From assembly GCA_964410185.1 (NCBI GenBank), contig CAYPFM010000003.1:18437-82436 (forward strand): a stretch of 64,000 nucleotides of DNA, given 5' to 3'. The position numbers and the translations under genes are program-made. Numbering within the stretch: the first letter of the stretch is position 1; each line of letters opens with the position of its first letter. The notes beneath the pieces are model-generated. The model ran no database searches. It was given only the letters and a program-made list of their open reading frames with translations, and was not told where the DNA came from. Of this stretch, positions 1-64,000 are shown piece by piece. Source of the stretch: an uncultured Candidatus Saccharibacteria bacterium (lineage in GTDB: Bacteria > Patescibacteriota > Saccharimonadia > Saccharimonadales > JAUPVS01).

Positions 1-292
1 CTAAGCGGAGTTCGAGGAAACGAAGCAGCATTTCACCTGATTGGCCTTCCTTGCGGTCGGCTTCCTTCATCAAGTTACTAAACTGGCGTTCTAGCAAACC
101 ATACAAACGCTTTACTTTTTGCTTCTCACGCAATTGTAGTGAGTACTGGCTCGGCTTGTTGCGAGCGGTACGACCGGTAGCAACGCCACCAGGAGGACCG
201 GAGCGCTTCAAAAGTGCTTTGTGAGCCTTGGGATGAAGGGCATAGCCTTCGCGGCGGCTCATTTTTACGATAGATTGGGTATCTCGTGCCAT
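1..292 (-). CDS. rpsD: 30S ribosomal protein S4, N-terminal part (gene runs off the left edge)
   Basis: Manual minus-strand translation from the ATG at 292 gives MARDTQSIVKMSRREGYALHPKAHKALLKRSGPPGGVATGRTARNKPSQYSLQLREKQKVKRLYGLLERQFSNLMKE..., a typical S4 N-terminus. It starts 2 nt after the rpsK stop. It is absent from the ORF track because no stop lies inside the window. Confidence 0.85.
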   Translation of the reverse strand, partial: MARDTQSIVKMSRREGYALHPKAHKALLKRSGPPGGVATGRTARNKPSQYSLQLREKQKVKRLYGLLERQFSNLMKEADRKEGQSGEMLLRFLELRL

Positions 293-294
293 GA

Positions 295-705
295 TTAAAT
301 CCTTCGAGCCTTACGTGGGCGCACGCCACCATGTGGCACACCAGTTACGTCTTTGATAACTTCTACAGAAATGTCAGCGGCTGCAAGCGCGCGAATCGCG
401 GCATCACGGCCAAGACCAATACCTTTTACATACACATCGGCTTTGCTGAAACCGTGCATTTGCTTGGCAGCAGTGATGGCACGTTCGGCAGCGATCTGGG
501 CTGCGTAGGCGGTACCCTTCTTAGAACCACGGAAGCCACAGGCTCCAGCGCTCGAGAAAGTCAGGACGCCACCTTGCATGTCGGTAACCGAAATGATGGT
601 GTTGTTAAAGGTCGCCTGGACGTGAACTTGTCCAGCCGGAACTGATCGCTTTGATTTCTTCTTCTTGACTGTTGCAGTCTTAGCTGCGGTTGTTGTATCT
701 GCCAT
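295..705 (-). CDS. rpsK: 30S ribosomal protein S11
   Basis: 136 aa ORF with an S11-like core (VHVQATFNNTIISVTD...GSKKGTAYAAQ). GAGGAA Shine-Dalgarno upstream. Sits in alpha-operon order after rpsM. Confidence 0.95.
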   Translation of the reverse strand: MADTTTAAKTATVKKKKSKRSVPAGQVHVQATFNNTIISVTDMQGGVLTFSSAGACGFRGSKKGTAYAAQIAAERAITAAKQMHGFSKADVYVKGIGLGRDAAIRALAAADISVEVIKDVTGVPHGGVRPRKARRI

Positions 706-720
706 AATATTTCCTCAGAC

Positions 721-1107
721 CTAAGTCTTCGATGCCACCTTCTTAGCGGTACCACCAACCGTCAACTTGCGACCACGACGGGTGCGAGCGTTGGTTTTGG
801 TCCGTTGACCACGACTTGGCAAGTTCGCCTTGTGACGCAAGCCACGGTAGGCATTAATGTCCTTCAGACGCTTAATGTTACCGGAAACGATGCGCTGCAG
901 CTCACCCTCAACAGTCAGGTCTTTGTTGATGACTTCTTGGATACGGCCAATCTCGGCATCAGTCAGGTCCTTAACGCGGACGGTTTCTTCTACCTTGGCT
1001 TCTTTAAGAATCTTTACACTTGTCGTACGGCCAATACCGTAGACGTAGGTCAAAGCAATATGAATTTGCTTCTCGCTAGGGATAGTTACACCAGAAATTC
1101 GTGCCAT
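721..1107 (-). CDS. rpsM: 30S ribosomal protein S13
   Basis: 128 aa ORF starting [10 protein letters not shown]...YGIG, with a basic C-terminal tail, typical of S13. Synteny rpmJ-rpsM-rpsK. Confidence 0.95.
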
Positions 1108-1113
1108 ATATTC

Positions 1114-1230
1114 CTAACCCTGCCTTTGCTTGTGCTTAGGCTTTGTCTTATTTATTACATACAAACGTCCCTTACGACGAACAATTTTGTCGTCGGGACT
1201 GATTTTTTTTACGCTAGCACGCACTTTCAT
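1114..1230 (-). CDS. rpmJ: 50S ribosomal protein L36
   Basis: Below the ORF-track length cutoff. Manual translation gives [44 protein letters not shown] Shine-Dalgarno upstream. Lies between infA and rpsM as expected. Confidence 0.9.
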
Positions 1231-1273
1231 GCGGATCATCCTTTCTTATGAGGGGTGACTCACTGCTTTAAAT

Positions 1274-1495
1274 TTATGACTTGCGATAGGTGATTCTGCC
1301 CTTCGTGAGATCGTAAGGGGTCAACTCGACCGTAACGCTGTCCCCTGGCACGATGCGGATGTAATGTTTCCTCATCTTACCGGCGACATGAGCTATAATC
1401 TGATGGCCGTTCTCAAGCTCCACTCGGAACTGAGTCCCAGGTAGGGTCTCGGTAATAGTCCCTGTAAGTTCGATCACTTCCTTGTTACTTGCCAT
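1274..1495 (-). CDS. infA: translation initiation factor IF-1
   Basis: 73 aa S1-like OB-fold sequence ([46 protein letters not shown]). Confidence 0.95.
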
Positions 1496-1513
1496 AGATA
1501 TAACTAAGCGCTA

Positions 1514-1541
1514 ATTATATCGATTTCACAACGGTTTGTAA
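1514..1541 (-). promoter_or_regulatory. putative sigma70-type promoter for infA
   Basis: The minus strand reads TTACAA-N16-TATAAT (plus coordinates 1536-1541 and 1514-1519), 18 nt upstream of the infA ATG. Confidence 0.5.
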
Positions 1542-1607
1542 AGAGTAATCTGTCGTTTTGTCAGATTAGCGCCATAACGTAATATGGCCATGTGGAGTCG
1601 ACTATGA

Positions 1608-1732
1608 TTTTTGGAGCATGACTTAACCAAAAGTTAAGAATTCAGATTAACACATTTAATAATTCTACCCCTGTTATGACTATTAACTTAGTTAATCTGA
1701 ATCATTAAAAACTGATAAACAGCGCTCCAAAA
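1608..1732. repeat. MITE-like palindromic intergenic element, copy 1
   Basis: Outer arms TTTTTGGAGC (1608-1617) and GCTCCAAAA (1724-1732). Inner arms AAGAATTCAGATTAAC (1636-1651) and GTTAATCTGAATCATT (1691-1706). Both flanks are homologous to 57540-57650. Confidence 0.7.
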
Positions 1733-1791
1733 TTCGTAGCACACAAGATCAGTTTGGTAATTCCCTTTGGCGACCCTTGGAGCCGCCAAGC

Positions 1792-3303
1792 CTATTTTTT
1801 CTTGCGTAAACCGCGCTTGGGGCTCAAGCCAAAGCGAAGTTTTCGTGCGCCGGTAGCGGCGATCAACGGATTGGCGTTGACGTCGTAGAAGAAGTCGGGC
1901 TGTTCGTACTGATCGTAGGTCACCATCAGGGCGCGTGACTCGATCTGGCGCAGTGTCTCTAGTGAGACGGCTACCAAGATCAAAATACTAGTTCCGCTGA
2001 GGGCGATGTTGGTCTTAATAAAGGCCTGGGCCACGATTGGCAACAACGCCAGCACACCCAGCGACAGGGCGCCAAAGAAGGTCAAACGATTAACAATCTT
2101 GCCCAAGTACTTCTCGGTCTGGGCGCCAGAGCGCACGCCTTCGATAAAGCCACCCTGCTTCTGCAGATTCTCGGCGATTTCTTTGGTGTTGAAGGTGATG
2201 CTGGTGTAGAAGAAAGTGAACACAAACACTAAGAAGAAGTAGACAGTAGGATAAATATAGGCCTGCCAGCCCTCGGTGGCAAAGGTTTGGGCCGATGGGG
2301 TTTGGAACCACTTGATCAGGTTAGCGCCGAGGTGCTGAAGGTTGGCGCTCTGTGAGCCTTGCATGATTTGCCCGGCAAAACTCGGTACACTCAAGAATGC
2401 TACCGCAAAGATAATCGGCACGACACCGGCTGTAATCAATTTAATTGGCAGCTTGGTGGTCACACCGCCATAGGTACGGTTTCCTTGAATGCGTTTGGCG
2501 TAATGAACCGTGATGTTTCGGGCCGCTTCGTTAAGTTTGACCACACACACCGTCACTAACGTTACTGAGCCAAGCACGCCGATGGCATACCAAATCTGCT
2601 TTTGATAGACGACCAGATGATTGCCAATAACATGCCATTTGGCGCCGGCACTATCGCTGGCCGAAGCAATCAGCTGAGTGATTGTGGCTGGAAGACGACT
2701 GACGATACCAACGGTAATAATCAAGGAAATACCGTTACCAATCCCCTGTTCGGTGATCAATTCACCTAACCACATCAGCAACATCGAAGCACCAGTTAGC
2801 GCCGAAACCATCAAAACCCACTGCATCGGTGAACTGTTGGCGGTAATGTCGCCTAGGCCACCGATGCTTGAGGCCGACTGTCGCACCAAGTAAATGGCGC
2901 CAATCGACTGAATGATTGCCAATGGCAGCGCCAGAATACGGGTGTACTGGTTAATCTTCTTACGGCCAAATTCGCCCTCGTTATTGAGGGCTTCGAGCTG
3001 CGGGATTGCCTTAGTAAGCAATTGCATAATAATCGAGGCATTGATGTACGGACCAAGCCCAATTAGCATGATCGAGAAGTTGGCCAGCGCCCCACCCGAC
3101 AGAACATCAATAAAGCTCAGTAACGATGAGCTTTTGGCGGAGGTATAGATGGTTTCGAGAACCTGTTTAAGGGTCTCTGGACTACTGAGAGGAATAGGGA
3201 TGTGAGCCAAAACACGGAAAACCAGCAGCATACCAAGAACGGCCAGGACACGATTGCGCATGTCGCTGTCTTTCATTGATTTCCAGATTACTCTCCAGTT
3301 CAT
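1792..3303 (-). CDS. secY: preprotein translocase subunit SecY
   Basis: 503 aa polytopic membrane ORF placed directly after rplO as in the spc operon. It is longer than typical SecY and has a basic C-terminal tail. Confidence 0.93.
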   Translation of the reverse strand: MNWRVIWKSMKDSDMRNRVLAVLGMLLVFRVLAHIPIPLSSPETLKQVLETIYTSAKSSSLLSFIDVLSGGALANFSIMLIGLGPYINASIIMQLLTKAIPQLEALNNEGEFGRKKINQYTRILALPLAIIQSIGAIYLVRQSASSIGGLGDITANSSPMQWVLMVSALTGASMLLMWLGELITEQGIGNGISLIITVGIVSRLPATITQLIASASDSAGAKWHVIGNHLVVYQKQIWYAIGVLGSVTLVTVCVVKLNEAARNITVHYAKRIQGNRTYGGVTTKLPIKLITAGVVPIIFAVAFLSVPSFAGQIMQGSQSANLQHLGANLIKWFQTPSAQTFATEGWQAYIYPTVYFFLVFVFTFFYTSITFNTKEIAENLQKQGGFIEGVRSGAQTEKYLGKIVNRLTFFGALSLGVLALLPIVAQAFIKTNIALSGTSILILVAVSLETLRQIESRALMVTYDQYEQPDFFYDVNANPLIAATGARKLRFGLSPKRGLRKKK

Positions 3304-3387
3304 CGAGTTTTGTTTACCCTCTCACGCAATACGGTAGAATTAATGCTTTTGTAATTATACAAGAAACAGCCGCCGATTGCTGTTGTT

Positions 3388-3867
3388 TTATTGTTTTGCT
3401 TCGGTCTTTTTCTTGCTGGCTGGTCGGCCAACCTGAGCAACCTGTTCAAAACTACCACCGGCTTTTTTAACAGCAGCGGCAGCGGCAACACTTGCAGCCT
3501 GCAGCTTAACCGTTACCTTAGCGGTAACATCACCGTTAACAACCAGCTTGGCTTTGCAGAAAGGACTGCTAATGATACCAACTTGGGCCAAGACAGCGTT
3601 ATCGACAGTCTTGCCGGCAAAGTTATTCAACTGGCTTGTGTAGACAATTTCAATCTTGGCACGATGCGAGTTAAAACCGCGAAGCTTTGGTAGACGTTGC
3701 ATCAATGGTGTTTGACCACCTTCAAAGCCTTGTCGTACGCCGCCACCAGTACGTGAGTTTTGACCCTTGGTACCACGGCCAGCAGTTTTACCACCACCAG
3801 CGGCGATACCACGACCAAGGCGTTTGGCGCTCTTGTGTTTGCTAATATTTAGTTCGTTGTAGCTCAT
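3388..3867 (-). CDS. rplO: 50S ribosomal protein L15
   Basis: 159 aa with a Gly/Arg-rich N-terminus (KRLGRGIAAGGGKTAGRGTKGQ). The ATG overlaps the rpsE stop (TAATG). Confidence 0.95.
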   Translation of the reverse strand: MSYNELNISKHKSAKRLGRGIAAGGGKTAGRGTKGQNSRTGGGVRQGFEGGQTPLMQRLPKLRGFNSHRAKIEIVYTSQLNNFAGKTVDNAVLAQVGIISSPFCKAKLVVNGDVTAKVTVKLQAASVAAAAAVKKAGGSFEQVAQVGRPASKKKTEAKQ

Positions 3868-4472
3868 TATTTTTCATCCTTTGCGGCAGCTGGGACAGCT
3901 TTCTTAGAAGCGGTCTTGCTGGCTTTGGTAACCCAGTTGTCAGCTTTTTCGATGCTTTCCAGGGCAGCTAGAGTTGCGTAGGCAGTGTTGATCTTGTTGG
4001 CGGAGCCAAGTGACTTAGACAGGGCGTTGCGGATACCAGCAACTTCGAGGACAACCCGGACCACACCACCGGCAATCAGACCGGTACCCGGGCTGGCTGG
4101 CTTGATTAAGATGCGAGCACCAGAAACCTTGGCTTCGGCTTCGTGAGGAATGGTTTCTTTGTAAACTGGCACGGTAACGAGGTTCTTCTTAGCAACGTCG
4201 ACGGCCTTTGAAACAGCAGCAGTAACGTCTGCGCCCTTAGCGGTGCCGATACCAACGCGACTCTTGTGGTCACCAATGACGACCAAGGCGCGGAAGCGGA
4301 AGCGACGGCCACCCTTTACAACGCGAGCGACACGGTCAATGTGGACCACTCGTTCGTCGAACTCTTTTTCTTCTTTTGGCATATCGTTACGTGGACGGCG
4401 GTTATTGTTGTTTTGGCCACCTTGACGATTTTGATTCTGGCCTTGTGGACCATTGTTAGTAGTTGGGGGCAT
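3867..4472 (-). CDS. rpsE: 30S ribosomal protein S5 with an N/Q/G-rich N-terminal extension
   Basis: 201 aa. The S5 core ([27 protein letters not shown]) follows a roughly 40 aa low-complexity leader. Confidence 0.95.
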
Positions 4473-4474
4473 AA

Positions 4475-4831
4475 TTAGAACTCCAGTCCATTCTCGCGGG
4501 CTGCGTCGGCCAGCGCTTTAACACGACCGTGATACTTGCGGCCACTGCGGTCAAATGAAACTTTAACAATTTTCTTGGCAACTGCCTTCTTGGCAATTTC
4601 GGTACCAACCCAAACTGATTTTTCAGTCATTGAGCCAGTTAGCTTTTTATTGCCAACCGTGCTGACTGCAACGAGTGTGGCGTGGGTGGTGTCATCAATA
4701 ACTTGGGCTGACACGTGGGTGTTGCTGATAAAAACGCTCAGACGAGGGCGTTCAGGTGTGCCGCTGACTACCGAGCGAACGCGGTTCTTGCGGAGCTGAC
4801 GATTTCGTAATTTATGTGCTAATCGATCCAT
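4475..4831 (-). CDS. rplR: 50S ribosomal protein L18
   Basis: 118 aa ending ...[17 protein letters not shown], characteristic of L18. Confidence 0.95.
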
Positions 4832-4833
4832 GG

Positions 4834-5373
4834 CTATTTTTCCTTACCTGACTTACCGCTCTTGCGGATGATACGTTCATCAATGTACTTCAGACCCTTG
4901 CCCTTATATGGTTCAGGCTTCTTGAGAGCACGGATTTCGGCAGCCGTTTGGCCAACTTGCTGCTTGCTAATGCCACTCACCGTAATAATATTGGCTTCAA
5001 CTTTAGCAGTCACGCCTTCTGGCAAGTGGTAGATAACTTCGTGAGAAAAACCGAGGTTCATCTTTACGTCGTTACCAGCGACGGCCATACGGTAACCGAC
5101 ACCATTCAGTTCAAGCTTCTTTTCGAAGCCTTGGCTGACGCCAACGATCATATTGTTGACGAGTGAGCGCATCAAACCGTGCTTGGCGCGGTGCTCCTGC
5201 TCGTCGTCAATTCGAGTTACGTTAATAACGTCGCCGTCTTGGGCAACGGTTATACCGGGCATCGTGAACTGTGTGAGTGTGCCCTTACTACCAGTAACGG
5301 TAATAAGATCAGAATCGACAGTGATTGTCACGCCGGCTGGGACTTGGATAGGCTGTTTTCCTATACGACTCAT
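4834..5373 (-). CDS. rplF: 50S ribosomal protein L6
   Basis: 179 aa starting [17 protein letters not shown], typical of L6. Confidence 0.95.
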
Positions 5374-5385
5374 GATGTACCTTTC

Positions 5386-5787
5386 TTAATAAACCTGACA
5401 AATTAATTCGCCACCAATACGCTCTTTGCGAGCCTGGTCACCAGTCATCAAACCTTTGGAGGTTGAGATGATAACCAGACCACGACCACGCTTGATAACC
5501 GGGATCTTGTCGGAGCCAACATAGGCGCGGCGGCCTGGCTTGCTCAAACGAGTAATTTCGGTGATACGGGCATTGGTTGTGTCGCTGTTAATGGTCAGCT
5601 TGAGGGACTTACCGACAGGAGCATCGGTAACTTTGACTTCGTCAATGAAGTTGTTTTCTTTGAGCAAAAGAGCGACAGACTCTTTAACTTTAGAGTGTGG
5701 CAGCGTCACGACGTTCTTACGAACGTTAATGGCATTACGGACGCGAGTCAGCATGTCAGCGATTGGGTCAGTTGAGGTCATAGACAT
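5386..5787 (-). CDS. rpsH: 30S ribosomal protein S8
   Basis: 133 aa with the S8 hallmark DPIADMLTRVRNA. Confidence 0.95.
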   Translation of the reverse strand: MSMTSTDPIADMLTRVRNAINVRKNVVTLPHSKVKESVALLLKENNFIDEVKVTDAPVGKSLKLTINSDTTNARITEITRLSKPGRRAYVGSDKIPVIKRGRGLVIISTSKGLMTGDQARKERIGGELICQVY

Positions 5788-5792
5788 ATCCT

Positions 5793-6062
5793 TTACCAGC
5801 TCGCTTTCGTTACACCAGGGATTTCACCCTTAGAGGCATGTTCGCGGAAGCTCAAACGACTCAGGCCAAATTGGCGCATGAAGGCGCGTGGGCGGCCGGT
5901 TTCGATACAGCGGTTCTTTAAACGAGTTGGTGAGCTGTTACGAGGCAGCTTGTGCAAACCTTCGTAGTCACCCATCTTTTTGAGTTCAGCACGCTTATCA
6001 GCATACTGCTCGTGCATTTTGTGACGTTTTACATCGCGGGCGATGTTTGATTTCCTAGCCAT
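5793..6062 (-). CDS. rpsN: 30S ribosomal protein S14
   Basis: 89 aa ending ...[11 protein letters not shown], the S14 C-terminus. No CxxC zinc motif is visible. Confidence 0.93.
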
Positions 6063-6640
6063 TACTTGGACTCCTTTTCGAATGGCATACCGAACTTTTC
6101 GAGCAAGGCTCGGCTGTCGGCGGGACGGTGTGCCTTAATAACAAAGATGACTTGCAAACCATGTGGGGTGGTCGTTTCTTCAAACGACAATTCTGGGAAG
6201 GCTGACTGGTCGGTAAAGCCGAGGCTGTAGTTGCCTTGGCGGTCAAAGGCCTTAGCGCTCACACCATGGAAGTCACGCAAGCGTGGCAGCACAATGTTGA
6301 TCAGGCGGTCGGTAAATTCGTACATTTGATCGTTTCGCAAGGTGACCTTGAGGCCGATTTTGTTGCCTTCGCGCAGCTTGAATGAGGCGATTGACAGGCG
6401 AGCGGCTGTTTCCAGTGGTTGTTGACCAGTAATCTTGCGCAAGGTGTTGCTGGCTACAGTCATCAGCTTCTTGTCGTCCTTAGCCTTACCAAGACCAACG
6501 TTAACGACAATCTTTTCAAGCTTTGGTACCTGGTTGACGTTATCGAGCTTGAGCTCTTTCTGCAATTCAGCAACCAGCTTCTCTTTGTAGAGCTGCTTCA
6601 GGCGAGCGGTTGTAACTGGTGTTGCTGCTTTAGTAGCCAT
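6062..6640 (-). CDS. rplE: 50S ribosomal protein L5
   Basis: 192 aa. L5-like sequence with spc-operon synteny. Confidence 0.95.
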
Positions 6641-6990
6641 TACTTGATCTCCTTGCCGGTGCTCTTAGCAACACGGACTTTATTTCCCTTGGTGTCGACC
6701 TTGTAGCCGATGCGGGTTGCCTTCTTGGCGGTAGCGTCGTAGTAGCCGACCTTTGATACATCGATTGGCTTAGTGAGCTCAACGATGTCACCTTGGGGGT
6801 GTTCGCGGGTTGGTTTAACGTGCTTCTTAACGATGTTAATACCTTCGACGGTAACTTTATTCAGGCTTGGGTGAACGGCAGTAATTTTACCGGTTTTACC
6901 CTTGTACTTGCCAGCACGAACGACGATGGTGTCACCTTTCATGAGGCGGATTTTAGTTACTGCTGGCTTGGCGTTGGTTGGTTTACTCAT
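6640..6990 (-). CDS. rplX: 50S ribosomal protein L24
   Basis: 116 aa with a KOW motif (KGDTIVVRAGKYKGKTGKI). Confidence 0.95.
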   Translation of the reverse strand: MSKPTNAKPAVTKIRLMKGDTIVVRAGKYKGKTGKITAVHPSLNKVTVEGINIVKKHVKPTREHPQGDIVELTKPIDVSKVGYYDATAKKATRIGYKVDTKGNKVRVAKSTGKEIK

Positions 6991-7358
6991 TATAGTACCT
7001 CCGGTGCTAAGCTAATGATCTTGGCGTAGCCGAGATCGCGCAGTTCGCGAGGGACAGGACCAAAGATACGGGTGGCTTTTGGTAGCTTATCATCGCCGAT
7101 GATGACGCAGGCATTGTCGTCAAAACGAATGCTCGAGCCATCTTTGCGCTTAATACTATTCTTGGTACGAACAACCACGGCGCGGACAACGCTCTTGCGC
7201 TTGACGTTACCACTTGGGTTGGCGGCCTTAACGGTTACCACAATGGTATCGCCAACGTGGGCGTAGCGACGGCGCGTGCCGCCCAGTACACGAATGCACA
7301 GGACTTCTTTGGCACCGCTGTTGTCACAGACGGTTAATCGGGATTCTTGCTGGATCAT
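6990..7358 (-). CDS. rplN: 50S ribosomal protein L14
   Basis: 122 aa starting [19 protein letters not shown], the canonical L14 start. Confidence 0.97.
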
Positions 7359-7624
7359 TAGGCAGCTTCCTTTTCTTCGACAATAGCTGGTCGCAAAACG
7401 ATTTTCTGTAGAGTAAATCGCTTGCGAGCACTCAATGGACGGGTTTCTTCAATCACAACCTTGTCGCCAACCATGGCTTCATTCTTTTCATCATGCGCCA
7501 TGAACTTGGTGTTCTGGTTGTATTGCTTCTTATAGACGGGGTGCATCTTACGAGTAGCGACCGTAACAATAATGGTCTTATCGGGTTTGTTTGACGATAC
7601 AACGCCAGTTAATGTTTTAGCCAT
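7358..7624 (-). CDS. rpsQ: 30S ribosomal protein S17
   Basis: 88 aa. S17-like, lying between rpmC and rplN. Confidence 0.93.
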
Positions 7625-7824
7625 TACGCGGTCTCCTTGCTCAGCTGATCGCTGAGGACTGTTAGCATTCGAGCCAAATCTTTACGCTTGTTGCGTAGAG
7701 CTTTGGTGTTTTGAACTTCGCCCATGTGCATGCGGCGCTTTAATTCCATAATTTCATCGCGCAACTTGGTACTTTCGGTAGTCAAGTCAGCTGTTGATAG
7801 CTTGCGAATTTCGACGATTTTCAT
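7624..7824 (-). CDS. rpmC: 50S ribosomal protein L29
   Basis: 66 aa helical protein in the expected position. Confidence 0.9.
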
Positions 7825-7826
7825 AA

Positions 7827-8240
7827 TTACGCCTCCTCCCGAGTCAAGAACTTCGTCTTAACAGGTAGTTTATGGGCGGCCAAGCGCATGGCTTCGCGGG
7901 CGACTTCGACAGGAACACCTTGCATTTCAAACATGATCGTTCCTGGCTTAACCTTGGCGACCCAAAACTCTGGGTTACCTTTACCGCTACCCATCTTAAC
8001 GTCCTGCGGCTTACGGGTAACTGGGGTGTGTGGGAAGATGCGGATCCAAATCTTACCACCGCGCTTGATGTAGCGAGTCATGGCTTGACGTGAAGCCTCA
8101 ATCTGGCGGGCAGTGATTCGTTCGTGGCCCTGCGCTTGCAGTGCGTATTCGCCAAAGGCGATCTTGTTACCGGTCGAGGCAACGCCACGGATCTTTCCCT
8201 TTCGCACCTTGCGGTGTGCTTGTCGTTTAGGCATCAACAT
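7827..8240 (-). CDS. rplP: 50S ribosomal protein L16
   Basis: 137 aa starting [15 protein letters not shown], typical of L16. Confidence 0.96.
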
Positions 8241-8243
8241 GAT

Positions 8244-8873
8244 TTAAACCGTCTCTCCCTTATAAATCCAAACCTTAACACCGATAATGCCGGCGGCAGT
8301 GTGTGAACTGACGTGAGCGTAGTCGATGTTAGCGCGAATCGTGTGCAATGGAACTGAACCTTGAACTTCTTTTTCGCGGCGGCTCATTTCGGCACCGTTC
8401 AGACGACCGGCAACCTCGATACGAATACCTTGGGCACCCGAGCGCATGGTTGCTGCTGCTGACTGCTTAATGGCGCGGCGGAATGAGATGCGACGCTCTA
8501 ACTGGTGGGCGATGTTCTCGGCAACCAGCTTGGCGTATAGTTCAGGCTTCTTGACTTCTTCGATGTTAACGCGAACTGGTGACTTGTAGATCTTCTCACA
8601 AGCAGCCTTCAGCTCTTGGGCGCCAGCACCACCACGACCGATTACCACACCAGCCTTAGCGGTAGCAATGGTAATAGTAACGAGGTTTGGTGAACGTTCG
8701 ATATCAACCTTGTTGATAGCACCACGAGAACCAACCTTGTCCTGGATGTACTTGCGAGTCTTAAGGTCTTGAGCTAAGTAGGCAGCGTAGTCCTTCTTGG
8801 CAACAAACCATTTGCTGCGCCAGTCTTTATTGACCTGAAGACGCATTGAAATTGGGTTTACTTTTTGTCCCAT
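8244..8873 (-). CDS. rpsC: 30S ribosomal protein S3
   Basis: 209 aa starting MGQKVNPISMRL, with a KH domain. Confidence 0.96.
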   Translation of the reverse strand: MGQKVNPISMRLQVNKDWRSKWFVAKKDYAAYLAQDLKTRKYIQDKVGSRGAINKVDIERSPNLVTITIATAKAGVVIGRGGAGAQELKAACEKIYKSPVRVNIEEVKKPELYAKLVAENIAHQLERRISFRRAIKQSAAATMRSGAQGIRIEVAGRLNGAEMSRREKEVQGSVPLHTIRANIDYAHVSSHTAAGIIGVKVWIYKGETV

Positions 8874-9262
8874 TATTTTGTCTCCTTCTTGTCGGCTGCT
8901 TTAGCGGCAACTGGCTTCTTTGGTGCGCGCTTTTCGCCATCAACAACAACGGTAATGTGACTGCTGGCACGCTGGAATGGCAGGGCACGACCGTGAGCAG
9001 CTGGGCGGTAACGCTTGATGCGAACGCCCGGGGTAACGGTAATGGTCGTGATGCGCAGGGTGTCAGGCTTGTAGTGGTGGTTGTGGTCGGCGTTAGCGCG
9101 AGCGCTTTCGATAACCTTCTTAACCGGTAGAGCTGAACGACGTGGCGTGTGCTCAAGGATAGTAATCGCTTCGGCGACAGTACGGCCACGAACTAGGCTG
9201 GCAACAACGCCAACCTTACGAGGACTCATGCGAACACCCTTAGCGATGGCTTGGACACTCAT
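8873..9262 (-). CDS. rplV: 50S ribosomal protein L22
   Basis: 129 aa. L22 core plus a short basic C-terminal tail. Confidence 0.94.
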   Translation of the reverse strand: MSVQAIAKGVRMSPRKVGVVASLVRGRTVAEAITILEHTPRRSALPVKKVIESARANADHNHHYKPDTLRITTITVTPGVRIKRYRPAAHGRALPFQRASSHITVVVDGEKRAPKKPVAAKAADKKETK

Positions 9263-9263
9263 T

Positions 9264-9539
9264 TTAGCGGCCTCCCTTTGCTAACTTACCACCATGGCTG
9301 CGGAACTTACGAGTTGGTGAGAATTCACCAAGCTTGTGGCCAACCATGTTTTCGGTAATAAAGACTGGTACATGAACCTTACCGTTATGGACGGCGATGG
9401 TCTTACCAACAAATTCTGGCGAGATAGTTGAAGCACGAGCCCATGTTTTAATAATGGTTCGGTCTTCGTTGCCTAAGGCGTTAACCTTTTTGGCTAGCTT
9501 CGGATCCACAAATGGTCCTTTTTTTAGTGATCTACTCAT
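9264..9539 (-). CDS. rpsS: 30S ribosomal protein S19
   Basis: 91 aa starting [12 protein letters not shown], the canonical S19 start. Confidence 0.97.
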
Positions 9540-9545
9540 GTTCTT

Positions 9546-10382
9546 CTACCTTCGCTTCGCCTGATGACGAGATTTAACAATCATGTTATTGGTACTCTTG
9601 CGGCGACGAGTCTTGTAGCCCAGAGTCTTTTGACCCCAAGGTGTAACTGGTGCGCGGGCCATACGGTGACGACCACCATCACCACCACCATGTGGGTGAT
9701 CAACGGCGTTCATAACCACACCACGGACAGTTGGGCGAATACCCTTGTGGCGGTTACGACCAGCTTTACCGATCTTAATGTTCTGGTGTTGCTCGTTACC
9801 AACGGCACCCATTGAGGCGGTGCACTCTAGGTGAACCAAACGGACTTCGCCAGATGGCAACTTAACCTGCGCGTAGTCGCCTTCTTTAGCGGCTAGTTGG
9901 GCGCGGCCACCAGCTGAACGAACCATTTGGGCACCACGACCGGGCTTGAGCTCGATGGCGTGGATCACTGAACCAACTGGAATGTTCTTAAGTGGCAAAC
10001 GGTTACCCGTCTCGATTGGGGCTTCTTCGTCAGCAGTAATGGTCTGACCGACCTTCATGCCGTTGGCAGCCAGGATGTAGTGGTAGGTACCATTCGATTC
10101 TTTGATACGAGCGATGCGAGCTGAACGGTTTGGGTCGTATTCGATGTGTTCGATAACAGCGGTTGTGCCGTTAGCCAACTTGAAGTTCATGATGCGGTAG
10201 AACTTCTTCGCACCACCACCGATGTGGCGAGTGGTAATACGGCCCTGGTTGTTGCGACCACCACTGCGGGTCTTGATGACGGTCAGGGACTTAACCGGGC
10301 GCTTGGTGGTAATCTCACTCATATCCTGAGTGGTCATACCGCGCTGACCGGGAGTGTTTGGCTTTAATGCTTTAATGGCCAT
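9546..10382 (-). CDS. rplB: 50S ribosomal protein L2
   Basis: 278 aa containing the L2 motif MNAVDHPHGGGDGG. Confidence 0.97.
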   Translation of the reverse strand: MAIKALKPNTPGQRGMTTQDMSEITTKRPVKSLTVIKTRSGGRNNQGRITTRHIGGGAKKFYRIMNFKLANGTTAVIEHIEYDPNRSARIARIKESNGTYHYILAANGMKVGQTITADEEAPIETGNRLPLKNIPVGSVIHAIELKPGRGAQMVRSAGGRAQLAAKEGDYAQVKLPSGEVRLVHLECTASMGAVGNEQHQNIKIGKAGRNRHKGIRPTVRGVVMNAVDHPHGGGDGGRHRMARAPVTPWGQKTLGYKTRRRKSTNNMIVKSRHQAKRR

Positions 10383-10771
10383 TACTTCGTCTCCTTCGCG
10401 TCTTTCTTAGCCTTTTTGTCGGCAGCCTTCTTTAAGGTCTCAGCGGTCTTTTCGGCTTTAGCATCTTCTTCTTCCATGGCAGCAAAGACAGGGATTGAAT
10501 CACCTTCTTTAATGCGGACGTAAGCTTTCTTCAAATCAACGGTTGTGCCAACAGATGGGCGACCACCGCGCTTGTACGTGCGCTTCTTCTTGCCCTTCAG
10601 GTTGCTGATAGTAACTTTTTCGACGGTTACTTTGAACTGGTCGGCGACGGCAGCAGCCACGGTAACTTTGTTGGCATCATTAGGAACCACAAAGACATAG
10701 GTGTTGAGGGCTTGGCTGGTAGCGTAGGCCTTTTCGCTCATGCGAGGCTTTAATGGCATAGAAGTATTCAT
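10382..10771 (-). CDS. rplW: 50S ribosomal protein L23 with a Lys/Ala/Glu-rich C-terminal tail (start codon uncertain)
   Basis: 129 aa. L23 core in the expected position. Several in-frame Met residues lie near the N-terminus. Confidence 0.9.
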   Translation of the reverse strand: MNTSMPLKPRMSEKAYATSQALNTYVFVVPNDANKVTVAAAVADQFKVTVEKVTISNLKGKKKRTYKRGGRPSVGTTVDLKKAYVRIKEGDSIPVFAAMEEEDAKAEKTAETLKKAADKKAKKDAKETK

Positions 10772-11445
10772 TACTTGGCCTCCGCTTTCTTGGCCGCAGG
10801 CTTAGCAGCAGGCTTCTCGTTCAACCAATCACTCACAGCAGTTAAGCCGGCGTTGGTGATGATGATGGAGTGAGCGTTAACAATGTCATAGACGTTTAAG
10901 TAACGAGCCTGGACAACTTTGACGTAGCCCAGGTTGCTGGTAGCGCGGGTCAGTTCAGGAGTCTTAGAGTCAACAACGACCAGGACACCGCGGTTAGCAC
11001 CGAGTTTGTCGAGCAGCTTAACGGCATCAGCAGTTTTACCTGATTTAACGTCGAAAGCTTCGATAACAGCAACTTTGTTGTCGGTAGCAGCCATGCTCAA
11101 GGCCTGCTTCGTAGCACGGCGCTTGGAGCTGGTGGTAATCTTTTGGGTGTAGTTTTCGTGACCGGTTGGACCAAAAACGATACCACCACCGCGCCAGATT
11201 GGGTTACGGCTCGAGCCGAAACGTGCGCGACCGGTTCCCTTTTGCTTCCATGGCTTCTTACCACCACCACTGACGAGACCACGGGTCTTGACGTTAGCAG
11301 CCGCGGAACGGCCATTGGCCAGGTAGGCAACGTAGGCCTGCTTGATGAGTTCGTGGCTGGAAACGTCGACGGCAAAAATGTTCTTGTCGAGCTTGGCAGG
11401 AGTAGTAGCTTTGCTGCCTGATTTTGTATAGGTTGCAATCGCCAT
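10771..11445 (-). CDS. rplD: 50S ribosomal protein L4
   Basis: 224 aa containing the L4 motif GGGKKPWKQKGTGRAR. Confidence 0.96.
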   Translation of the reverse strand: MAIATYTKSGSKATTPAKLDKNIFAVDVSSHELIKQAYVAYLANGRSAAANVKTRGLVSGGGKKPWKQKGTGRARFGSSRNPIWRGGGIVFGPTGHENYTQKITTSSKRRATKQALSMAATDNKVAVIEAFDVKSGKTADAVKLLDKLGANRGVLVVVDSKTPELTRATSNLGYVKVVQARYLNVYDIVNAHSIIITNAGLTAVSDWLNEKPAAKPAAKKAEAK

Positions 11446-12068
11446 TACTTATTCTCCTTCTTTCCACGAATCAAAACGACGCTCTTGCGGGGGCCAGGAA
11501 CGGCTCCAGAAACACCAATGATGTTGCGCTCAGCGTCGATTAACGTGACTTTTAGGTTTTGGATGGTGACTTGTTCGTGACCCATCTGTCCGGCCATCTT
11601 CTTACCCTTAAAAATGTGCTGTGGATACATTGATCCAATTGAGCCTGGTTGACGGGTATTTCCCTTACCACCGTGCGTTTTGCGCTGGCGGTGGAAGTTG
11701 TGGCGCTTGATAGTACCGGCCCAACCCTTACCCTTACTGGTACCAGTAACGTCTACGGCGTCACCAATTGAAAAGACCTCGGTGGTTAGCTGGGTGCCGA
11801 CCTTGAGGTCTTCGGTAATTTCGTCGACGCGGAACTCGCGTACAATCTTTGGCATCACGTTGGCTGGCTTAAAGTGGCCGGCTTGGGCTTTGCCCATTTT
11901 TTTGTCTTCCTCGTAACCGAGCTGAACCGCGGTATAACCGTCGATGGCATCAGTTTTGACCTGCGTGATGGTGCAGGGGCTAGCGGAAAGCAAAGTAATA
12001 GCAGTCACGGTACCGTCTTCTGCGATGGTACTGGTCATGCCGACTTTTCGGGTGATAAGTGCTTTCAT
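11445..12068 (-). CDS. rplC: 50S ribosomal protein L3
   Basis: The L3 sequence begins MKALITRKVGMTS. I trimmed the track ORF (to 12098) to the ATG at 12068, which matches the usual L3 N-terminus. Confidence 0.93.
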   Translation of the reverse strand: MKALITRKVGMTSTIAEDGTVTAITLLSASPCTITQVKTDAIDGYTAVQLGYEEDKKMGKAQAGHFKPANVMPKIVREFRVDEITEDLKVGTQLTTEVFSIGDAVDVTGTSKGKGWAGTIKRHNFHRQRKTHGGKGNTRQPGSIGSMYPQHIFKGKKMAGQMGHEQVTIQNLKVTLIDAERNIIGVSGAVPGPRKSVVLIRGKKENK

Positions 12069-12326
12069 AGTTCTTTCTTTAGTTAGTTTATTGCTCACTA
12101 TTTTTTGAGCATTTGCATAAAAATGCTTGGTTACTAGTGGTTTCTACCTCTGTTATTGGGAGGTGGACCTGCTAATTGACCAAGTAAAACTTTTCTCTGC
12201 AATCTACTCAAAATTGAGATACCATAACAGAGTACCACGCGCCGCCCACTCCTGTCAATATGTTGCAAAAACTACTTCATTCATCAAAGGGTGGCTTTTT
12301 TGGCTTTTTCGTGGTATAATAGCTTT

Positions 12327-12926
12327 ATGTCACTTACCTTGCCGTCCCCTGATTATGCCGGGGCTGTTGATCCAGATCATTTTGCCCGCTTTTGTGGCTT
12401 GTACGAAGCGAGGCCTCGTCGAGCCATTCCAGAAATGGAAGCGTACGACCGCATGCTTGTTCAGGAAGCCGACCTTTTACTCGAACCGGTCAGAAGCAAC
12501 CTCAGCGGGACGACAACTTTTGCTGTTGGTGGTTTCCGGGTCGTCACCTACGAACCGACATTGCCAGATCAATCCTTTGGCGGTTCTTATACTGGGGAAT
12601 GGCATGTCGATGGGGTCCCTGATGACGGAGCCATCGAAACCCTCATTGCTGACATCCAGACAACCGAGGCGTTGAGCGGAGAACTCGATCTGGACAAGCT
12701 TGGCTGGTCAGGCAATCAAGTCGATGACGCTCTAGCAGAAGTATTGGCCGGGCACGATGATCAAACACTGGTCGACGGCTATGGTCTCACCATCCATGAT
12801 GGCATGCCAACACACACCGCACTAGTTTCTGCCGAAAGCTTGGTTCATCGTTCTCCGGCGAATAAAACCGGACAATTAGTCACACGTAACCTTTTGGTCG
12901 CCAAGTTTATTCCAGTCGATAACTAG
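12327..12926 (+). CDS. hypothetical protein (orf211); distant paralog of orf204 with an HxD...H...R signature
   Basis: Long ORF. TATAAT at 12315-12320 lies 6 nt before the ATG at 12327, suggesting a leaderless start. Motifs WHVD, DALAE, LVHRSPA and RNLLVAKF are shared with orf204. No family is securely recognised. Confidence 0.6.
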   Translation: MSLTLPSPDYAGAVDPDHFARFCGLYEARPRRAIPEMEAYDRMLVQEADLLLEPVRSNLSGTTTFAVGGFRVVTYEPTLPDQSFGGSYTGEWHVDGVPDDGAIETLIADIQTTEALSGELDLDKLGWSGNQVDDALAEVLAGHDDQTLVDGYGLTIHDGMPTHTALVSAESLVHRSPANKTGQLVTRNLLVAKFIPVDN

Positions 12927-13201
12927 AGCGCGATTGTTAACCCGAGCGGCAACCACAAGCCTACGAACATTGCCATCAGTAGGACGGCATATTCAATCTT
13001 GCGATCAAGCTGGAAATGTTCGTGACTAGCAAATACCAGCCCGATAATCAGGCCAACCGGTATTGGAATGACGGAGCCGTTACGATCGATACGCACCCAA
13101 AACGAACCAATAATCAGATACATCACCAGCTTTAAGAAGTAGGTGCTATCGATTTCTTTGGTTGGTTTGCGAGTTTTTGATTTCGTTTTAGCTTTAACCA
13201 T
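12923..13201 (-). CDS. small hypothetical membrane protein (orf94)
   Basis: A basic N-terminus followed by 2-3 hydrophobic helices. TATACT lies 7 nt before the ATG at 13201. Its stop shares the tetranucleotide CTAG (12923-12926) with the orf211 stop. Confidence 0.55.
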   Translation of the reverse strand: MVKAKTKSKTRKPTKEIDSTYFLKLVMYLIIGSFWVRIDRNGSVIPIPVGLIIGLVFASHEHFQLDRKIEYAVLLMAMFVGLWLPLGLTIAL

Positions 13202-13245
13202 AAGCAATAGTATAGCAATCTAGGGTGTTATAGACTAACCCTGCT

Positions 13246-13860
13246 ATGACACACCTGTTACCAGAAGGCTTGCACAAAGTAGGCCACGCAGACGAAGACG
13301 TATTTTTGCGCATTGACCAGCTACTCAAAGAAGCAGCTCCAAATACCGAACGCCTATCTTTCGTTAAACTTGCGGGGCACCAACAAAAAGGCTTTTCGGC
13401 CAGTCAACAAGAATCGATCGAGGCCATCTTCACGCCCTTTGTGGCGGACCTCGATACGCCTTACACCGAACTATCTCTGGGCATCGATCTCCGTGGCCAA
13501 GCATACTATGGGCGACAGGAGGCGCAAAGGCAGTCGTTTTGGCATAGCGAAGCATCGTCTCGTTCACTGTCTAACATTGGTCACTTGGGGACCTGGTTTT
13601 TAGTAGATCAACGTTCGTGTAATCCAAACGCAGGGCTTCGTGCTCTCACCGGAACCATGTTGGCGCAAGAGTATGGCATGGATCCGGTCGAGTTAAGCGA
13701 ACTACCAAGCGATGCGTTGGCAGAAGCAGGCTTGGCAATCTACCAAGCTACACCAGGTAGCATTATTGACTATTCTGGAGTTTTGCACCGCGTACCGGCA
13801 GACTTATACGATAACCCTGACTGTGGTCAGAGAATATTCGCGCGCGTAACGGTATTTTGA
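13246..13860 (+). CDS. hypothetical protein (orf204); distant paralog of orf211 with an HxE...H...R signature
   Basis: 204 aa ORF carrying WHSE, DALAE, VLHRVPA and RIFARVTVF. Its stop (13858-13860) directly abuts the convergent rpsJ stop (13861-13863). Confidence 0.6.
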   Translation: MTHLLPEGLHKVGHADEDVFLRIDQLLKEAAPNTERLSFVKLAGHQQKGFSASQQESIEAIFTPFVADLDTPYTELSLGIDLRGQAYYGRQEAQRQSFWHSEASSRSLSNIGHLGTWFLVDQRSCNPNAGLRALTGTMLAQEYGMDPVELSELPSDALAEAGLAIYQATPGSIIDYSGVLHRVPADLYDNPDCGQRIFARVTVF

Positions 13861-14208
13861 TTACATTTTGATTTCGGCGTCGCAGCCGGCTGGCAAGGAA
13901 AGATTCATCAAGCTATCGATGGTCTTTGGAGTTGGCTCCAAAACGTCGATGATGCGCTTGTGAATGCGCATTTCGAACTGTTCACGACCCTTCTTGAAAA
14001 CGTGTGGGCTCTTAACAACTGTGTAAACAGTCTTCTTGGTAGGCAGTGGGATTGGACCGGCAATAGTAGCGCCGGTGCGCAATGCGGTGTCGACAATCTG
14101 CTTGGCAGACTGGTCGATTACTTTGTGGTCGTAGGCCTTTAGGCGAATACGAATCCGCTGCTTACCAACTTCTGTTTTTGGGGCTGGTGTTTTTTTGGCT
14201 TCTGCCAT
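13861..14208 (-). CDS. rpsJ: 30S ribosomal protein S10 with a short Lys/Pro-rich N-terminal extension
   Basis: S10 core [29 protein letters not shown] lies 8 nt before the ATG at 14208. The track ORF start at 14235 is probably too long. Confidence 0.94.
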
Positions 14209-14311
14209 AGTGATAACTCCTGTGTGAAGTAACATCTTTGGTGCGCTATAGAGAACGACAACAACGACTTTTAGTCTTCACGATTAATTTACTAGCTGAT
14301 TTTACAACAAA

Positions 14312-14656
14312 TCAGTCGGGTTGTCTATCGGGATATCCGTTGACGGCCTGCCGATCTTCGGCGTAAAGGTGTCGCAGCGGTGAACTTATGCGATCCAAGT
14401 TATTCGCCAACGCAGCTGCTTCAACTGGCAGCATCGGGCCGTCATAGTCAACAGGGAAACTAAACGCACCTTCGAGTCTGGCGGCCTCGCCTTCAACATC
14501 GACTTGAGTGCCAGGGTCGACGTGCAACTCCTTCACAACTAATCCAATCAGGCTCCAGGTGTGCACGACGGTTTTTCCTTCGGCAGCTTTTCGAAACTGC
14601 TCGGCCGTTGTCATGGCGAGTGTTTGGCGTACGTCTTCTTGTGTTACTTCTGACAA
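14312..14656 (-). CDS. hypothetical acidic protein (orf114)
   Basis: 114 aa ORF. TTG start preceded by AGGAG at 7 nt. It begins 10 nt after the orf85 stop. No recognisable motif. Confidence 0.55.
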   Translation of the reverse strand: MSEVTQEDVRQTLAMTTAEQFRKAAEGKTVVHTWSLIGLVVKELHVDPGTQVDVEGEAARLEGAFSFPVDYDGPMLPVEAAALANNLDRISSPLRHLYAEDRQAVNGYPDRQPD

Positions 14657-14666
14657 TGCATTACTC

Positions 14667-14924
14667 CTATTCGACTATCCGTTGGACTTGTCGTTCTTTT
14701 GAAAGCTCGATGATAATCCCTTCTACCGCTGCCACTTGAGGATCCCAGTCTAAACGAAGCTGGTCCGGGTAAACGACCGCTCCCTTCCTGACTTCTGGAT
14801 AGTCAGTGTCCCAACAAAATGCCTCGCCAATTCTAACATCGGCCTTTTGTAGCATTCGTCGGTAGGCTGTTTCAGAATAATCACTGACGCCTTCTGCTGG
14901 GGAACCATAACTCATCATATACAT
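14667..14924 (-). CDS. hypothetical acidic protein (orf85)
   Basis: 85 aa ORF. TATAGT (14927-14932) sits just upstream, so the ATG at 14918 (8 nt downstream of it) may be a leaderless start. No recognisable motif. Confidence 0.5.
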   Translation of the reverse strand: MYMMSYGSPAEGVSDYSETAYRRMLQKADVRIGEAFCWDTDYPEVRKGAVVYPDQLRLDWDPQVAAVEGIIIELSKERQVQRIVE

Positions 14925-15023
14925 TTACTATACAACCTTTTGACACATAAGAAAAGACCCCCTCGTGAAGCTACTGTTGCTTGGCTTCTTTTCGGGAGCG
15001 CAGGACAGAGTCATTGCCGAGCA

Positions 15024-15062
15024 CAAAAAATGAGACGTATTTGACATACGTCTCATTTTTTT
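15024..15062 (-). terminator. rho-independent, bidirectional-looking terminator downstream of tuf
   Basis: Perfect 10-bp stem ATGAGACGTA / TACGTCTCAT with a 7-nt loop. It is flanked by an A6 run on one side and a T run on the other, and lies about 50 nt after the tuf stop. Confidence 0.8.
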
Positions 15063-15112
15063 GACGGAGGCTATTGCCTGTCGTGTGCCCCGATAAAGGA
15101 GCGTGGGTGTTA

Positions 15113-16294
15113 CTATTTGGTGATCTTAGTAACAACACCAGCACCAACGGTGCGGCCACCTTCGCGGATAGCGAAGCGCAGACCTTGTTCCATGGCGATT
15201 GGAGCGAGCAACTTAACCTTGAAGGTTACGGTGTCGCCTGGCATGACCATTTCTTTGTCAGCTGGAAGCTCAACTTCACCAGTTACGTCCGTTGTACGGA
15301 AGTAGAACTGTGGCTTGTAGCCTTTGAAGAAAGGAGTGTGACGACCACCTTCTTCTTTGGTGAGGATATAAACTTCAGCATCAAATTCGGTGTGAGGAGT
15401 CACAGTACCTGGCTTAGCCAAGACCTGACCGCGCTCGATATCGTCGCGCTCAATACCGCGGAGCAGGATACCAACGTTGTCGCCGGCTTGACCCTGATCG
15501 AGGTTCTTCTTGAACATTTCAACACCAGTAACGGTTGACTTCTTGGTGTCGCGGATACCGACGATTTCGATTTCTTCACCGACCTTAACGATACCTTGCT
15601 CAACACGGCCGGTAGCAACAGTACCACGACCCTTGATTGAGAAGACGTCTTCGATTGGCATCAAGAATGGCTTGTCGAGTTCGCGCTTTGGTTCTGGAAC
15701 GAAGTCGTCCATAGCCTTAACGAGTTCCATGATAGCGTCTTCGTTAGCAGCATCGCCTTCGAGAGCCTTGGTAGCAGAACCCTTGATGATAGGAGCGTTT
15801 TCGTCGAAACCGTTCTTACCAAGCAGTTCGCGGATGTCCATTTCGACCAATTCGATCAGTTCTGGATCGGCGAGGTCCATCTTGTTCATGAAGACCAAGA
15901 TGCTTGGAACGCCCACTTGCTTGGCAAGCAGTACGTGTTCGCGGGTTTGTGGCAGTGGACCATCGTTGGCAGCAACCACGAGGATGGCGCCATCGATCTG
16001 AGCAGCACCAGTAATCATGTTCTTAACGTAGTCGGCGTGACCTGGCATGTCGACGTGAGCGTAGTGACGCTTCTCTGACTCGTATTCCTGGTGAGAAGTA
16101 GCAATGGTAATACCACGAGCTTTTTCTTCTGGGGCGTTGTCAATTTCGTCGTACTTAATAGGCTTGTTAACGTCGCTAGGAAGCTTCTTAGCCAAAACAG
16201 CGGTAATTGCTGCAGTTAGAGTAGTTTTACCATGGTCAACGTGACCCATAGTTCCTACGTTTACGTGAGGCTTGCTTCGGTCGAAATCTGCCAT
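15113..16294 (-). CDS. tuf: elongation factor Tu
   Basis: 393 aa containing [18 protein letters not shown] and NKMD G-motifs. Confidence 0.98.
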
Positions 16295-16403
16295 TTATGT
16301 CTCCTAAAATTATTACTGGTTTAATGTTTTACATACGTGGGGCAACTAGCTCCACGAGAGTTACCGATATATTTTAACGAATCCTACGGTGTTTGTAAAG
16401 GGG

Positions 16404-16961
16404 TTACAGCCAGCGCATGCGCGAGAACGCTTCGGGGGTGGCTAAGCGAGCTACGTCTTGAGCGACGCGGCGTGGTCGTGACAATGGGATGTGCCTGATT
16501 ACTTCGATGGCTCGGGCTTGTCGGGGGTCCTGGCTATTGGTCTTAGAGGCGGCAATACCACTGAAAGTACGTAAAAGATTCCGGCGGTGTGTACCAGGGA
16601 GTTTCGGAGCGTGTTCGATGGCAGTAATCGTATCAGTCGCCGCAACGGTAAGGGTGGCGATGTTTTCGAAGTGGACGTGTTCACGGGTGGCAACTGTGGC
16701 GAGTACTCGAGTGACTATACTGGTCTGCGCCTTACGCAAGGTTACATCCTCAAACGCCCGATCGCCGTATATATTCTTGGACACAGCGAGTTGCTGTAGC
16801 AAGAACATGGTTGGCGTGCCATCTTCGGCCACACCAGGAAATAGCATCGGGTCAAAAAGCGTGTTAGCCCAAATCAGACCACCCTCTTCACACTGTTGGA
16901 TCTGGTCAAAATAGGCGGTAATTGCCGCTTCGTGCGAAAGTGTTTGCTCGCTGCCACTCAT
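16404..16961 (-). CDS. hypothetical protein (orf185) between fusA and tuf
   Basis: 185 aa ORF starting 18 nt after the fusA stop on the same strand. Acidic N-terminal half and Arg-rich C-terminal third. No recognisable motif. Confidence 0.6.
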   Translation of the reverse strand: MSGSEQTLSHEAAITAYFDQIQQCEEGGLIWANTLFDPMLFPGVAEDGTPTMFLLQQLAVSKNIYGDRAFEDVTLRKAQTSIVTRVLATVATREHVHFENIATLTVAATDTITAIEHAPKLPGTHRRNLLRTFSGIAASKTNSQDPRQARAIEVIRHIPLSRPRRVAQDVARLATPEAFSRMRWL

Positions 16962-16979
16962 ATCTTAACTACCAACAGG

Positions 16980-19067
16980 CTACTTGGCGTTCTTGGCAAT
17001 AATCGCTTCGGCTACGTGACCAGGCACATCGGCGTAGTGGTCAAGCTCCATGCTGGAGCTGGCACGACCCTGGGTCGAGCTACGCAGGTTGGTAGTGTAA
17101 CCAAACATTTCACCGAGTGGTACGAAAGCGGTAATTTCTTTAACACCGCCGGGGAGGTCTTCCATCGATTCAATGCGACCACGCTTGGCGTTCAAATCGC
17201 CAATGACGTCACCCATGAACTGTTCTGGAGTTACGACGACCACTTTCATGATCGGCTCCATCAAGACTGGATTAGCGGCCTTAACACCGGCCTGCAGACC
17301 CATCGAGCCAGCAATCTTGAAGGCCATTTCGTTAGAGTCAACTTCGTGGAAGGAACCATCATACAGTTCAGCCTTGATGTCAACGACTGGGTAACCAGCC
17401 AAGACACCGTTCGCCATAGCTTCTTTAATACCTTCGTCAACTGGCTTGATGTATTCGCTTGGAACCACACCACCCTTGATAGAGTTGATGAATTCGTAGC
17501 CCTTACCCGGTTCGTTTTGACTCAAGCGCAACCAGACGTGACCATACTGACCACGACCACCAGACTGGCGGACAAACTTACCTTCGGCTTCGACGGCATC
17601 CTTGCGGATGGTTTCGCGGTAGGCAACCTGTGGCTGACCGATGTTGGCTTCGACATTAAATTCGCGCTTCATACGGTCAACAAGGATTTCGAGGTGCAAC
17701 TCACCCATACCACTAATGATGGTTTGAGCGGTTTCATCGTCCACACGGACGCGGAAAGTTGGGTCTTCTTCGGCTAAGCGCTGCAAGGCGATTGACATCT
17801 TGTCTTGGTCGGACTTGGTCTTTGGCTCGATAGCAATGCTGACGGGAGGTTCTGGGAAGGTGATGCTTTCCAAAACAATTGGGTTAGCGGCGTCACACAG
17901 GGTGTGACCGGTGGTAGTACCCTTGAGACCAACGATGGCAGCAATGTCACCAGCACCGACTTCAGTCACGTCTTCGCGCTTGTCGGCCTGGAGGCGGACG
18001 ATGCGGCCAACACGTTCTTTTTGGCCAGTTGAGCTGTTCAAAACGTAAGAACCAGCGGTAACCTTACCCGAGTACACGCGGAAGTAAGCTAATTTACCAA
18101 CAAATGGGTCAGTCGTGATTTTAAAGGCCAGGCTGGCAAATGGCTGTGACTCATCGGGCTTGCGCTCGATTTCTTCGTCGTTCTTAGGGTTCTTGCCCCA
18201 AGTTGAACCGATGTCCAGTGGGCTTGGTAGGTAGTCGTTAACCAGGTCGAGGACTTTTTCGACGATTACACCACGGCCGTCACCACCTGTGACGATAAAG
18301 AACTTACCAGTCAAAACAGCGGTACGGATAGCTTGCTTGATTTCGTCCTTGCTGAGGCCTTCTTCGCCAACTTCAAAGTACTTCTCGAGGATGGCTTCAT
18401 CTTCGGCCACCGCATTCTCGATGAGCAGGCTGCGGGCTTTCTTAGCTTGGTCAAGCATATCTTCTGGGATCTCCGCTTCGACCAATTCTTTGTCGTGGAA
18501 CTCGGTGTAGGTGTAGGCCTTCATGTCAACGAGGTCGATCAGACCGTTAATTGACTGTTCGAAACCAATTGGCAGGTGAATCGGGAAGGCGCGCTTGTTG
18601 AGGCGAGCGTGGATAGAGTCGAGAGACTTGTAGAAATCGCCACCGGTTTGGTTGATCTTGTTGATGAAACAGATACGAGGCACACCGTACTTGTCGGCTT
18701 GGCGCCAAACAGTTTCGGACTGTGATTCGACACCCATCTTGCCGTCAAAGACCACACAGGCACCGTCGAGGACGCGCAGTGAGCGCTCAACTTCGACCGT
18801 GAAGTCAATGTGACCTGGGGTATCAATAATGTTAATCTGGTGACCCTTCCAGAAGCAAGTAACAGAGGCAGCAACAATGGTAATACCACGTTCGCGCTCT
18901 TGTTCCATCCAGTCAGTAGTGGTTTCACCTTCGTGCACGGCACCAATCTTGTGATTAAGCCCAGTGCGGTACAAAATACCTTCCGTCGTTGTAGTCTTAC
19001 CGGCATCAATGTGCGCGATAATACCAAGGTTACGGATGTTCTTCATTTCAGTTTTCTTTGTTGCCAT
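16980..19067 (-). CDS. fusA: elongation factor G
   Basis: 695 aa containing AHIDAGKTTTTE, DTPGHIDF and NKIN. Confidence 0.98.
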   Translation of the reverse strand: MATKKTEMKNIRNLGIIAHIDAGKTTTTEGILYRTGLNHKIGAVHEGETTTDWMEQERERGITIVAASVTCFWKGHQINIIDTPGHIDFTVEVERSLRVLDGACVVFDGKMGVESQSETVWRQADKYGVPRICFINKINQTGGDFYKSLDSIHARLNKRAFPIHLPIGFEQSINGLIDLVDMKAYTYTEFHDKELVEAEIPEDMLDQAKKARSLLIENAVAEDEAILEKYFEVGEEGLSKDEIKQAIRTAVLTGKFFIVTGGDGRGVIVEKVLDLVNDYLPSPLDIGSTWGKNPKNDEEIERKPDESQPFASLAFKITTDPFVGKLAYFRVYSGKVTAGSYVLNSSTGQKERVGRIVRLQADKREDVTEVGAGDIAAIVGLKGTTTGHTLCDAANPIVLESITFPEPPVSIAIEPKTKSDQDKMSIALQRLAEEDPTFRVRVDDETAQTIISGMGELHLEILVDRMKREFNVEANIGQPQVAYRETIRKDAVEAEGKFVRQSGGRGQYGHVWLRLSQNEPGKGYEFINSIKGGVVPSEYIKPVDEGIKEAMANGVLAGYPVVDIKAELYDGSFHEVDSNEMAFKIAGSMGLQAGVKAANPVLMEPIMKVVVVTPEQFMGDVIGDLNAKRGRIESMEDLPGGVKEITAFVPLGEMFGYTTNLRSSTQGRASSSMELDHYADVPGHVAEAIIAKNAK

Positions 19068-19094
19068 GTATCAATACCTACCCTGTCTTAATAT

Positions 19095-19430
19095 TTAAAA
19101 GTTCTCGATGAAATAATTTGCGCTAGTTAAGTAGCCAAGTTCTTCGGCAATAGTCGCCATTGTGTGTTTGATTCTTGTCTTGTTTGTAGGTTCTTCTGTT
19201 GAACCGGCCGCAGACTCTTCTTGCATCAAGTATGAGAGTGTCGTCGCCTCCTGCCCTACGATAGGTGCCCACAGTCTAACGTTGTGTTCTCCGCCGATGC
19301 TCTCAAGAAAGTCTGCCGAGAGGTGGACTGGTGGCTGAATTCTGACAAGACCACCAGCAAAATCATTATTCGTACCTACGGTTATTTCATATCTGCCATA
19401 GGGTGATGGGATTCCAAAAAATTCAGACAT
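19095..19430 (-). CDS. hypothetical acidic protein (orf111) between rpsG and fusA
   Basis: 111 aa ORF starting 12 nt after the rpsG stop and ending 27 nt before the fusA ATG. No recognisable motif. Confidence 0.55.
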   Translation of the reverse strand: MSEFFGIPSPYGRYEITVGTNNDFAGGLVRIQPPVHLSADFLESIGGEHNVRLWAPIVGQEATTLSYLMQEESAAGSTEEPTNKTRIKHTMATIAEELGYLTSANYFIENF

Positions 19431-19442
19431 CTCTGGGTTAAC

Positions 19443-19919
19443 CTATCTCGCAAAGTGAGCGAAGGCGCGGTTGGCTTCGGCCATCTTATGGGTATCTTCA
19501 CGCTTCTTAACTGAGGTACCAGTGTTGTTGTAAGCATCAACCAGTTCGTTGGCGATGCGGTCTTCCATGCTCATGCCCTTTTTGGCGCGAGCGGCGGCGA
19601 CGAACCACATCATGGTGAGGTGATTCTGGCGCTGACCCTTAACTTCAAACGGAATCTGGTAGTTAGCACCACCAACACGGCGAGAGCGAGTCTCGACCTG
19701 TGGCTGAATGTTCTTCATGGCTTGCTCAAAAACATCTAAAGGATTCTTGACCTTGAGCTTGTCGGCAGCTTTTTGCATACCACCGTAAACCAGGCGTTCA
19801 GCCAGTTGCTTCTTACCGTTCAACATAACGCGGTTGATAAGGCGCTGAACCTGCACGCTGTTGTACAAGCGGTCAGCTGGAATGTCACGAACTAATGATT
19901 TGGTTACTTTACGTGGCAT
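19443..19919 (-). CDS. rpsG: 30S ribosomal protein S7
   Basis: 158 aa starting [16 protein letters not shown] and ending ...ANRAFAHFAR. Confidence 0.97.
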   Translation of the reverse strand: MPRKVTKSLVRDIPADRLYNSVQVQRLINRVMLNGKKQLAERLVYGGMQKAADKLKVKNPLDVFEQAMKNIQPQVETRSRRVGGANYQIPFEVKGQRQNHLTMMWFVAAARAKKGMSMEDRIANELVDAYNNTGTSVKKREDTHKMAEANRAFAHFAR

Positions 19920-20332
19920 TACTTGCTCTCCTTCTTGGCACCGTACTTAGAACGGCCCTGTTTGCGACCCTGAACACCCTGAAGGTCCAAGGCGCCGCGA
20001 ACGATGTGATAGCGCACACCTGGAAGGTCCTTAACGCGACCACCGCGGACCAGCACGACGGCGTGTTCTTGGAGGTTGTGACCCTCACCACCGATGTAAG
20101 CCCAAACTTCTTGGCCGTTTTGCAAACGGACACGAGCGACCTTACGCAAAGCCGAGTTAGGCTTCTTTGGTGTCTTGGTAGTAACTTTGACACAAACGCC
20201 GCGCTTGAATGGTGCGGACTTTTCGTAGTTGACGTTGCGCAGGTTATTGGTAACCTTGTGCAACGCTGGCGACTTAGACTTGGTCGACTTGTCGGTTCGG
20301 CCTTTGCGCACTAATTGATTGATTGTTGGCAT
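19919..20332 (-). CDS. rpsL: 30S ribosomal protein S12
   Basis: 137 aa starting [12 protein letters not shown], with [16 protein letters not shown] Shine-Dalgarno upstream. Confidence 0.98.
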
Positions 20333-20432
20333 ATATCTCCTTGATGGTTGTAATCTGCTGCAGCGGGGGCTATGCCTGGCGCCCTGGCTCGGACTACTTA
20401 TGGTTTATAAACTAATTCTAACAGATAACAGC

Positions 20433-23400
20433 TTAGGCTGCAACTTCTTCAGTTACGTCGGCTTCGTCACCTAACAAAACTTCGTCTTCATCTTCGTCAG
20501 GTTGGTAGCCAGTTCCAACTGGAATTGGGCGACCCAAGATGACGTTTTCCTTGAGACCGTACAGGTGGTCGACCTTACCGCTGGTAGCGGCGCTGATCAA
20601 TACACGGGTGGTGTCTTGGAATGAAGCGGCTGATAGGAATGACTCGGTTGACAGTGACGACTTGGTGATACCAAGCAACAGCTGTGTAAAGACGATTGGC
20701 TGCTTACCTTCTTTAAGAAGTTCGGCGTTGAGTTCGAGGACAGCAATCTTGCTGGCAATGTCGCCAGTCACGAGTTCGCTGTCACCAGCGTCTTCGATCT
20801 GAACACGGCTAAACATCTGGCGCACAATGATTTCAAGGTGCTTGTCGGCGATGTTTTGGCCCTGTGAAGCAAAGATACGCAGGACTTCGTTCATGATGTA
20901 ACGCTGTGCGGCTTCGATACCCTGGAGGGTCATCAGCTCGTGCAGGTTAATTGAACCGTTTGTCAGGCGTTGACCAGGAGTAACTTCGTCACCATCCTTA
21001 ACTAAGACTTGCTTGTAGCTAGGGATTTCGTAACGCATGGTGGTCTTAGCGGTTGGCACAATGCTGATGGTCTTCTTCTTGACATCAAGCTTGCCCGGCA
21101 TGGTGGCAGTGATTGGCTCAGAGTTATCTTCCATGGCAGCTATGACGTCGCCTACAGCAACTTCGGCACCATGCTTAACTTTAGCTTCACGACCAGCCAG
21201 CTGGAAGACAACCTTTTCTTGGCCTTCGGCAGTAACTTCGACGATGTATTTGTCACCGTCTTCCCAGGTCTTGACCACACCAGCGATGTCAGCCAGGAAG
21301 GCTTGACCCTTTGGTTGGCGAACTTCAAAGAGTTCTTCGACACGAGGCAGACCGGTGGTAATGTCTTCACCGGCAACACCACCGGAGTGGAAGGTTCGCA
21401 GGGTTAGCTGCGTACCAGGCTCACCAATGGATTGAGCGGCAATAACACCAACTGGGTGTCGTTCGGATACAACTTCACCAGTAGCAGGGTCGATACCGTA
21501 GGACTTGCGGGCTACGCCACGAACAGTTGTGCAGCTCAGGACACTCATGATGCGAACACCATCAAGTGACTCGTCAGCGTCGATAGCGGCAGCGATTTCG
21601 GCCGTGATCATTTGACCACGCTTAACGTGCTTACCAATGTTTTCGGCTGAGAAGCGACCGACTAAGCGACTTGCTAGGGTAACGCCAATCTCGGCAGCGT
21701 CGGCACGGTAGATTGGGAAACCAAGGTCGCCAGCGTTTTCTTCTTCGGTGGTAAAGACATCCTGAGAGACGTCAACCAAACGACGAGTCAGATAACCAGA
21801 GTCAGCGGTCTTGAGGGCGGTGTCAATCATACCCTTACGTGCACCACGAGTGGCGGTAAAGTATTCCAGTGGGCTAAAACCACTCTTATAGTTCGACTTA
21901 ATTGGCAGCTCAATGGTGCGGCCAGTCGCGTCTGCAACCAGACCGAACATACCAACGGCGGTGTTTACCTGACCGATGTTACCACGAGCACCAGAGACCA
22001 CGGCGGTCGACATGGCGTTGTCTTCGGTCGCAAATTGCTTAACCAAGGCGGCCTGAACGTCGTTACCGACTTCGGTCCAGCCTTCGATGGTTAGGCGGTA
22101 GCGCTCTTCCTCGGTAATGAAACCTTGGTTGAACTGTTCACTCACTTCAGCAACGCGGTCCTCACCCTTCTTCAAAAGATCTTGGAGACCCTTCACTTCG
22201 GTGAAGTCGTCCATACCCATTGAAAGGCCAGACTTGGTAGCGTATTCAAAGCCGAGGTCCTTAAGATCGTCGGCGATTTCGGCTGTCTTGGCTTGACCAT
22301 ACTTCTGGTAGGCCAATGACATGGATTGCTGCAGTTTCTTCTTGGTCATAGCCTCGTCTTGGAATGGGAAGTCTTCGGGGAAGATTTCGCTGAACAGGAT
22401 GCGACCCAATGTAGTGGTGCGCATTTCGCCACGGAATGGCATCTTTACAAAACTTTGCAGAGTTGTCTTACCGGCATCCAAAGCCATCAAGGCTTCTTCG
22501 AGGCTTGAGAACGGCTGAACCGTCTTGTCCTGGCCAGGGCGTTCGTAGGTCAGGTAGTAACAACCGAGCACGATATCTTGTTCGATGTGCAGAATTGGCG
22601 AACCATCGGCTGGCTTCAGCAAGTTAACGTTGCTAGCCATGATGTTCTTGGCTTCGGCCTGCGCCTTATCTGACAAAGGAAGGTGCACGGCCATCTGGTC
22701 ACCATCAAAGTCGGCGTTGAAGCCCTTACATACCAATGGATGTAGCTGAATAGCCTTACCTTCGATCAAAACTGGCTGGAAGGCCTGGATTGATAGACGG
22801 TGGAGTGACGGCGCACGGTTCAACAGCACGTACTTGCCGCTGGTTACCTTGTCGAGCGCGTCCCAAACTGGGGTTTCACCAGCTTCGATCATACGAGTAG
22901 CGGAACGAATGTTGTGAGCATGCTCATTTTCGATCAATTCACCAATAACGAATGGCTTGAAGAGTTCCAAGGCCATCATCTTTGGCAAACCACACTGGTA
23001 GATCTTGAGTTCTGGACCAGCCACGATAACCGAGCGACCAGAGTAGTCAACACGCTTACCGAGCAAGTTCTGGCGGAATCGACCCTGCTTACCCTTGAGC
23101 ATGTCTGACAGGCTCTTGAGGCGGCGGCGCTGGCCAGTAGCGGCCACGGCGCGGCCACTGCGGGCGTTGCTGTTGTCGATCAAAGCGTCAACGGCTTCTT
23201 GCAACATACGCTGTTCGTTACGGCGGATAACTTCTGGGGCGTTCAAGTCAATCAGCTTCTTCAAACGGTTGTTGCGGTTAATAACGCGGCGATACAAGTC
23301 GTTTAAGTCGCTGGTAGCAAAACGGCCACCAGTCAGCTGCACCATTGGGCGAAGGTCCGGAGGAATAACTGGCAAAACGGTTACAGTCAGGCTTGAAGGC

Positions 23401-24266
23401 TCGATGTTGGCGCGCTGCATGCTTTCCAGCAAACGAAGGCGCTTGAGCAGCTTCTTCTTGCGCTGACCCTTCGCTTCGTCAGCTTCGGCAGTCAAGTCGA
23501 TAATCAGTTGATCAAGGTCAACTTTGTCGAGCAAGTCTTTAAGAGCTGAACCACCCATACCAACAGTGATTAGTTCCTGCAGGTCTTCGGGCAAGCCACG
23601 ATAGTCAGTTTCGTTGATCAGGTTGAACTTGTCCAAACCTTGCAACTGCGCCTTAAGGGTTTCCCACTCCATTTCGTGCTCTTCGAGCTCTTTGGTCTGA
23701 GCTTCGGCCAAAGCCTTAACATCAGCACCATCTTCTTTGGCCTGGTTCTCGAAGCGCAACTTAATGGCTTCTTTGCCGGCCTCGAATTCAGCTTCTTTGT
23801 CGGCCATCATCTTGTCGCGCTTGTCAGCATCAACAGTCTTGATAACGTAACTGGCAAAGTAAGCGATCCGCTCCAAGTTCTTAACGGTCATGCCCAAAAC
23901 TAAACCAATAGCTGATGGGGTGCCGCGCAAGAACCAGATGTGTGCCACTGGGCTGGCGAGGCTAATGTGACCCATGCGTTCACGGCGAACGATCGACTTG
24001 GTGACAATTTCACCATTTTTGTCGATAGCGGCTTCGCGTGAGCGAACACCCTTGTACTTGGCATCATGCGGGTTAATGTCTTTGACTGGACCAAAGATCC
24101 GTTCGCAGAACAAACCATCGCGTTCTGGTTTTTGAGTTCGGTAGTTAATTGTTTCTGGCTTGGTGACTTCACCGTATGACCAGTCGAGGATGTCGCTAGG
24201 GTTGGCAACCGCCAAACGCACAGCGTCAAAATCGGCGATATCGGTTCCTGAGTTATAACGGCGCAT
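20433..24266 (-). CDS. rpoC: DNA-directed RNA polymerase subunit beta'
   Basis: 1277 aa containing the catalytic motif NADFDGDQMAVH. The ATG overlaps the rpoB stop. Confidence 0.98.
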   Translation of the reverse strand: MRRYNSGTDIADFDAVRLAVANPSDILDWSYGEVTKPETINYRTQKPERDGLFCERIFGPVKDINPHDAKYKGVRSREAAIDKNGEIVTKSIVRRERMGHISLASPVAHIWFLRGTPSAIGLVLGMTVKNLERIAYFASYVIKTVDADKRDKMMADKEAEFEAGKEAIKLRFENQAKEDGADVKALAEAQTKELEEHEMEWETLKAQLQGLDKFNLINETDYRGLPEDLQELITVGMGGSALKDLLDKVDLDQLIIDLTAEADEAKGQRKKKLLKRLRLLESMQRANIEPSSLTVTVLPVIPPDLRPMVQLTGGRFATSDLNDLYRRVINRNNRLKKLIDLNAPEVIRRNEQRMLQEAVDALIDNSNARSGRAVAATGQRRRLKSLSDMLKGKQGRFRQNLLGKRVDYSGRSVIVAGPELKIYQCGLPKMMALELFKPFVIGELIENEHAHNIRSATRMIEAGETPVWDALDKVTSGKYVLLNRAPSLHRLSIQAFQPVLIEGKAIQLHPLVCKGFNADFDGDQMAVHLPLSDKAQAEAKNIMASNVNLLKPADGSPILHIEQDIVLGCYYLTYERPGQDKTVQPFSSLEEALMALDAGKTTLQSFVKMPFRGEMRTTTLGRILFSEIFPEDFPFQDEAMTKKKLQQSMSLAYQKYGQAKTAEIADDLKDLGFEYATKSGLSMGMDDFTEVKGLQDLLKKGEDRVAEVSEQFNQGFITEEERYRLTIEGWTEVGNDVQAALVKQFATEDNAMSTAVVSGARGNIGQVNTAVGMFGLVADATGRTIELPIKSNYKSGFSPLEYFTATRGARKGMIDTALKTADSGYLTRRLVDVSQDVFTTEEENAGDLGFPIYRADAAEIGVTLASRLVGRFSAENIGKHVKRGQMITAEIAAAIDADESLDGVRIMSVLSCTTVRGVARKSYGIDPATGEVVSERHPVGVIAAQSIGEPGTQLTLRTFHSGGVAGEDITTGLPRVEELFEVRQPKGQAFLADIAGVVKTWEDGDKYIVEVTAEGQEKVVFQLAGREAKVKHGAEVAVGDVIAAMEDNSEPITATMPGKLDVKKKTISIVPTAKTTMRYEIPSYKQVLVKDGDEVTPGQRLTNGSINLHELMTLQGIEAAQRYIMNEVLRIFASQGQNIADKHLEIIVRQMFSRVQIEDAGDSELVTGDIASKIAVLELNAELLKEGKQPIVFTQLLLGITKSSLSTESFLSAASFQDTTRVLISAATSGKVDHLYGLKENVILGRPIPVGTGYQPDEDEDEVLLGDEADVTEEVAA

Positions 24267-27200
24267 TATTCTTCTCCCTCTTCTTCTTTGACATCTTCAT
24301 CGGCAGGTGTACCCACTAACTCGGTGCGATCATCGTCTTCATCACTTGGGTTTTCATCGACAGCAATAGTGGCGACGTTACCATCAGCGTCAGTGTCCAT
24401 GAGGACAAATTCGTCACTCACGTCGCTAACCAAGTCTTGGCTAATATCAACATCGGAGATGCTTGGAGCTGGCACGGCAATTTCGGCTGGGTGGCTGGCT
24501 TCGTCCTTAACGTTCTCGGCCAAAACCACTTCGGCATCGACAACAGCGTCGGAGTGTACCAGGTCAACCTTGAGGCCGAGACCCTGCAATTCCTTAACAA
24601 GCACGTTGAAGCTTTCTGGAACCTTTGGACCAACAATTTCGGTCTTCTTAATGATGGACTCGTAGGCCTTGGAACGTCCGTAGACGTCGTCGGACTTAAT
24701 GGTGAGCATTTCTTGGAGCGTATTAGCGGCGCCATAGGCTTCGAGAGCCCAGACTTCCATTTCTCCAAAGCGCTGACCACCGTTTTGAGCCTTACCACCG
24801 AGCGGCTGCTGGGTAACCATGGTGTATGGACCAGTTGAGCGAGCGTGGATCTTGTCGGTAACCATGTGGTTCAACTTAATCATGTACATCGAACCAACCG
24901 TGGTGCGTTCCTTGTACGGTTCGCCGGTGCGACCGTCGTAGAGCTGTTGCTTACCATCGCGTGGCAGGCCAGCTTCTTCGAGCAGGTCTTGGATTTTTTC
25001 GATTGGGACACCGTTGAATGATGGGCTGGCAACTTTGATTCCCAAAGCGCGAGCAGCCATACCAAGGTGAGTTTCGAACAACTGACCGACGTTCATACGA
25101 CTTGGCACACCGAGTGGGTTCAAGATGATGTCGACAGGCGTACCGTCTTCCATGAATGGCATGTCTTCGACCGGCATAACGCGGGCGATAACACCCTTGT
25201 TACCGTGACGACCACCGAGCTTATCACCAACGCTAATCTTGCGCATCTGAGCCACAAAGACTTGGATTTGCATCAAGACACCGGCTTTGAGCTCGTGACC
25301 ATTGGCGCGGCTGAAGACTTTGACGCCGACAACCTTACCGTGCTTACCGTTACTCATGCGCTGTGAGGTATCGCGAACTTCCTTGGCTTTTTCACCAAAG
25401 ATGGCGCGCAACAGACGTTCTTCGGAACTGAGTTCCTGCTCACCCTTAGGGGTAATCTTACCAACCAGGATGTCGCCAGGATGAACTTCGGCACCAATAC
25501 GAACGATACCGTCGTCATCGAGGTGGCGCAGGGCTTCCTCGGAAACATTTGGAATATCGCGGGTGACAATTTCTGGGCCAAGCTTGGTTTCACGAACTTC
25601 GGTCATGTAGTCGACGATGTGGACTGAAGTGAGCGTGTCATCTTCTACTAAGCGGCGGCTAATAATCATGGCGTCTTCGAAGTTGTAACCGTGCCATGGC
25701 ATAAAGGCGGCAATCAGATCTTTACCAAGGGCTAGTTCACCGGCAGCAACCGACATACCTTCAATCAGGACATCGCCCTTTTTGACTTTGTCGCCACTGT
25801 TAACAACCACACGTTGGTTAATTGAAGTACCTTCGTTGGAGCGAATGTAGTGCATTGGCTCGTACTTAACAGTGCCTTCTTTGTACTTAACGGTAATTTC
25901 TTTAGCGTTTGACTTGGTGACTTCACCGTCAGCCTCGGCCAGAACAACCTGACCACTGTTACGAGCGACCACGCCCTCGAGACCAGTACCAACAATTGGA
26001 CTCGCTGGGCGAATCAGTGGAACGGCCTGGCGTTGCTGGTTAGAACCCATCAACGAGCGGTACACATAGTTCTTTTCGACAAATGGAATCAGACCAGCTG
26101 AAGAACCGATAATTTGCTTGCGGCTAGCGTCCATGTGGGTAATTGAGTCAGCATCGACTTCACCAGATTGCAGGTGCGAACGGGCACTAACACGGCGAGC
26201 GATAAAGACACCGTTTTCGTCAACTGGCTCAGAAGCGTTGGCAATAACCGCAGCTTCTTCATCAGCAGCGTCCAGGTAGACAACTTCGTTGGTTACTTGG
26301 GCACGAACTGGCCAAGTGGTGCGACCACCTTTTTCGAGCTTCTTGGCGTCGGCAGCAGTAATGGTGGCACCGGCCTTAACCAATAGCTTGCCGTCTTTAT
26401 CTTCTAAATCAACGGCAGCAACGCGGCCAACCGCTTCTTTAGGAGTAACAGCATTGCTAACCTTGCGGTAAGGCGTTTCGATAAAGCCATAGTCGTTAAT
26501 GCGAGCGTAACCGGCCAAGTTCAATACCAAACCAATGTTGGCACCTTCTGGGGTTTCGACAGCACAGATACGACCGTAGTGAGTGGCGTGAGCATCGCGG
26601 ACTTCAAAGCCAGCACGTTCACGACTCAAACCACCAGGGCCCATCGAGCTGAGGCGGCGCTTGTGAGCCAACTCGCTGAGTGGGTTAATCTGGTCCATGA
26701 ACTGTGACAATTGTGAGCTGGCGAAGAATTCACGAACGGCGGCCACGACTGGGCGAGCGTTAATCAGCTGAGCTGGCGTAACGGTCTCGATTTCGCTCAT
26801 CGACATGCGGTCTTTGGTGTTGCGTTCCATGCGGAGCAAACCAATGCGGAACTGGCGCTGGACCAATTCACCAACTAATTTGACGCGGCGGTTGGCCAGT
26901 GAGTCGATATCGTCAGCTGGTTCCTGCGTGTTGTTCATGCGAATAATTTCGGCAATGATAGCGATCAGGTCCTCTAGGCGCATGACGCGGTTCTCGGTAG
27001 TGTTTGGAATGTCTATATTAAGACGCTTGTTGATCTTGTAGCGACCAACGCGACTGAAGTCGAAGCGTTTGAAGTTGTAGAACATGTTTTCGAGCAATGA
27101 ACGGGCGTTATCAACGGTAGCCAAATCACCAGGGCGAAGGCGGCGATAGACTTCGATAAGCGCATCGTTGGCACCACGACTAGAGTCCTTGTCGAGAGTG

Positions 27201-27871
27201 GCATTGACGTAGTTAAGTGGACCTTGGTCAACGTGCTTGAACTGTTCGCGCATTTGGGTTTCGGTGACGCCAAGCGCCCGCAATAGGGTGGTTACGGGGA
27301 TTTTGCGCTTGCGGTCGATCTTAACAAAGATGGCACCACTGGCAGCGGTCTCAAACTCTAACCATGCACCACGACCAGGGATAACCTTGGCGCCGTACAG
27401 GTTGTGTGTACCATGAGAGTCAGCTGTAAAGAAAACACCAGCTGAACGAATCAACTGGCTAACAACAACGCGCTCGGCACCATTAATAACAAACGTACCA
27501 CGAGTGGTCATCCATGGATAATCACCGAGGTAGATTTCTTGCTCTTTAACTTCGCCCGTTACCTTGTTGGTAAGTTCGACGGTGGCCTTGAGGGGCGCGT
27601 CGTAGCTGACGTTGTTTTCACGAGCTTCGGATTCAGTCATCTTCGGCTTTTCGAAGCGATAATCCTTAAAACGCAAACTTAATTTAGTAGAGGTATAGTC
27701 GTCGATTGGACTAATTTCTGCCAATAACTCGCCCAGACCTTCTTCTACAAACCATTGGAATGATTTGTTCTGGTGATCTACCAGATTAGGAAGTTCTAGT
27801 GAGCTATCGTCATCAGTGAAATATACTCGTTTAGTATTTTTCTGGGGTTCGTGTACAAGACTCTTCGCCAT
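24266..27871 (-). CDS. rpoB: DNA-directed RNA polymerase subunit beta with an acidic C-terminal extension
   Basis: 1201 aa with conserved beta-subunit blocks (GRHGNKGV, SRMNVGQ). About 100 acidic residues follow the ELQGLGLKV motif. Confidence 0.98.
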   Translation of the reverse strand: MAKSLVHEPQKNTKRVYFTDDDSSLELPNLVDHQNKSFQWFVEEGLGELLAEISPIDDYTSTKLSLRFKDYRFEKPKMTESEARENNVSYDAPLKATVELTNKVTGEVKEQEIYLGDYPWMTTRGTFVINGAERVVVSQLIRSAGVFFTADSHGTHNLYGAKVIPGRGAWLEFETAASGAIFVKIDRKRKIPVTTLLRALGVTETQMREQFKHVDQGPLNYVNATLDKDSSRGANDALIEVYRRLRPGDLATVDNARSLLENMFYNFKRFDFSRVGRYKINKRLNIDIPNTTENRVMRLEDLIAIIAEIIRMNNTQEPADDIDSLANRRVKLVGELVQRQFRIGLLRMERNTKDRMSMSEIETVTPAQLINARPVVAAVREFFASSQLSQFMDQINPLSELAHKRRLSSMGPGGLSRERAGFEVRDAHATHYGRICAVETPEGANIGLVLNLAGYARINDYGFIETPYRKVSNAVTPKEAVGRVAAVDLEDKDGKLLVKAGATITAADAKKLEKGGRTTWPVRAQVTNEVVYLDAADEEAAVIANASEPVDENGVFIARRVSARSHLQSGEVDADSITHMDASRKQIIGSSAGLIPFVEKNYVYRSLMGSNQQRQAVPLIRPASPIVGTGLEGVVARNSGQVVLAEADGEVTKSNAKEITVKYKEGTVKYEPMHYIRSNEGTSINQRVVVNSGDKVKKGDVLIEGMSVAAGELALGKDLIAAFMPWHGYNFEDAMIISRRLVEDDTLTSVHIVDYMTEVRETKLGPEIVTRDIPNVSEEALRHLDDDGIVRIGAEVHPGDILVGKITPKGEQELSSEERLLRAIFGEKAKEVRDTSQRMSNGKHGKVVGVKVFSRANGHELKAGVLMQIQVFVAQMRKISVGDKLGGRHGNKGVIARVMPVEDMPFMEDGTPVDIILNPLGVPSRMNVGQLFETHLGMAARALGIKVASPSFNGVPIEKIQDLLEEAGLPRDGKQQLYDGRTGEPYKERTTVGSMYMIKLNHMVTDKIHARSTGPYTMVTQQPLGGKAQNGGQRFGEMEVWALEAYGAANTLQEMLTIKSDDVYGRSKAYESIIKKTEIVGPKVPESFNVLVKELQGLGLKVDLVHSDAVVDAEVVLAENVKDEASHPAEIAVPAPSISDVDISQDLVSDVSDEFVLMDTDADGNVATIAVDENPSDEDDDRTELVGTPADEDVKEEEGEE

Positions 27872-28057
27872 AGAGAACAGTGCTCCTGCCTAAAATTGAT
27901 GATGATTAAATTGGTTTTATTTTTAGATTTTCGTTTCGCGCGCGAAGATCCTAAGATGGGATTTTGATGCTCATGGAGTTTTTTTAACAACCATGGCACG
28001 GCCCACTTACCCTACTTCTACACCCAGTTTGAGGGATAAGCAATTAAATGTCAAGAA

Positions 28058-28807
28058 TTATTTATCAGCACCTGGCAATTGGTTATCGATGGTGGTAAGA
28101 CCCCGGCGTATACCTTTGCGTCGTGGCTCAGGATATGGCAGTATGTCGCGTCGCAGCATACCGATATTGGCCCTGGAGCGAGTCTGGTCAACACGCGGAG
28201 GGGCTGGAAACGGTTGGTCTTGGGTGGTATCAGTAACCTCAAAACCCCTCTTTTCGAGTGCTGAGGCGACATCTGGAAGAAGCTGCGGCCAGGTGTAGGC
28301 GGTCAAGTCGCTATGTCGATCTCGCGTCAACAGATCAGCCATCACCAATGTCGTACCAACGCCCTGGCGACGGAATTCTGGTGCCACGGCAATCTCCCAA
28401 GCCCAGACATAACGCTTGCTTTGCATGTGCCACTTGACCGCTCGTGCCAAGCCACTACCTGAAACATTTTCGGCAGTATAGAAGTAACCAACAATCGTTT
28501 CGCCTGCTTGGGCGGTGACGACGTGCGGGTTGCGATACTCCTGGTTGGCGCGCATTTCGGCACCAACCATGACATTTGGATCGCGGTGAGTTTCGAAAAA
28601 TCGGTGTGGCAACTGCCATTGCGCCATCTCCTCTGGCGTCCGTCGATACTCTTCGGGAATGGTTGGGTCGGTCACTGCGGCGACCATGGTGCTATGTGCC
28701 AAGGCGTATATGCCTCGCCACTCGTCGCGACTGCGTTGTTCGGGAGTCGTAATCCGGTAGGTTAGGTCCTCGGCAGCAACTGCCTGAGCTTCTTGAGGTA
28801 TAAGCAT
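28058..28807 (-). CDS. GNAT-family N-acetyltransferase (substrate unknown)
   Basis: 249 aa containing the acetyl-CoA-binding motif A, IAVAPEFRRQGVGTTLV. The rest of the protein is not recognisable. Confidence 0.65.
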   Translation of the reverse strand: MLIPQEAQAVAAEDLTYRITTPEQRSRDEWRGIYALAHSTMVAAVTDPTIPEEYRRTPEEMAQWQLPHRFFETHRDPNVMVGAEMRANQEYRNPHVVTAQAGETIVGYFYTAENVSGSGLARAVKWHMQSKRYVWAWEIAVAPEFRRQGVGTTLVMADLLTRDRHSDLTAYTWPQLLPDVASALEKRGFEVTDTTQDQPFPAPPRVDQTRSRANIGMLRRDILPYPEPRRKGIRRGLTTIDNQLPGADK

Positions 28808-28846
28808 GCTTTACAGATTACCAAACTTCACCGTTTTAACCATGAG

Positions 28847-29467
28847 CTACTTCTTGGGTTTGGGTGGCGTCATGATGACTTCGTCAACTAAACCGTACTT
28901 TTTGGCTTCGGGTGCGGTCATCCACTTGTCACGTTCCATGTCTTTATGAATCACGTCCAGCTTTTGGCCCGTATTCTTAGCCATGATCTCTTCCAGTAAC
29001 TTCTTAACCCGCAAGCTCTCGCGTAAATCAATCTCTTGATCGGTCACTTTGCCGCGCGTACCACTGCTTGGCTGGTGGATCATAACGCTAGCGTTTGGTA
29101 ACAAGAAGCGCTTCCCTTTGGTGCCAGAACTTAATAGGAAGGCTGCCGCGCTGGCCTGAATACCAATCCCAACGGTCTGGACATCGGCTTTTACGAACTT
29201 CATGGTGTCGTAAATGGCCAAGGCGTCGTAGACGCTACCGCCTGGGCTATTGATATAGAGAAAGATGTCTTTGGTGGGGCTTTCGTTGTCCAAAAATAGG
29301 AGTTGAGCGGTAATAAGGTTGGCGGTATGCGGGTTAACATCCTCGCCCAAAAAGATAATACGGTCTTTTAAAAGTCGCGAATAAATGTCATAGGCTCGCT
29401 CGATACGGCCCTCGGTTTCGATAACAGTTGGGATCAGTGCTGCGTGTGGAGTGTTTGAACTTGTCAT
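28847..29467 (-). CDS. clpP: ATP-dependent Clp protease proteolytic subunit
   Basis: Contains [19 protein letters not shown] and the Ser-His-Asp context ([14 protein letters not shown]). I trimmed to the ATG at 29467 because the promoter -10 (29474-29479) lies inside the longer track ORF. Confidence 0.95.
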
Positions 29468-29473
29468 ACCCCC

Positions 29474-29511
29474 ATAATATCGAATTGGCAGTCTCAGGTC
29501 AAGAGTGCTAA
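29474..29511 (-). promoter_or_regulatory. clpP promoter overlapped by a CIRCE-like inverted repeat
   Basis: The minus strand reads TTAGCACTC-TTGACCTGA-GACTGCCAA followed by TTCGA-TATTAT-GGGGGT-ATG. The first repeat half matches CIRCE (TTAGCACTC-N9-GAGTGCTAA) at 9/9 and the second at 7/9. The -35 TTGACC lies in the spacer, and -10 TATTAT follows after 17 nt. Confidence 0.65.
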
Positions 29512-29665
29512 CATCAAGTTGTTGGCTGGTGCTTCGGGAATGGTGGAATTTGCCGTTTCTCTTCGAGTACCAGAGCTGGTTGTATCGTGATACTACCGGC
29601 TGGAACGGAGAAGAAAACAGCAAATTACGCCGTTTCTGAAGTGCCAGACAATAACTTGATGTTAG
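29508..29665. repeat. 17-bp inverted repeat (16/17) enclosing 124 nt between orf149 and the clpP promoter
   Basis: CTAACATCAAGTTGTTG (29508-29524) pairs with CAATAACTTGATGTTAG (29649-29665). The 29508 arm overlaps the CIRCE half-site. Confidence 0.6.
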
Positions 29666-29679
29666 GATTCTTGGCCTGG

Positions 29680-29694
29680 GTCAAGAGTGCTAAC
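29680..29694 (-). repeat. third copy of the GTTAGCACTCTTGAC box (orphan CIRCE half-site plus -35)
   Basis: 15-nt exact direct repeat of the boxes at 29498-29512 and 48648-48662. It overlaps the orf149 stop codon. No partner half-site lies at N9. Confidence 0.6.
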
Positions 29695-30139
29695 TTCCAG
29701 CTTGTACATGCTCAGCCGCGTTAGCCGTGGCATGCAAAGCTGATACTACAGAAAGTGGATTAAATTCCACCTCATGGAAGCCACGGGGGCCAGCAACAAG
29801 CCGATCGCGCGAGAGCTCATCATGATTTACGGCATGAGACAAAACTCGTTCACCACGAAGGTATGTAATGTGGCCATCCAGTTCGTCGCGCGAGAAATTC
29901 ACTGTTACGGTCTGCTCAGTAGCTTCATCGAGCAATAACTTCGTAACAACAATCCTGCCACCATCTGAGCCAGTATGAACGTCGAAAGTCCGGGGGTATA
30001 AACTAAATTCCCCATTTTGCCCGTTGAGCTGAACACGGTTAACGTGATGCTCTGACAAAGCCCAAAATGGACTATGGAACGGTTTAATTAGTCGCTTTGC
30101 ACCTGTCAGTTGTGGTTTTGGAAAGGCTAGTTCACTCAT
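29690..30139 (-). CDS. hypothetical protein (orf149) between tig and clpP
   Basis: 149 aa ORF with its own promoter, TTGCGT-N16-TATACT (30169-30174 and 30147-30152). The -10 lies 7 nt before the ATG, suggesting a leaderless start. No recognisable motif. Confidence 0.6.
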   Translation of the reverse strand: MSELAFPKPQLTGAKRLIKPFHSPFWALSEHHVNRVQLNGQNGEFSLYPRTFDVHTGSDGGRIVVTKLLLDEATEQTVTVNFSRDELDGHITYLRGERVLSHAVNHDELSRDRLVAGPRGFHEVEFNPLSVVSALHATANAAEHVQAGS

Positions 30140-30183
30140 ACCTACGAGTATAGCCTGCTATTGCTGGCACGCAAGCATAGGCG

Positions 30184-31467
30184 TTATTTTTTAGTAACGT
30201 AGCCGACGAGTTTGTCGATGGTTTTCTCGCTGAGAATACGCATTGCAATGTCTTGCTGATTCTCTGGCTTATCAAGCTCAGCCTGCATGGCAGGATCTTG
30301 ATATTGGCCTTTGAGCAGTTGGACACGCAGCTGAACTTCTTCGGGTGTCACCCGGATTCCCTCTTTATCAGAAATTTCACTCAATACCAAGCCGGCCTTG
30401 ACGCGGGTCTCGGCGGTAGCGCGGTTGCGCTTGCGGTGCTCTTCTTCGGTCACACCTTCTTCTTTAAGGTGTTCTTCCCAGGTCTGGCCTCTGTACATTA
30501 AGTTTTGGCGCTCTTCGCGCTCAGCGCTGTCGAGCTGCTCTTCTACAAGAGCTTCTGGTACATCGAGCTTACTCTTGCTGGTGATTTGTTCGAGGATTTG
30601 GTTCTGGAAGTCACGGTCGACTGCCTGCTGGCGCTCGGCGGTTAGCTGCGTTTTGATGTCAGCCTTGAGCTCGGCCAAGTTCTTAAACGGACCGACCTTG
30701 CTGGCGAATTCGTCATCGATTTTAGGTAATTCAATAGTTTGCACCTTGTTAACGGTCACCTCAAAAGTAACGGCTTTGCTGGCCAGGGCGGCGACGCCGT
30801 AATCCTTCGGGAAGTTCAAAGTAAAGGTTTTTTCGGCACCAGGCTTGAGGCCAATCAAATTATCTTCAAAACCAGGGATAAAGTTGTTACTACCCAGGAT
30901 GAGCGGATAATCTTTGCCGTCAGCGCCATTAACAGGGTTGCCCTTGTCGTCGGTGCCCTTAAAGTCGATTAAGACTTCGTCACCTGACTTAGCAGCCCGT
31001 TCGACTTCCTTTTTGTCGCCAGCCCGTTCGGCCAAACTTTTTAGAACGTCAGTAATATCAGCAGCGGTAACGGAAACCTTGGGCTGTTCAAGTCGCATCT
31101 TGGTGTAGTCGGGCAACGAGATGTCGCCAATCACGTCAACCTTGACTTCAACTTCTAGCAGGGTGAATGGTACAAACTTCTTAATGCTAACTTCTGGGCG
31201 ACTGACGGGACGAAGCTTCTCTTGCTTGATGGACTCGGCATAAAAGTGGTTAATAGCCTCTTCCATGACTTCGGTCTGAAGCGCGGTTGGGTCAAGGTTC
31301 TTTTCGATGACGGCCTGAGGGGCCTTGCCAGGTCGGAAGCCGGCCACTTTAACGTTCTTGCCAAGTGACTTTACAGCGGCTTGCTTAATGGGGCTTAGGT
31401 CCGCCTCGTGAGCAGTGAAGTTCAAAGCGACTGACGTAGTTGTGAGTTGAGATTTTTTTACATGCAT
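30184..31467 (-). CDS. tig: trigger factor
   Basis: 427 aa with an N-terminal ribosome-binding region (GFRPGKAP), a PPIase-like middle domain and a C-terminal domain. TATAGT lies 8 nt before the ATG. Confidence 0.93.
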   Translation of the reverse strand: MHVKKSQLTTTSVALNFTAHEADLSPIKQAAVKSLGKNVKVAGFRPGKAPQAVIEKNLDPTALQTEVMEEAINHFYAESIKQEKLRPVSRPEVSIKKFVPFTLLEVEVKVDVIGDISLPDYTKMRLEQPKVSVTAADITDVLKSLAERAGDKKEVERAAKSGDEVLIDFKGTDDKGNPVNGADGKDYPLILGSNNFIPGFEDNLIGLKPGAEKTFTLNFPKDYGVAALASKAVTFEVTVNKVQTIELPKIDDEFASKVGPFKNLAELKADIKTQLTAERQQAVDRDFQNQILEQITSKSKLDVPEALVEEQLDSAEREERQNLMYRGQTWEEHLKEEGVTEEEHRKRNRATAETRVKAGLVLSEISDKEGIRVTPEEVQLRVQLLKGQYQDPAMQAELDKPENQQDIAMRILSEKTIDKLVGYVTKK

Positions 31468-31508
31468 AGGTTCCGACTATACCAGAAAGCTCACCTCTTG
31501 GCCACCTC

Positions 31509-31952
31509 TTAGTACAGTCGGGTCACTAAAAGTGCGCCACCAAAAACAAACCAGGCCAGTTCAACCAAAATCAACCACGGACGCTCGGTCTGAATCTTAC
31601 TATGGAATCGAACCAGTGCCGGCCACCGCTGCTTGTCTTTCCCTTTGCGGATAATCAGGTAGTACAGCCACATAAGGTCAGGACTAGCCGCCGCAATACC
31701 ACAAGCCACAATCAGATAGACGTTGGCCGGATGTAGCACGAGGAGCGAAATCAAGATACTGGCCGCAATCGCTGCGTCTGCCGCCAACATTATGAAAAAC
31801 TGCAGGTCATCGTGCTTGGTCCCCGGAATGCCAAAGTGCGGGATTGCATCAAAGACGAAGTGCGACGCAAAAGCTACCGGCAAAGCAAGCCACGGATTGT
31901 GTATGTAGGTTGCTACCAGTGCCCCAGCAATGACGTGATTGGTGGCGGTCAT
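31509..31952 (-). CDS. small His-rich integral membrane protein (possibly YdjM/DUF457-like)
   Basis: 147 aa with 4 predicted helices and conserved-looking His residues. The ATG overlaps the hisS stop (TAATGA). Family assignment is tentative. Confidence 0.5.
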   Translation of the reverse strand: MTATNHVIAGALVATYIHNPWLALPVAFASHFVFDAIPHFGIPGTKHDDLQFFIMLAADAAIAASILISLLVLHPANVYLIVACGIAAASPDLMWLYYLIIRKGKDKQRWPALVRFHSKIQTERPWLILVELAWFVFGGALLVTRLY

Positions 31953-33235
31953 TAGGCTTTGAGTGCTTTTACCAGCTCATCAAGTGTCAGCGTGTCGGTC
32001 TGGCCGGTTTCTAGATCCTTGAGGGTAAAGCTACCATCCTCTAACTCTTTTTCACCCATAAACAGCACTTTGTTGAGGCCTTTTTTGTCGGCCGTTTTGG
32101 TTTGTTTGTCGGGTTTACGTCCGGAGGTATCGACGGCAACCTTGAGGCCGGCTTCACGCAGACTGCGCAAAACTGGTTGTGCGGCCTGATAGACATCGCC
32201 GACTAAAACAACGTACAGGTCAGATTCTGGTTTCAGTACAGGCAGAAGTTGGTGGGTTTCGAGAAAGTTTTGAAGCGTGACATCGCCCGTCGCAAACCCA
32301 ACTGTCGGGATTGGCTCGACACCAAATAGACCGACCAGTCCATCGTAGCGGCCACCGCCATACATTGAACGATTGTTGTCGGGGTGATTATCGAAGACTT
32401 CAAAAACAATGTCGGTATAGTAATCAAAGCCACGCATCAAGGTGATGTCAAAGCCGCAGTTAGTCACGCCCGATTCCGCAAGCATGGCCTCCAGTTTTTT
32501 AAGCTCCGTGACCGACGGGTGCTTCTGAAGAATAGCCGGGAGATCATCGATTGTTTTGGCGTTGAGCAGATCAAGTAACTTATCGGTTGTGGCCTGTTCT
32601 TGGATGATTTCTTGTAGCGCCTCGGCAAACTTATCAGCTTCCATCTTGCGCATACGATCAATTAACTTAGCGGCGTCATGCGCACGAGCCTCGTTCAACT
32701 GCAAAAAGGCGTCAAAAATGTGATTCATGAGTTGGCGGCTGTTGAGCTTGATCTGGTACATATCGCGCTTAGCGCCAAAGGCCTGCATAATCGCATCAGC
32801 CACCAGAATGGTTTCATGCTCGGCTTCGAGACCAGGCACACCAAAAATATCAACGTTGAGCTGCCAGAATTCACGTAGTCGGCCACGCTGTGGGCGCTCG
32901 TAGCGCCAGTTCACCGGCAGACTATACCAGCGCACCGGATAGGCTAGCTCTTGGCGCTTGGCAGCAACCATCCGGCTAACAGTTGGCGTCATCTCCGGAC
33001 GAATAGCAACCTTGCGGTCACCGCGATCAGTAAACGTGTAGGTTTGTTCGTTGACGATTTCTTCACCGGTTTTGGCCAGATACAGGTCGAGTGGTTCGAG
33101 AATGGGCGCGTCGTATTCCTCGTAGCCGAATTGCTCAACAACTTTGCGCATCGTACTGAACATGTAATTTTGGAGTCGCTTATCCTCTGGATAGAAGTCG
33201 CGGGCGCCTTTGTAGGGTTGGGTTGATAGTGCCAT
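31952..33235 (-). CDS. hisS: histidine--tRNA ligase
   Basis: 427 aa with class II motifs (GARDFYPED, RYERPQRGRLREFWQ, GGGRYD). Confidence 0.96.
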   Translation of the reverse strand: MALSTQPYKGARDFYPEDKRLQNYMFSTMRKVVEQFGYEEYDAPILEPLDLYLAKTGEEIVNEQTYTFTDRGDRKVAIRPEMTPTVSRMVAAKRQELAYPVRWYSLPVNWRYERPQRGRLREFWQLNVDIFGVPGLEAEHETILVADAIMQAFGAKRDMYQIKLNSRQLMNHIFDAFLQLNEARAHDAAKLIDRMRKMEADKFAEALQEIIQEQATTDKLLDLLNAKTIDDLPAILQKHPSVTELKKLEAMLAESGVTNCGFDITLMRGFDYYTDIVFEVFDNHPDNNRSMYGGGRYDGLVGLFGVEPIPTVGFATGDVTLQNFLETHQLLPVLKPESDLYVVLVGDVYQAAQPVLRSLREAGLKVAVDTSGRKPDKQTKTADKKGLNKVLFMGEKELEDGSFTLKDLETGQTDTLTLDELVKALKA

Positions 33236-33270
33236 GATTATCTAAAGTATAGCAGAGGTTGGCATTAGCT

Positions 33271-33474
33271 TTACGATAGTTTTAGTTGGGGAAAACGTCG
33301 CTTGCGGCTTAGGTGCTTTTCGACACGCGTTGTCCTCGCTTCCAACCTGTCGAAACGATCATCCACCAGCAAAATCACATCATTCAACAACCTGACAACT
33401 TCATCAATATCATCTTTGGTTGCAAAGATGTCTTTTAGAGCGTTAATGTCATCGGCGGTCAGTGTCATTGCCAT
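33271..33474 (-). CDS. small hypothetical coiled-coil protein (orf67)
   Basis: Sequence starts MAMTLTADDINALKDIF. TACGAT lies 6 nt before the ATG at 33474. The track ORF extends to 33495. Confidence 0.4.
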   Translation of the reverse strand: MAMTLTADDINALKDIFATKDDIDEVVRLLNDVILLVDDRFDRLEARTTRVEKHLSRKRRFPQLKLS

Positions 33475-33538
33475 GACTAAATCGTAGCAAACCACTCAAC
33501 AAAGACTCAAGAATTCTGAAATTGAATTAAGAATTGAG

Positions 33539-33555
33539 TTGGTGGATGAAAGGAC
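33539..33555 (-). repeat. direct partial copy of the tRNA-Leu 3' end
   Basis: TTGGTGGATGAAAGGAC compared with TTGGTGCGGATGAAAGGAC at 33722-33740. The two are identical except for a 2-nt deletion. Confidence 0.6.
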
Positions 33556-33654
33556 TATCGGCTAAAGCCTCCTTCGCTGCGGCGTGCTCGAAGTAAACTT
33601 CTGTGCGCGTCCTCGCTTCGCGACCAATCACGCTCGTGTCTTCGCCTGCGGCAA

Positions 33655-33672
33655 ATCCACCGTGAAGGTTCA
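33655..33672 (+). repeat. inverted partial copy of the tRNA-Leu T-arm region
   Basis: CGTGAAGGTTCA (33661-33672) is the exact reverse complement of 33742-33753 inside the tRNA. The adjacent ATCCACC (33655-33661) is complementary to GGTGGAT (33541-33547). Confidence 0.55.
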
Positions 33673-33722
33673 TTCCCTATTCGACCCAAGAAAAAAGACC
33701 CACTTTAGCGGATCTTTTTTCT

Positions 33723-33806
33723 TGGTGCGGATGAAAGGACTTGAACCTTCACGCCTTTCGGCACTAGTTCCTAAAACTAGCGTGTCTACCATTCCACCAC
33801 ATCCGC
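33723..33806 (-). tRNA. tRNA-Leu (anticodon TAG), class II with a long variable arm and encoded CCA
   Basis: Manual fold: GCGGATG-TG-GTGG-AATGGTAGA-CACG-CTAGT-TTTAGGA-ACTAG-TGCCGAAAGGCGT-GAAGG-TTCAAGT-CCTTT-CATCCGC-A-CCA. Confidence 0.85.
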
Positions 33807-33829
33807 ACGCGGTGATTAACAGGGTTATT

Positions 33830-34360
33830 CTACCGGATATGGCGAAAAAAGACCAGCTGAGCATCGCCATAGGTTTTTTGCGCAATAACCTCAAGACCCT
33901 TGAGGCGAGCAACTTCGTACTGGGCCGGCCATGAAAGCACATAGATGCCCCGTGGTGCCAAATGACGCACCAACTTTTCAACAATCGGAAACGGCAGTTT
34001 GTCGTAGGGTGGGTCAACCAGGAGCAAGTCAAACTTTTGGTCCCAGTAGCGGTTCGACCAGCTGAGGGCATTCGTTTTGATGAAGCGAGCTTTGTCGACA
34101 CCTAGGCTCATGATATTGGCTTCGATGGCCGTGGCCGCTGGCTTGTCGTTATCCAACAAGAGCGCGCTGGCTGCACCACGACTGAGGGCTTCAAAACTTA
34201 AGGCTCCCGAGCCGGCAAAGGGATCTAAAACGGTCAGTCCTTTGATGTCACCAAGCACGGCGAACATCGCGCCTCGCATCTTCTCGCTCATCGGATGGGT
34301 GCGGTGCCCATCGGGGGAAACAAACTGTCGCCCACCGAGCTCACCAGCAATAACCCGCAT
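33830..34360 (-). CDS. rsmD: 16S rRNA (guanine966-N2)-methyltransferase
   Basis: 176 aa containing VLDPFAGSGALSFEALSRGA and the DPPY motif (LLLVDPPYD). Confidence 0.88.
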   Translation of the reverse strand: MRVIAGELGGRQFVSPDGHRTHPMSEKMRGAMFAVLGDIKGLTVLDPFAGSGALSFEALSRGAASALLLDNDKPAATAIEANIMSLGVDKARFIKTNALSWSNRYWDQKFDLLLVDPPYDKLPFPIVEKLVRHLAPRGIYVLSWPAQYEVARLKGLEVIAQKTYGDAQLVFFRHIR

Positions 34361-34362
34361 AG

Positions 34363-35184
34363 CTAGGCCTTTTCGACCTTACCGGCATCAACTAATGCCG
34401 CATACCAAGACAGTGTCACAGCCTGCACAATCAAGGGGCCCAGTTTTTGTCGAACCTGGCGGGCTAATTTAGGTGTCCAGCCGCGTTTGTGATATTCGTC
34501 AAACATATTCAGCACTGCGATCTCGCGGGCGGTTCGCTTGAACCACTCAGCCACCCCAAGTTCTTGAATCTGTTGGAGCTGGTGCTGGTTTGGGACAGCT
34601 TCACCAAAAGCCAAGGGCTTAATAATGGCTGCGATGCCCAGTTCAAACATAATGTGGGCGGTGAGCAGACCTTTGGGACCCCACATCAACCAGTTGTTCT
34701 TCATCTGGTGACGGCGGTTTTCGCCGGGCATGACCAGCTTCTCTTTGACGGTGGTTCGTGTTTCGATACCCTGGCCGCCCCGTAGCTCAATCAGTTTCTC
34801 TTCGTATGGGAAGTGATGGGCAGGTGTTAGGCCATCAACCAATGCGTGCGACAACCAGGCCGCCTCAAAGGCACTGCGTTCGGTGTTGCCCTTCTTTAGC
34901 TCTTTCACGAGACTATTGTAGTGATCGACAATCAGATCAATCAGCTGTGAATCTTCGTCATCAAAAGGACTGTAGTAGTGCCAGGGCTCGTCTTTGGCGG
35001 GGCTTTTACGCTTAATGCCATCAGGGCCATTTTTGCCTTCGAAGCGAAGGATGTTGCCAATTTTAGGAAAGCCCACATCATGATGGGTAATTTTGTCCAG
35101 CTGACGACGAGCGACGCGATCGAGCTTTTGGTGCGCGCCTAGGACGCGGCCAGAAAACTTATTAAAGGTGGTTCCTGAATACAT
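34363..35184 (-). CDS. hypothetical protein (weak resemblance to the zinc phospholipase C / P1 nuclease-like His-rich fold)
   Basis: 273 aa ORF. The segment AAWLSHALVDGLTPAHH resembles metal-binding helices of that superfamily, but I cannot confirm this by eye. Confidence 0.55.
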   Translation of the reverse strand: MYSGTTFNKFSGRVLGAHQKLDRVARRQLDKITHHDVGFPKIGNILRFEGKNGPDGIKRKSPAKDEPWHYYSPFDDEDSQLIDLIVDHYNSLVKELKKGNTERSAFEAAWLSHALVDGLTPAHHFPYEEKLIELRGGQGIETRTTVKEKLVMPGENRRHQMKNNWLMWGPKGLLTAHIMFELGIAAIIKPLAFGEAVPNQHQLQQIQELGVAEWFKRTAREIAVLNMFDEYHKRGWTPKLARQVRQKLGPLIVQAVTLSWYAALVDAGKVEKA

Positions 35185-35193
35185 GTCTGTTTT

Positions 35194-37230
35194 CTAATTT
35201 AGATTTGTAATCGCGCGAAGCGCTGTAACGTGCTCATATAACTCTTGGTATTTTAGCAAATTTTCGCCTTTATCAATAACTTCCTGAGCAGCTTGGCGGG
35301 CCGCCGCAATTAGTCTGGTATCTGTTAATTTGGCAATTCTGAGGTCTAATTGTCCGTGCTGGAAGGTGCCGTAGATCGCACCCGGACCACGCAGTTCCAA
35401 GTCCAGCTCGGCCAAGGCAAAGCCGTCACTGGTATTGGCCAATGCCCGAAGGCGTTTGCTGGGCACCTTGGCTTCGGTCAACATCAGGTAGCAATAGCCC
35501 TGGTGGTGACTACGCCCTACCCGTCCGCGCAACTGGTGCATCTGGGCTAGACCAAACCGCTCGGCACTTTCAATCAGCATGACGGTGGCGTTGGGCACGT
35601 CAACACCAACCTCAATCACTGTGGTGGCCACGAGCACATCAAGTTTATGCGCCACAAAGTCTTCCATGATTTGATTTTTTTCGTCGGCCTTCATCTTGCC
35701 ATGCAATAGGCCGACTCGGTAGTTTTTAAACTCGCGTTCGGAGAGATCTTTGTAAACTTCCTCAGCCGAGCGAGCCTGTAATGCCGATGAATCGCTAATC
35801 AACGGGGTGACCACAAACATTTGTCGGCCAGCATCGAGTTGCTGCTTGATGGTTGCATACAGTTGCTGGCGCGAATGGTTCGACACCAATTCGGTCTTGA
35901 TTGGTAGTCGATCACTCGGCTTGACGTCAATCACCGTGATATCAAGCTCACCATAGAGCGTCAGCGCCAAGCTGCGCGGAATTGGCGTGGCCGTCATATT
36001 GAGTACGTGCGGCATATGCCCGGCCTTCTTTTGCAGTTGCTTACGCTGATCAACGCCAAATCGATGTTGTTCATCGATCACGACCAACCCCAGTTTGTGC
36101 ATATCGACGGTTTCCTGGATCAGGGCGTGCGTACCAACTATCAGCCGCACCGTGCCATCGGCGATATGACTACGGACCAGGGTTTTTTGCTTGGGTTTGA
36201 GTCCGCCAACCAACAAGCCGACCTGATTCGCAAAACCGAGGGGCTCCAACAGGTTATAGAGTGTCTCGGCGTGCTGCCGGGCCAAGAGTTCAGTCGGTGC
36301 CATAAAGGCCACCTGAAAGCCCTGCTCCATAGCCATGAGCGCCGCCATCGCCGCCACCACCGTCTTACCAGAACCGACATCGCCTTCAATCAAACGATTC
36401 ATCGGGTGTTTTTGTTGCATATCCATATATATCTGCCAGACCGCTTTGCGCTGAGCGTCGGTCAAGGTAAAGGGCAGATGGCTGACAAACTCCTTGGCGA
36501 GGGCTTCTTTAAACGGAATCTCGAGGCTTTCGAGCTTTAGAATCTCGTATTTGTTCATCAGGGCCGCCAAACTCAACTGGAAGACCTCTTCAAATCCTAG
36601 CCGGGCCCGGGCACGTTCCAAATCATCGGCATCGGCGGGAAAGTGGATGGCATGCAGTGCCTGGCTGCGACTGATAATTTTTTGCTGTTTAATAATCCAG
36701 GCTGGCAAACTTTCCGGTAGTTTATCGACCATCGGAATCACGTTTCTGATTGCCCGCCGGATTTGGGCCGATTTTAGACCCTTGGTCTCTCGGTAAATTG
36801 GCACGATTCTAGCACTGTTAACCGGAAAGTCGCTGACGAGCTCTAGGGCAGGGTTCATAATCGCCAAGCGCTGGTGAGACATCTCAAACAGGCCAGTTAT
36901 AAAATAGTCGGTACCCCGTTTGGTTTGAGTAGCGCGATATGGCTGGTTGAACCAGACCAACCGTACACTTCCCGTGTCGTCGCTGGCAACCGCTTCGGTA
37001 ATATGCATGCCACGGCGCACATAACGACCCTTGATCTCTTTAATCTGAGCCCGGATCGTGACGGTGCCTGGGTGGAGTGCCTTAATGGTTTGAATCTGCG
37101 AATAATCATCGTAGCGACGAGGAAAGTAAAACAATAGATCCTGAACGGTTTTTAAGCCGAGCTGCGCAAACTTAGCGCCTACGGCTGGACCAACTCCCTT
37201 AACGTCCTGCAACGGACTACGTAATTCCAT
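35194..37230 (-). CDS. recG: ATP-dependent DNA helicase RecG
   Basis: 678 aa with a wedge domain plus SF2 helicase motifs (GDVGSGKT, DEQHRFG, TATPIPR, QLRGRVGR). TATACT lies 6 nt before the ATG. Confidence 0.96.
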   Translation of the reverse strand: MELRSPLQDVKGVGPAVGAKFAQLGLKTVQDLLFYFPRRYDDYSQIQTIKALHPGTVTIRAQIKEIKGRYVRRGMHITEAVASDDTGSVRLVWFNQPYRATQTKRGTDYFITGLFEMSHQRLAIMNPALELVSDFPVNSARIVPIYRETKGLKSAQIRRAIRNVIPMVDKLPESLPAWIIKQQKIISRSQALHAIHFPADADDLERARARLGFEEVFQLSLAALMNKYEILKLESLEIPFKEALAKEFVSHLPFTLTDAQRKAVWQIYMDMQQKHPMNRLIEGDVGSGKTVVAAMAALMAMEQGFQVAFMAPTELLARQHAETLYNLLEPLGFANQVGLLVGGLKPKQKTLVRSHIADGTVRLIVGTHALIQETVDMHKLGLVVIDEQHRFGVDQRKQLQKKAGHMPHVLNMTATPIPRSLALTLYGELDITVIDVKPSDRLPIKTELVSNHSRQQLYATIKQQLDAGRQMFVVTPLISDSSALQARSAEEVYKDLSEREFKNYRVGLLHGKMKADEKNQIMEDFVAHKLDVLVATTVIEVGVDVPNATVMLIESAERFGLAQMHQLRGRVGRSHHQGYCYLMLTEAKVPSKRLRALANTSDGFALAELDLELRGPGAIYGTFQHGQLDLRIAKLTDTRLIAAARQAAQEVIDKGENLLKYQELYEHVTALRAITNLN

Positions 37231-37258
37231 AACTACAGTATAGCAATCTGTTACGGTT

Positions 37259-37675
37259 ATGATTGCAATCCGAGAGTTTCATCGATATAAGTATGTTATG
37301 ACAGGTTATCACGAAATTGGCCACCAACCGACCCCGGACGAGATCTTCGCTGATATGGCCGTGGGTTACGCCGCTATGGCCGGTGTCTATCTAGAGATTT
37401 ACCCAGAAGCTGACTACGAGCATGGTGGCATCATGTTTTCGGCCGTCTGCCTGCCGATGGACTTGCACGACCGCATGCTCAGCGCCTTTAACGAGCGCTA
37501 CCAGCATGAGCCGCCCAAACTGAAACCAAACCAGCCACAACCGATTTGGATAGCCTGCGACCGCCTTGAGCTAGGTATTATTAGATCGATGCCCTCTTAC
37601 CGCACGGGCCTCCGCACAGCGGCCGAGGCACTGCGAGCCACACTGGCTACTTACGACGACATACCAAGATGGTAG
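37259..37675 (+). CDS. hypothetical acidic protein (orf138; alternative start at 37298)
   Basis: ORF divergent from recG. TATAAG (37286-37291) lies 6 nt before the ATG at 37298. No recognisable motif. Confidence 0.5.
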   Translation: MIAIREFHRYKYVMTGYHEIGHQPTPDEIFADMAVGYAAMAGVYLEIYPEADYEHGGIMFSAVCLPMDLHDRMLSAFNERYQHEPPKLKPNQPQPIWIACDRLELGIIRSMPSYRTGLRTAAEALRATLATYDDIPRW

Positions 37676-37683
37676 TAATCTCT

Positions 37684-38451
37684 TTAGTGGGCTTTTTTGA
37701 CAAGCAAGAAAGTACTTGGACCAAAATATGTTCGTGCCAAGGCAGGCTGCATGATCTTTTCTAGGTCAAGCATAATGCTGCGCGGCACGATTTTCTTCAG
37801 CGCTGGTGAGCGAAGGTTAGATACAGATAGTGTCTTTTCGACTTTCATGCCGGCGTGGGCCAATTGTTTGATAACTGTCTTGGGGTTGTGGTTCACAAAA
37901 GCAATTTCGTCATCTTTACGATTCTCGGCGGAGCGGATATCAACTGGCTGGGTGGGCATCTTTTGGAACTTTAGGGCGTGCTTAACGCGGTTCTGGGCGT
38001 GGGTGTAGTTGGCGATTTCGAGCAGGAAGTAGCCATCATCGGTTAAAGCTCGGGCGATTTCTTTGAACTCTGCCGATGGGTCAGGTAGATGGTGCATAAC
38101 GCGAATCATCATAATCAGATCAACTGATTTGTCACCAAATTTAAGGTCGTCCGCTTGCATTAGTTTTTGGTCAATTTGCGGATAGTCCTTGAGGAAGTCT
38201 TTGGCGATATCAAGCTGTTGCTGCGATGGTTCAGCCAGCGTCACTTTTTCGGCATACTCACTGAGCAGCACACACAAGCGACCATAGCCGCCACCAATGT
38301 CCACGGCGTGCTTAAATGTTTTGCCCTTGAGGAAGCGCTTGATAGCGACAACTTCGGCGGCGTTCTCGTAATCGCGACCCTCCCAGTAGTGGAGATAATT
38401 GTGACTGGGGTCGTTATATTGGTCGGCTTTTTTGGTGGTAGTTTTATTCAT
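37684..38451 (-). CDS. class I SAM-dependent methyltransferase
   Basis: 255 aa with motif I (VDIGGGYGRL) and a downstream acidic loop. Substrate unknown. Confidence 0.8.
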   Translation of the reverse strand: MNKTTTKKADQYNDPSHNYLHYWEGRDYENAAEVVAIKRFLKGKTFKHAVDIGGGYGRLCVLLSEYAEKVTLAEPSQQQLDIAKDFLKDYPQIDQKLMQADDLKFGDKSVDLIMMIRVMHHLPDPSAEFKEIARALTDDGYFLLEIANYTHAQNRVKHALKFQKMPTQPVDIRSAENRKDDEIAFVNHNPKTVIKQLAHAGMKVEKTLSVSNLRSPALKKIVPRSIMLDLEKIMQPALARTYFGPSTFLLVKKAH

Positions 38452-38470
38452 CGGGGTTTAGTATAGCAGA

Positions 38471-39739
38471 CTAGCCGTTTAGCTCAACCAGAGCTGTGTC
38501 CTTAAACTTTTTGCCTTTGCGGAGTAATAAGTGACCATTAACAAAGTCGGCGGCCTCAAAATTCTCGCGCGTAATCTTCTGGTTATTGAGGGAGATGGCG
38601 TTGCCAGCCAGGAGCCGTCGCGCTTCGGTGTTCGAACCGGCCAACCCGGAACTTACCAGTACTTCAACAACACTACCATTGACCGTCGTCAGCGCGTTGG
38701 GTTGCTCATGGCGCATAACCGCTAAGGCGGCTGCCCCAGCGTCCGATAAGGTGGCTTTTCCGACCAGTAATTCGGTTACTTTTTCGGCTCGCTTCATCTC
38801 TTCGTGACCATGCACTAACGCAGTCACCTCTTGAGCCAGGCGAGTTTGGGCGGTCCGCATCTGTGGCGCTTCTTTATGATGATGCATGACTTTGTCGATC
38901 TCTTCTTTATCAAGCTCGGTGTAAATCTTGAGGTACTCTTCAACACCCTCGTCATCGACGTTAATCCAGAACTGGTACATCTGGGTTGGTGAGGTCTTTT
39001 CCGCATTAAGCCAGACCGCGCCCTCTTCACTTTTACCAAACTTCTTGCCGGTGGCCTTGTTAATGATGAGTGGGCAGGTATAGGCATTCACTTCCACGCC
39101 ACGAACCCGGCGCACCAAATCGATTCCAGACAGACAGTTGCCCCACTGGTCAGCACCAGATAGCTGGAGGGCTACACCGTGGTCATCATATAACTTCAAA
39201 AAGTCGTAACCCTGTAAAAGTGTGTAGCTAAACTCAGTGTAGGTGATACCGGCTCCGTCTTCGCCGATGCGCTTGGCGATGTAATCACGTTGCACCAAGG
39301 GCGTCATACTAAAGTGTTTGCCCACATCTCGGAGATATTCAACCACCGTCATTTTTTTGAACCAGTCGAGGTTATTCACCATCACGACCTCGCTACCGAT
39401 GAGACGTTCGAGCTCTTTTTTAACAGCAGCCACATTAGCATGAATCGTTTCCTCGGCTTGCAAAGGACGTTCTTTATCTTTGCCGCCTGGATCACCAATT
39501 AAGCTAGTGGCTCCACCGGCTAAGATAACTGCTTCGTAGCCATGGCGGATAAAGACCTTGTCCATCATGATTGCCGCGAGGTTACCGATTGTTAAGGAAT
39601 CGGCCGACGCATCAAAGCCATGGTAAAACTTCAGCTTATTCTCATCTAAAGCTGTTATATCTTTAAGGGTGGATTGGTTTACAAAACCACGCCAGGTTAA
39701 TTCTTCACTTAGGGTCATCTTTTTAACTGTTTGGTTCAT
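38471..39739 (-). CDS. tyrS: tyrosine--tRNA ligase
   Basis: HIGH-like FDASADSLTIGNL, KMSKS-like KFGKSE and a C-terminal S4-like domain. The ATG at 39739 lies 7 nt after TATACT (39747-39752); the track start at 39745 lies only 1 nt after it. Confidence 0.95.
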   Translation of the reverse strand: MNQTVKKMTLSEELTWRGFVNQSTLKDITALDENKLKFYHGFDASADSLTIGNLAAIMMDKVFIRHGYEAVILAGGATSLIGDPGGKDKERPLQAEETIHANVAAVKKELERLIGSEVVMVNNLDWFKKMTVVEYLRDVGKHFSMTPLVQRDYIAKRIGEDGAGITYTEFSYTLLQGYDFLKLYDDHGVALQLSGADQWGNCLSGIDLVRRVRGVEVNAYTCPLIINKATGKKFGKSEEGAVWLNAEKTSPTQMYQFWINVDDEGVEEYLKIYTELDKEEIDKVMHHHKEAPQMRTAQTRLAQEVTALVHGHEEMKRAEKVTELLVGKATLSDAGAAALAVMRHEQPNALTTVNGSVVEVLVSSGLAGSNTEARRLLAGNAISLNNQKITRENFEAADFVNGHLLLRKGKKFKDTALVELNG

Positions 39740-39849
39740 AGACATTAGTATACCTTACACGAAAGTAGCCTGTAGCATAAGCAGAATTTATGACTATTAT
39801 TCCGGATATTTTGCTATAATAGACACATCAAGGAGCAAGTTGGTAACAT

Positions 39850-42800
39850 ATGAGTAAATCTGGTAAAAACGCGCGCAAACCGGGGCGGGTTGGCAAGAAT
39901 TATTTTGTCACCAAAAGTGGTAGCACCATCAAGTTAAATCGTAGCCTGAGCACACGTCTCAAGGCTTACAAGGATGGCAAATCAAAGCGTAAAGCAGCCT
40001 CGTTGAGCACCCTTCCTAAGGGTCGAGTCAAGCGCTTTTTCGCTCGTTTTGAGCCCAAGCGCATGTACCACTACTGGTTCAGCCGCGATGGGGCTGTTAT
40101 GGCTCTTAAGATTCTGGGCATCGGTATGGTGGCCGGCTTTTTGCTATTGGTTGGTCTTTTTGCATATTTCCGTAAAGACCTGCCGAACCTGAAGGATATC
40201 TCTGGCAACAACCTCGGCGGCAGTATCCGTTATTACGACCGTAGCGGTAATGTCCTATTATGGGAAGACTATGCGGCGGTTAAGCGCACCCCCGTAAAGG
40301 AAGATCAGATTTCCTCTTATATGAAAGACGCCACCGTTGCGATTGAAGACAAAGACTTCTTTAAGCACGGCGGCTTTGACGTCCGCGGTATTGCTCGCGC
40401 GGCCGTTAACGATGCTGTTGGCAGTGGTGGCACCCAAGGTGGTTCAACGATTACCCAACAGGTCGTTAAGCTAAACCAGAACTGGACCAAAGACCGCTCG
40501 CTGACCCGTAAAGTCAAAGAACTTATCCTGGCGGTTGAACTGGAGCGCGAATACTCAAAGAACGAGATTTTGACTGGTTATTTGAATATTGCCCCGTACG
40601 GTGGCGTCGACTACGGCGTTGAAACCGCCTCGCGTGATTATTTTGGAGTCAGTGCCAAAGACTTAACGCTTGCCCAGGCCACAATGTTAGCGGCCATTCC
40701 AAAAGCTCCAACTGCCTATTCACCTTTTAGTGATCCTCGCTTTAACCCAGGCGCAACGGCCAGCTTGTTTGATCAAGAGGCCTTGATTGGTCGCCAGCAC
40801 TATATTCTCGATCAAATGGCCAGCCAAGGTAAAATCACCCAAGCCCAGGCTGATGAGGCAAAGAAGATTGATGTGGTTGCACAGGTCCGCCCACTCCAGC
40901 CACTGTACAATGGCATTAAAGCACCGTATTTCGTGTTAGCTGCCAAGCAAGAACTCAACCAAAAGTACGGTGAGACGGCGACTAAACGTGGTGGCTGGAA
41001 AGTTGTCACCACTCTCGACATGGCGCTGCAAGGCAAAGCCGAAGAGTTGGTCACCAAGAACGTTTCGAACATTGGTCGCCTAACTAACGGTGTTGCCGAT
41101 GCCCAGGCCTTAGTGGCGGAGGATGTAGCCACCGGACAAATCGTGTCGTTGGTAGGTGGTTCCGACTTTAACAATGCCGACCACGGAAAGATTAACTACG
41201 CAGCTTCGGCGCTGATTCCACCGGGCTCTAGTTTTAAACCATATGACTACGCCGTCTTTATTGATAACAACACCAATGTTGGAGCTGGCTCGGTGCTGTA
41301 CGACCAGCAAGGTCCGCTGCCCGGCTACCCTTGTACGGTCAAGACGCTCGGCATCAACAAGAATGGTAACTGTCTGCAAGACTACGACTTTAAATATCCA
41401 GGTCCAATGACTTTGCGCTACGCCCTTGGTGGCTCGCGTAACGTACCAGCCGTCAAAGCCATGCTGTCGGCCGTCCCCAACGATACTAGTGACGGTAAAG
41501 TTAACTCGATTAACAAAGTTATTAGCACCGCCTCGGCCATGATGGCTAATCCCTACATCTCTAAGCCCTACCAGTGTTATGCCAGCGGCGTCGACATCAA
41601 TAACGCCACGGCCGCTGATGTTACCCAGTGTTATGGCGCGTCGGCCATCGGTGACGGTGCCTTCCTGCATCTTGACGACCACGTCAACGGGCTTTCAACC
41701 ATGGCTCGACTGGGTAGTGCCATTCCTCGCACCTATATTATGAAAATCACCGACACTGGCGGTAAAACGGTCAGTGAATGGACGCAGCCCAAGGGCAAGC
41801 AAGTTATCAAGCAAGATTCTGCCTTTATTGTTAACGATATGGCCAGCGACCCTAACGCCAGTTATCTACCAAGTAGTTATAAGTTTCAGAACCAAAAGAA
41901 CGGCTGGAAGTTCGCCGTTAAGACCGGTACCACCAACAACGGTTTCGATGGTTTAATGACGAGTTGGTCAACCAAGTACGCGGTTGTGACTTGGGTTGGT
42001 AACCATACTCGTAACCAAGAGCTGCACACTGCCATGGAATACCTAACCACACCACTGGCCCGCGGCTGGATGGAAGCTGCTCACGCCAATCTCAAGCCGG
42101 TTAACTGGACCGCACCGAATGGACTTAAAACCTTGCCCGCCTATGTCGTCCGCAACCACGTTGGTATCGGTAGCGTCGAGCCAAGCCGGGCAACCGACTT
42201 CTTCCCGTCTTGGTACCAAGGTAAAACAGCCGGCTCAACCAATAAGACCATCGACAAGGTTTCGAACAAAGTTGCCACCAGCTGTACACCAGAAGCCGCC
42301 AAGGATAACCGCAGCAATGCCAATGCTAATAGTTTCTCGGTTGATATCTTCGTCAGCGGCGCGGGGGCTGCCAGTGGTGGCGAAGCCAGCGGTAATGACG
42401 ATGTCCATAACTGTAGCGATGCCAAACCAAGCATCACCGTGACAGCATCTGGTTGTGATCTTGTGGCCACTGCCACACAGGGTACTCATCCGCTTTCGGG
42501 AGATAAGTTCCCCGGTACCGTTACTTTTATTATCAACGGACAGAATGTGTCGACCGCTAATGTCAGCAATAGCCCGTCTTCGGTCAGCTACACCGTACCC
42601 GCTGGAACTACATCCGTTACCGCCAAAGTCACCGATAGCGTCTTGTATGAAGATAGCTCAACCATTGATGTGAGTTGTGCCGGCGCTTCCCCGCTGAGCA
42701 ACCTCACGCATAGTGGTGGTACCTATAACTGGACCGGCGGTAGTGGCAGCGTAACAATATACAAAAATGACGGTGTCAGCATCCTTTGTGGTCCCGTCTC

Positions 42801-42891
42801 GGCTACATCTGGTACTTGCTCGGGTACGCCACCTCCGGGCGGCAATTACAAGGCCAAAGACGACAGCGGCACCTTTGTTAGTGGCGCCTAG
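39850..42891 (+). CDS. class A penicillin-binding protein (glycosyltransferase plus transpeptidase) with a long C-terminal extension
   Basis: 1013 aa with a basic cytoplasmic tail and a TM helix. GT51 motifs (EDKDFFKHGG, GGSTITQQ, RKVKE), transpeptidase SxxK (SSFKP) and KTGT. About 210 extra C-terminal residues. Confidence 0.93.
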   Translation: MSKSGKNARKPGRVGKNYFVTKSGSTIKLNRSLSTRLKAYKDGKSKRKAASLSTLPKGRVKRFFARFEPKRMYHYWFSRDGAVMALKILGIGMVAGFLLLVGLFAYFRKDLPNLKDISGNNLGGSIRYYDRSGNVLLWEDYAAVKRTPVKEDQISSYMKDATVAIEDKDFFKHGGFDVRGIARAAVNDAVGSGGTQGGSTITQQVVKLNQNWTKDRSLTRKVKELILAVELEREYSKNEILTGYLNIAPYGGVDYGVETASRDYFGVSAKDLTLAQATMLAAIPKAPTAYSPFSDPRFNPGATASLFDQEALIGRQHYILDQMASQGKITQAQADEAKKIDVVAQVRPLQPLYNGIKAPYFVLAAKQELNQKYGETATKRGGWKVVTTLDMALQGKAEELVTKNVSNIGRLTNGVADAQALVAEDVATGQIVSLVGGSDFNNADHGKINYAASALIPPGSSFKPYDYAVFIDNNTNVGAGSVLYDQQGPLPGYPCTVKTLGINKNGNCLQDYDFKYPGPMTLRYALGGSRNVPAVKAMLSAVPNDTSDGKVNSINKVISTASAMMANPYISKPYQCYASGVDINNATAADVTQCYGASAIGDGAFLHLDDHVNGLSTMARLGSAIPRTYIMKITDTGGKTVSEWTQPKGKQVIKQDSAFIVNDMASDPNASYLPSSYKFQNQKNGWKFAVKTGTTNNGFDGLMTSWSTKYAVVTWVGNHTRNQELHTAMEYLTTPLARGWMEAAHANLKPVNWTAPNGLKTLPAYVVRNHVGIGSVEPSRATDFFPSWYQGKTAGSTNKTIDKVSNKVATSCTPEAAKDNRSNANANSFSVDIFVSGAGAASGGEASGNDDVHNCSDAKPSITVTASGCDLVATATQGTHPLSGDKFPGTVTFIINGQNVSTANVSNSPSSVSYTVPAGTTSVTAKVTDSVLYEDSSTIDVSCAGASPLSNLTHSGGTYNWTGGSGSVTIYKNDGVSILCGPVSATSGTCSGTPPPGGNYKAKDDSGTFVSGA

Positions 42892-42896
42892 AGGAT

Positions 42897-43604
42897 TTAC
42901 TTCTGCTTAGCTGTGGTTTTGAGCTCGGCAAAAATCATCTTACCGGCAACGGTTTGATGCGTGCGTGTCACCTCAACCTTGACCGACTTGCCAACCGACT
43001 TAGCAGCCCCATCGACAACCACCATGGTACCGTCATCTAAGTAACCAACGCCTTGGTTCTTGTTACTGCCCTTTTGCACGATAGTGATGGTCTTAGCCTC
43101 GCCAGGCAGTGCCAAGGGTCGTAGGTGCTGAGCCAGCTCGTTAACGTTCAAAACGGTCACACCCTTGATGTCGGCAACCTTATTGAGATTGTAGTCAGTC
43201 GTGTAAAGGCGAGCCTGGCGTTTTTGCGCCAAGGCGACAAGCTTATCGTCAACTTCTTTAATCTCTGGATATTCGGTGTTGTCGACAAGTACCGAAACAG
43301 ACGTATTGGCCTGAAGTTGCTGCACAACCTCCAAACCAAAGCGGGCACGTTCGCGTTTGTGAGCATCTGAGCCATCTGCGAGGTGCTGGAGTTCGCCTAG
43401 GATGAATTGAGGGATAATCAGCGGTCCACTCATGAAGCTGTTGTTAGCGAGCTCCAGAATGCGTCCGTCAATCAGGGCGCAAGTATCCAAAATCGTTTCT
43501 GGCCCCGTACTTTTAGTGTTTCGGTTTTTCGATTTAGTATTTCGCTTTGTTACCAGCAGGCCTATGACGGCCACTAGTAAAATTATTTCGATGTAATCTT
43601 TCAT
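42897..43604 (-). CDS. PIN and TRAM domain-containing membrane-anchored protein (YacL-like)
   Basis: 235 aa with an N-terminal TM helix, a PIN domain (ILDTCALIDGRI) and a C-terminal TRAM-like beta domain. It lies immediately downstream of radA, the usual arrangement. Confidence 0.8.
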   Translation of the reverse strand: MKDYIEIILLVAVIGLLVTKRNTKSKNRNTKSTGPETILDTCALIDGRILELANNSFMSGPLIIPQFILGELQHLADGSDAHKRERARFGLEVVQQLQANTSVSVLVDNTEYPEIKEVDDKLVALAQKRQARLYTTDYNLNKVADIKGVTVLNVNELAQHLRPLALPGEAKTITIVQKGSNKNQGVGYLDDGTMVVVDGAAKSVGKSVKVEVTRTHQTVAGKMIFAELKTTAKQK

Positions 43605-44951
43605 TTATTCTTTCTCTAAAAATTGATTTAGAGCTCCGCGCACGTCGCTGACGCCATGCAACAGAGCCGGCTTCTTGCCGCCACGCTGGACGGGCCCAAT
43701 AACGGCATCAAAGCCAAGTTTTTTGGCTTCTTCGATACGCTTGTCGATGTAAGGCACATGGCGAACCTCACCCGATAGGCCAACCTCACCAAAGACTACG
43801 GCATTCTGCTTGAGCTGAAGACCGCGAGCGGCTGAGCCAATGGCCAAGCAAATTGCTAGGTCGGCGGCAGGCTCGGTTATGCGCAAGCCGCCGACGACGT
43901 TAATGAAGATGTCCTGGTCGGCCAGATTAAGCTTGGTGCGCCGCTCCAACATTGCAACCAGTAAGTTGACCCTATTCAGATCAAAGCCGCTGGCGGTGCG
44001 CTTGGGATAGCCGTAGGAGGTCTTATTAACAAGGGCCTGCACTTCTACCAGAATCGGTCGCGACCCCTCCATGGTTGCCAGGACGATGGATCCATCGCTC
44101 ACCTGCCGCTCGGCCAACAAAGCTGCCGAAGGGTTTTTAACCGCTGTTAGACCCTTGTCTTCCATCTCAAAAATAGCCACCTCGTTGGTTGAGCCATAAC
44201 GGTTTTTAACCCCGCGTAAGACCTTAAAGCCACCGTATCGATCACCTTCAAGTTGCAAGACAACGTCAACCAAATGTTCAAGAACTTTTGGTCCGGCGAT
44301 TGAGCCTTCTTTGGTAACATGCCCTACAATAATCAGCGCCGTGTTGGATTGCTTAGCCGCGGCCGTTAACAGATGGGTACTGTTGGTAATCTGGCTGACA
44401 CTGCCGGGTGCGGAGCTGATGGCCTGACAAGCCATGGTCTGAATCGAATCAATAATAACCAGCTTGTAGGTGCCGGCGGCAATCGTGGCGGCAATATCAT
44501 CGGCACTGTTGCTGGTCGCGACCATCAGCTGTTTAGCGGTGGCGTGCAGACGCTCAGCGCGCATGCCGAGTTGATGAGCCGATTCTTCGCCGCTAACGTA
44601 CAGTACGGGCGCTTTGAGCCCCACGCCGTGGGCAATCTGTAAGAGGATGGTGCTTTTACCAATGCCCGGCTCCCCGGCAATTAGGTTCACGCTGCCGGCC
44701 ACCAAACCACCACCTAAAACTACGTCAACTTCGCTCAAGCCAGTCGCCAAACGCTTATGCAAGTCTTTGCTGGCCACATCTGTAACAGTGGCGGCTTTTA
44801 GCGATTTGCCGTTTTTAATGACCTGGTCGGCGGCAACCTGCAACTCTTCTTGGAGGGTGTTCCATTCCCCACAGGCGTAACACTTGCCGGACCAGCTGTT
44901 AGACTCGGCCCCACAGTTACTACACACATACCTCACCACAGACTTTTTCAT
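43605..44951 (-). CDS. radA: DNA repair protein RadA
   Basis: 448 aa with a zinc finger (CSNCGAESNSWSGKCYACGEW), Walker A (GEPGIGKST), KNRYG and a Lon-like C-terminal domain. TAAACT lies 6 nt before the ATG. Confidence 0.96.
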   Translation of the reverse strand: MKKSVVRYVCSNCGAESNSWSGKCYACGEWNTLQEELQVAADQVIKNGKSLKAATVTDVASKDLHKRLATGLSEVDVVLGGGLVAGSVNLIAGEPGIGKSTILLQIAHGVGLKAPVLYVSGEESAHQLGMRAERLHATAKQLMVATSNSADDIAATIAAGTYKLVIIDSIQTMACQAISSAPGSVSQITNSTHLLTAAAKQSNTALIIVGHVTKEGSIAGPKVLEHLVDVVLQLEGDRYGGFKVLRGVKNRYGSTNEVAIFEMEDKGLTAVKNPSAALLAERQVSDGSIVLATMEGSRPILVEVQALVNKTSYGYPKRTASGFDLNRVNLLVAMLERRTKLNLADQDIFINVVGGLRITEPAADLAICLAIGSAARGLQLKQNAVVFGEVGLSGEVRHVPYIDKRIEEAKKLGFDAVIGPVQRGGKKPALLHGVSDVRGALNQFLEKE

Positions 44952-45013
44952 ACTCTCAGTTTAACAAACAGATTCGCTTGCGGCGAATTCCGGTCGGTGC
45001 AGGCCGATAGCAC

Positions 45014-46033
45014 CTAGTTGGCCGTCTTGGACTCGATATGGCTGTTTAGCTCTTGCGAGAGGTTCTGCGCCTCAACGGCAATGGCGTTGCGCTTGGCAAC
45101 AATCTCGTTGTAAGTGGCAATTTGGCGTTTAGTCTGAGCAACCAACACATTGTAGGCGTTAATCTGCGCGTTAAAGTTGTCAACACTGGCATTGTAGGTT
45201 GACGTGTTTCCGCTGCTCAAGAGGCGGTTAAGCTCTTGGCGCTGTGAATCAAGACTGGATGAACGGGCCGTTAACGAAGCTTGGTTCTCTTCGATTTGTT
45301 TTTTAAGATCAGTCAGCTGCTGATCGTAGGCCGTAATTTGATCCTGGCGGCTCGTAAAGGCATTGCGGTATTGGTTGGCGTAGCCTACGACGGCTTGCCG
45401 ATCAGTAAAGTACTGCTTGTAATAGTTCTCCAGTGCGGGTGGCAAGTCAGCGACTTCCGTGCCAAAGATAGAGTGCATTTCGTTCACTAAATCATTCGGT
45501 TCGAATTTTTTGTAAGACTCAAAGGTGGCCAGTAAGCGCTTGTTATTTTGGATATTGTGATCGTAGTAGTTTTGCAGCATAGAATCGACGTTGGCGCGTT
45601 CTTTGGAGCTAAGTCGATCGTAAGCACTGTGCAGCATCTCGTGAGCCGCCGTCACCTCCTCTACCCCTTTTAGCTGTGGGTCAGATACACCGTAGATAAA
45701 AATGCCGCGTTGAGGTGGTTTGTAACATCCCAAAATAATCGTCTGCTCGCCACCGTTGTTTGGGCAGTTACTGTTGAAGTCGGCTTTATCTTGCACGGCC
45801 GGCCGGTTGACGTAAAAGTCGTGTTTGGATTTGGCCGTCATCGTAGTCGTTTCAGCCAGCGCGACAACATTCGCCGGTGCCTGATAGCCGCGCAGCCGAT
45901 ACCAATCGTAGATGGCCTGACGCTGCGCAAAGACCACGGCCACCATTGTGACCGCAATAAACAGCGATATAAGTCCTCGGGAGTGGCGTTTTGGTTGGGC
46001 GGTGGCTGTTGGAGTTGACGTCGGTTGGGGCAT
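45014..46033 (-). CDS. membrane-anchored protein with an HExxH motif and a Q/N-rich coiled-coil C-terminus
   Basis: 339 aa with an N-terminal TM helix, the candidate zinc-peptidase motif AAHEMLHSAY and a roughly 110 aa heptad-like C-terminal region. Confidence 0.6.
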   Translation of the reverse strand: MPQPTSTPTATAQPKRHSRGLISLFIAVTMVAVVFAQRQAIYDWYRLRGYQAPANVVALAETTTMTAKSKHDFYVNRPAVQDKADFNSNCPNNGGEQTIILGCYKPPQRGIFIYGVSDPQLKGVEEVTAAHEMLHSAYDRLSSKERANVDSMLQNYYDHNIQNNKRLLATFESYKKFEPNDLVNEMHSIFGTEVADLPPALENYYKQYFTDRQAVVGYANQYRNAFTSRQDQITAYDQQLTDLKKQIEENQASLTARSSSLDSQRQELNRLLSSGNTSTYNASVDNFNAQINAYNVLVAQTKRQIATYNEIVAKRNAIAVEAQNLSQELNSHIESKTAN

Positions 46034-46053
46034 TATGAGGCTAATTATACGGC

Positions 46054-48552
46054 CTACTCGTTAGCAGCGCTATACGCTAGTGCTTTGCCCCTGCCACTGG
46101 TCTTGGCGGCGACCTGAACAATGTGGCCTTTCTGATACTGCTCGTCGAGCATCTTCAGCGCGATGTGGTCCTCGATAGTATCTTGAATCAGGCGGCGCAT
46201 TGGGCGCACGCCGTTATGCGCATCGTAGCCCTTGTCGAGCAAGTACTGCTTGGCAGCCGGTGTTACCTGCAAGCCAAGCCCCTTCTTTTGCAAGCGCTGG
46301 CGCAACTCATCAAGTTGCAAGTCAAGAATCTTAAGGACATCTGGCTTGGTCAGGGCGCGGAAGACGATGGTCTTATCAAGGCGATTAAGCAGTTCCGGGC
46401 GCATCATTTTCTTCAGTTCGTCGGTAACTTTTTCTTTGTTGCGTTCGTGCAGGGCGTCGAGATCCTTCATGTCACTCTTGGCTTCGGCATGGAACCCAAA
46501 GCTGGCTTCCTTTTGTAGTTTTTCGGCACCTATGTTGCTAGTCATAATGATAATGGTGTTGCTGAAGTCGATCTTGCGGCCCTTGGCATCAGTCAGCACG
46601 CCATCCTCGAGAATTTGTAGCAACATGTTGAAGACTTCGGGGTGGGCTTTTTCGATTTCATCAAAGACAACTAGACTGTACGGCTGACGACGAATCTTAT
46701 CGGTCAGCTGGCCGCCATCATCATAGCCCACGTATCCAGCTGGCGCGCCTACCAGGCGCGACGTCGTGTGCTTCTCGCTAAATTCACTCATATCAATCTT
46801 GATCATGGCATCGGTATTACCAAAGAATTCCTTGGCCAAAACGCGCGCTAACTCGGTCTTACCAACACCGGTGGGGCCCAGGAAGACAAAAGAGCCGATG
46901 GGGCGTTGCTCGCTGGAAATACCCGAGCGGTTACGACGAATGGCCTTGGCCACGGCCGTGACTGCTTCGTTCTGCCCAATAATATGTTTTTGGAGTTGCT
47001 TCTCGAGGTTCAACAAATACTTGGCTTCGGAACGAATCACCTTACTCACTGGCACGCCAGTCATGCGGGAGACAACGTCGGCCACATCTTCACTGCTCAT
47101 AGTAATCCGCTTGCCGGCTTTGGTGGTTGATTTGAGTTTTTCAATCCCTTGAGACAGCTTACTTACCTGCGTCTTGTACTCGGCGGCCTTTTGGTAGTCA
47201 CCACTATCAGCCGCTTCTTCCATACGAACATTCAAAAGTTTAAGCTCTTTTTGTAGCTTACGCAGCTCAGGTGGCGTTTTGCCCTTGTCGACGCGCAAAT
47301 GCGCGGCCGTTTCATCAAGTAGGTCGATGGCCTTATCGGGCATGTAACGATCGGCGATGTAGCGCTTGGCCAGGGTGACCGTATCGTCAAGAACTTCGTC
47401 ACTTACTTTCACGTTGTGGAAGGCCTCGTAGTGTTTTCGCAAACCCTTTAGGATGGCGAGCGTTTCTGGCACACTGGTTTCGGGTACCTGGATTGGTTGG
47501 AAGCGCCGTTCGAGCGCCGCATCTTTTTCGATGTGCTTGGTGTATTCATCAGTTGTGGTTGCCCCGATTACCTGGATTTTGCCACGAGCCAGAGCGGGCT
47601 TGAGGATATTGCCGGCGTCCATGGCGCCTTCGGCCGCACCGGCGCCCACGATCAGGTGTAGCTCATCAATGAACACGATAGTCGACTTGTCAGCCTCGAG
47701 TTCGGCCATAACTTTCTTGAGGCGTTCTTCAAACTCACCACGATACTTGGTGCCAGCAATCATGCCAGCCAGATCAAGCATGACGATGCGTTTTTCGAGT
47801 AAACTGTCGGGGACATCTTCGGCGATAATACGCTGCGCCAAACCTTCCACGATTGCGGTCTTACCAACACCCGGTTCACCAATCAGAACCGGATTATTTT
47901 TGGTTCGACGATTCAGGATCGTAATCACACGGCGAATCTGCGGCTCACGACCGACCACTGGATCAAGTTTTTTGTCGCGTGCTTGTGCCGTCAGGTCGGT
48001 GCCATAAAAGTCGAGAGCAGTTTTGCGGGCTTTTTTAGAAGGACGCTTACGGGTACCAGTTTGGTCGGGGTTGTCTTCGTACTGTTGGCGGTTCAAGAAC
48101 TGCTCAAGTTCGTTCAGCAAACCGTCAACATTCACATTCATGTCCCTCAATAGTACCGTCGCGCGAGCATTCTTTTGGCTCAAGATACTGTATAGAATAT
48201 GCTCGGTACCGCAGAATTCCTGGCTATAGTCTTGGGCCACATCAAAGGCCATTTTCAAGGTTAGTTTGGCGGTTTCGCTCAAGCCCTTGGCGCCCATATT
48301 TATTACCAGGGTCTTCGGGGTAAGATTGAGTGCGAGCCGCGCGCGGTCCAGCGTAACGCCGGCGCCTTCGAGCATTTTGGCGCCCATTGATGAGTCTTGT
48401 GCAAGGACGCCCAGCAAAAGGTGTTCGGTGCCAACATAGGCACTGCCAAAGCTACGCGCAATGGCATCGGCGTGCTTAAGGCTGTGCACGGCGTTGTCCG
48501 TTAAGTGATTAACGAAATCGCTAAAATCGGCGTTTGAAGAGTTTGGCATCAT
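46054..48552 (-). CDS. clpC: ATP-dependent Clp protease ATP-binding subunit ClpC-like (class I AAA+)
   Basis: Clp N-repeat, two AAA+ modules ([18 protein letters not shown]) and a short UVR-like middle segment. I trimmed to ATGATG at 48552 (AAAGGTGG Shine-Dalgarno upstream) because the promoter lies inside the longer track ORF. Confidence 0.93.
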
Positions 48553-48622
48553 GATTATTATCCCACCTTTCGTTGTGAACAAACTGAGAAGTTTGCTGGC
48601 CGCAGCACAAGCTGCTACAACC

Positions 48623-48661
48623 ATAATATCGTAATTGGCACTCACGAGTCAAGAGTGCTAA
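48623..48661 (-). promoter_or_regulatory. clpC promoter overlapped by a CIRCE-like inverted repeat
   Basis: The minus strand reads TTAGCACTC-TTGACTCGT-GAGTGCCAA followed by TTACGA-TATTAT. The repeat halves match CIRCE at 9/9 and 8/9. The -35 TTGACT lies in the spacer, and -10 TATTAT follows after 18 nt. About 45 nt are nearly identical to the clpP promoter. Confidence 0.7.
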
Positions 48662-48698
48662 CTAACGCTTTTGCTGGTGCAGCTGACAGGAGTGCAGG

Positions 48699-49367
48699 CT
48701 ATCTGTCAACGTCAGGTGCCAACGCATGCCAGTCGCTACCCCAGAGCTGCACCATCGACCAATTAGGGTCAATTTCAAACTGGCAGACTGCCGCTAAAAC
48801 GCCGTCGCAATCTTCGGCGGTTAAAACTGGAGGCTCGTAGCCAATTTGACGGACTGCATCAATAACCGGAATAGCTGACTGATTTGGGTTGCGCAGATGC
48901 TCAGGCACAGCCCGATACTGGTCAATCAGCATGTCCTCAACTAAATCAGATACCGCATTCGGTACGGCAACTGGCGGCATTTCAGCCGAAGCCCAAACTC
49001 TATAGCCATCATGAGCAAGCGTATGAGCTCTGCCATCCAAAAAATCGAGGTCTGCATCACGGACATATGGTGAACCGTCACGATATAAGCTCATGCTAAC
49101 TTCAATAAGCGACTCGGTCCGATATAAATCAACCCTTTCTCCTCTTATCGCTTCAGCGCCTAAAGCGGTCGCTGCAACACGTTGGTCAAAGTCAAAAGAT
49201 ACCGACACGCATTCATCGGGACAAAATTGAACGAGTTTGCCAAACTTTTGTTTGCAGAGTTCAGTCAACTCTTGGGCTCGTTCAGTGGCTAGATTCGCAA
49301 GCTCAGCGTAAAACAGATGCTGCTTAGGCATTCGGTCACGAAATGGGTCGAACTCAAGATCAATCAC
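48699..49367 (-). CDS. hypothetical acidic protein (orf222) between nusA and clpC
   Basis: 222 aa ORF with a GTG start 17 nt after the nusA stop; the start is uncertain. No recognisable motif. Confidence 0.5.
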   Translation of the reverse strand: MIDLEFDPFRDRMPKQHLFYAELANLATERAQELTELCKQKFGKLVQFCPDECVSVSFDFDQRVAATALGAEAIRGERVDLYRTESLIEVSMSLYRDGSPYVRDADLDFLDGRAHTLAHDGYRVWASAEMPPVAVPNAVSDLVEDMLIDQYRAVPEHLRNPNQSAIPVIDAVRQIGYEPPVLTAEDCDGVLAAVCQFEIDPNWSMVQLWGSDWHALAPDVDR

Positions 49368-49386
49368 GGGTTTTCTGCGTACGTGT

Positions 49387-50544
49387 TTACTCGCCGTGTT
49401 CTTCGATGGCGCTCAGCAATGAATTCTCAAGCTCAGACTTCTTCTTGATCTTTGGGACGGCGCTGGTCTTTTTGGCTGGTGCGGCTTCAACGACTGGTTC
49501 GGCAATCTTCTCAGCAGTAATGTCAATTTCGTAGCCGGTCAACTTGCTGGCGAGGCGAACATTCTGCCCACTCTTACCAATCGCGATACTCAGCTGATCC
49601 TCGGGGACGATAACAGTCGCCTTCTTGCCAGCTTCATCGAGTTTAACCTGCGTTACTTTGGTTGGGCTCAAGGCGTTCTGGATGTAGGTCGCGATGTCTT
49701 CGTCAAAGACGACGATATCGATCTTTTCCTGTTCGCCAACTTCACTCATGACAGCGTTAACGCGCGTACCATGACCACCGACGAAAGTACCAACTGGATC
49801 AACACCAGGCACGGTGCTAGCCACAGCAATCTTGCTGCGCACACCAGCTTCGCGGGCAATTCCCTTGATTTCAACGGCGCCATTTTCCATTTCTGGAACT
49901 TCGGCACGGAACAACCATTCGACGAATTCGCCGTTACCACGGCTAACCACCAGTTGTGGACCACGGAAGCCGCGTTCGACATCCTTTAAGAAGACCTTGA
50001 GGCGTTGGCCTGGGTAGTAGCGCTCGCCCTGGATTTGCTCGCTCATTGGCATGATGCCCTGAGCCTTGCCCAAGTCGACGCGAACGATGCGGCCTTCGAC
50101 ACGAGCCACAATGGCAGTGATGACGGTACCGATTTTGTCTTCGTATTCATTCATAATGATGTCGCGCTCAGCTTCGCGGAGGCGCTGCAAGATAACTTGC
50201 TTGGCAGTTTGGGCAGCGACGCGACCGAAGTTTTCGACCTTTTCTTCAACTTCAATTTCTTCACCGAGCTTGGCACTCTTGTTGCGAACCTGTGCTTCGG
50301 GTAGTGAAATTTCGGTACGGTCGTCTTCGACCTTTTCAACGATTTCCTTGGTCACAAAAGCGGTGATGTCACCGGTGTTGAGGTTCATAATAACGCGAAC
50401 TTCCTGTTCACGATCACCGTAGTCGCGGCGGTACGCAGCAGCCAGGGCCTGCTCAACAACTTCTTGAACGGTTTCTTGTGGTAGGTTTTTTTCTTCGGCA
50501 ATTACCTGAATGGCAGCGGCCAGTTGTTTAAAGTCAAAATCCAT
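49387..50544 (-). CDS. nusA: transcription termination/antitermination factor NusA
   Basis: N-terminal domain, S1 domain and two KH domains (IAIGKSGQNVRLASKLTG). AAGGAG lies 6 nt before the ATG at 50544. The track ORF start at 50565 is probably too long. Confidence 0.95.
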   Translation of the reverse strand: MDFDFKQLAAAIQVIAEEKNLPQETVQEVVEQALAAAYRRDYGDREQEVRVIMNLNTGDITAFVTKEIVEKVEDDRTEISLPEAQVRNKSAKLGEEIEVEEKVENFGRVAAQTAKQVILQRLREAERDIIMNEYEDKIGTVITAIVARVEGRIVRVDLGKAQGIMPMSEQIQGERYYPGQRLKVFLKDVERGFRGPQLVVSRGNGEFVEWLFRAEVPEMENGAVEIKGIAREAGVRSKIAVASTVPGVDPVGTFVGGHGTRVNAVMSEVGEQEKIDIVVFDEDIATYIQNALSPTKVTQVKLDEAGKKATVIVPEDQLSIAIGKSGQNVRLASKLTGYEIDITAEKIAEPVVEAAPAKKTSAVPKIKKKSELENSLLSAIEEHGE

Positions 50545-50763
50545 CTTTATCTCCTTTGGGTACATGACGTTGGTATGAAAAAAGTCGACCTGTTGGCCGA
50601 CCTGAACAGCTACAGTATAGCTGATTTAGGTCGTTTTTACAAGTTATCAAAATCACCACTCTGCAAAGCTTTTGATAGAGTCTTGGCTTCTTGCCGCTGT
50701 GTTGACCAAAAAGATGCTGAGCCTCAGTAAGCAGGCGTGCTATACTCAAAATAGGAGTAGAAA

Positions 50764-51081
50764 ATGAAAAACAATTCTAACAAAATAAAAGTCGCTGCAG
50801 TCTTTACGCCACTTGCCTTCTATCTTATCGCGTACCTAGCAACAACAATGCAAGCCAGTAAGAGTTCAGGTTCCGAAAATTATTCAGGACTCGGAATCAT
50901 TGCAATAATGTTCTTTGTGCCGCTGCAATACCTATTTGCGCTTGCTCTGGCAGGGATTATCCTTTTATTCACCAGATTACTTAAAAAGAACACTTCTTTC
51001 CTAACTTGCCTAAGTATTTCGGCAATCGTGACGCTCATTTTTCCTGCCTGGTACATCATCAGCTCTCTTTTGGCGGGTTGA
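50764..51081 (+). CDS. small hypothetical membrane protein
   Basis: 105 aa with 3 hydrophobic helices. An extended -10 (TGCTATACT) and an AGGAG Shine-Dalgarno lie upstream. Confidence 0.55.
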   Translation: MKNNSNKIKVAAVFTPLAFYLIAYLATTMQASKSSGSENYSGLGIIAIMFFVPLQYLFALALAGIILLFTRLLKKNTSFLTCLSISAIVTLIFPAWYIISSLLAG

Positions 51082-51153
51082 CTGTAGCGCAATTACTACT
51101 TAAGCTAACATTCCATCGTTCCAGCAACCATTACTCGTGCTAAACTAATAGTA

Positions 51154-53706
51154 ATGAGCAAAGACGTGCGACGCCTATTCGGGCAATTTCAGCCGGAACA
51201 CTATAACCTGCATATTACCCCTGATGCTGAGACGATGTCGTTTACTGGCACCGTCACGATTAAGGGGCAAAAAGTTGGACGACCGAGCCAGCGCCTGACC
51301 TTTCACCAGCATGATTTGAACATTACCAAGGCCAGCATTACCAAGCATGACAAAAAACTCGGTGACCAAACCGTAACCATAGCCCGCCAGAACATCCACA
51401 GTACCTACCAAGAGTTACGTCTCCACTCTGACCAAATGATTTACCCGGGCAGTTACACCATTAAACTCAGCTTTACCGGCAAAATTACCCGCCCCATGAA
51501 TGGCCTCTATCCCTGCTTTTTTGAAGAAGATGGTAAAGAAAAGAAGTTGCTGGCCACCCAGTTCGAGAGCCACCATGCCCGCGAAGTCTTCCCCTGTATC
51601 GATGAACCCGAGGCCAAGGCCACCTATGACTTGGCCATTACCGCTCCCAGCAAGGCCGTCGTTTTGGGGAATACGCCCATTGCCAAGCAAGTAACCAAGA
51701 ACGCCTTAACCACCACAAGCTTTGAGACCACACCAAAGATGTCGGTCTACCTGTTGGCCTTTGTGGTCGGTGAGCTCAAGTACCTGGAAGCCACGACTCG
51801 CGATGGCGTCTTGGTTCGCACCTACGCCACGCCAAAGAATTACAAGCTTACCAAGTTCGCGCTCGAAGTCGCCGTCAAGTGCCTGGAGTTCTACAACGAC
51901 TACTTCGACATCCCCTACCCCTTGCCGAAGTGCGACATGATTGCCCTACCCGACTTCGCTGCCGGTGCCATGGAAAACTGGGGCTGTATCACCTACCGTG
52001 AGCAGTGCATGTTCGTCGATCCTAAGAACACCAGCCTACCAACCAAACAATATGTAGCGATGGTGGTGGCTCATGAGTTGGCTCACCAGTGGTTTGGCAA
52101 CCTCGTCACCATGCGTTGGTGGACTGATCTGTGGCTGAACGAAGGCTTTGCCAGCTGGATTGAATACCTCGCCGTCGACGAGATCTTCCCCGAGTGGCAG
52201 ATGTGGACTCAGTTTGTGACCGACGAGCAACAAAGTGCTCTGCGCCTGGACGCCCTCGAGAACACCCACCCGATCGAAGTAGCCGTCCATCACCCCGAAG
52301 AAATCCGCAGCATCTTCGACACTATTAGCTACGCCAAAGGTGCCAGCGTCATTCACATGTTGCATGGCTACTTGGGGCCAAAAGATTTCCGTGACGGCCT
52401 CCGCCACTATCTAAAAACACACGCCTACAGCAATACCGACACCATCGACTTGTGGCACGCCCTGGCCAAAGTTTCCAATAAGCCGGTCGATGACTTTATG
52501 AACGCCTGGACCAGCCAACCTGGCTTCCCGATTGTGACCGCCCGAGTTAAGGGCAAGAAACTAACCCTGCATCAGGCCCGCTACTACACCAACCCCGAGC
52601 AACCCAAAGATGATACCGTGCTCTGGCCAGTGCCAACCAATACCGCAATTGAACCGGCACTTTTTGCCACCAACGAAGCCGAGTGGGAATTGGCCGATAG
52701 CAAAACCCTCCTCAAACTCAACCATGATCAAGGTGGCTTTTACCGGGTGGCTTATGAGAATGGCTACCTGCACGAACTGGCTCAGAGCTTTGAATCGGCC
52801 CAGTTTAGCCCCCTCGACCGCCTGGGCATATTGACTGACGCCTTCGAAACCGCCAAGGCTGGCTACTCGCGGTCGCACGCTGCGCTCGATCTGATGCAGT
52901 ACTACGCCGACGAAGATAACAACGCCGTCTGGGATGTCATGGCTGGCGGCATTAACAGTATTCGTGGTGTCATGGACGACGACAAGCTCCGCGAAGCCAT
53001 GAAGCCCTACGTCCGCAAACTCGTCAAAAAACAGTTCGCCCGCCTTGGCTGGGAAGAACAGCCCAAAGAAGATCACTTCGATACCTTGCTGCGCCCCACC
53101 ATTATTGGGCTGGCCGCCATATCCGACGAAAAACACGTTGTCGACGAATGTTTGAACCGCTTCGCCACCATGAAGACGCCCGAAGATTTGCCTCCAGATT
53201 TGCGCGGTATCATCTACAATACCGCCGCTCGGCATGGAGACGAAAAGACCTTTAAGAAACTGCTCGCACTGCACGATGGCTCAAGTCATAGCGAAGAACG
53301 CACCACGCTGGCCGCTGCTTTAACTGGTTTTCATCAACCTGAAATCATTAAGCAAGCCTTGGCACTGATTACGACCGACAAAGTTCGTCTGCAAGATGTG
53401 GGCTACTGGGTGGCCTATAGCTTTATGAACCGCTATGCCAAGCGACTGACCTGGGAATGGATGCAAGCCAACTGGTTGTGGCTGAGCGAAAACCTCGGCA
53501 CCGACATGAGCTTTGCACGCTTCCCGATGTATGCCGCGCGCTGCTTTAGTGACACCTCATTCTTAAAAGAATACCGAGCTTTCTTTGAACCGAACCTCAC
53601 GCCCGGCCTGGAGCGTGCCTACAAGCAAGGCATCGAAACCATCCAGTGGCAGTCTGCCTGGAAGAAGCGTGACCTAAAAGACATTCAGGAATTCTTCGCC
53701 AAATGA
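51154..53706 (+). CDS. pepN: M1-family aminopeptidase N
   Basis: 850 aa containing the GAMENWG exopeptidase motif and the zinc site HELAHQWFGNLVT...WLNEGFASW. Confidence 0.95.
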   Translation: MSKDVRRLFGQFQPEHYNLHITPDAETMSFTGTVTIKGQKVGRPSQRLTFHQHDLNITKASITKHDKKLGDQTVTIARQNIHSTYQELRLHSDQMIYPGSYTIKLSFTGKITRPMNGLYPCFFEEDGKEKKLLATQFESHHAREVFPCIDEPEAKATYDLAITAPSKAVVLGNTPIAKQVTKNALTTTSFETTPKMSVYLLAFVVGELKYLEATTRDGVLVRTYATPKNYKLTKFALEVAVKCLEFYNDYFDIPYPLPKCDMIALPDFAAGAMENWGCITYREQCMFVDPKNTSLPTKQYVAMVVAHELAHQWFGNLVTMRWWTDLWLNEGFASWIEYLAVDEIFPEWQMWTQFVTDEQQSALRLDALENTHPIEVAVHHPEEIRSIFDTISYAKGASVIHMLHGYLGPKDFRDGLRHYLKTHAYSNTDTIDLWHALAKVSNKPVDDFMNAWTSQPGFPIVTARVKGKKLTLHQARYYTNPEQPKDDTVLWPVPTNTAIEPALFATNEAEWELADSKTLLKLNHDQGGFYRVAYENGYLHELAQSFESAQFSPLDRLGILTDAFETAKAGYSRSHAALDLMQYYADEDNNAVWDVMAGGINSIRGVMDDDKLREAMKPYVRKLVKKQFARLGWEEQPKEDHFDTLLRPTIIGLAAISDEKHVVDECLNRFATMKTPEDLPPDLRGIIYNTAARHGDEKTFKKLLALHDGSSHSEERTTLAAALTGFHQPEIIKQALALITTDKVRLQDVGYWVAYSFMNRYAKRLTWEWMQANWLWLSENLGTDMSFARFPMYAARCFSDTSFLKEYRAFFEPNLTPGLERAYKQGIETIQWQSAWKKRDLKDIQEFFAK

Positions 53707-53841
53707 GCCTAGGAGAAGTGGTCTTTGCAGGTCGCATCGGTAACCTGGATGTCACCCGCCGAGATTCGCCAAGCCATTCAAGCCGGCAGCATGCAAGAGT
53801 GGCGTAGCGTTGGGGTCTTGCTCGGTCTGGTGCTGCCAGCT

Positions 53842-54180
53842 TTAGAGAACAACTAGTTCATCAACGGCGAAGTCTAGACCGGTAACGGCAATTACTGCCA
53901 GCTCATAGTCACCGTGCCAAGCATGCTTTGCCACCCAGAGCTGGGCTGCAAACATCATCTGCCTGAGCTTCCGTTCGGTAATGTAGTCCAGTCCGGATCC
54001 TTGCGAAACCGTGGCTCGATATTTAACCTCTACAAAATAGATGGTTTCGGATTTTTGGGCAACGATGTCTATTTCGCAATAACGAGTACGCCAGTTTTGT
54101 TGTAAAACCTGGTAACCGTTACGTCCTAAATACGTCGCCCCGACGGTCTCGGCTCGGCGGCCGGTATCAAAAGTCGTCAC
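53842..54180 (-). CDS. yraN: YraN-family (UPF0102) endonuclease-like protein
   Basis: Contains GETVGATYLGRNGYQVLQQNWRTRYCEIDIVAQ...IYFVEVKYR. The likely GTG start at 54180 overlaps the rnhB stop (GTGTGA). The longer track ORF overlaps rnhB by about 115 nt. Confidence 0.8.
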   Translation of the reverse strand: MTTFDTGRRAETVGATYLGRNGYQVLQQNWRTRYCEIDIVAQKSETIYFVEVKYRATVSQGSGLDYITERKLRQMMFAAQLWVAKHAWHGDYELAVIAVTGLDFAVDELVVL

Positions 54181-54731
54181 ACAAAGGCTTGGATGGGTTT
54201 GTAGGAGCGGCGGTGCAGCGGTGTAATACCCAGTGAATTCAAAGCTGCCAGATGCACTTTTGTGCCGTAGCCAACATGTTCGGCAAAGCAATAGCCGGGG
54301 AACTCCTCGGCATACTGGGCCATTTTTTGGTCACGGCTGACTTTGGCAAAAATACTGGCCGCACTGACAATCGGATAATCGGCATCGGCCTTAACAATAC
54401 ACTGCACATCAGTATACTTTTCGGGACAGTAGTTAATGTTACCATCCATGACTATTGACTCGTCTGCTTGGGCATCAAGCGCCGCAAGTGCCCGCTCCAC
54501 TGCTAGGTGCATGGCTGCTGTTAAGCCAATTTCATCGATCTCGGCTGGCTCGACCCAGCCTTCGCCTAAATCACAACTCGACTGAATGTCGACCATCAAA
54601 GCTTCACGCTGACCACGCTTAAGTACCTTAGAATCAGCCAGTCCAGTCGGCAATGCCGTCACTTGCCGAGCTGCTACGACCAGCAAGGGTCCGGCCCAGC
54701 AACCGCGTCCAACTTCATCAATCCCAATCAT
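54177..54731 (-). CDS. rnhB: ribonuclease HII
   Basis: 184 aa starting MIGIDEVGRGCWAGPL, with DSK in the catalytic region. Confidence 0.95.
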   Translation of the reverse strand: MIGIDEVGRGCWAGPLLVVAARQVTALPTGLADSKVLKRGQREALMVDIQSSCDLGEGWVEPAEIDEIGLTAAMHLAVERALAALDAQADESIVMDGNINYCPEKYTDVQCIVKADADYPIVSAASIFAKVSRDQKMAQYAEEFPGYCFAEHVGYGTKVHLAALNSLGITPLHRRSYKPIQAFV

Positions 54732-54791
54732 GTCCTTATGGTAACAAAAAACCGTCCCAGAACGAGACGGTTTTAATAACTAATTAAGAAT

Positions 54792-55328
54792 TTACTCTTT
54801 TTCGGCTTCGGGTGCTTCTTTATGAGCAGCAATTGCCGCTTCGGCCTTGGCTTCTAGTGCGGCAGCTTCGGCTTCTTTAGCGGCTTTTTCCGCTTCAGCA
54901 GCCTTGGCGGTTTCTTCCTTCAGCTTTTCTTCTTCGGCCTCAGCCTTAAGATCGCGAACATCATTCACCGCTTCTTTATCAAAAGCCATGCCAGTTAGGC
55001 GGGCTGACTTACCGGTGCGGGCGCGCATGTAGCTAAGGTAGTTGCGGCGAACCTTAGAACGCTTGACGATTTCTACCTTGGTAACAAGTGGAGAATGCAG
55101 TAGGTAGGTCTTTTCGACACCAACGCCACTGGCGATGCGGCGGACGGTAATAGAGGCGGTGTGGCTTTCTTTGCGGTCAACGCGGATAACCAAACCTTCA
55201 AAGATTTGGATACGCTCTTTGTTGCCTTCGCGGATTTTTTGGTGCACTTTTACGGTGTCACCGCTCTTGACGGGAACAACGGCGTTCTTTTTGAACTGGG
55301 CTTCGATTTCGTTAATAACAGATGACAT
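54792..55328 (-). CDS. rplS: 50S ribosomal protein L19 with an Ala/Glu/Lys-rich C-terminal extension
   Basis: 178 aa. L19 core (GDTVKVHQKIREGNKERIQIFEGLVI) followed by a roughly 55 aa AEK-rich tail. Confidence 0.94.
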   Translation of the reverse strand: MSSVINEIEAQFKKNAVVPVKSGDTVKVHQKIREGNKERIQIFEGLVIRVDRKESHTASITVRRIASGVGVEKTYLLHSPLVTKVEIVKRSKVRRNYLSYMRARTGKSARLTGMAFDKEAVNDVRDLKAEAEEEKLKEETAKAAEAEKAAKEAEAAALEAKAEAAIAAHKEAPEAEKE

Positions 55329-55374
55329 ATCCAGACAATTCTACACTAGTTCTCTGTTATTTGCAACACTTTGC

Positions 55375-56976
55375 CTAGCCAATAACGCGATAAATCTCGT
55401 CCAACGTGGTTTCGCCGGCTAAAACTTTAAGGATTCCGTCTTGGAGCATGGTGCGCATACCGCTCTTTATGGCGGCGGCTTCAATCTCTTGCGTGGTAGC
55501 CCCCTTGCCAGCAGCCATCAGCTTGGCAATCTCTCCGGTCATCAAGAATTGCTCACGCAGCGCTACCTGACCACTGTAACCGTATGGATTTTCGGCTGAC
55601 TTACCAGGCCGATATAGCTGTAAATTAGTAAGATCTGGGTGTGGCGTATTTTCGGGAAAGCCAGATACAATCACAGAAAGTTTATCGATAGTCTCTTGGT
55701 CCGGCGTGTAGGCTTCTTTTAGCTTGTCGTCGAGCCGACGCACGAGACGTTGTGCCATAACTAGGCGAATAGCCGATACGAACAGTGGGTTTTCACCAAT
55801 AATATCGTTCATGCGCGTAAGGGCGGCAGCAGCTGAACCGGCGTGGAAGGTCGAGAGCACCAAGTGTCCGGTCAGAGCGGCCTGGAGGGCGGTCTTGGCG
55901 GTATCGATGTCCCTAATCTCGCCCACCATCACGATATCGGGGTCGAGACGCAGGACAGCCCGCAAACGATCGGCAAAACGCGTGTCCTGACTATTGGCCG
56001 ACGTTACTGAAATCTGCGTAATGCCTTCGAACTGATACTCGACCGGGTCTTCGATGGTAATAATCTTGCGTTCGTCCGAATTGAGCGAATTGAGCATTGA
56101 GTACAGGGTGGTCGTTTTACCCGAACCCGTCGGCCCGACCGTCAGAACCAACCCAGTTGGCTTGCTAATGATGTCATCAACCACCGCCCGTTGTTCTTGG
56201 TCAAGGCCAAGGCGGTCCAGCTGATACATACTTTGTTCCATATTAAAGAGGCGCATAACCACATCCATGCCGTTGATGGTTGGCACGGTTTCCAAACGCA
56301 GGTTCACATCCACTTCCGAACCATCGGCCATCTTGACGCGCTGGGCAATGTGCCCTTGCTGGGCATCGGGAGAGGCGGTCGATATATTGCCGGCGCTGGC
56401 GATAGCAGACAGCAAAGTGCGGTACTTCTCGACCGTAAGCTGGGCAATGGAGTGCAGCACCCCATCAACACGTAAACGCACCCGTACCATGCTTTTTTGC
56501 ACTTCGAGGTGAATGTCGGAGGCGCCCAGGCGGTGGGCTTGCTGGACGAGGTAGGCCAAGGTATCATCCGCTCTCACCTGCTCCAGTGTGCTGGAGACCT
56601 GCTGAATGGCTTGCTGGTCGGTGCCTGGTTGGATGGAGATGTCTTGATACTCAACCTTTTTGGGCGGGTCATACAACTTCATGTACTCGCGATAGCCACC
56701 ATCAGATATCAGGGCAAAACTAACTCTCTGGTCAAGAAAACGGTCCTGCAAAGCCTTCATCGACTGCTGCGACGTAACATTGGTGACGCCAAATGTAATC
56801 GTGTGTTCGTCACTTTGCAACGGGATGACCTTAAGGTCATACAGCTCCTGGGTCGACAGCAGTTCCTTGTACAGTGTTTTTTGGCTAATTTGCGACGTGT
56901 CAATATACGCCATATTTAAGATACGGGCACGTCGCAGGGTGGACTGCTCTTCGTCGAGGCGAGCATCTTGACTCAT
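55375..56976 (-). CDS. pilB: type IV pilus / type II secretion assembly ATPase (PilB/GspE family)
   Basis: 533 aa with Walker A (GPTGSGKTTT), Asp box, Walker B and His box (GHLVLSTFH). Confidence 0.92.
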   Translation of the reverse strand: MSQDARLDEEQSTLRRARILNMAYIDTSQISQKTLYKELLSTQELYDLKVIPLQSDEHTITFGVTNVTSQQSMKALQDRFLDQRVSFALISDGGYREYMKLYDPPKKVEYQDISIQPGTDQQAIQQVSSTLEQVRADDTLAYLVQQAHRLGASDIHLEVQKSMVRVRLRVDGVLHSIAQLTVEKYRTLLSAIASAGNISTASPDAQQGHIAQRVKMADGSEVDVNLRLETVPTINGMDVVMRLFNMEQSMYQLDRLGLDQEQRAVVDDIISKPTGLVLTVGPTGSGKTTTLYSMLNSLNSDERKIITIEDPVEYQFEGITQISVTSANSQDTRFADRLRAVLRLDPDIVMVGEIRDIDTAKTALQAALTGHLVLSTFHAGSAAAALTRMNDIIGENPLFVSAIRLVMAQRLVRRLDDKLKEAYTPDQETIDKLSVIVSGFPENTPHPDLTNLQLYRPGKSAENPYGYSGQVALREQFLMTGEIAKLMAAGKGATTQEIEAAAIKSGMRTMLQDGILKVLAGETTLDEIYRVIG

Positions 56977-57034
56977 ACCTCTATTAAAGCATAAGCAGTC
57001 GCTTTTCGTGAAGGCTTCGCACTATAATGCGGAT

Positions 57035-57538
57035 ATGTCCCGCCAGATTATAGTTATCGCCCACAATCTTCGCAGCACCCATAACGTTGGTTCACTATTG
57101 CGCACTGCCGAGGGCTTGGGCATCGAGCATGTCTATTTGACTGGCTACACCCCCTACCCATTAACTCCTGACGACGCACGCTTACCGCACATTTCTCACA
57201 AACTGGCGCGGCAAATTAACAAAACCGCCTTGGATGCCGAACGTACCCAAGCCTGGACGCACCAAGAAGATGTGATGGGTCTGATTGCCGAACTTAAGGC
57301 CGACGACTACACCATAGCAGCCCTTGAACAAACGCCTGACGCCGTGGCTCTGCCGGACTACAACCCACCCGCCAAAGTTGCCTTAATCTTGGGGCGTGAA
57401 GTCGAAGGGGTCGAACCGGCCGTTTTGGTAGCCAGTAACCTGCAGCTGGTAATTCCCATGTTTGGCTCCAAAGAGTCATTTAATGTCGTACAAGCTGCAG
57501 CGATGGCACTGTACCACCTTCGTTTTTGCCTGCTATGA
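57035..57538 (+). CDS. SpoU/TrmH-family RNA 2'-O-methyltransferase
   Basis: Contains NVGSLLRTAEGLG and LILGREVEGV...IPMFGSKESFNVVQAAAMALY. TATAAT (57023-57028) lies 6 nt before the ATG at 57035. The track start at 57008 is GTG. Confidence 0.88.
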   Translation: MSRQIIVIAHNLRSTHNVGSLLRTAEGLGIEHVYLTGYTPYPLTPDDARLPHISHKLARQINKTALDAERTQAWTHQEDVMGLIAELKADDYTIAALEQTPDAVALPDYNPPAKVALILGREVEGVEPAVLVASNLQLVIPMFGSKESFNVVQAAAMALYHLRFCLL

Positions 57539-57539
57539 A

Positions 57540-57650
57540 TTTTGGAGCACCATTTAACCAAAAGGTAAGAATTCAGATCAACTAAGTTAATAACATTCTG
57601 AAGTTATTTAATCTGAATTCTTAAAAACTCGTTAAGTCATGCTCCAAAAA
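57540..57650. repeat. MITE-like palindromic intergenic element, copy 2
   Basis: Perfect 12-bp arms AAGAATTCAGAT (57567-57578) and ATCTGAATTCTT (57611-57622). Outer arms TTTTGGAGC and GCTCCAAAA. Homologous to 1608-1732. It begins 1 nt after the methyltransferase stop. Confidence 0.7.
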
Positions 57651-57725
57651 CCATAGCAAGCAAAACGGCAATCATGCCACACCGGTTGCTTGATTTTTAG
57701 CATAAGCAACGTACAATAAGTATGG

Positions 57726-58613
57726 ATGCCTGTCAAAACACACAAAGTTGCAAAAAAACACCCTCATCACTACGCCAAAGTCTATTGGCCGTATTTGCCA
57801 TTGATTCTGTTGGTGCTGATTGGTTTGTGGGTTGGCAAGCCGTTTGTGGAACGCTCACAGCGCGGCGTCCTTGCCTATACTACTGATGTTACTAGCGCCG
57901 ACCTGCTTATCGATTCCAATCAGGCTCGACAGAGCGAAGGCAGCCAGGCTGTTAAACTCAATTCACAATTATCTCAAGCCGCCCAGGCGAAGGCCAACGA
58001 CATGGTTAGTCGTAACTACTGGTCTCATATTACTCCCGACGGCAAAACGCCGTGGGTCTTTATTGATACTGCTGGTTATCAGTACCAGAAAGCTGGAGAG
58101 AATTTGGCCTTTGGTTTCGCCGACACCAATGACATTATCAAAGGTTGGATGAACAGTCCGGCTCACAAACAAAACTTACTTGACGCTAGTTACAGCGAGG
58201 TTGGGTTTGGAATCGCCAACAGTCAGAACTTCCAAGGTAACGGACCAGAAACTATTGTCGTCGCAATGTATGGCCAGCCTGGTGAAAAACCCGTCTTTGG
58301 CGCTAGCTCAACCACCCCAACCCCAGCAGTCGCTGCCTTTAACACCAGTAACCCATTCTTGAATGAAGCCGGCAATAGCATTAGTAAGGCTCAGGCGATC
58401 ACCAGTGGCCAAACACCCTGGATCACGTTTGCGCTTGGATTACTTGGTGGTGCCGGCATCGCCTACATCATCGTTAAAAACAGTGTGGTGTTACATCGCA
58501 AGTTACGCAAAGGTGAAAAGTTTGCGCTCCAACACCCATTACTTGATATCACCGTAATTGTCTTCGTCGTCGTCTGCGCCTTGCTCAGCCAGAGCGTTGG
58601 CTTCATCCGTTAA
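57726..58613 (+). CDS. CAP/SCP (PR-1-like) domain protein with N- and C-terminal membrane anchors
   Basis: 295 aa. CAP core NDMVSRNYWSHITPDG...GENLAFGF...GWMNSPAHKQNLL, flanked by TM helices. Confidence 0.85.
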   Translation: MPVKTHKVAKKHPHHYAKVYWPYLPLILLVLIGLWVGKPFVERSQRGVLAYTTDVTSADLLIDSNQARQSEGSQAVKLNSQLSQAAQAKANDMVSRNYWSHITPDGKTPWVFIDTAGYQYQKAGENLAFGFADTNDIIKGWMNSPAHKQNLLDASYSEVGFGIANSQNFQGNGPETIVVAMYGQPGEKPVFGASSTTPTPAVAAFNTSNPFLNEAGNSISKAQAITSGQTPWITFALGLLGGAGIAYIIVKNSVVLHRKLRKGEKFALQHPLLDITVIVFVVVCALLSQSVGFIR

Positions 58614-58617
58614 GTAA

Positions 58618-61600
58618 CTACTGAAGCTTAACGTTTGCCGCTCCGACCAGGCCTGCGAGTTTTGTCATAACGTCTTGGTGTCTGTCGACCCGGCTGGGTA
58701 ATTTAACGATTTGTTTGTTTGCTGCTGGGCCAAGCACCAAAACCACTTCGGTTTCCCCGGAGTGCGAATCAATTGTTTCCTTTAGCGACAGTAATAATTC
58801 TTGGTCAGCGCTGTTTTCTAGTCGAATATACACCCGTTCCATGGTTGGCAACGAACCCTGCTCATCGCCCTTGGGTTTGGCGGCAATCACTTTTTTGCTT
58901 GGTTTCGGCACTTTTTTATCCTTGCCGCTGGCTTGGTAGGCCTGGGCTTGTTCGACCGTCACTTCGCGCGCGTCGTCGACCATCACCTTTACCTCGTCGG
59001 TAAGATTACCTTCCCGATCCTTAGAATTAACCTTTCCATGCACCAAGACGACACGGTCGCGCTCCCAGATACCAGTAGTCTGTTGGTAGGCATTGGGGAA
59101 TAATATGAGCTCGATATCGCCTTTCATATCAGCAATCTTGATAAAGGCCATCTTTTGTCCCTTTTTGGTGGTGATCTCGCGTAGCTCATTAATGGTGCCG
59201 GCCACAGTAATTGGTTTACCATCATGCTCGGGTTTGATTTCGGAGAGCGGCACGGCTTGCTCCCGCAAAAAGTCTTCAAACGCACCCAGCGGGTGCTGAG
59301 ACAGGTACAGACCAAGGAGTTCACGCTCCCATTGCAACTGGACATGCGAGTTGTGCTGTTCAACAGCAGGATCAAGAATGAGCTTAGGGATGACCACTTC
59401 CACGCCCAGCTCCCCAAAAATGTCGGTTTGGCCACTGTTGGCCTCTTTTTGCAGGCGGTTGGCGTAGGCCAGAAAGGCATCGATATTTCCCAGTAGAACG
59501 CTGCGATCGGCAAATCGGTCAAAGGCACCTGACTTCACTAAGCTTTCGATAGTTTTGCGATTCACGATCCGGGCGCTCACCTTGCTCGCAAAGTCTTCCA
59601 GGCTCACAAAGCTACCAGTTTCGGCTCGGGCTCGCAAGATCTCGTCGACAGCTCCGGCACCAACGTTCTTAATAGCCTTCATGCCAAAGCGAATCTGTTG
59701 CTTGCCAGGCACGGCCGCAAACTCCATAAATGATTCGTTAACATCGGGTGGCAACACCTCGATGCCCATTCGCTTGCACTCACTAATTTCGATAGCCAAG
59801 CGATCGGTATCATCAAAATCGCTGGTCATAACCGCGGCCATAAAGGCCACAGGGTAATGCGCTTTAAGATAGGCGGTTTGGTAGGAAATCAAACCATAGC
59901 AAGCAGCGTGCGACTTGTTAAAACAGTAGGCCGCAAAGTCTTCGAGCTGCTTCCAGAATTGTTCGGCCGCGGCGCGGGGCATGTCGGATTCTTTGATAGC
60001 CCCCTCGATGAACTCGACCTTCATCTTAGCCATCATGGCTACATTCTTCTTACCAATTGCCTTGCGCAGCGTATCGGCCTGCCCGCCGGTAAAACCACAG
60101 AGGTCTTTACTAATCTGCATGACCTGTTCTTGGTAGACCAAAATGCCATAGGTATTCTCGAGGGCGTTCTTCATTTTGGGATGAACGTATTTAATGCGTG
60201 AGTTGTCGTGCTTACGCGCAATAAAGTCGTCAATAAACTGCATTGGCCCCGGGCGATATAACGCCACCATGGCAATGATGTCTTCAAACGTGGTTGGTTT
60301 TAGGTCCTTCAGGTAGCGCTTCATACCGGCCGATTCCACCTGGAACACGCCGGTTGTATCACCCCGTTGGAATAGCTCATAGGTCTCTTCGTCGTCCAAT
60401 GGGATGGTATTGATGTCGATATCCTTGCCGTACACCTTGCGAATGATACGTAGGGCATTGTTGATAATCGTCAGGTTTGACAGCCCCAAAAAGTCCATTT
60501 TCAGCAGGCCGAGCTCTTCGACCGGTCCCATCGAATACTGCGTGGCCACGACTCCCTTTTGGGCCATTTCCAGCGGGGCGAACTTGACGATGTCATCAGG
60601 AGCAATCACCACACCGGCAGCATGCACACCATGGCTACGAATGGTTCCTTCTAGCTGAACGGCCAAGTCAAAGACGCGCTTGGATTGTTCGTTGTTTTTG
60701 TATTCAGCCTTTAGATCATGGTCATCCTTGAGCGATTTTTCTAAAGGAATGTGGCGGCCTTGCACCGGCGGCGGAATCATCTTGGCCAAACGGTCGGCAT
60801 CGGCGTATGGCACTTGCAAAACCCGCGCCACATCGCGGACGGCGTTACGCGCCGCCATGCGACCAAAGGTGACAATGTTAGCCACCCGTTCGGTGCCGTA
60901 CTTTTCGACACAGTATTCAATCACCTCGTTGCGGCGGCTATCCTGAATATCGATATCAACATCGGGCATACTAATGCGATCCGGGTTCAAAAAGCGCTCA
61001 AACAGCAGGTCGTATTTGAGCGGATCGAGTTCAGTGATTTTTAACGAGTAGGCAATGATTGAACCAGCGGCCGAACCACGACCCGGGCCAAAAACAATTC
61101 CCTTGTCCTTCCCGGCATTAATGAAATCAGAAATAATTAAGAAGTAGCCGTTGAAGCCCATGCTCTCGATGATACCCAGCTCGTACGAGGCACGTTCGGC
61201 CACGTCTGTTGGTAGGGTTTTTTGGGCATCAGCCTTACTAAGTAGGGCCGCTTCGTCTTCGGATACGCCACCATAACGCCAGGCTAAGCCTCGATAGACC
61301 AAATCTTCCAGGTAACTTCTCTCAGTTTTACCTTTGGGTACGGGAAACTTTGGAATCAAAATTTTGCCCAGCTCAATGTCAACATCGCAGCGATCGGCGA
61401 TTGCCTTGGTATTGGTAATCATTTCGGGGTAGTCTGTGCCCCAACGCTCAATCACATCTTGAGGATCGGTCACGTGCAGCTCAAACTCCTTGAGACTCAT
61501 GCGATCGGTGTCGCTGAGATACGAACCAGTTTGGACACACAAGAGAATTTCGTGCGCTTCTTGATCTTTGTGCTGCAAATAGTGCGCGTCACAGGTGACG

Positions 61601-62253
61601 ACGCCTTGAATAGCAAGGTCTTTGGCGAGTTTATGGGTGAGCTTGGTGACAGCCACCTGCTCATCCCACTTGGAAGGATGCTCCGGGTGTCCGTGATCTT
61701 GGAACTCGAGATAATAACGATCACCAAAGACCGACTTGTACCAACTGGCTACTTCTTTGGCTTTATCGTACTGTTCTTGGCGCAGTAAATCACCAACTTC
61801 ACCACCAATACAGCCGCTCAGAATAATCAGACCCTCGTTATACTTTTCGAGCAGTTCGTGGTCAATTCGTGGTTTGTAGTAGAAACCATCCAGGTTGGCG
61901 ATGGTGCTGAGGCGCATCAGATTCTGGTAGCCAGTATTATTCATGGCCAGGATAATCAGGTGGTAGTAAATCTTGTCCTTGCCTGGTTCTTTGTCGGTAT
62001 GCTTGCGAGTGGCAACGTACGCCTCCATACCCAAAACTGACTTGATGCCAGCGGCTTTGCCCTCTTTGTAGAATTCAATTAACCCCGACAGGGTGCCGTG
62101 ATCGGTGATCGCCACAGCCTCCATGCCCTTGTCTTTGGCATAGTCAAAAAGAGCTGGAATCTTGGTTAAACCATCCAGCAAACTGTACTGCGTGTGATTG
62201 TGTAAATGCACATAATCACTCGGCGATAAGTTGTTCCCCGATTTCCCCGGCAT
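58618..62253 (-). CDS. dnaE: DNA polymerase III subunit alpha
   Basis: 1211 aa with an N-terminal PHP domain (VHLHNHTQYSLLDG), polymerase core and OB fold. Confidence 0.97.
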   Translation of the reverse strand: MPGKSGNNLSPSDYVHLHNHTQYSLLDGLTKIPALFDYAKDKGMEAVAITDHGTLSGLIEFYKEGKAAGIKSVLGMEAYVATRKHTDKEPGKDKIYYHLIILAMNNTGYQNLMRLSTIANLDGFYYKPRIDHELLEKYNEGLIILSGCIGGEVGDLLRQEQYDKAKEVASWYKSVFGDRYYLEFQDHGHPEHPSKWDEQVAVTKLTHKLAKDLAIQGVVTCDAHYLQHKDQEAHEILLCVQTGSYLSDTDRMSLKEFELHVTDPQDVIERWGTDYPEMITNTKAIADRCDVDIELGKILIPKFPVPKGKTERSYLEDLVYRGLAWRYGGVSEDEAALLSKADAQKTLPTDVAERASYELGIIESMGFNGYFLIISDFINAGKDKGIVFGPGRGSAAGSIIAYSLKITELDPLKYDLLFERFLNPDRISMPDVDIDIQDSRRNEVIEYCVEKYGTERVANIVTFGRMAARNAVRDVARVLQVPYADADRLAKMIPPPVQGRHIPLEKSLKDDHDLKAEYKNNEQSKRVFDLAVQLEGTIRSHGVHAAGVVIAPDDIVKFAPLEMAQKGVVATQYSMGPVEELGLLKMDFLGLSNLTIINNALRIIRKVYGKDIDINTIPLDDEETYELFQRGDTTGVFQVESAGMKRYLKDLKPTTFEDIIAMVALYRPGPMQFIDDFIARKHDNSRIKYVHPKMKNALENTYGILVYQEQVMQISKDLCGFTGGQADTLRKAIGKKNVAMMAKMKVEFIEGAIKESDMPRAAAEQFWKQLEDFAAYCFNKSHAACYGLISYQTAYLKAHYPVAFMAAVMTSDFDDTDRLAIEISECKRMGIEVLPPDVNESFMEFAAVPGKQQIRFGMKAIKNVGAGAVDEILRARAETGSFVSLEDFASKVSARIVNRKTIESLVKSGAFDRFADRSVLLGNIDAFLAYANRLQKEANSGQTDIFGELGVEVVIPKLILDPAVEQHNSHVQLQWERELLGLYLSQHPLGAFEDFLREQAVPLSEIKPEHDGKPITVAGTINELREITTKKGQKMAFIKIADMKGDIELILFPNAYQQTTGIWERDRVVLVHGKVNSKDREGNLTDEVKVMVDDAREVTVEQAQAYQASGKDKKVPKPSKKVIAAKPKGDEQGSLPTMERVYIRLENSADQELLLSLKETIDSHSGETEVVLVLGPAANKQIVKLPSRVDRHQDVMTKLAGLVGAANVKLQ

Positions 62254-62313
62254 AGCCTGTTACCCTCGCACCGTTACTCACTTATTATACTCGATTAACG
62301 GCGGTACGTCAGT

Positions 62314-62604
62314 CTACTGCGCAGGCTTTACAACACTATTTTGGTTCTGCTGCAGGGTATGATGAATATTCTGCGAAAGCTGGTCAACAAAAGGCACACT
62401 ATTAAATAGCGTAAGCACCCAAAGAATAATTGTCACCACGACCGTGGCACCAATAACACCACCTAAACCAACTAACACGCCCTTTATAAAACTTTGCTTG
62501 TAAAATCGTTTATTGGTGACGTAACCAGTCTCGTAGACATCGACCAATAGACGGCCAATATCTTCATAGTCTTTGGGTGATAATTTAGCTTTTGGCTTTG
62601 ACAT
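62314..62604 (-). CDS. small hypothetical membrane protein
   Basis: 96 aa with one or two TM helices. Overlaps the upstream gene by 20 nt. Confidence 0.5.
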   Translation of the reverse strand: MSKPKAKLSPKDYEDIGRLLVDVYETGYVTNKRFYKQSFIKGVLVGLGGVIGATVVVTIILWVLTLFNSVPFVDQLSQNIHHTLQQNQNSVVKPAQ

Positions 62605-63001
62605 TCTTGGCGAGGTAAGACTTCAAGCTATCGACGGCAGCGGTAGCGTCCTTAATAGCTTTTTGTAAGTCCTTGTCGTCGGTGCCACCTTCGTGAATCG
62701 AAGAGAGGACGGCGCGCACTTTATCTTTGCTGGCGACTGCCGCTTCAGCCAATTTTTCCCATTCAGCCTTTGCAGCGTCTGACAGTTTAGCGGTCGCTTC
62801 TTTTCCCTGGTTCAACAAATCATTGAGTTGGCTGTGCAACTGCTTGAGTTTTTTCTCGGCCTCAACCTTTGCCTTGACGGCAGTATCACGGATATCTTTA
62901 CGTGTTTCTTTACCGCTCTTTGGTGCGGTTAAAATTCCAGCTACATAACCGACGGCACCCGCAACGACGGCGCCAATTGCGATATTCTTACCTTTTCCCA
63001 T
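62585..63001 (-). CDS. YtxH-like stress-associated membrane protein
   Basis: 138 aa with a Gly-rich TM helix followed by APKSGKETRKD and a long charged helix, typical of the YtxH family. Confidence 0.7.
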   Translation of the reverse strand: MGKGKNIAIGAVVAGAVGYVAGILTAPKSGKETRKDIRDTAVKAKVEAEKKLKQLHSQLNDLLNQGKEATAKLSDAAKAEWEKLAEAAVASKDKVRAVLSSIHEGGTDDKDLQKAIKDATAAVDSLKSYLAKNVKAKS

Positions 63002-63003
63002 GA

Positions 63004-63264
63004 TTACTTATCCTTCCTCTTACTAACTGCATCAAAAATATTGGTTAATACTCTTCCTATGGCCACCGGCGCGGCAGCATTCTGAAACATTTCGGCGGCT
63101 GCTTCGGCGCGATCGGCAATTTCTTCGCCTTTGGTAGCGATACGCTGCACGCTATCAGTAACTTTAATCAGTTTAATTAACAGGACGATTCCCAAAATCA
63201 GGAAGACTGCCAGGGTAATCGATAAAATGACGACGAGGATTGTTAGACTGGTTTCTGTACTCAT
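63004..63264 (-). CDS. small membrane protein (DUF948-like)
   Basis: 86 aa with an N-terminal TM helix and a charged helix. Often found beside YtxH. Family assignment is tentative. Confidence 0.55.
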   Translation of the reverse strand: MSTETSLTILVVILSITLAVFLILGIVLLIKLIKVTDSVQRIATKGEEIADRAEAAAEMFQNAAAPVAIGRVLTNIFDAVSKRKDK

Positions 63265-63278
63265 ACTTGTATTATACC

Positions 63279-64000
63279 TTACTGATCAATTTTAGTGCGT
63301 AAGAAAGCGGCAAACTCGTCTTTGAGGTCGTCGTGCAGCAACGCAAAGTCGACCACTGTCTTGAGATATTCGAGTTTATTACCGGTGTCGTAGAATTTGC
63401 CATTTTGGATTTGGTAGGCCAGCATGTCGTGACCGTCATCGATCATCATTTGCATGGCGGTCTGGATCTGCAGCTCTTTACCATCTTCGAGCAGTTGGCG
63501 GGACTTATCAATGTAGCCAAAAATATCAGGTGTTAGCAGGTAGCCGCTGACGCTGGCCAGATCACTCGGAGCGTTGTCCTTGCCCGGCTTCTCGATAATG
63601 GTCGACATTTTGAGCAGGCCTTCCTGCAGCTGTTCGCCGGCGACGATACCGTAGCGCTTGTAGTCATCGTCATTTACGACTTTGATGCACGAAACCACAC
63701 TGGCATTGTGCGCTTGGTATTGTTCGATCATCTGCTTGAAGCGGGACGGGCCAGCCACGATAAAGTCATCAGCAAAGGTATAGATAAAGGGCTCATTGCC
63801 AACTAAGTGCGCCGCGTTGGCAACTGGCGTGGCGTTACCGTAGGGCCCTTTTTGGCGAATGTAGGCAAAATTAGCCAGGTCAGAAACTTTTTTGGTTTGC
63901 TCCAGCAATTCTGTTTTGCCGGCGTCTTTGAGGTTTTTGCGCAAGTCGGCGCTCATTTGGTCAAAGTGGTCTTCGATGGAACGTTTGTGATAACCAGTCA
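63279..64000 (-). CDS. galU: UTP--glucose-1-phosphate uridylyltransferase, C-terminal part (gene runs off the right edge)
   Basis: The reading frame stays open upstream of the track Met. Manual translation of 63957-64000 gives ...TGYHKRSIEDHFDQ, followed by YIRQKGPYGNATPV...FIYTFADD, typical of GalU. Confidence 0.85.
   Translation of the reverse strand, partial: TGYHKRSIEDHFDQMSADLRKNLKDAGKTELLEQTKKVSDLANFAYIRQKGPYGNATPVANAAHLVGNEPFIYTFADDFIVAGPSRFKQMIEQYQAHNASVVSCIKVVNDDDYKRYGIVAGEQLQEGLLKMSTIIEKPGKDNAPSDLASVSGYLLTPDIFGYIDKSRQLLEDGKELQIQTAMQMMIDDGHDMLAYQIQNGKFYDTGNKLEYLKTVVDFALLHDDLKDEFAAFLRTKIDQ

Follow-up and report, generated by a model that had tools for sequence, protein, structure and literature searches.

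A putative HrcA operator built around the −35 element of the clpC promoter in Candidatus Saccharibacteria

What controls transcription of clpC in an uncultured Candidatus Saccharibacteria bacterium? The question arises from a short segment in front of the gene, within the 64,000-nucleotide stretch of genomic DNA analysed here (“the window”): the minus strand from 48661 to 48623 reads TTAGCACTC TTGACTCGT GAGTGCCAA TTACGA TATTAT, which had been described as a CIRCE-like operator on a promoter nearly identical to that of clpP. The letters are exactly as they had been reported, and domain hits bear out the naming of the two genes as a ClpC-type ATPase and ClpP. We believe that the segment is very probably a functional CIRCE, the operator of HrcA, combined with the sigma-70-type clpC promoter; it would block the promoter and be freed by protein-folding stress. 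With CIRCE in the clpC promoter, the Clp genes and the chaperone genes appear to share HrcA as their repressor.

The CIRCE consensus, as given in PMC3842655, is TTAGCACTC-N9-GAGTGCTAA, and the clpC site agrees with it at 17 of 18 arm positions with the exact 9-nt spacing. The repeat halves therefore score 9/9 and 8/9, in line with the original prediction, the one mismatch being in the right arm (CCAA for CTAA), a variant shared by 10 of 73 relatives. A promoter scan, in which the start itself is only predicted, ranked TTGACT-18-TATTAT as the top sigma-70-like site in 6.7 kb, with 10/12 hexamer positions. The two elements are interlocked: the first six bases of the CIRCE spacer are the −35 hexamer, the left arm lies just 5′ of it, and the right arm occupies the interval between −35 and −10. 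The operator thus covers positions of about −45 to −19, counted from the predicted start, and overlaps the −35 and the promoter spacer of a proteostasis gene; lying upstream of that start, it would not be transcribed. At the level of sequence, the clpC site has everything that defines a CIRCE operator. The coordinates of all features are collected in the table.

Table. Coordinates of the clpC and clpP operator-promoters, the clpC leader and the neighbouring genes in the window
Feature	Position	Strand	Basis or remark
CIRCE operator TTAGCACTC-N9-GAGTGCCAA	48635..48661	−	consensus match and conservation
CIRCE left arm	48661..48653	−	
CIRCE spacer	48652..48644	−	
CIRCE right arm	48643..48635	−	
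−35 hexamer TTGACT, within the CIRCE spacer	48647..48652	−	promoter scan
−10 hexamer TATTAT, 18 nt past −35	48623..48628	−	promoter scan
Predicted transcription start A, 7th nt past −10	48616	−	inferred from promoter geometry
5′-terminal stem-loop GCAGC-TTGT-GCTGC	48602..48615	−	folding; begins at +2 of predicted transcript
Second stem-loop, core CAAACT-TCTC-AGTTTG	48578..48597	−	folding
Shine-Dalgarno-like AAAGGTGG, 10 nt before ATG	48563..48570	−	
clpC CDS, 832 aa from ATG 48552	46054..48552	−	
orf339	45014..46033	−	no family hit
radA	43605..44951	−	domain hits
PIN-TRAM gene	42897..43604	−	domain hits
orf222, GTG start, between nusA and clpC	48699-49367	−	
clpP cassette	29474..29511	−	CIRCE 29511..29485 (2 mismatches), −35 TTGACC 29502..29497, −10 TATTAT 29479..29474
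Relic of left half of clpP cassette	29679..29700	−	20/22 nt; no right arm, no usable −10

Searching the whole window for CIRCE with up to three mismatches returned two sites, 48635-48661 (one mismatch) and 29485-29511 (two mismatches), the latter in front of clpP; 100 dinucleotide-preserving shuffles of the window returned none. The direct heptad repeat of CtsR, (A/G)GTCAAA-NAN-(A/G)GTCAAA, gave five matches at the same tolerance of up to three mismatches, against 6.75 expected, and none of them is near the clpC or clpP promoter. A CtsR operator at either gene was rejected, as no box rises above chance, and ctsR-mcsA-mcsB is absent upstream of clpC, where nusA and orf222 are found instead. Because neither a CtsR box nor a ctsR gene was found, the HrcA site looks like the sole recognisable stress operator here.

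Conservation was assessed by a protein-guided scan for clpC in relatives, keeping one genome per species, which yielded 80 loci, nearly all labelled Saccharibacteria or Saccharimonadales, with ClpC identities of 55-92%. CIRCE (≤3 mismatches) lies 42-290 nt before the clpC ATG in 73 of the 80, i.e., in 73 of the 74 with enough upstream DNA, so that the expected conservation in relatives is found. Of the seven loci without it, six lie on contigs with less than 90 nt of upstream sequence, and L076 is the only one of the 74 informative loci that truly has no CIRCE. Among the 73 sites, 35 have no mismatch, 21 have one, 15 have two and two have three; the GCACTC-N9-GAGTGC core is invariant, and variation is confined to the outer four bases of each arm. 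The promoter is retained together with the operator: position 1 of the spacer begins TTGAC (51 loci) or TTGCA (13) in 64 of 73 relatives, and a −10-like hexamer follows CIRCE by 4-7 nt in nearly all of them, giving a promoter spacer of 16-18 nt. In the 990 kb of relatives’ clpC loci, each locus contains exactly one CIRCE with ≤2 mismatches, always before clpC. Since the surrounding sequence has diverged and different genes stand upstream (in many relatives nusA directly), the element is evidently tied to clpC. One arm of the window's site is imperfect, and a true relic of the same cassette exists elsewhere in the window (at 29700..29679, see below), yet the empty shuffles and an invariant core kept amid diverged flanks in all but one informative species make it exceedingly improbable that the palindrome arose by chance or is a decaying remnant without present function.

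A different objection concerns RNA. A transcribed CIRCE in Bacillus has been proposed to act as an mRNA-destabilising element, and here the 9-bp arms could pair in RNA, in an element 38 nt past the orf222 stop codon and on the same strand; the inverted repeat might therefore act mainly as a hairpin in read-through transcripts, as a terminator, a processing site or a destabilising element. We regard this as very unlikely, because the element is upstream of the predicted start and so would lie outside the clpC mRNA, and because it stays with clpC in relatives while the gene upstream changes. The terminator version was rejected: no T-run follows the palindrome, and the terminator scan made no call. 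Nor was orf222 itself retained as a hidden regulator: it has neither Pfam nor NCBIfam hits, does not resemble HrcA, and has just one weak homologue (33%) among the 80 related loci. The ORF is a lineage-specific insertion or else not a real gene.

The product of clpC is a ClpC-type double-AAA+ ATPase with hits to Clp_N, two AAA+ modules, AAA_2, UVR and D2-small, and it scores under the ClpB and ClpA equivalog cut-offs. It carries FGF at residues 685-687, in what we take to be the loop where ClpP partners bear their docking tripeptide. The mechanical ORF begins at GTG 48645, inside the CIRCE operator, and is 31 codons longer than the frame from ATG 48552. Relatives retain the N-terminus MMP(N/S/Q)S.DF, and in 63 relatives the same frame remains open 5′ of it over a median of only six codons; the start is therefore ATG 48552. 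The long version was rejected, as its start falls in the operator and the extension is not conserved, and the trimmed start at ATGATG that had been put forward is upheld by the conserved MMP N-terminus.

Downstream of clpC, the gaps to orf339, radA and the PIN-TRAM gene are 20, 62 and 0 nt, and the order clpC-orf339-radA is kept in 74 of the 80 loci. Together these suggest one transcription unit, in which the genes in 42897..46033 are probably co-transcribed with clpC. Synteny of nusA and clpC is kept in 69 of 80. The conserved orf339, between clpC and radA in those 74 Saccharibacteria loci, has no Pfam hit and has an N-terminal hydrophobic segment. The clpC-radA linkage is itself reminiscent of the Firmicutes clpC operon.

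From the predicted start, the clpC leader would be 64 nt long, and folding gives two hairpins that leave the Shine-Dalgarno-like AAAGGTGG free. The Shine-Dalgarno sequence and the ATGATG (48552..48547) are present as the original prediction had them; so is the sequence of the GCAGC-TTGT-GCTGC hairpin, its position (48615..48602) being 2 nt from the one given. The sequence GAAAGGTGG before clpC recurs in L002-L004, L014, L016 and L061. A stem begins no more than 4 nt from the predicted 5′ end in 43 of 49 relatives with a leader (shuffles 18.2 ± 3.7, maximum 29), and these 5′-terminal stems differ in sequence (GCAGC/GCTGC, AGCGA/TCGCT, GGCC/GGCC and others). As the relatives are not independent, the conserved stem is supportive rather than conclusive. 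The folding energy of the leader is no different from that of shuffles (z = −0.53); what relatives conserve is only where the stem sits, at the 5′ end. An Rfam search of the leader gave no family at E ≤ 1.

The second hairpin has a counterpart at the same place in the L004 leader, GATAGTCT-TCTC-AGACTATC, with an identical loop and an entirely different stem. Comparing CAAACT/AGTTTG with GATAGTCT/AGACTATC gives a pattern of compensatory change.

In several relatives, e.g., L028, L043, L046, L006 and L007, a distance of 0-4 nt separates the clpC ATG from the predicted start. Such loci appear to carry leaderless, or almost leaderless, forms of this promoter and so lend indirect support to both the −10 assignment and the position of the predicted start.

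The second copy of the cassette, in front of clpP, closely resembles the first: 37 of 42 aligned positions are identical, from GTTAGCAC to TATTATGG. The claim of “about 45 nt almost identical” thus stands as to near-identity and is slightly generous as to length. At clpP, the ATG (29467) is the 7th nucleotide past the −10 TATTAT, leaving no room for a Shine-Dalgarno sequence, and the clpP mRNA is therefore probably leaderless. Six clpP loci were chosen by protein homology alone, because the pattern used in the contig scan described below could bias the result for clpP; all six carry the cassette, with CIRCE (0-2 mismatches) 18-40 nt before the clpP ATG. The leaderless spacing is common to L216 and L218; in the other four loci, a Shine-Dalgarno sequence is present in a leader of about 20 nt.

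The relic lies 182 nt upstream of the real clpP cassette, where it overlaps the stop codon of orf149, and from its sequence it looks like a decayed duplicate of the clpP operator-promoter. A similarly degenerate copy is present in L217, about 240 nt ahead of clpP. Between tig and clpP (29690-30139 of the window; L214-L219), small orphan ORFs without Pfam hits differ from one genome to the next, their sizes being 0, 79, 99, 127, 149 or 193 aa, or 105 plus 95 aa; the interval, immediately 5′ of the clpP operator, is a hypervariable site of insertion. At clpC, the contigs of both closest relatives, L002 (JAUPVS010000007.1, positions 1-40) and L003 (CAZVKH010000009.1, positions 1-40), break off inside the leader at 19-36 nt from the ATG, perhaps because the presence of the cassette at both clpC and clpP disrupted the assemblies.

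How far does the cassette extend beyond the Clp genes? Scanning metagenome contigs for the exact pattern TTAGCACTCTTGACNNNNGAGTGCTAA gave at least 120 loci, with a downstream ORF callable in 106. Among these 106 listed matches, the gene behind the cassette encodes an HrcA-like protein in 39, DnaK in 26, ClpC/ClpB in 11, ClpP in 8, GroES in 5, a Zn-ribbon protein in 4, Hsp20 in 3, GroEL in 1, DnaJ in 1 and other products in 8. Among the scan matches listed, therefore, the cassette stands almost exclusively before proteostasis genes. The idea that two unlinked Clp genes sharing one cassette are co-regulated gains support from this, as the cassette also precedes hrcA, dnaK, groES and hsp20 in the lineage. 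On the hrcA contigs, the order is hrcA-grpE-orf-dnaK-...-dnaJ, and hrcA is immediately preceded by a perfect CIRCE, its spacer containing TTGAC, together with a TATTAT. In four metagenome contigs (L085, L088, L114 and L141), the gene immediately after the cassette encodes a small Zn_ribbon_8 (FmdB-like) protein of about 100-113 aa, which may belong to the heat-shock regulon as a member not yet characterised.

The HrcA-like proteins from the scan match PF03444, PF01628 and TIGR00331. They have at least 8000 close homologues, for which the JGI name is heat-inducible repressor; at NCBI, the proteins are named only “transcriptional regulator”, and some are labelled Candidatus Saccharibacteria. Judged by homology, HrcA is widespread in the phylum. 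The protein is unusual in size: in Saccharibacteria and other Patescibacteria (loci L083-L201 and L202-L222) it has about 225-245 aa, about 235 being typical, which is about 100 aa shorter than usual (about 340 aa), and it falls below the NCBI HrcA cut-off; it may accordingly behave differently. A single alignment with an HrcA of 358 aa, together with the split TIGR00331 match, suggests that a middle block of about 100 aa is missing, presumably at about the site of the inserted dimerising domain of Thermotoga HrcA. An AlphaFold2 model of the short HrcA, built with 36 close homologues, has a mean pLDDT of 56, with the C-terminal part below 50, a quality too low to bear out the missing block, and a PDB sequence search with the same protein matched the N-terminal winged helix of 1STZ only.

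The identity of the repressor has to be weighed at this point. No hrcA, groEL or dnaK was found in the 64-kb window and no hrcA in the relatives’ clpC loci, and none of the MAGs matched by the HrcA homologue look-ups is also the source of a clpC locus. In published TM7x transcriptomes, which compare phases of symbiosis and not heat shock, most chaperone genes are higher at the initial encounter and a Clp gene is higher later, a pattern that does not fit strict co-regulation of chaperone and Clp genes. The palindrome could accordingly be imagined as the site of a regulator other than HrcA with a CIRCE-like target, or of HrcA jointly with a second stress regulator. The absence of hrcA from the window, a lineage HrcA that is truncated and under the curated cut-off, and the TM7x data would all be compatible with this, as would the known dual CtsR/HrcA control of Streptococcus salivarius clpP (PMC145324). 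We nevertheless consider it unlikely, given that the same element precedes hrcA itself (the classic autoregulatory layout) as well as dnaK and groES, that there is no CtsR box, and that no second conserved motif was seen in the aligned clpC upstream regions of the relatives. As for TM7x, co-regulation may not be strict in every Saccharibacterium, or further controls may be layered on top.

With HrcA as the repressor, the arrangement of the clpC promoter suggests how it would work. An HrcA dimer bound at about −45 to −19 would exclude RNA polymerase, since the operator surrounds the −35 and fills the interval between −35 and −10. By analogy with the GroE-titration model, HrcA would be active as long as GroEL/ES is free, and its DNA binding would be lost once unfolded proteins titrate the chaperonin or heat denatures HrcA. 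Derepression of clpC, probably with orf339 and radA, would follow, and clpP, hrcA-grpE-dnaK and the other CIRCE genes would be derepressed alongside it. The clpC transcript would start near A48616 and be translated from ATG 48552, the stem-loop at its 5′ end probably serving to stabilise it against 5′-end-dependent decay. Both the titration model and HrcA operators overlapping core promoters are documented in other bacteria (PMC6032397).

Going one step further, the truncated HrcA of about 235 aa might be the single master repressor of the proteostasis network (DnaK/GrpE/DnaJ, GroES/EL, Hsp20, ClpC, ClpP and ClpB) in Saccharibacteria, perhaps in Patescibacteria, acting through the module with the −35 in the CIRCE spacer and replacing the separate CtsR, ClgR or sigma-32 circuits that other bacteria use. 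We offer this wider proposal tentatively, placing its chances somewhat below even.

Among known systems, the class I regulon of Bacillus subtilis (groESL and hrcA-grpE-dnaK-dnaJ) has the same operator sequence and the same 9-N9-9 geometry (PMC3842655). As in B. subtilis, hrcA of the lineage heads an hrcA-grpE-dnaK operon behind CIRCE, the predicted promoter is of the vegetative sigma-70 type, and the logic of GroE titration is presumed to apply. The differences lie in the targets, the operator and the protein: the CIRCE targets here are clpC and clpP, two genes assigned in Bacillus to the class III regulon of CtsR; the operator encloses the −35 and would not be transcribed, whereas the CIRCE of B. 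subtilis is at or downstream of the transcription start; and the lineage HrcA has about 235 aa against about 340. In Firmicutes, clpC is part of the operon ctsR-mcsA-mcsB-clpC-radA-disA under CtsR. Our locus resembles this operon in having radA after clpC on the same strand and, as we propose, a stress repressor that occludes the promoter; unlike it, there is no ctsR, mcsA or mcsB upstream and no heptad repeat, and the unrelated conserved orf339 stands between clpC and radA.

In Mollicutes, HrcA control has been extended to clpB and lon (PMC5138195). The parallel is that, in a small genome poor in regulators, HrcA has come to act on AAA+ protease and disaggregase genes in addition to chaperones; the targets differ (clpC and clpP as opposed to clpB and lon), as does the phylum, and an embedded −35 is not described there. 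To our knowledge, Mollicutes have no ClpCP. The clpP gene of S. salivarius (Chastanet and Msadek 2003, PMC145324) is likewise preceded by CIRCE, which places a Clp protease under HrcA; it also bears a CtsR operator, whereas no CtsR box or ctsR was found here. In Helicobacter pylori, HrcA sites similarly extend over the −35, −10 and start, and HrcA binding is strengthened by GroE (PMC6032397). Our literature search found no paper on HrcA in Saccharibacteria, Patescibacteria or TM7. The clpC locus is thus a canonical HrcA-CIRCE system at a new target in an understudied phylum.

For annotation, the clpC start belongs at 48552 and not at the head of the 31-codon-longer ORF, and clpP is probably leaderless. 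The cassette of about 45 bp is a compact promoter, probably inducible by stress, and could find use in the newly tractable genetic systems of Saccharibacteria (PMC10633639). Placing Clp genes under class I control would make this the second reduced-genome lineage to do so, after Mollicutes. Patescibacteria account for a large share of bacterial diversity, and their gene regulation is almost wholly unknown; from the clpC site, one arrives at a predicted regulon for the phylum, in which one repressor and one operator-promoter module would govern the chaperone and Clp genes together.
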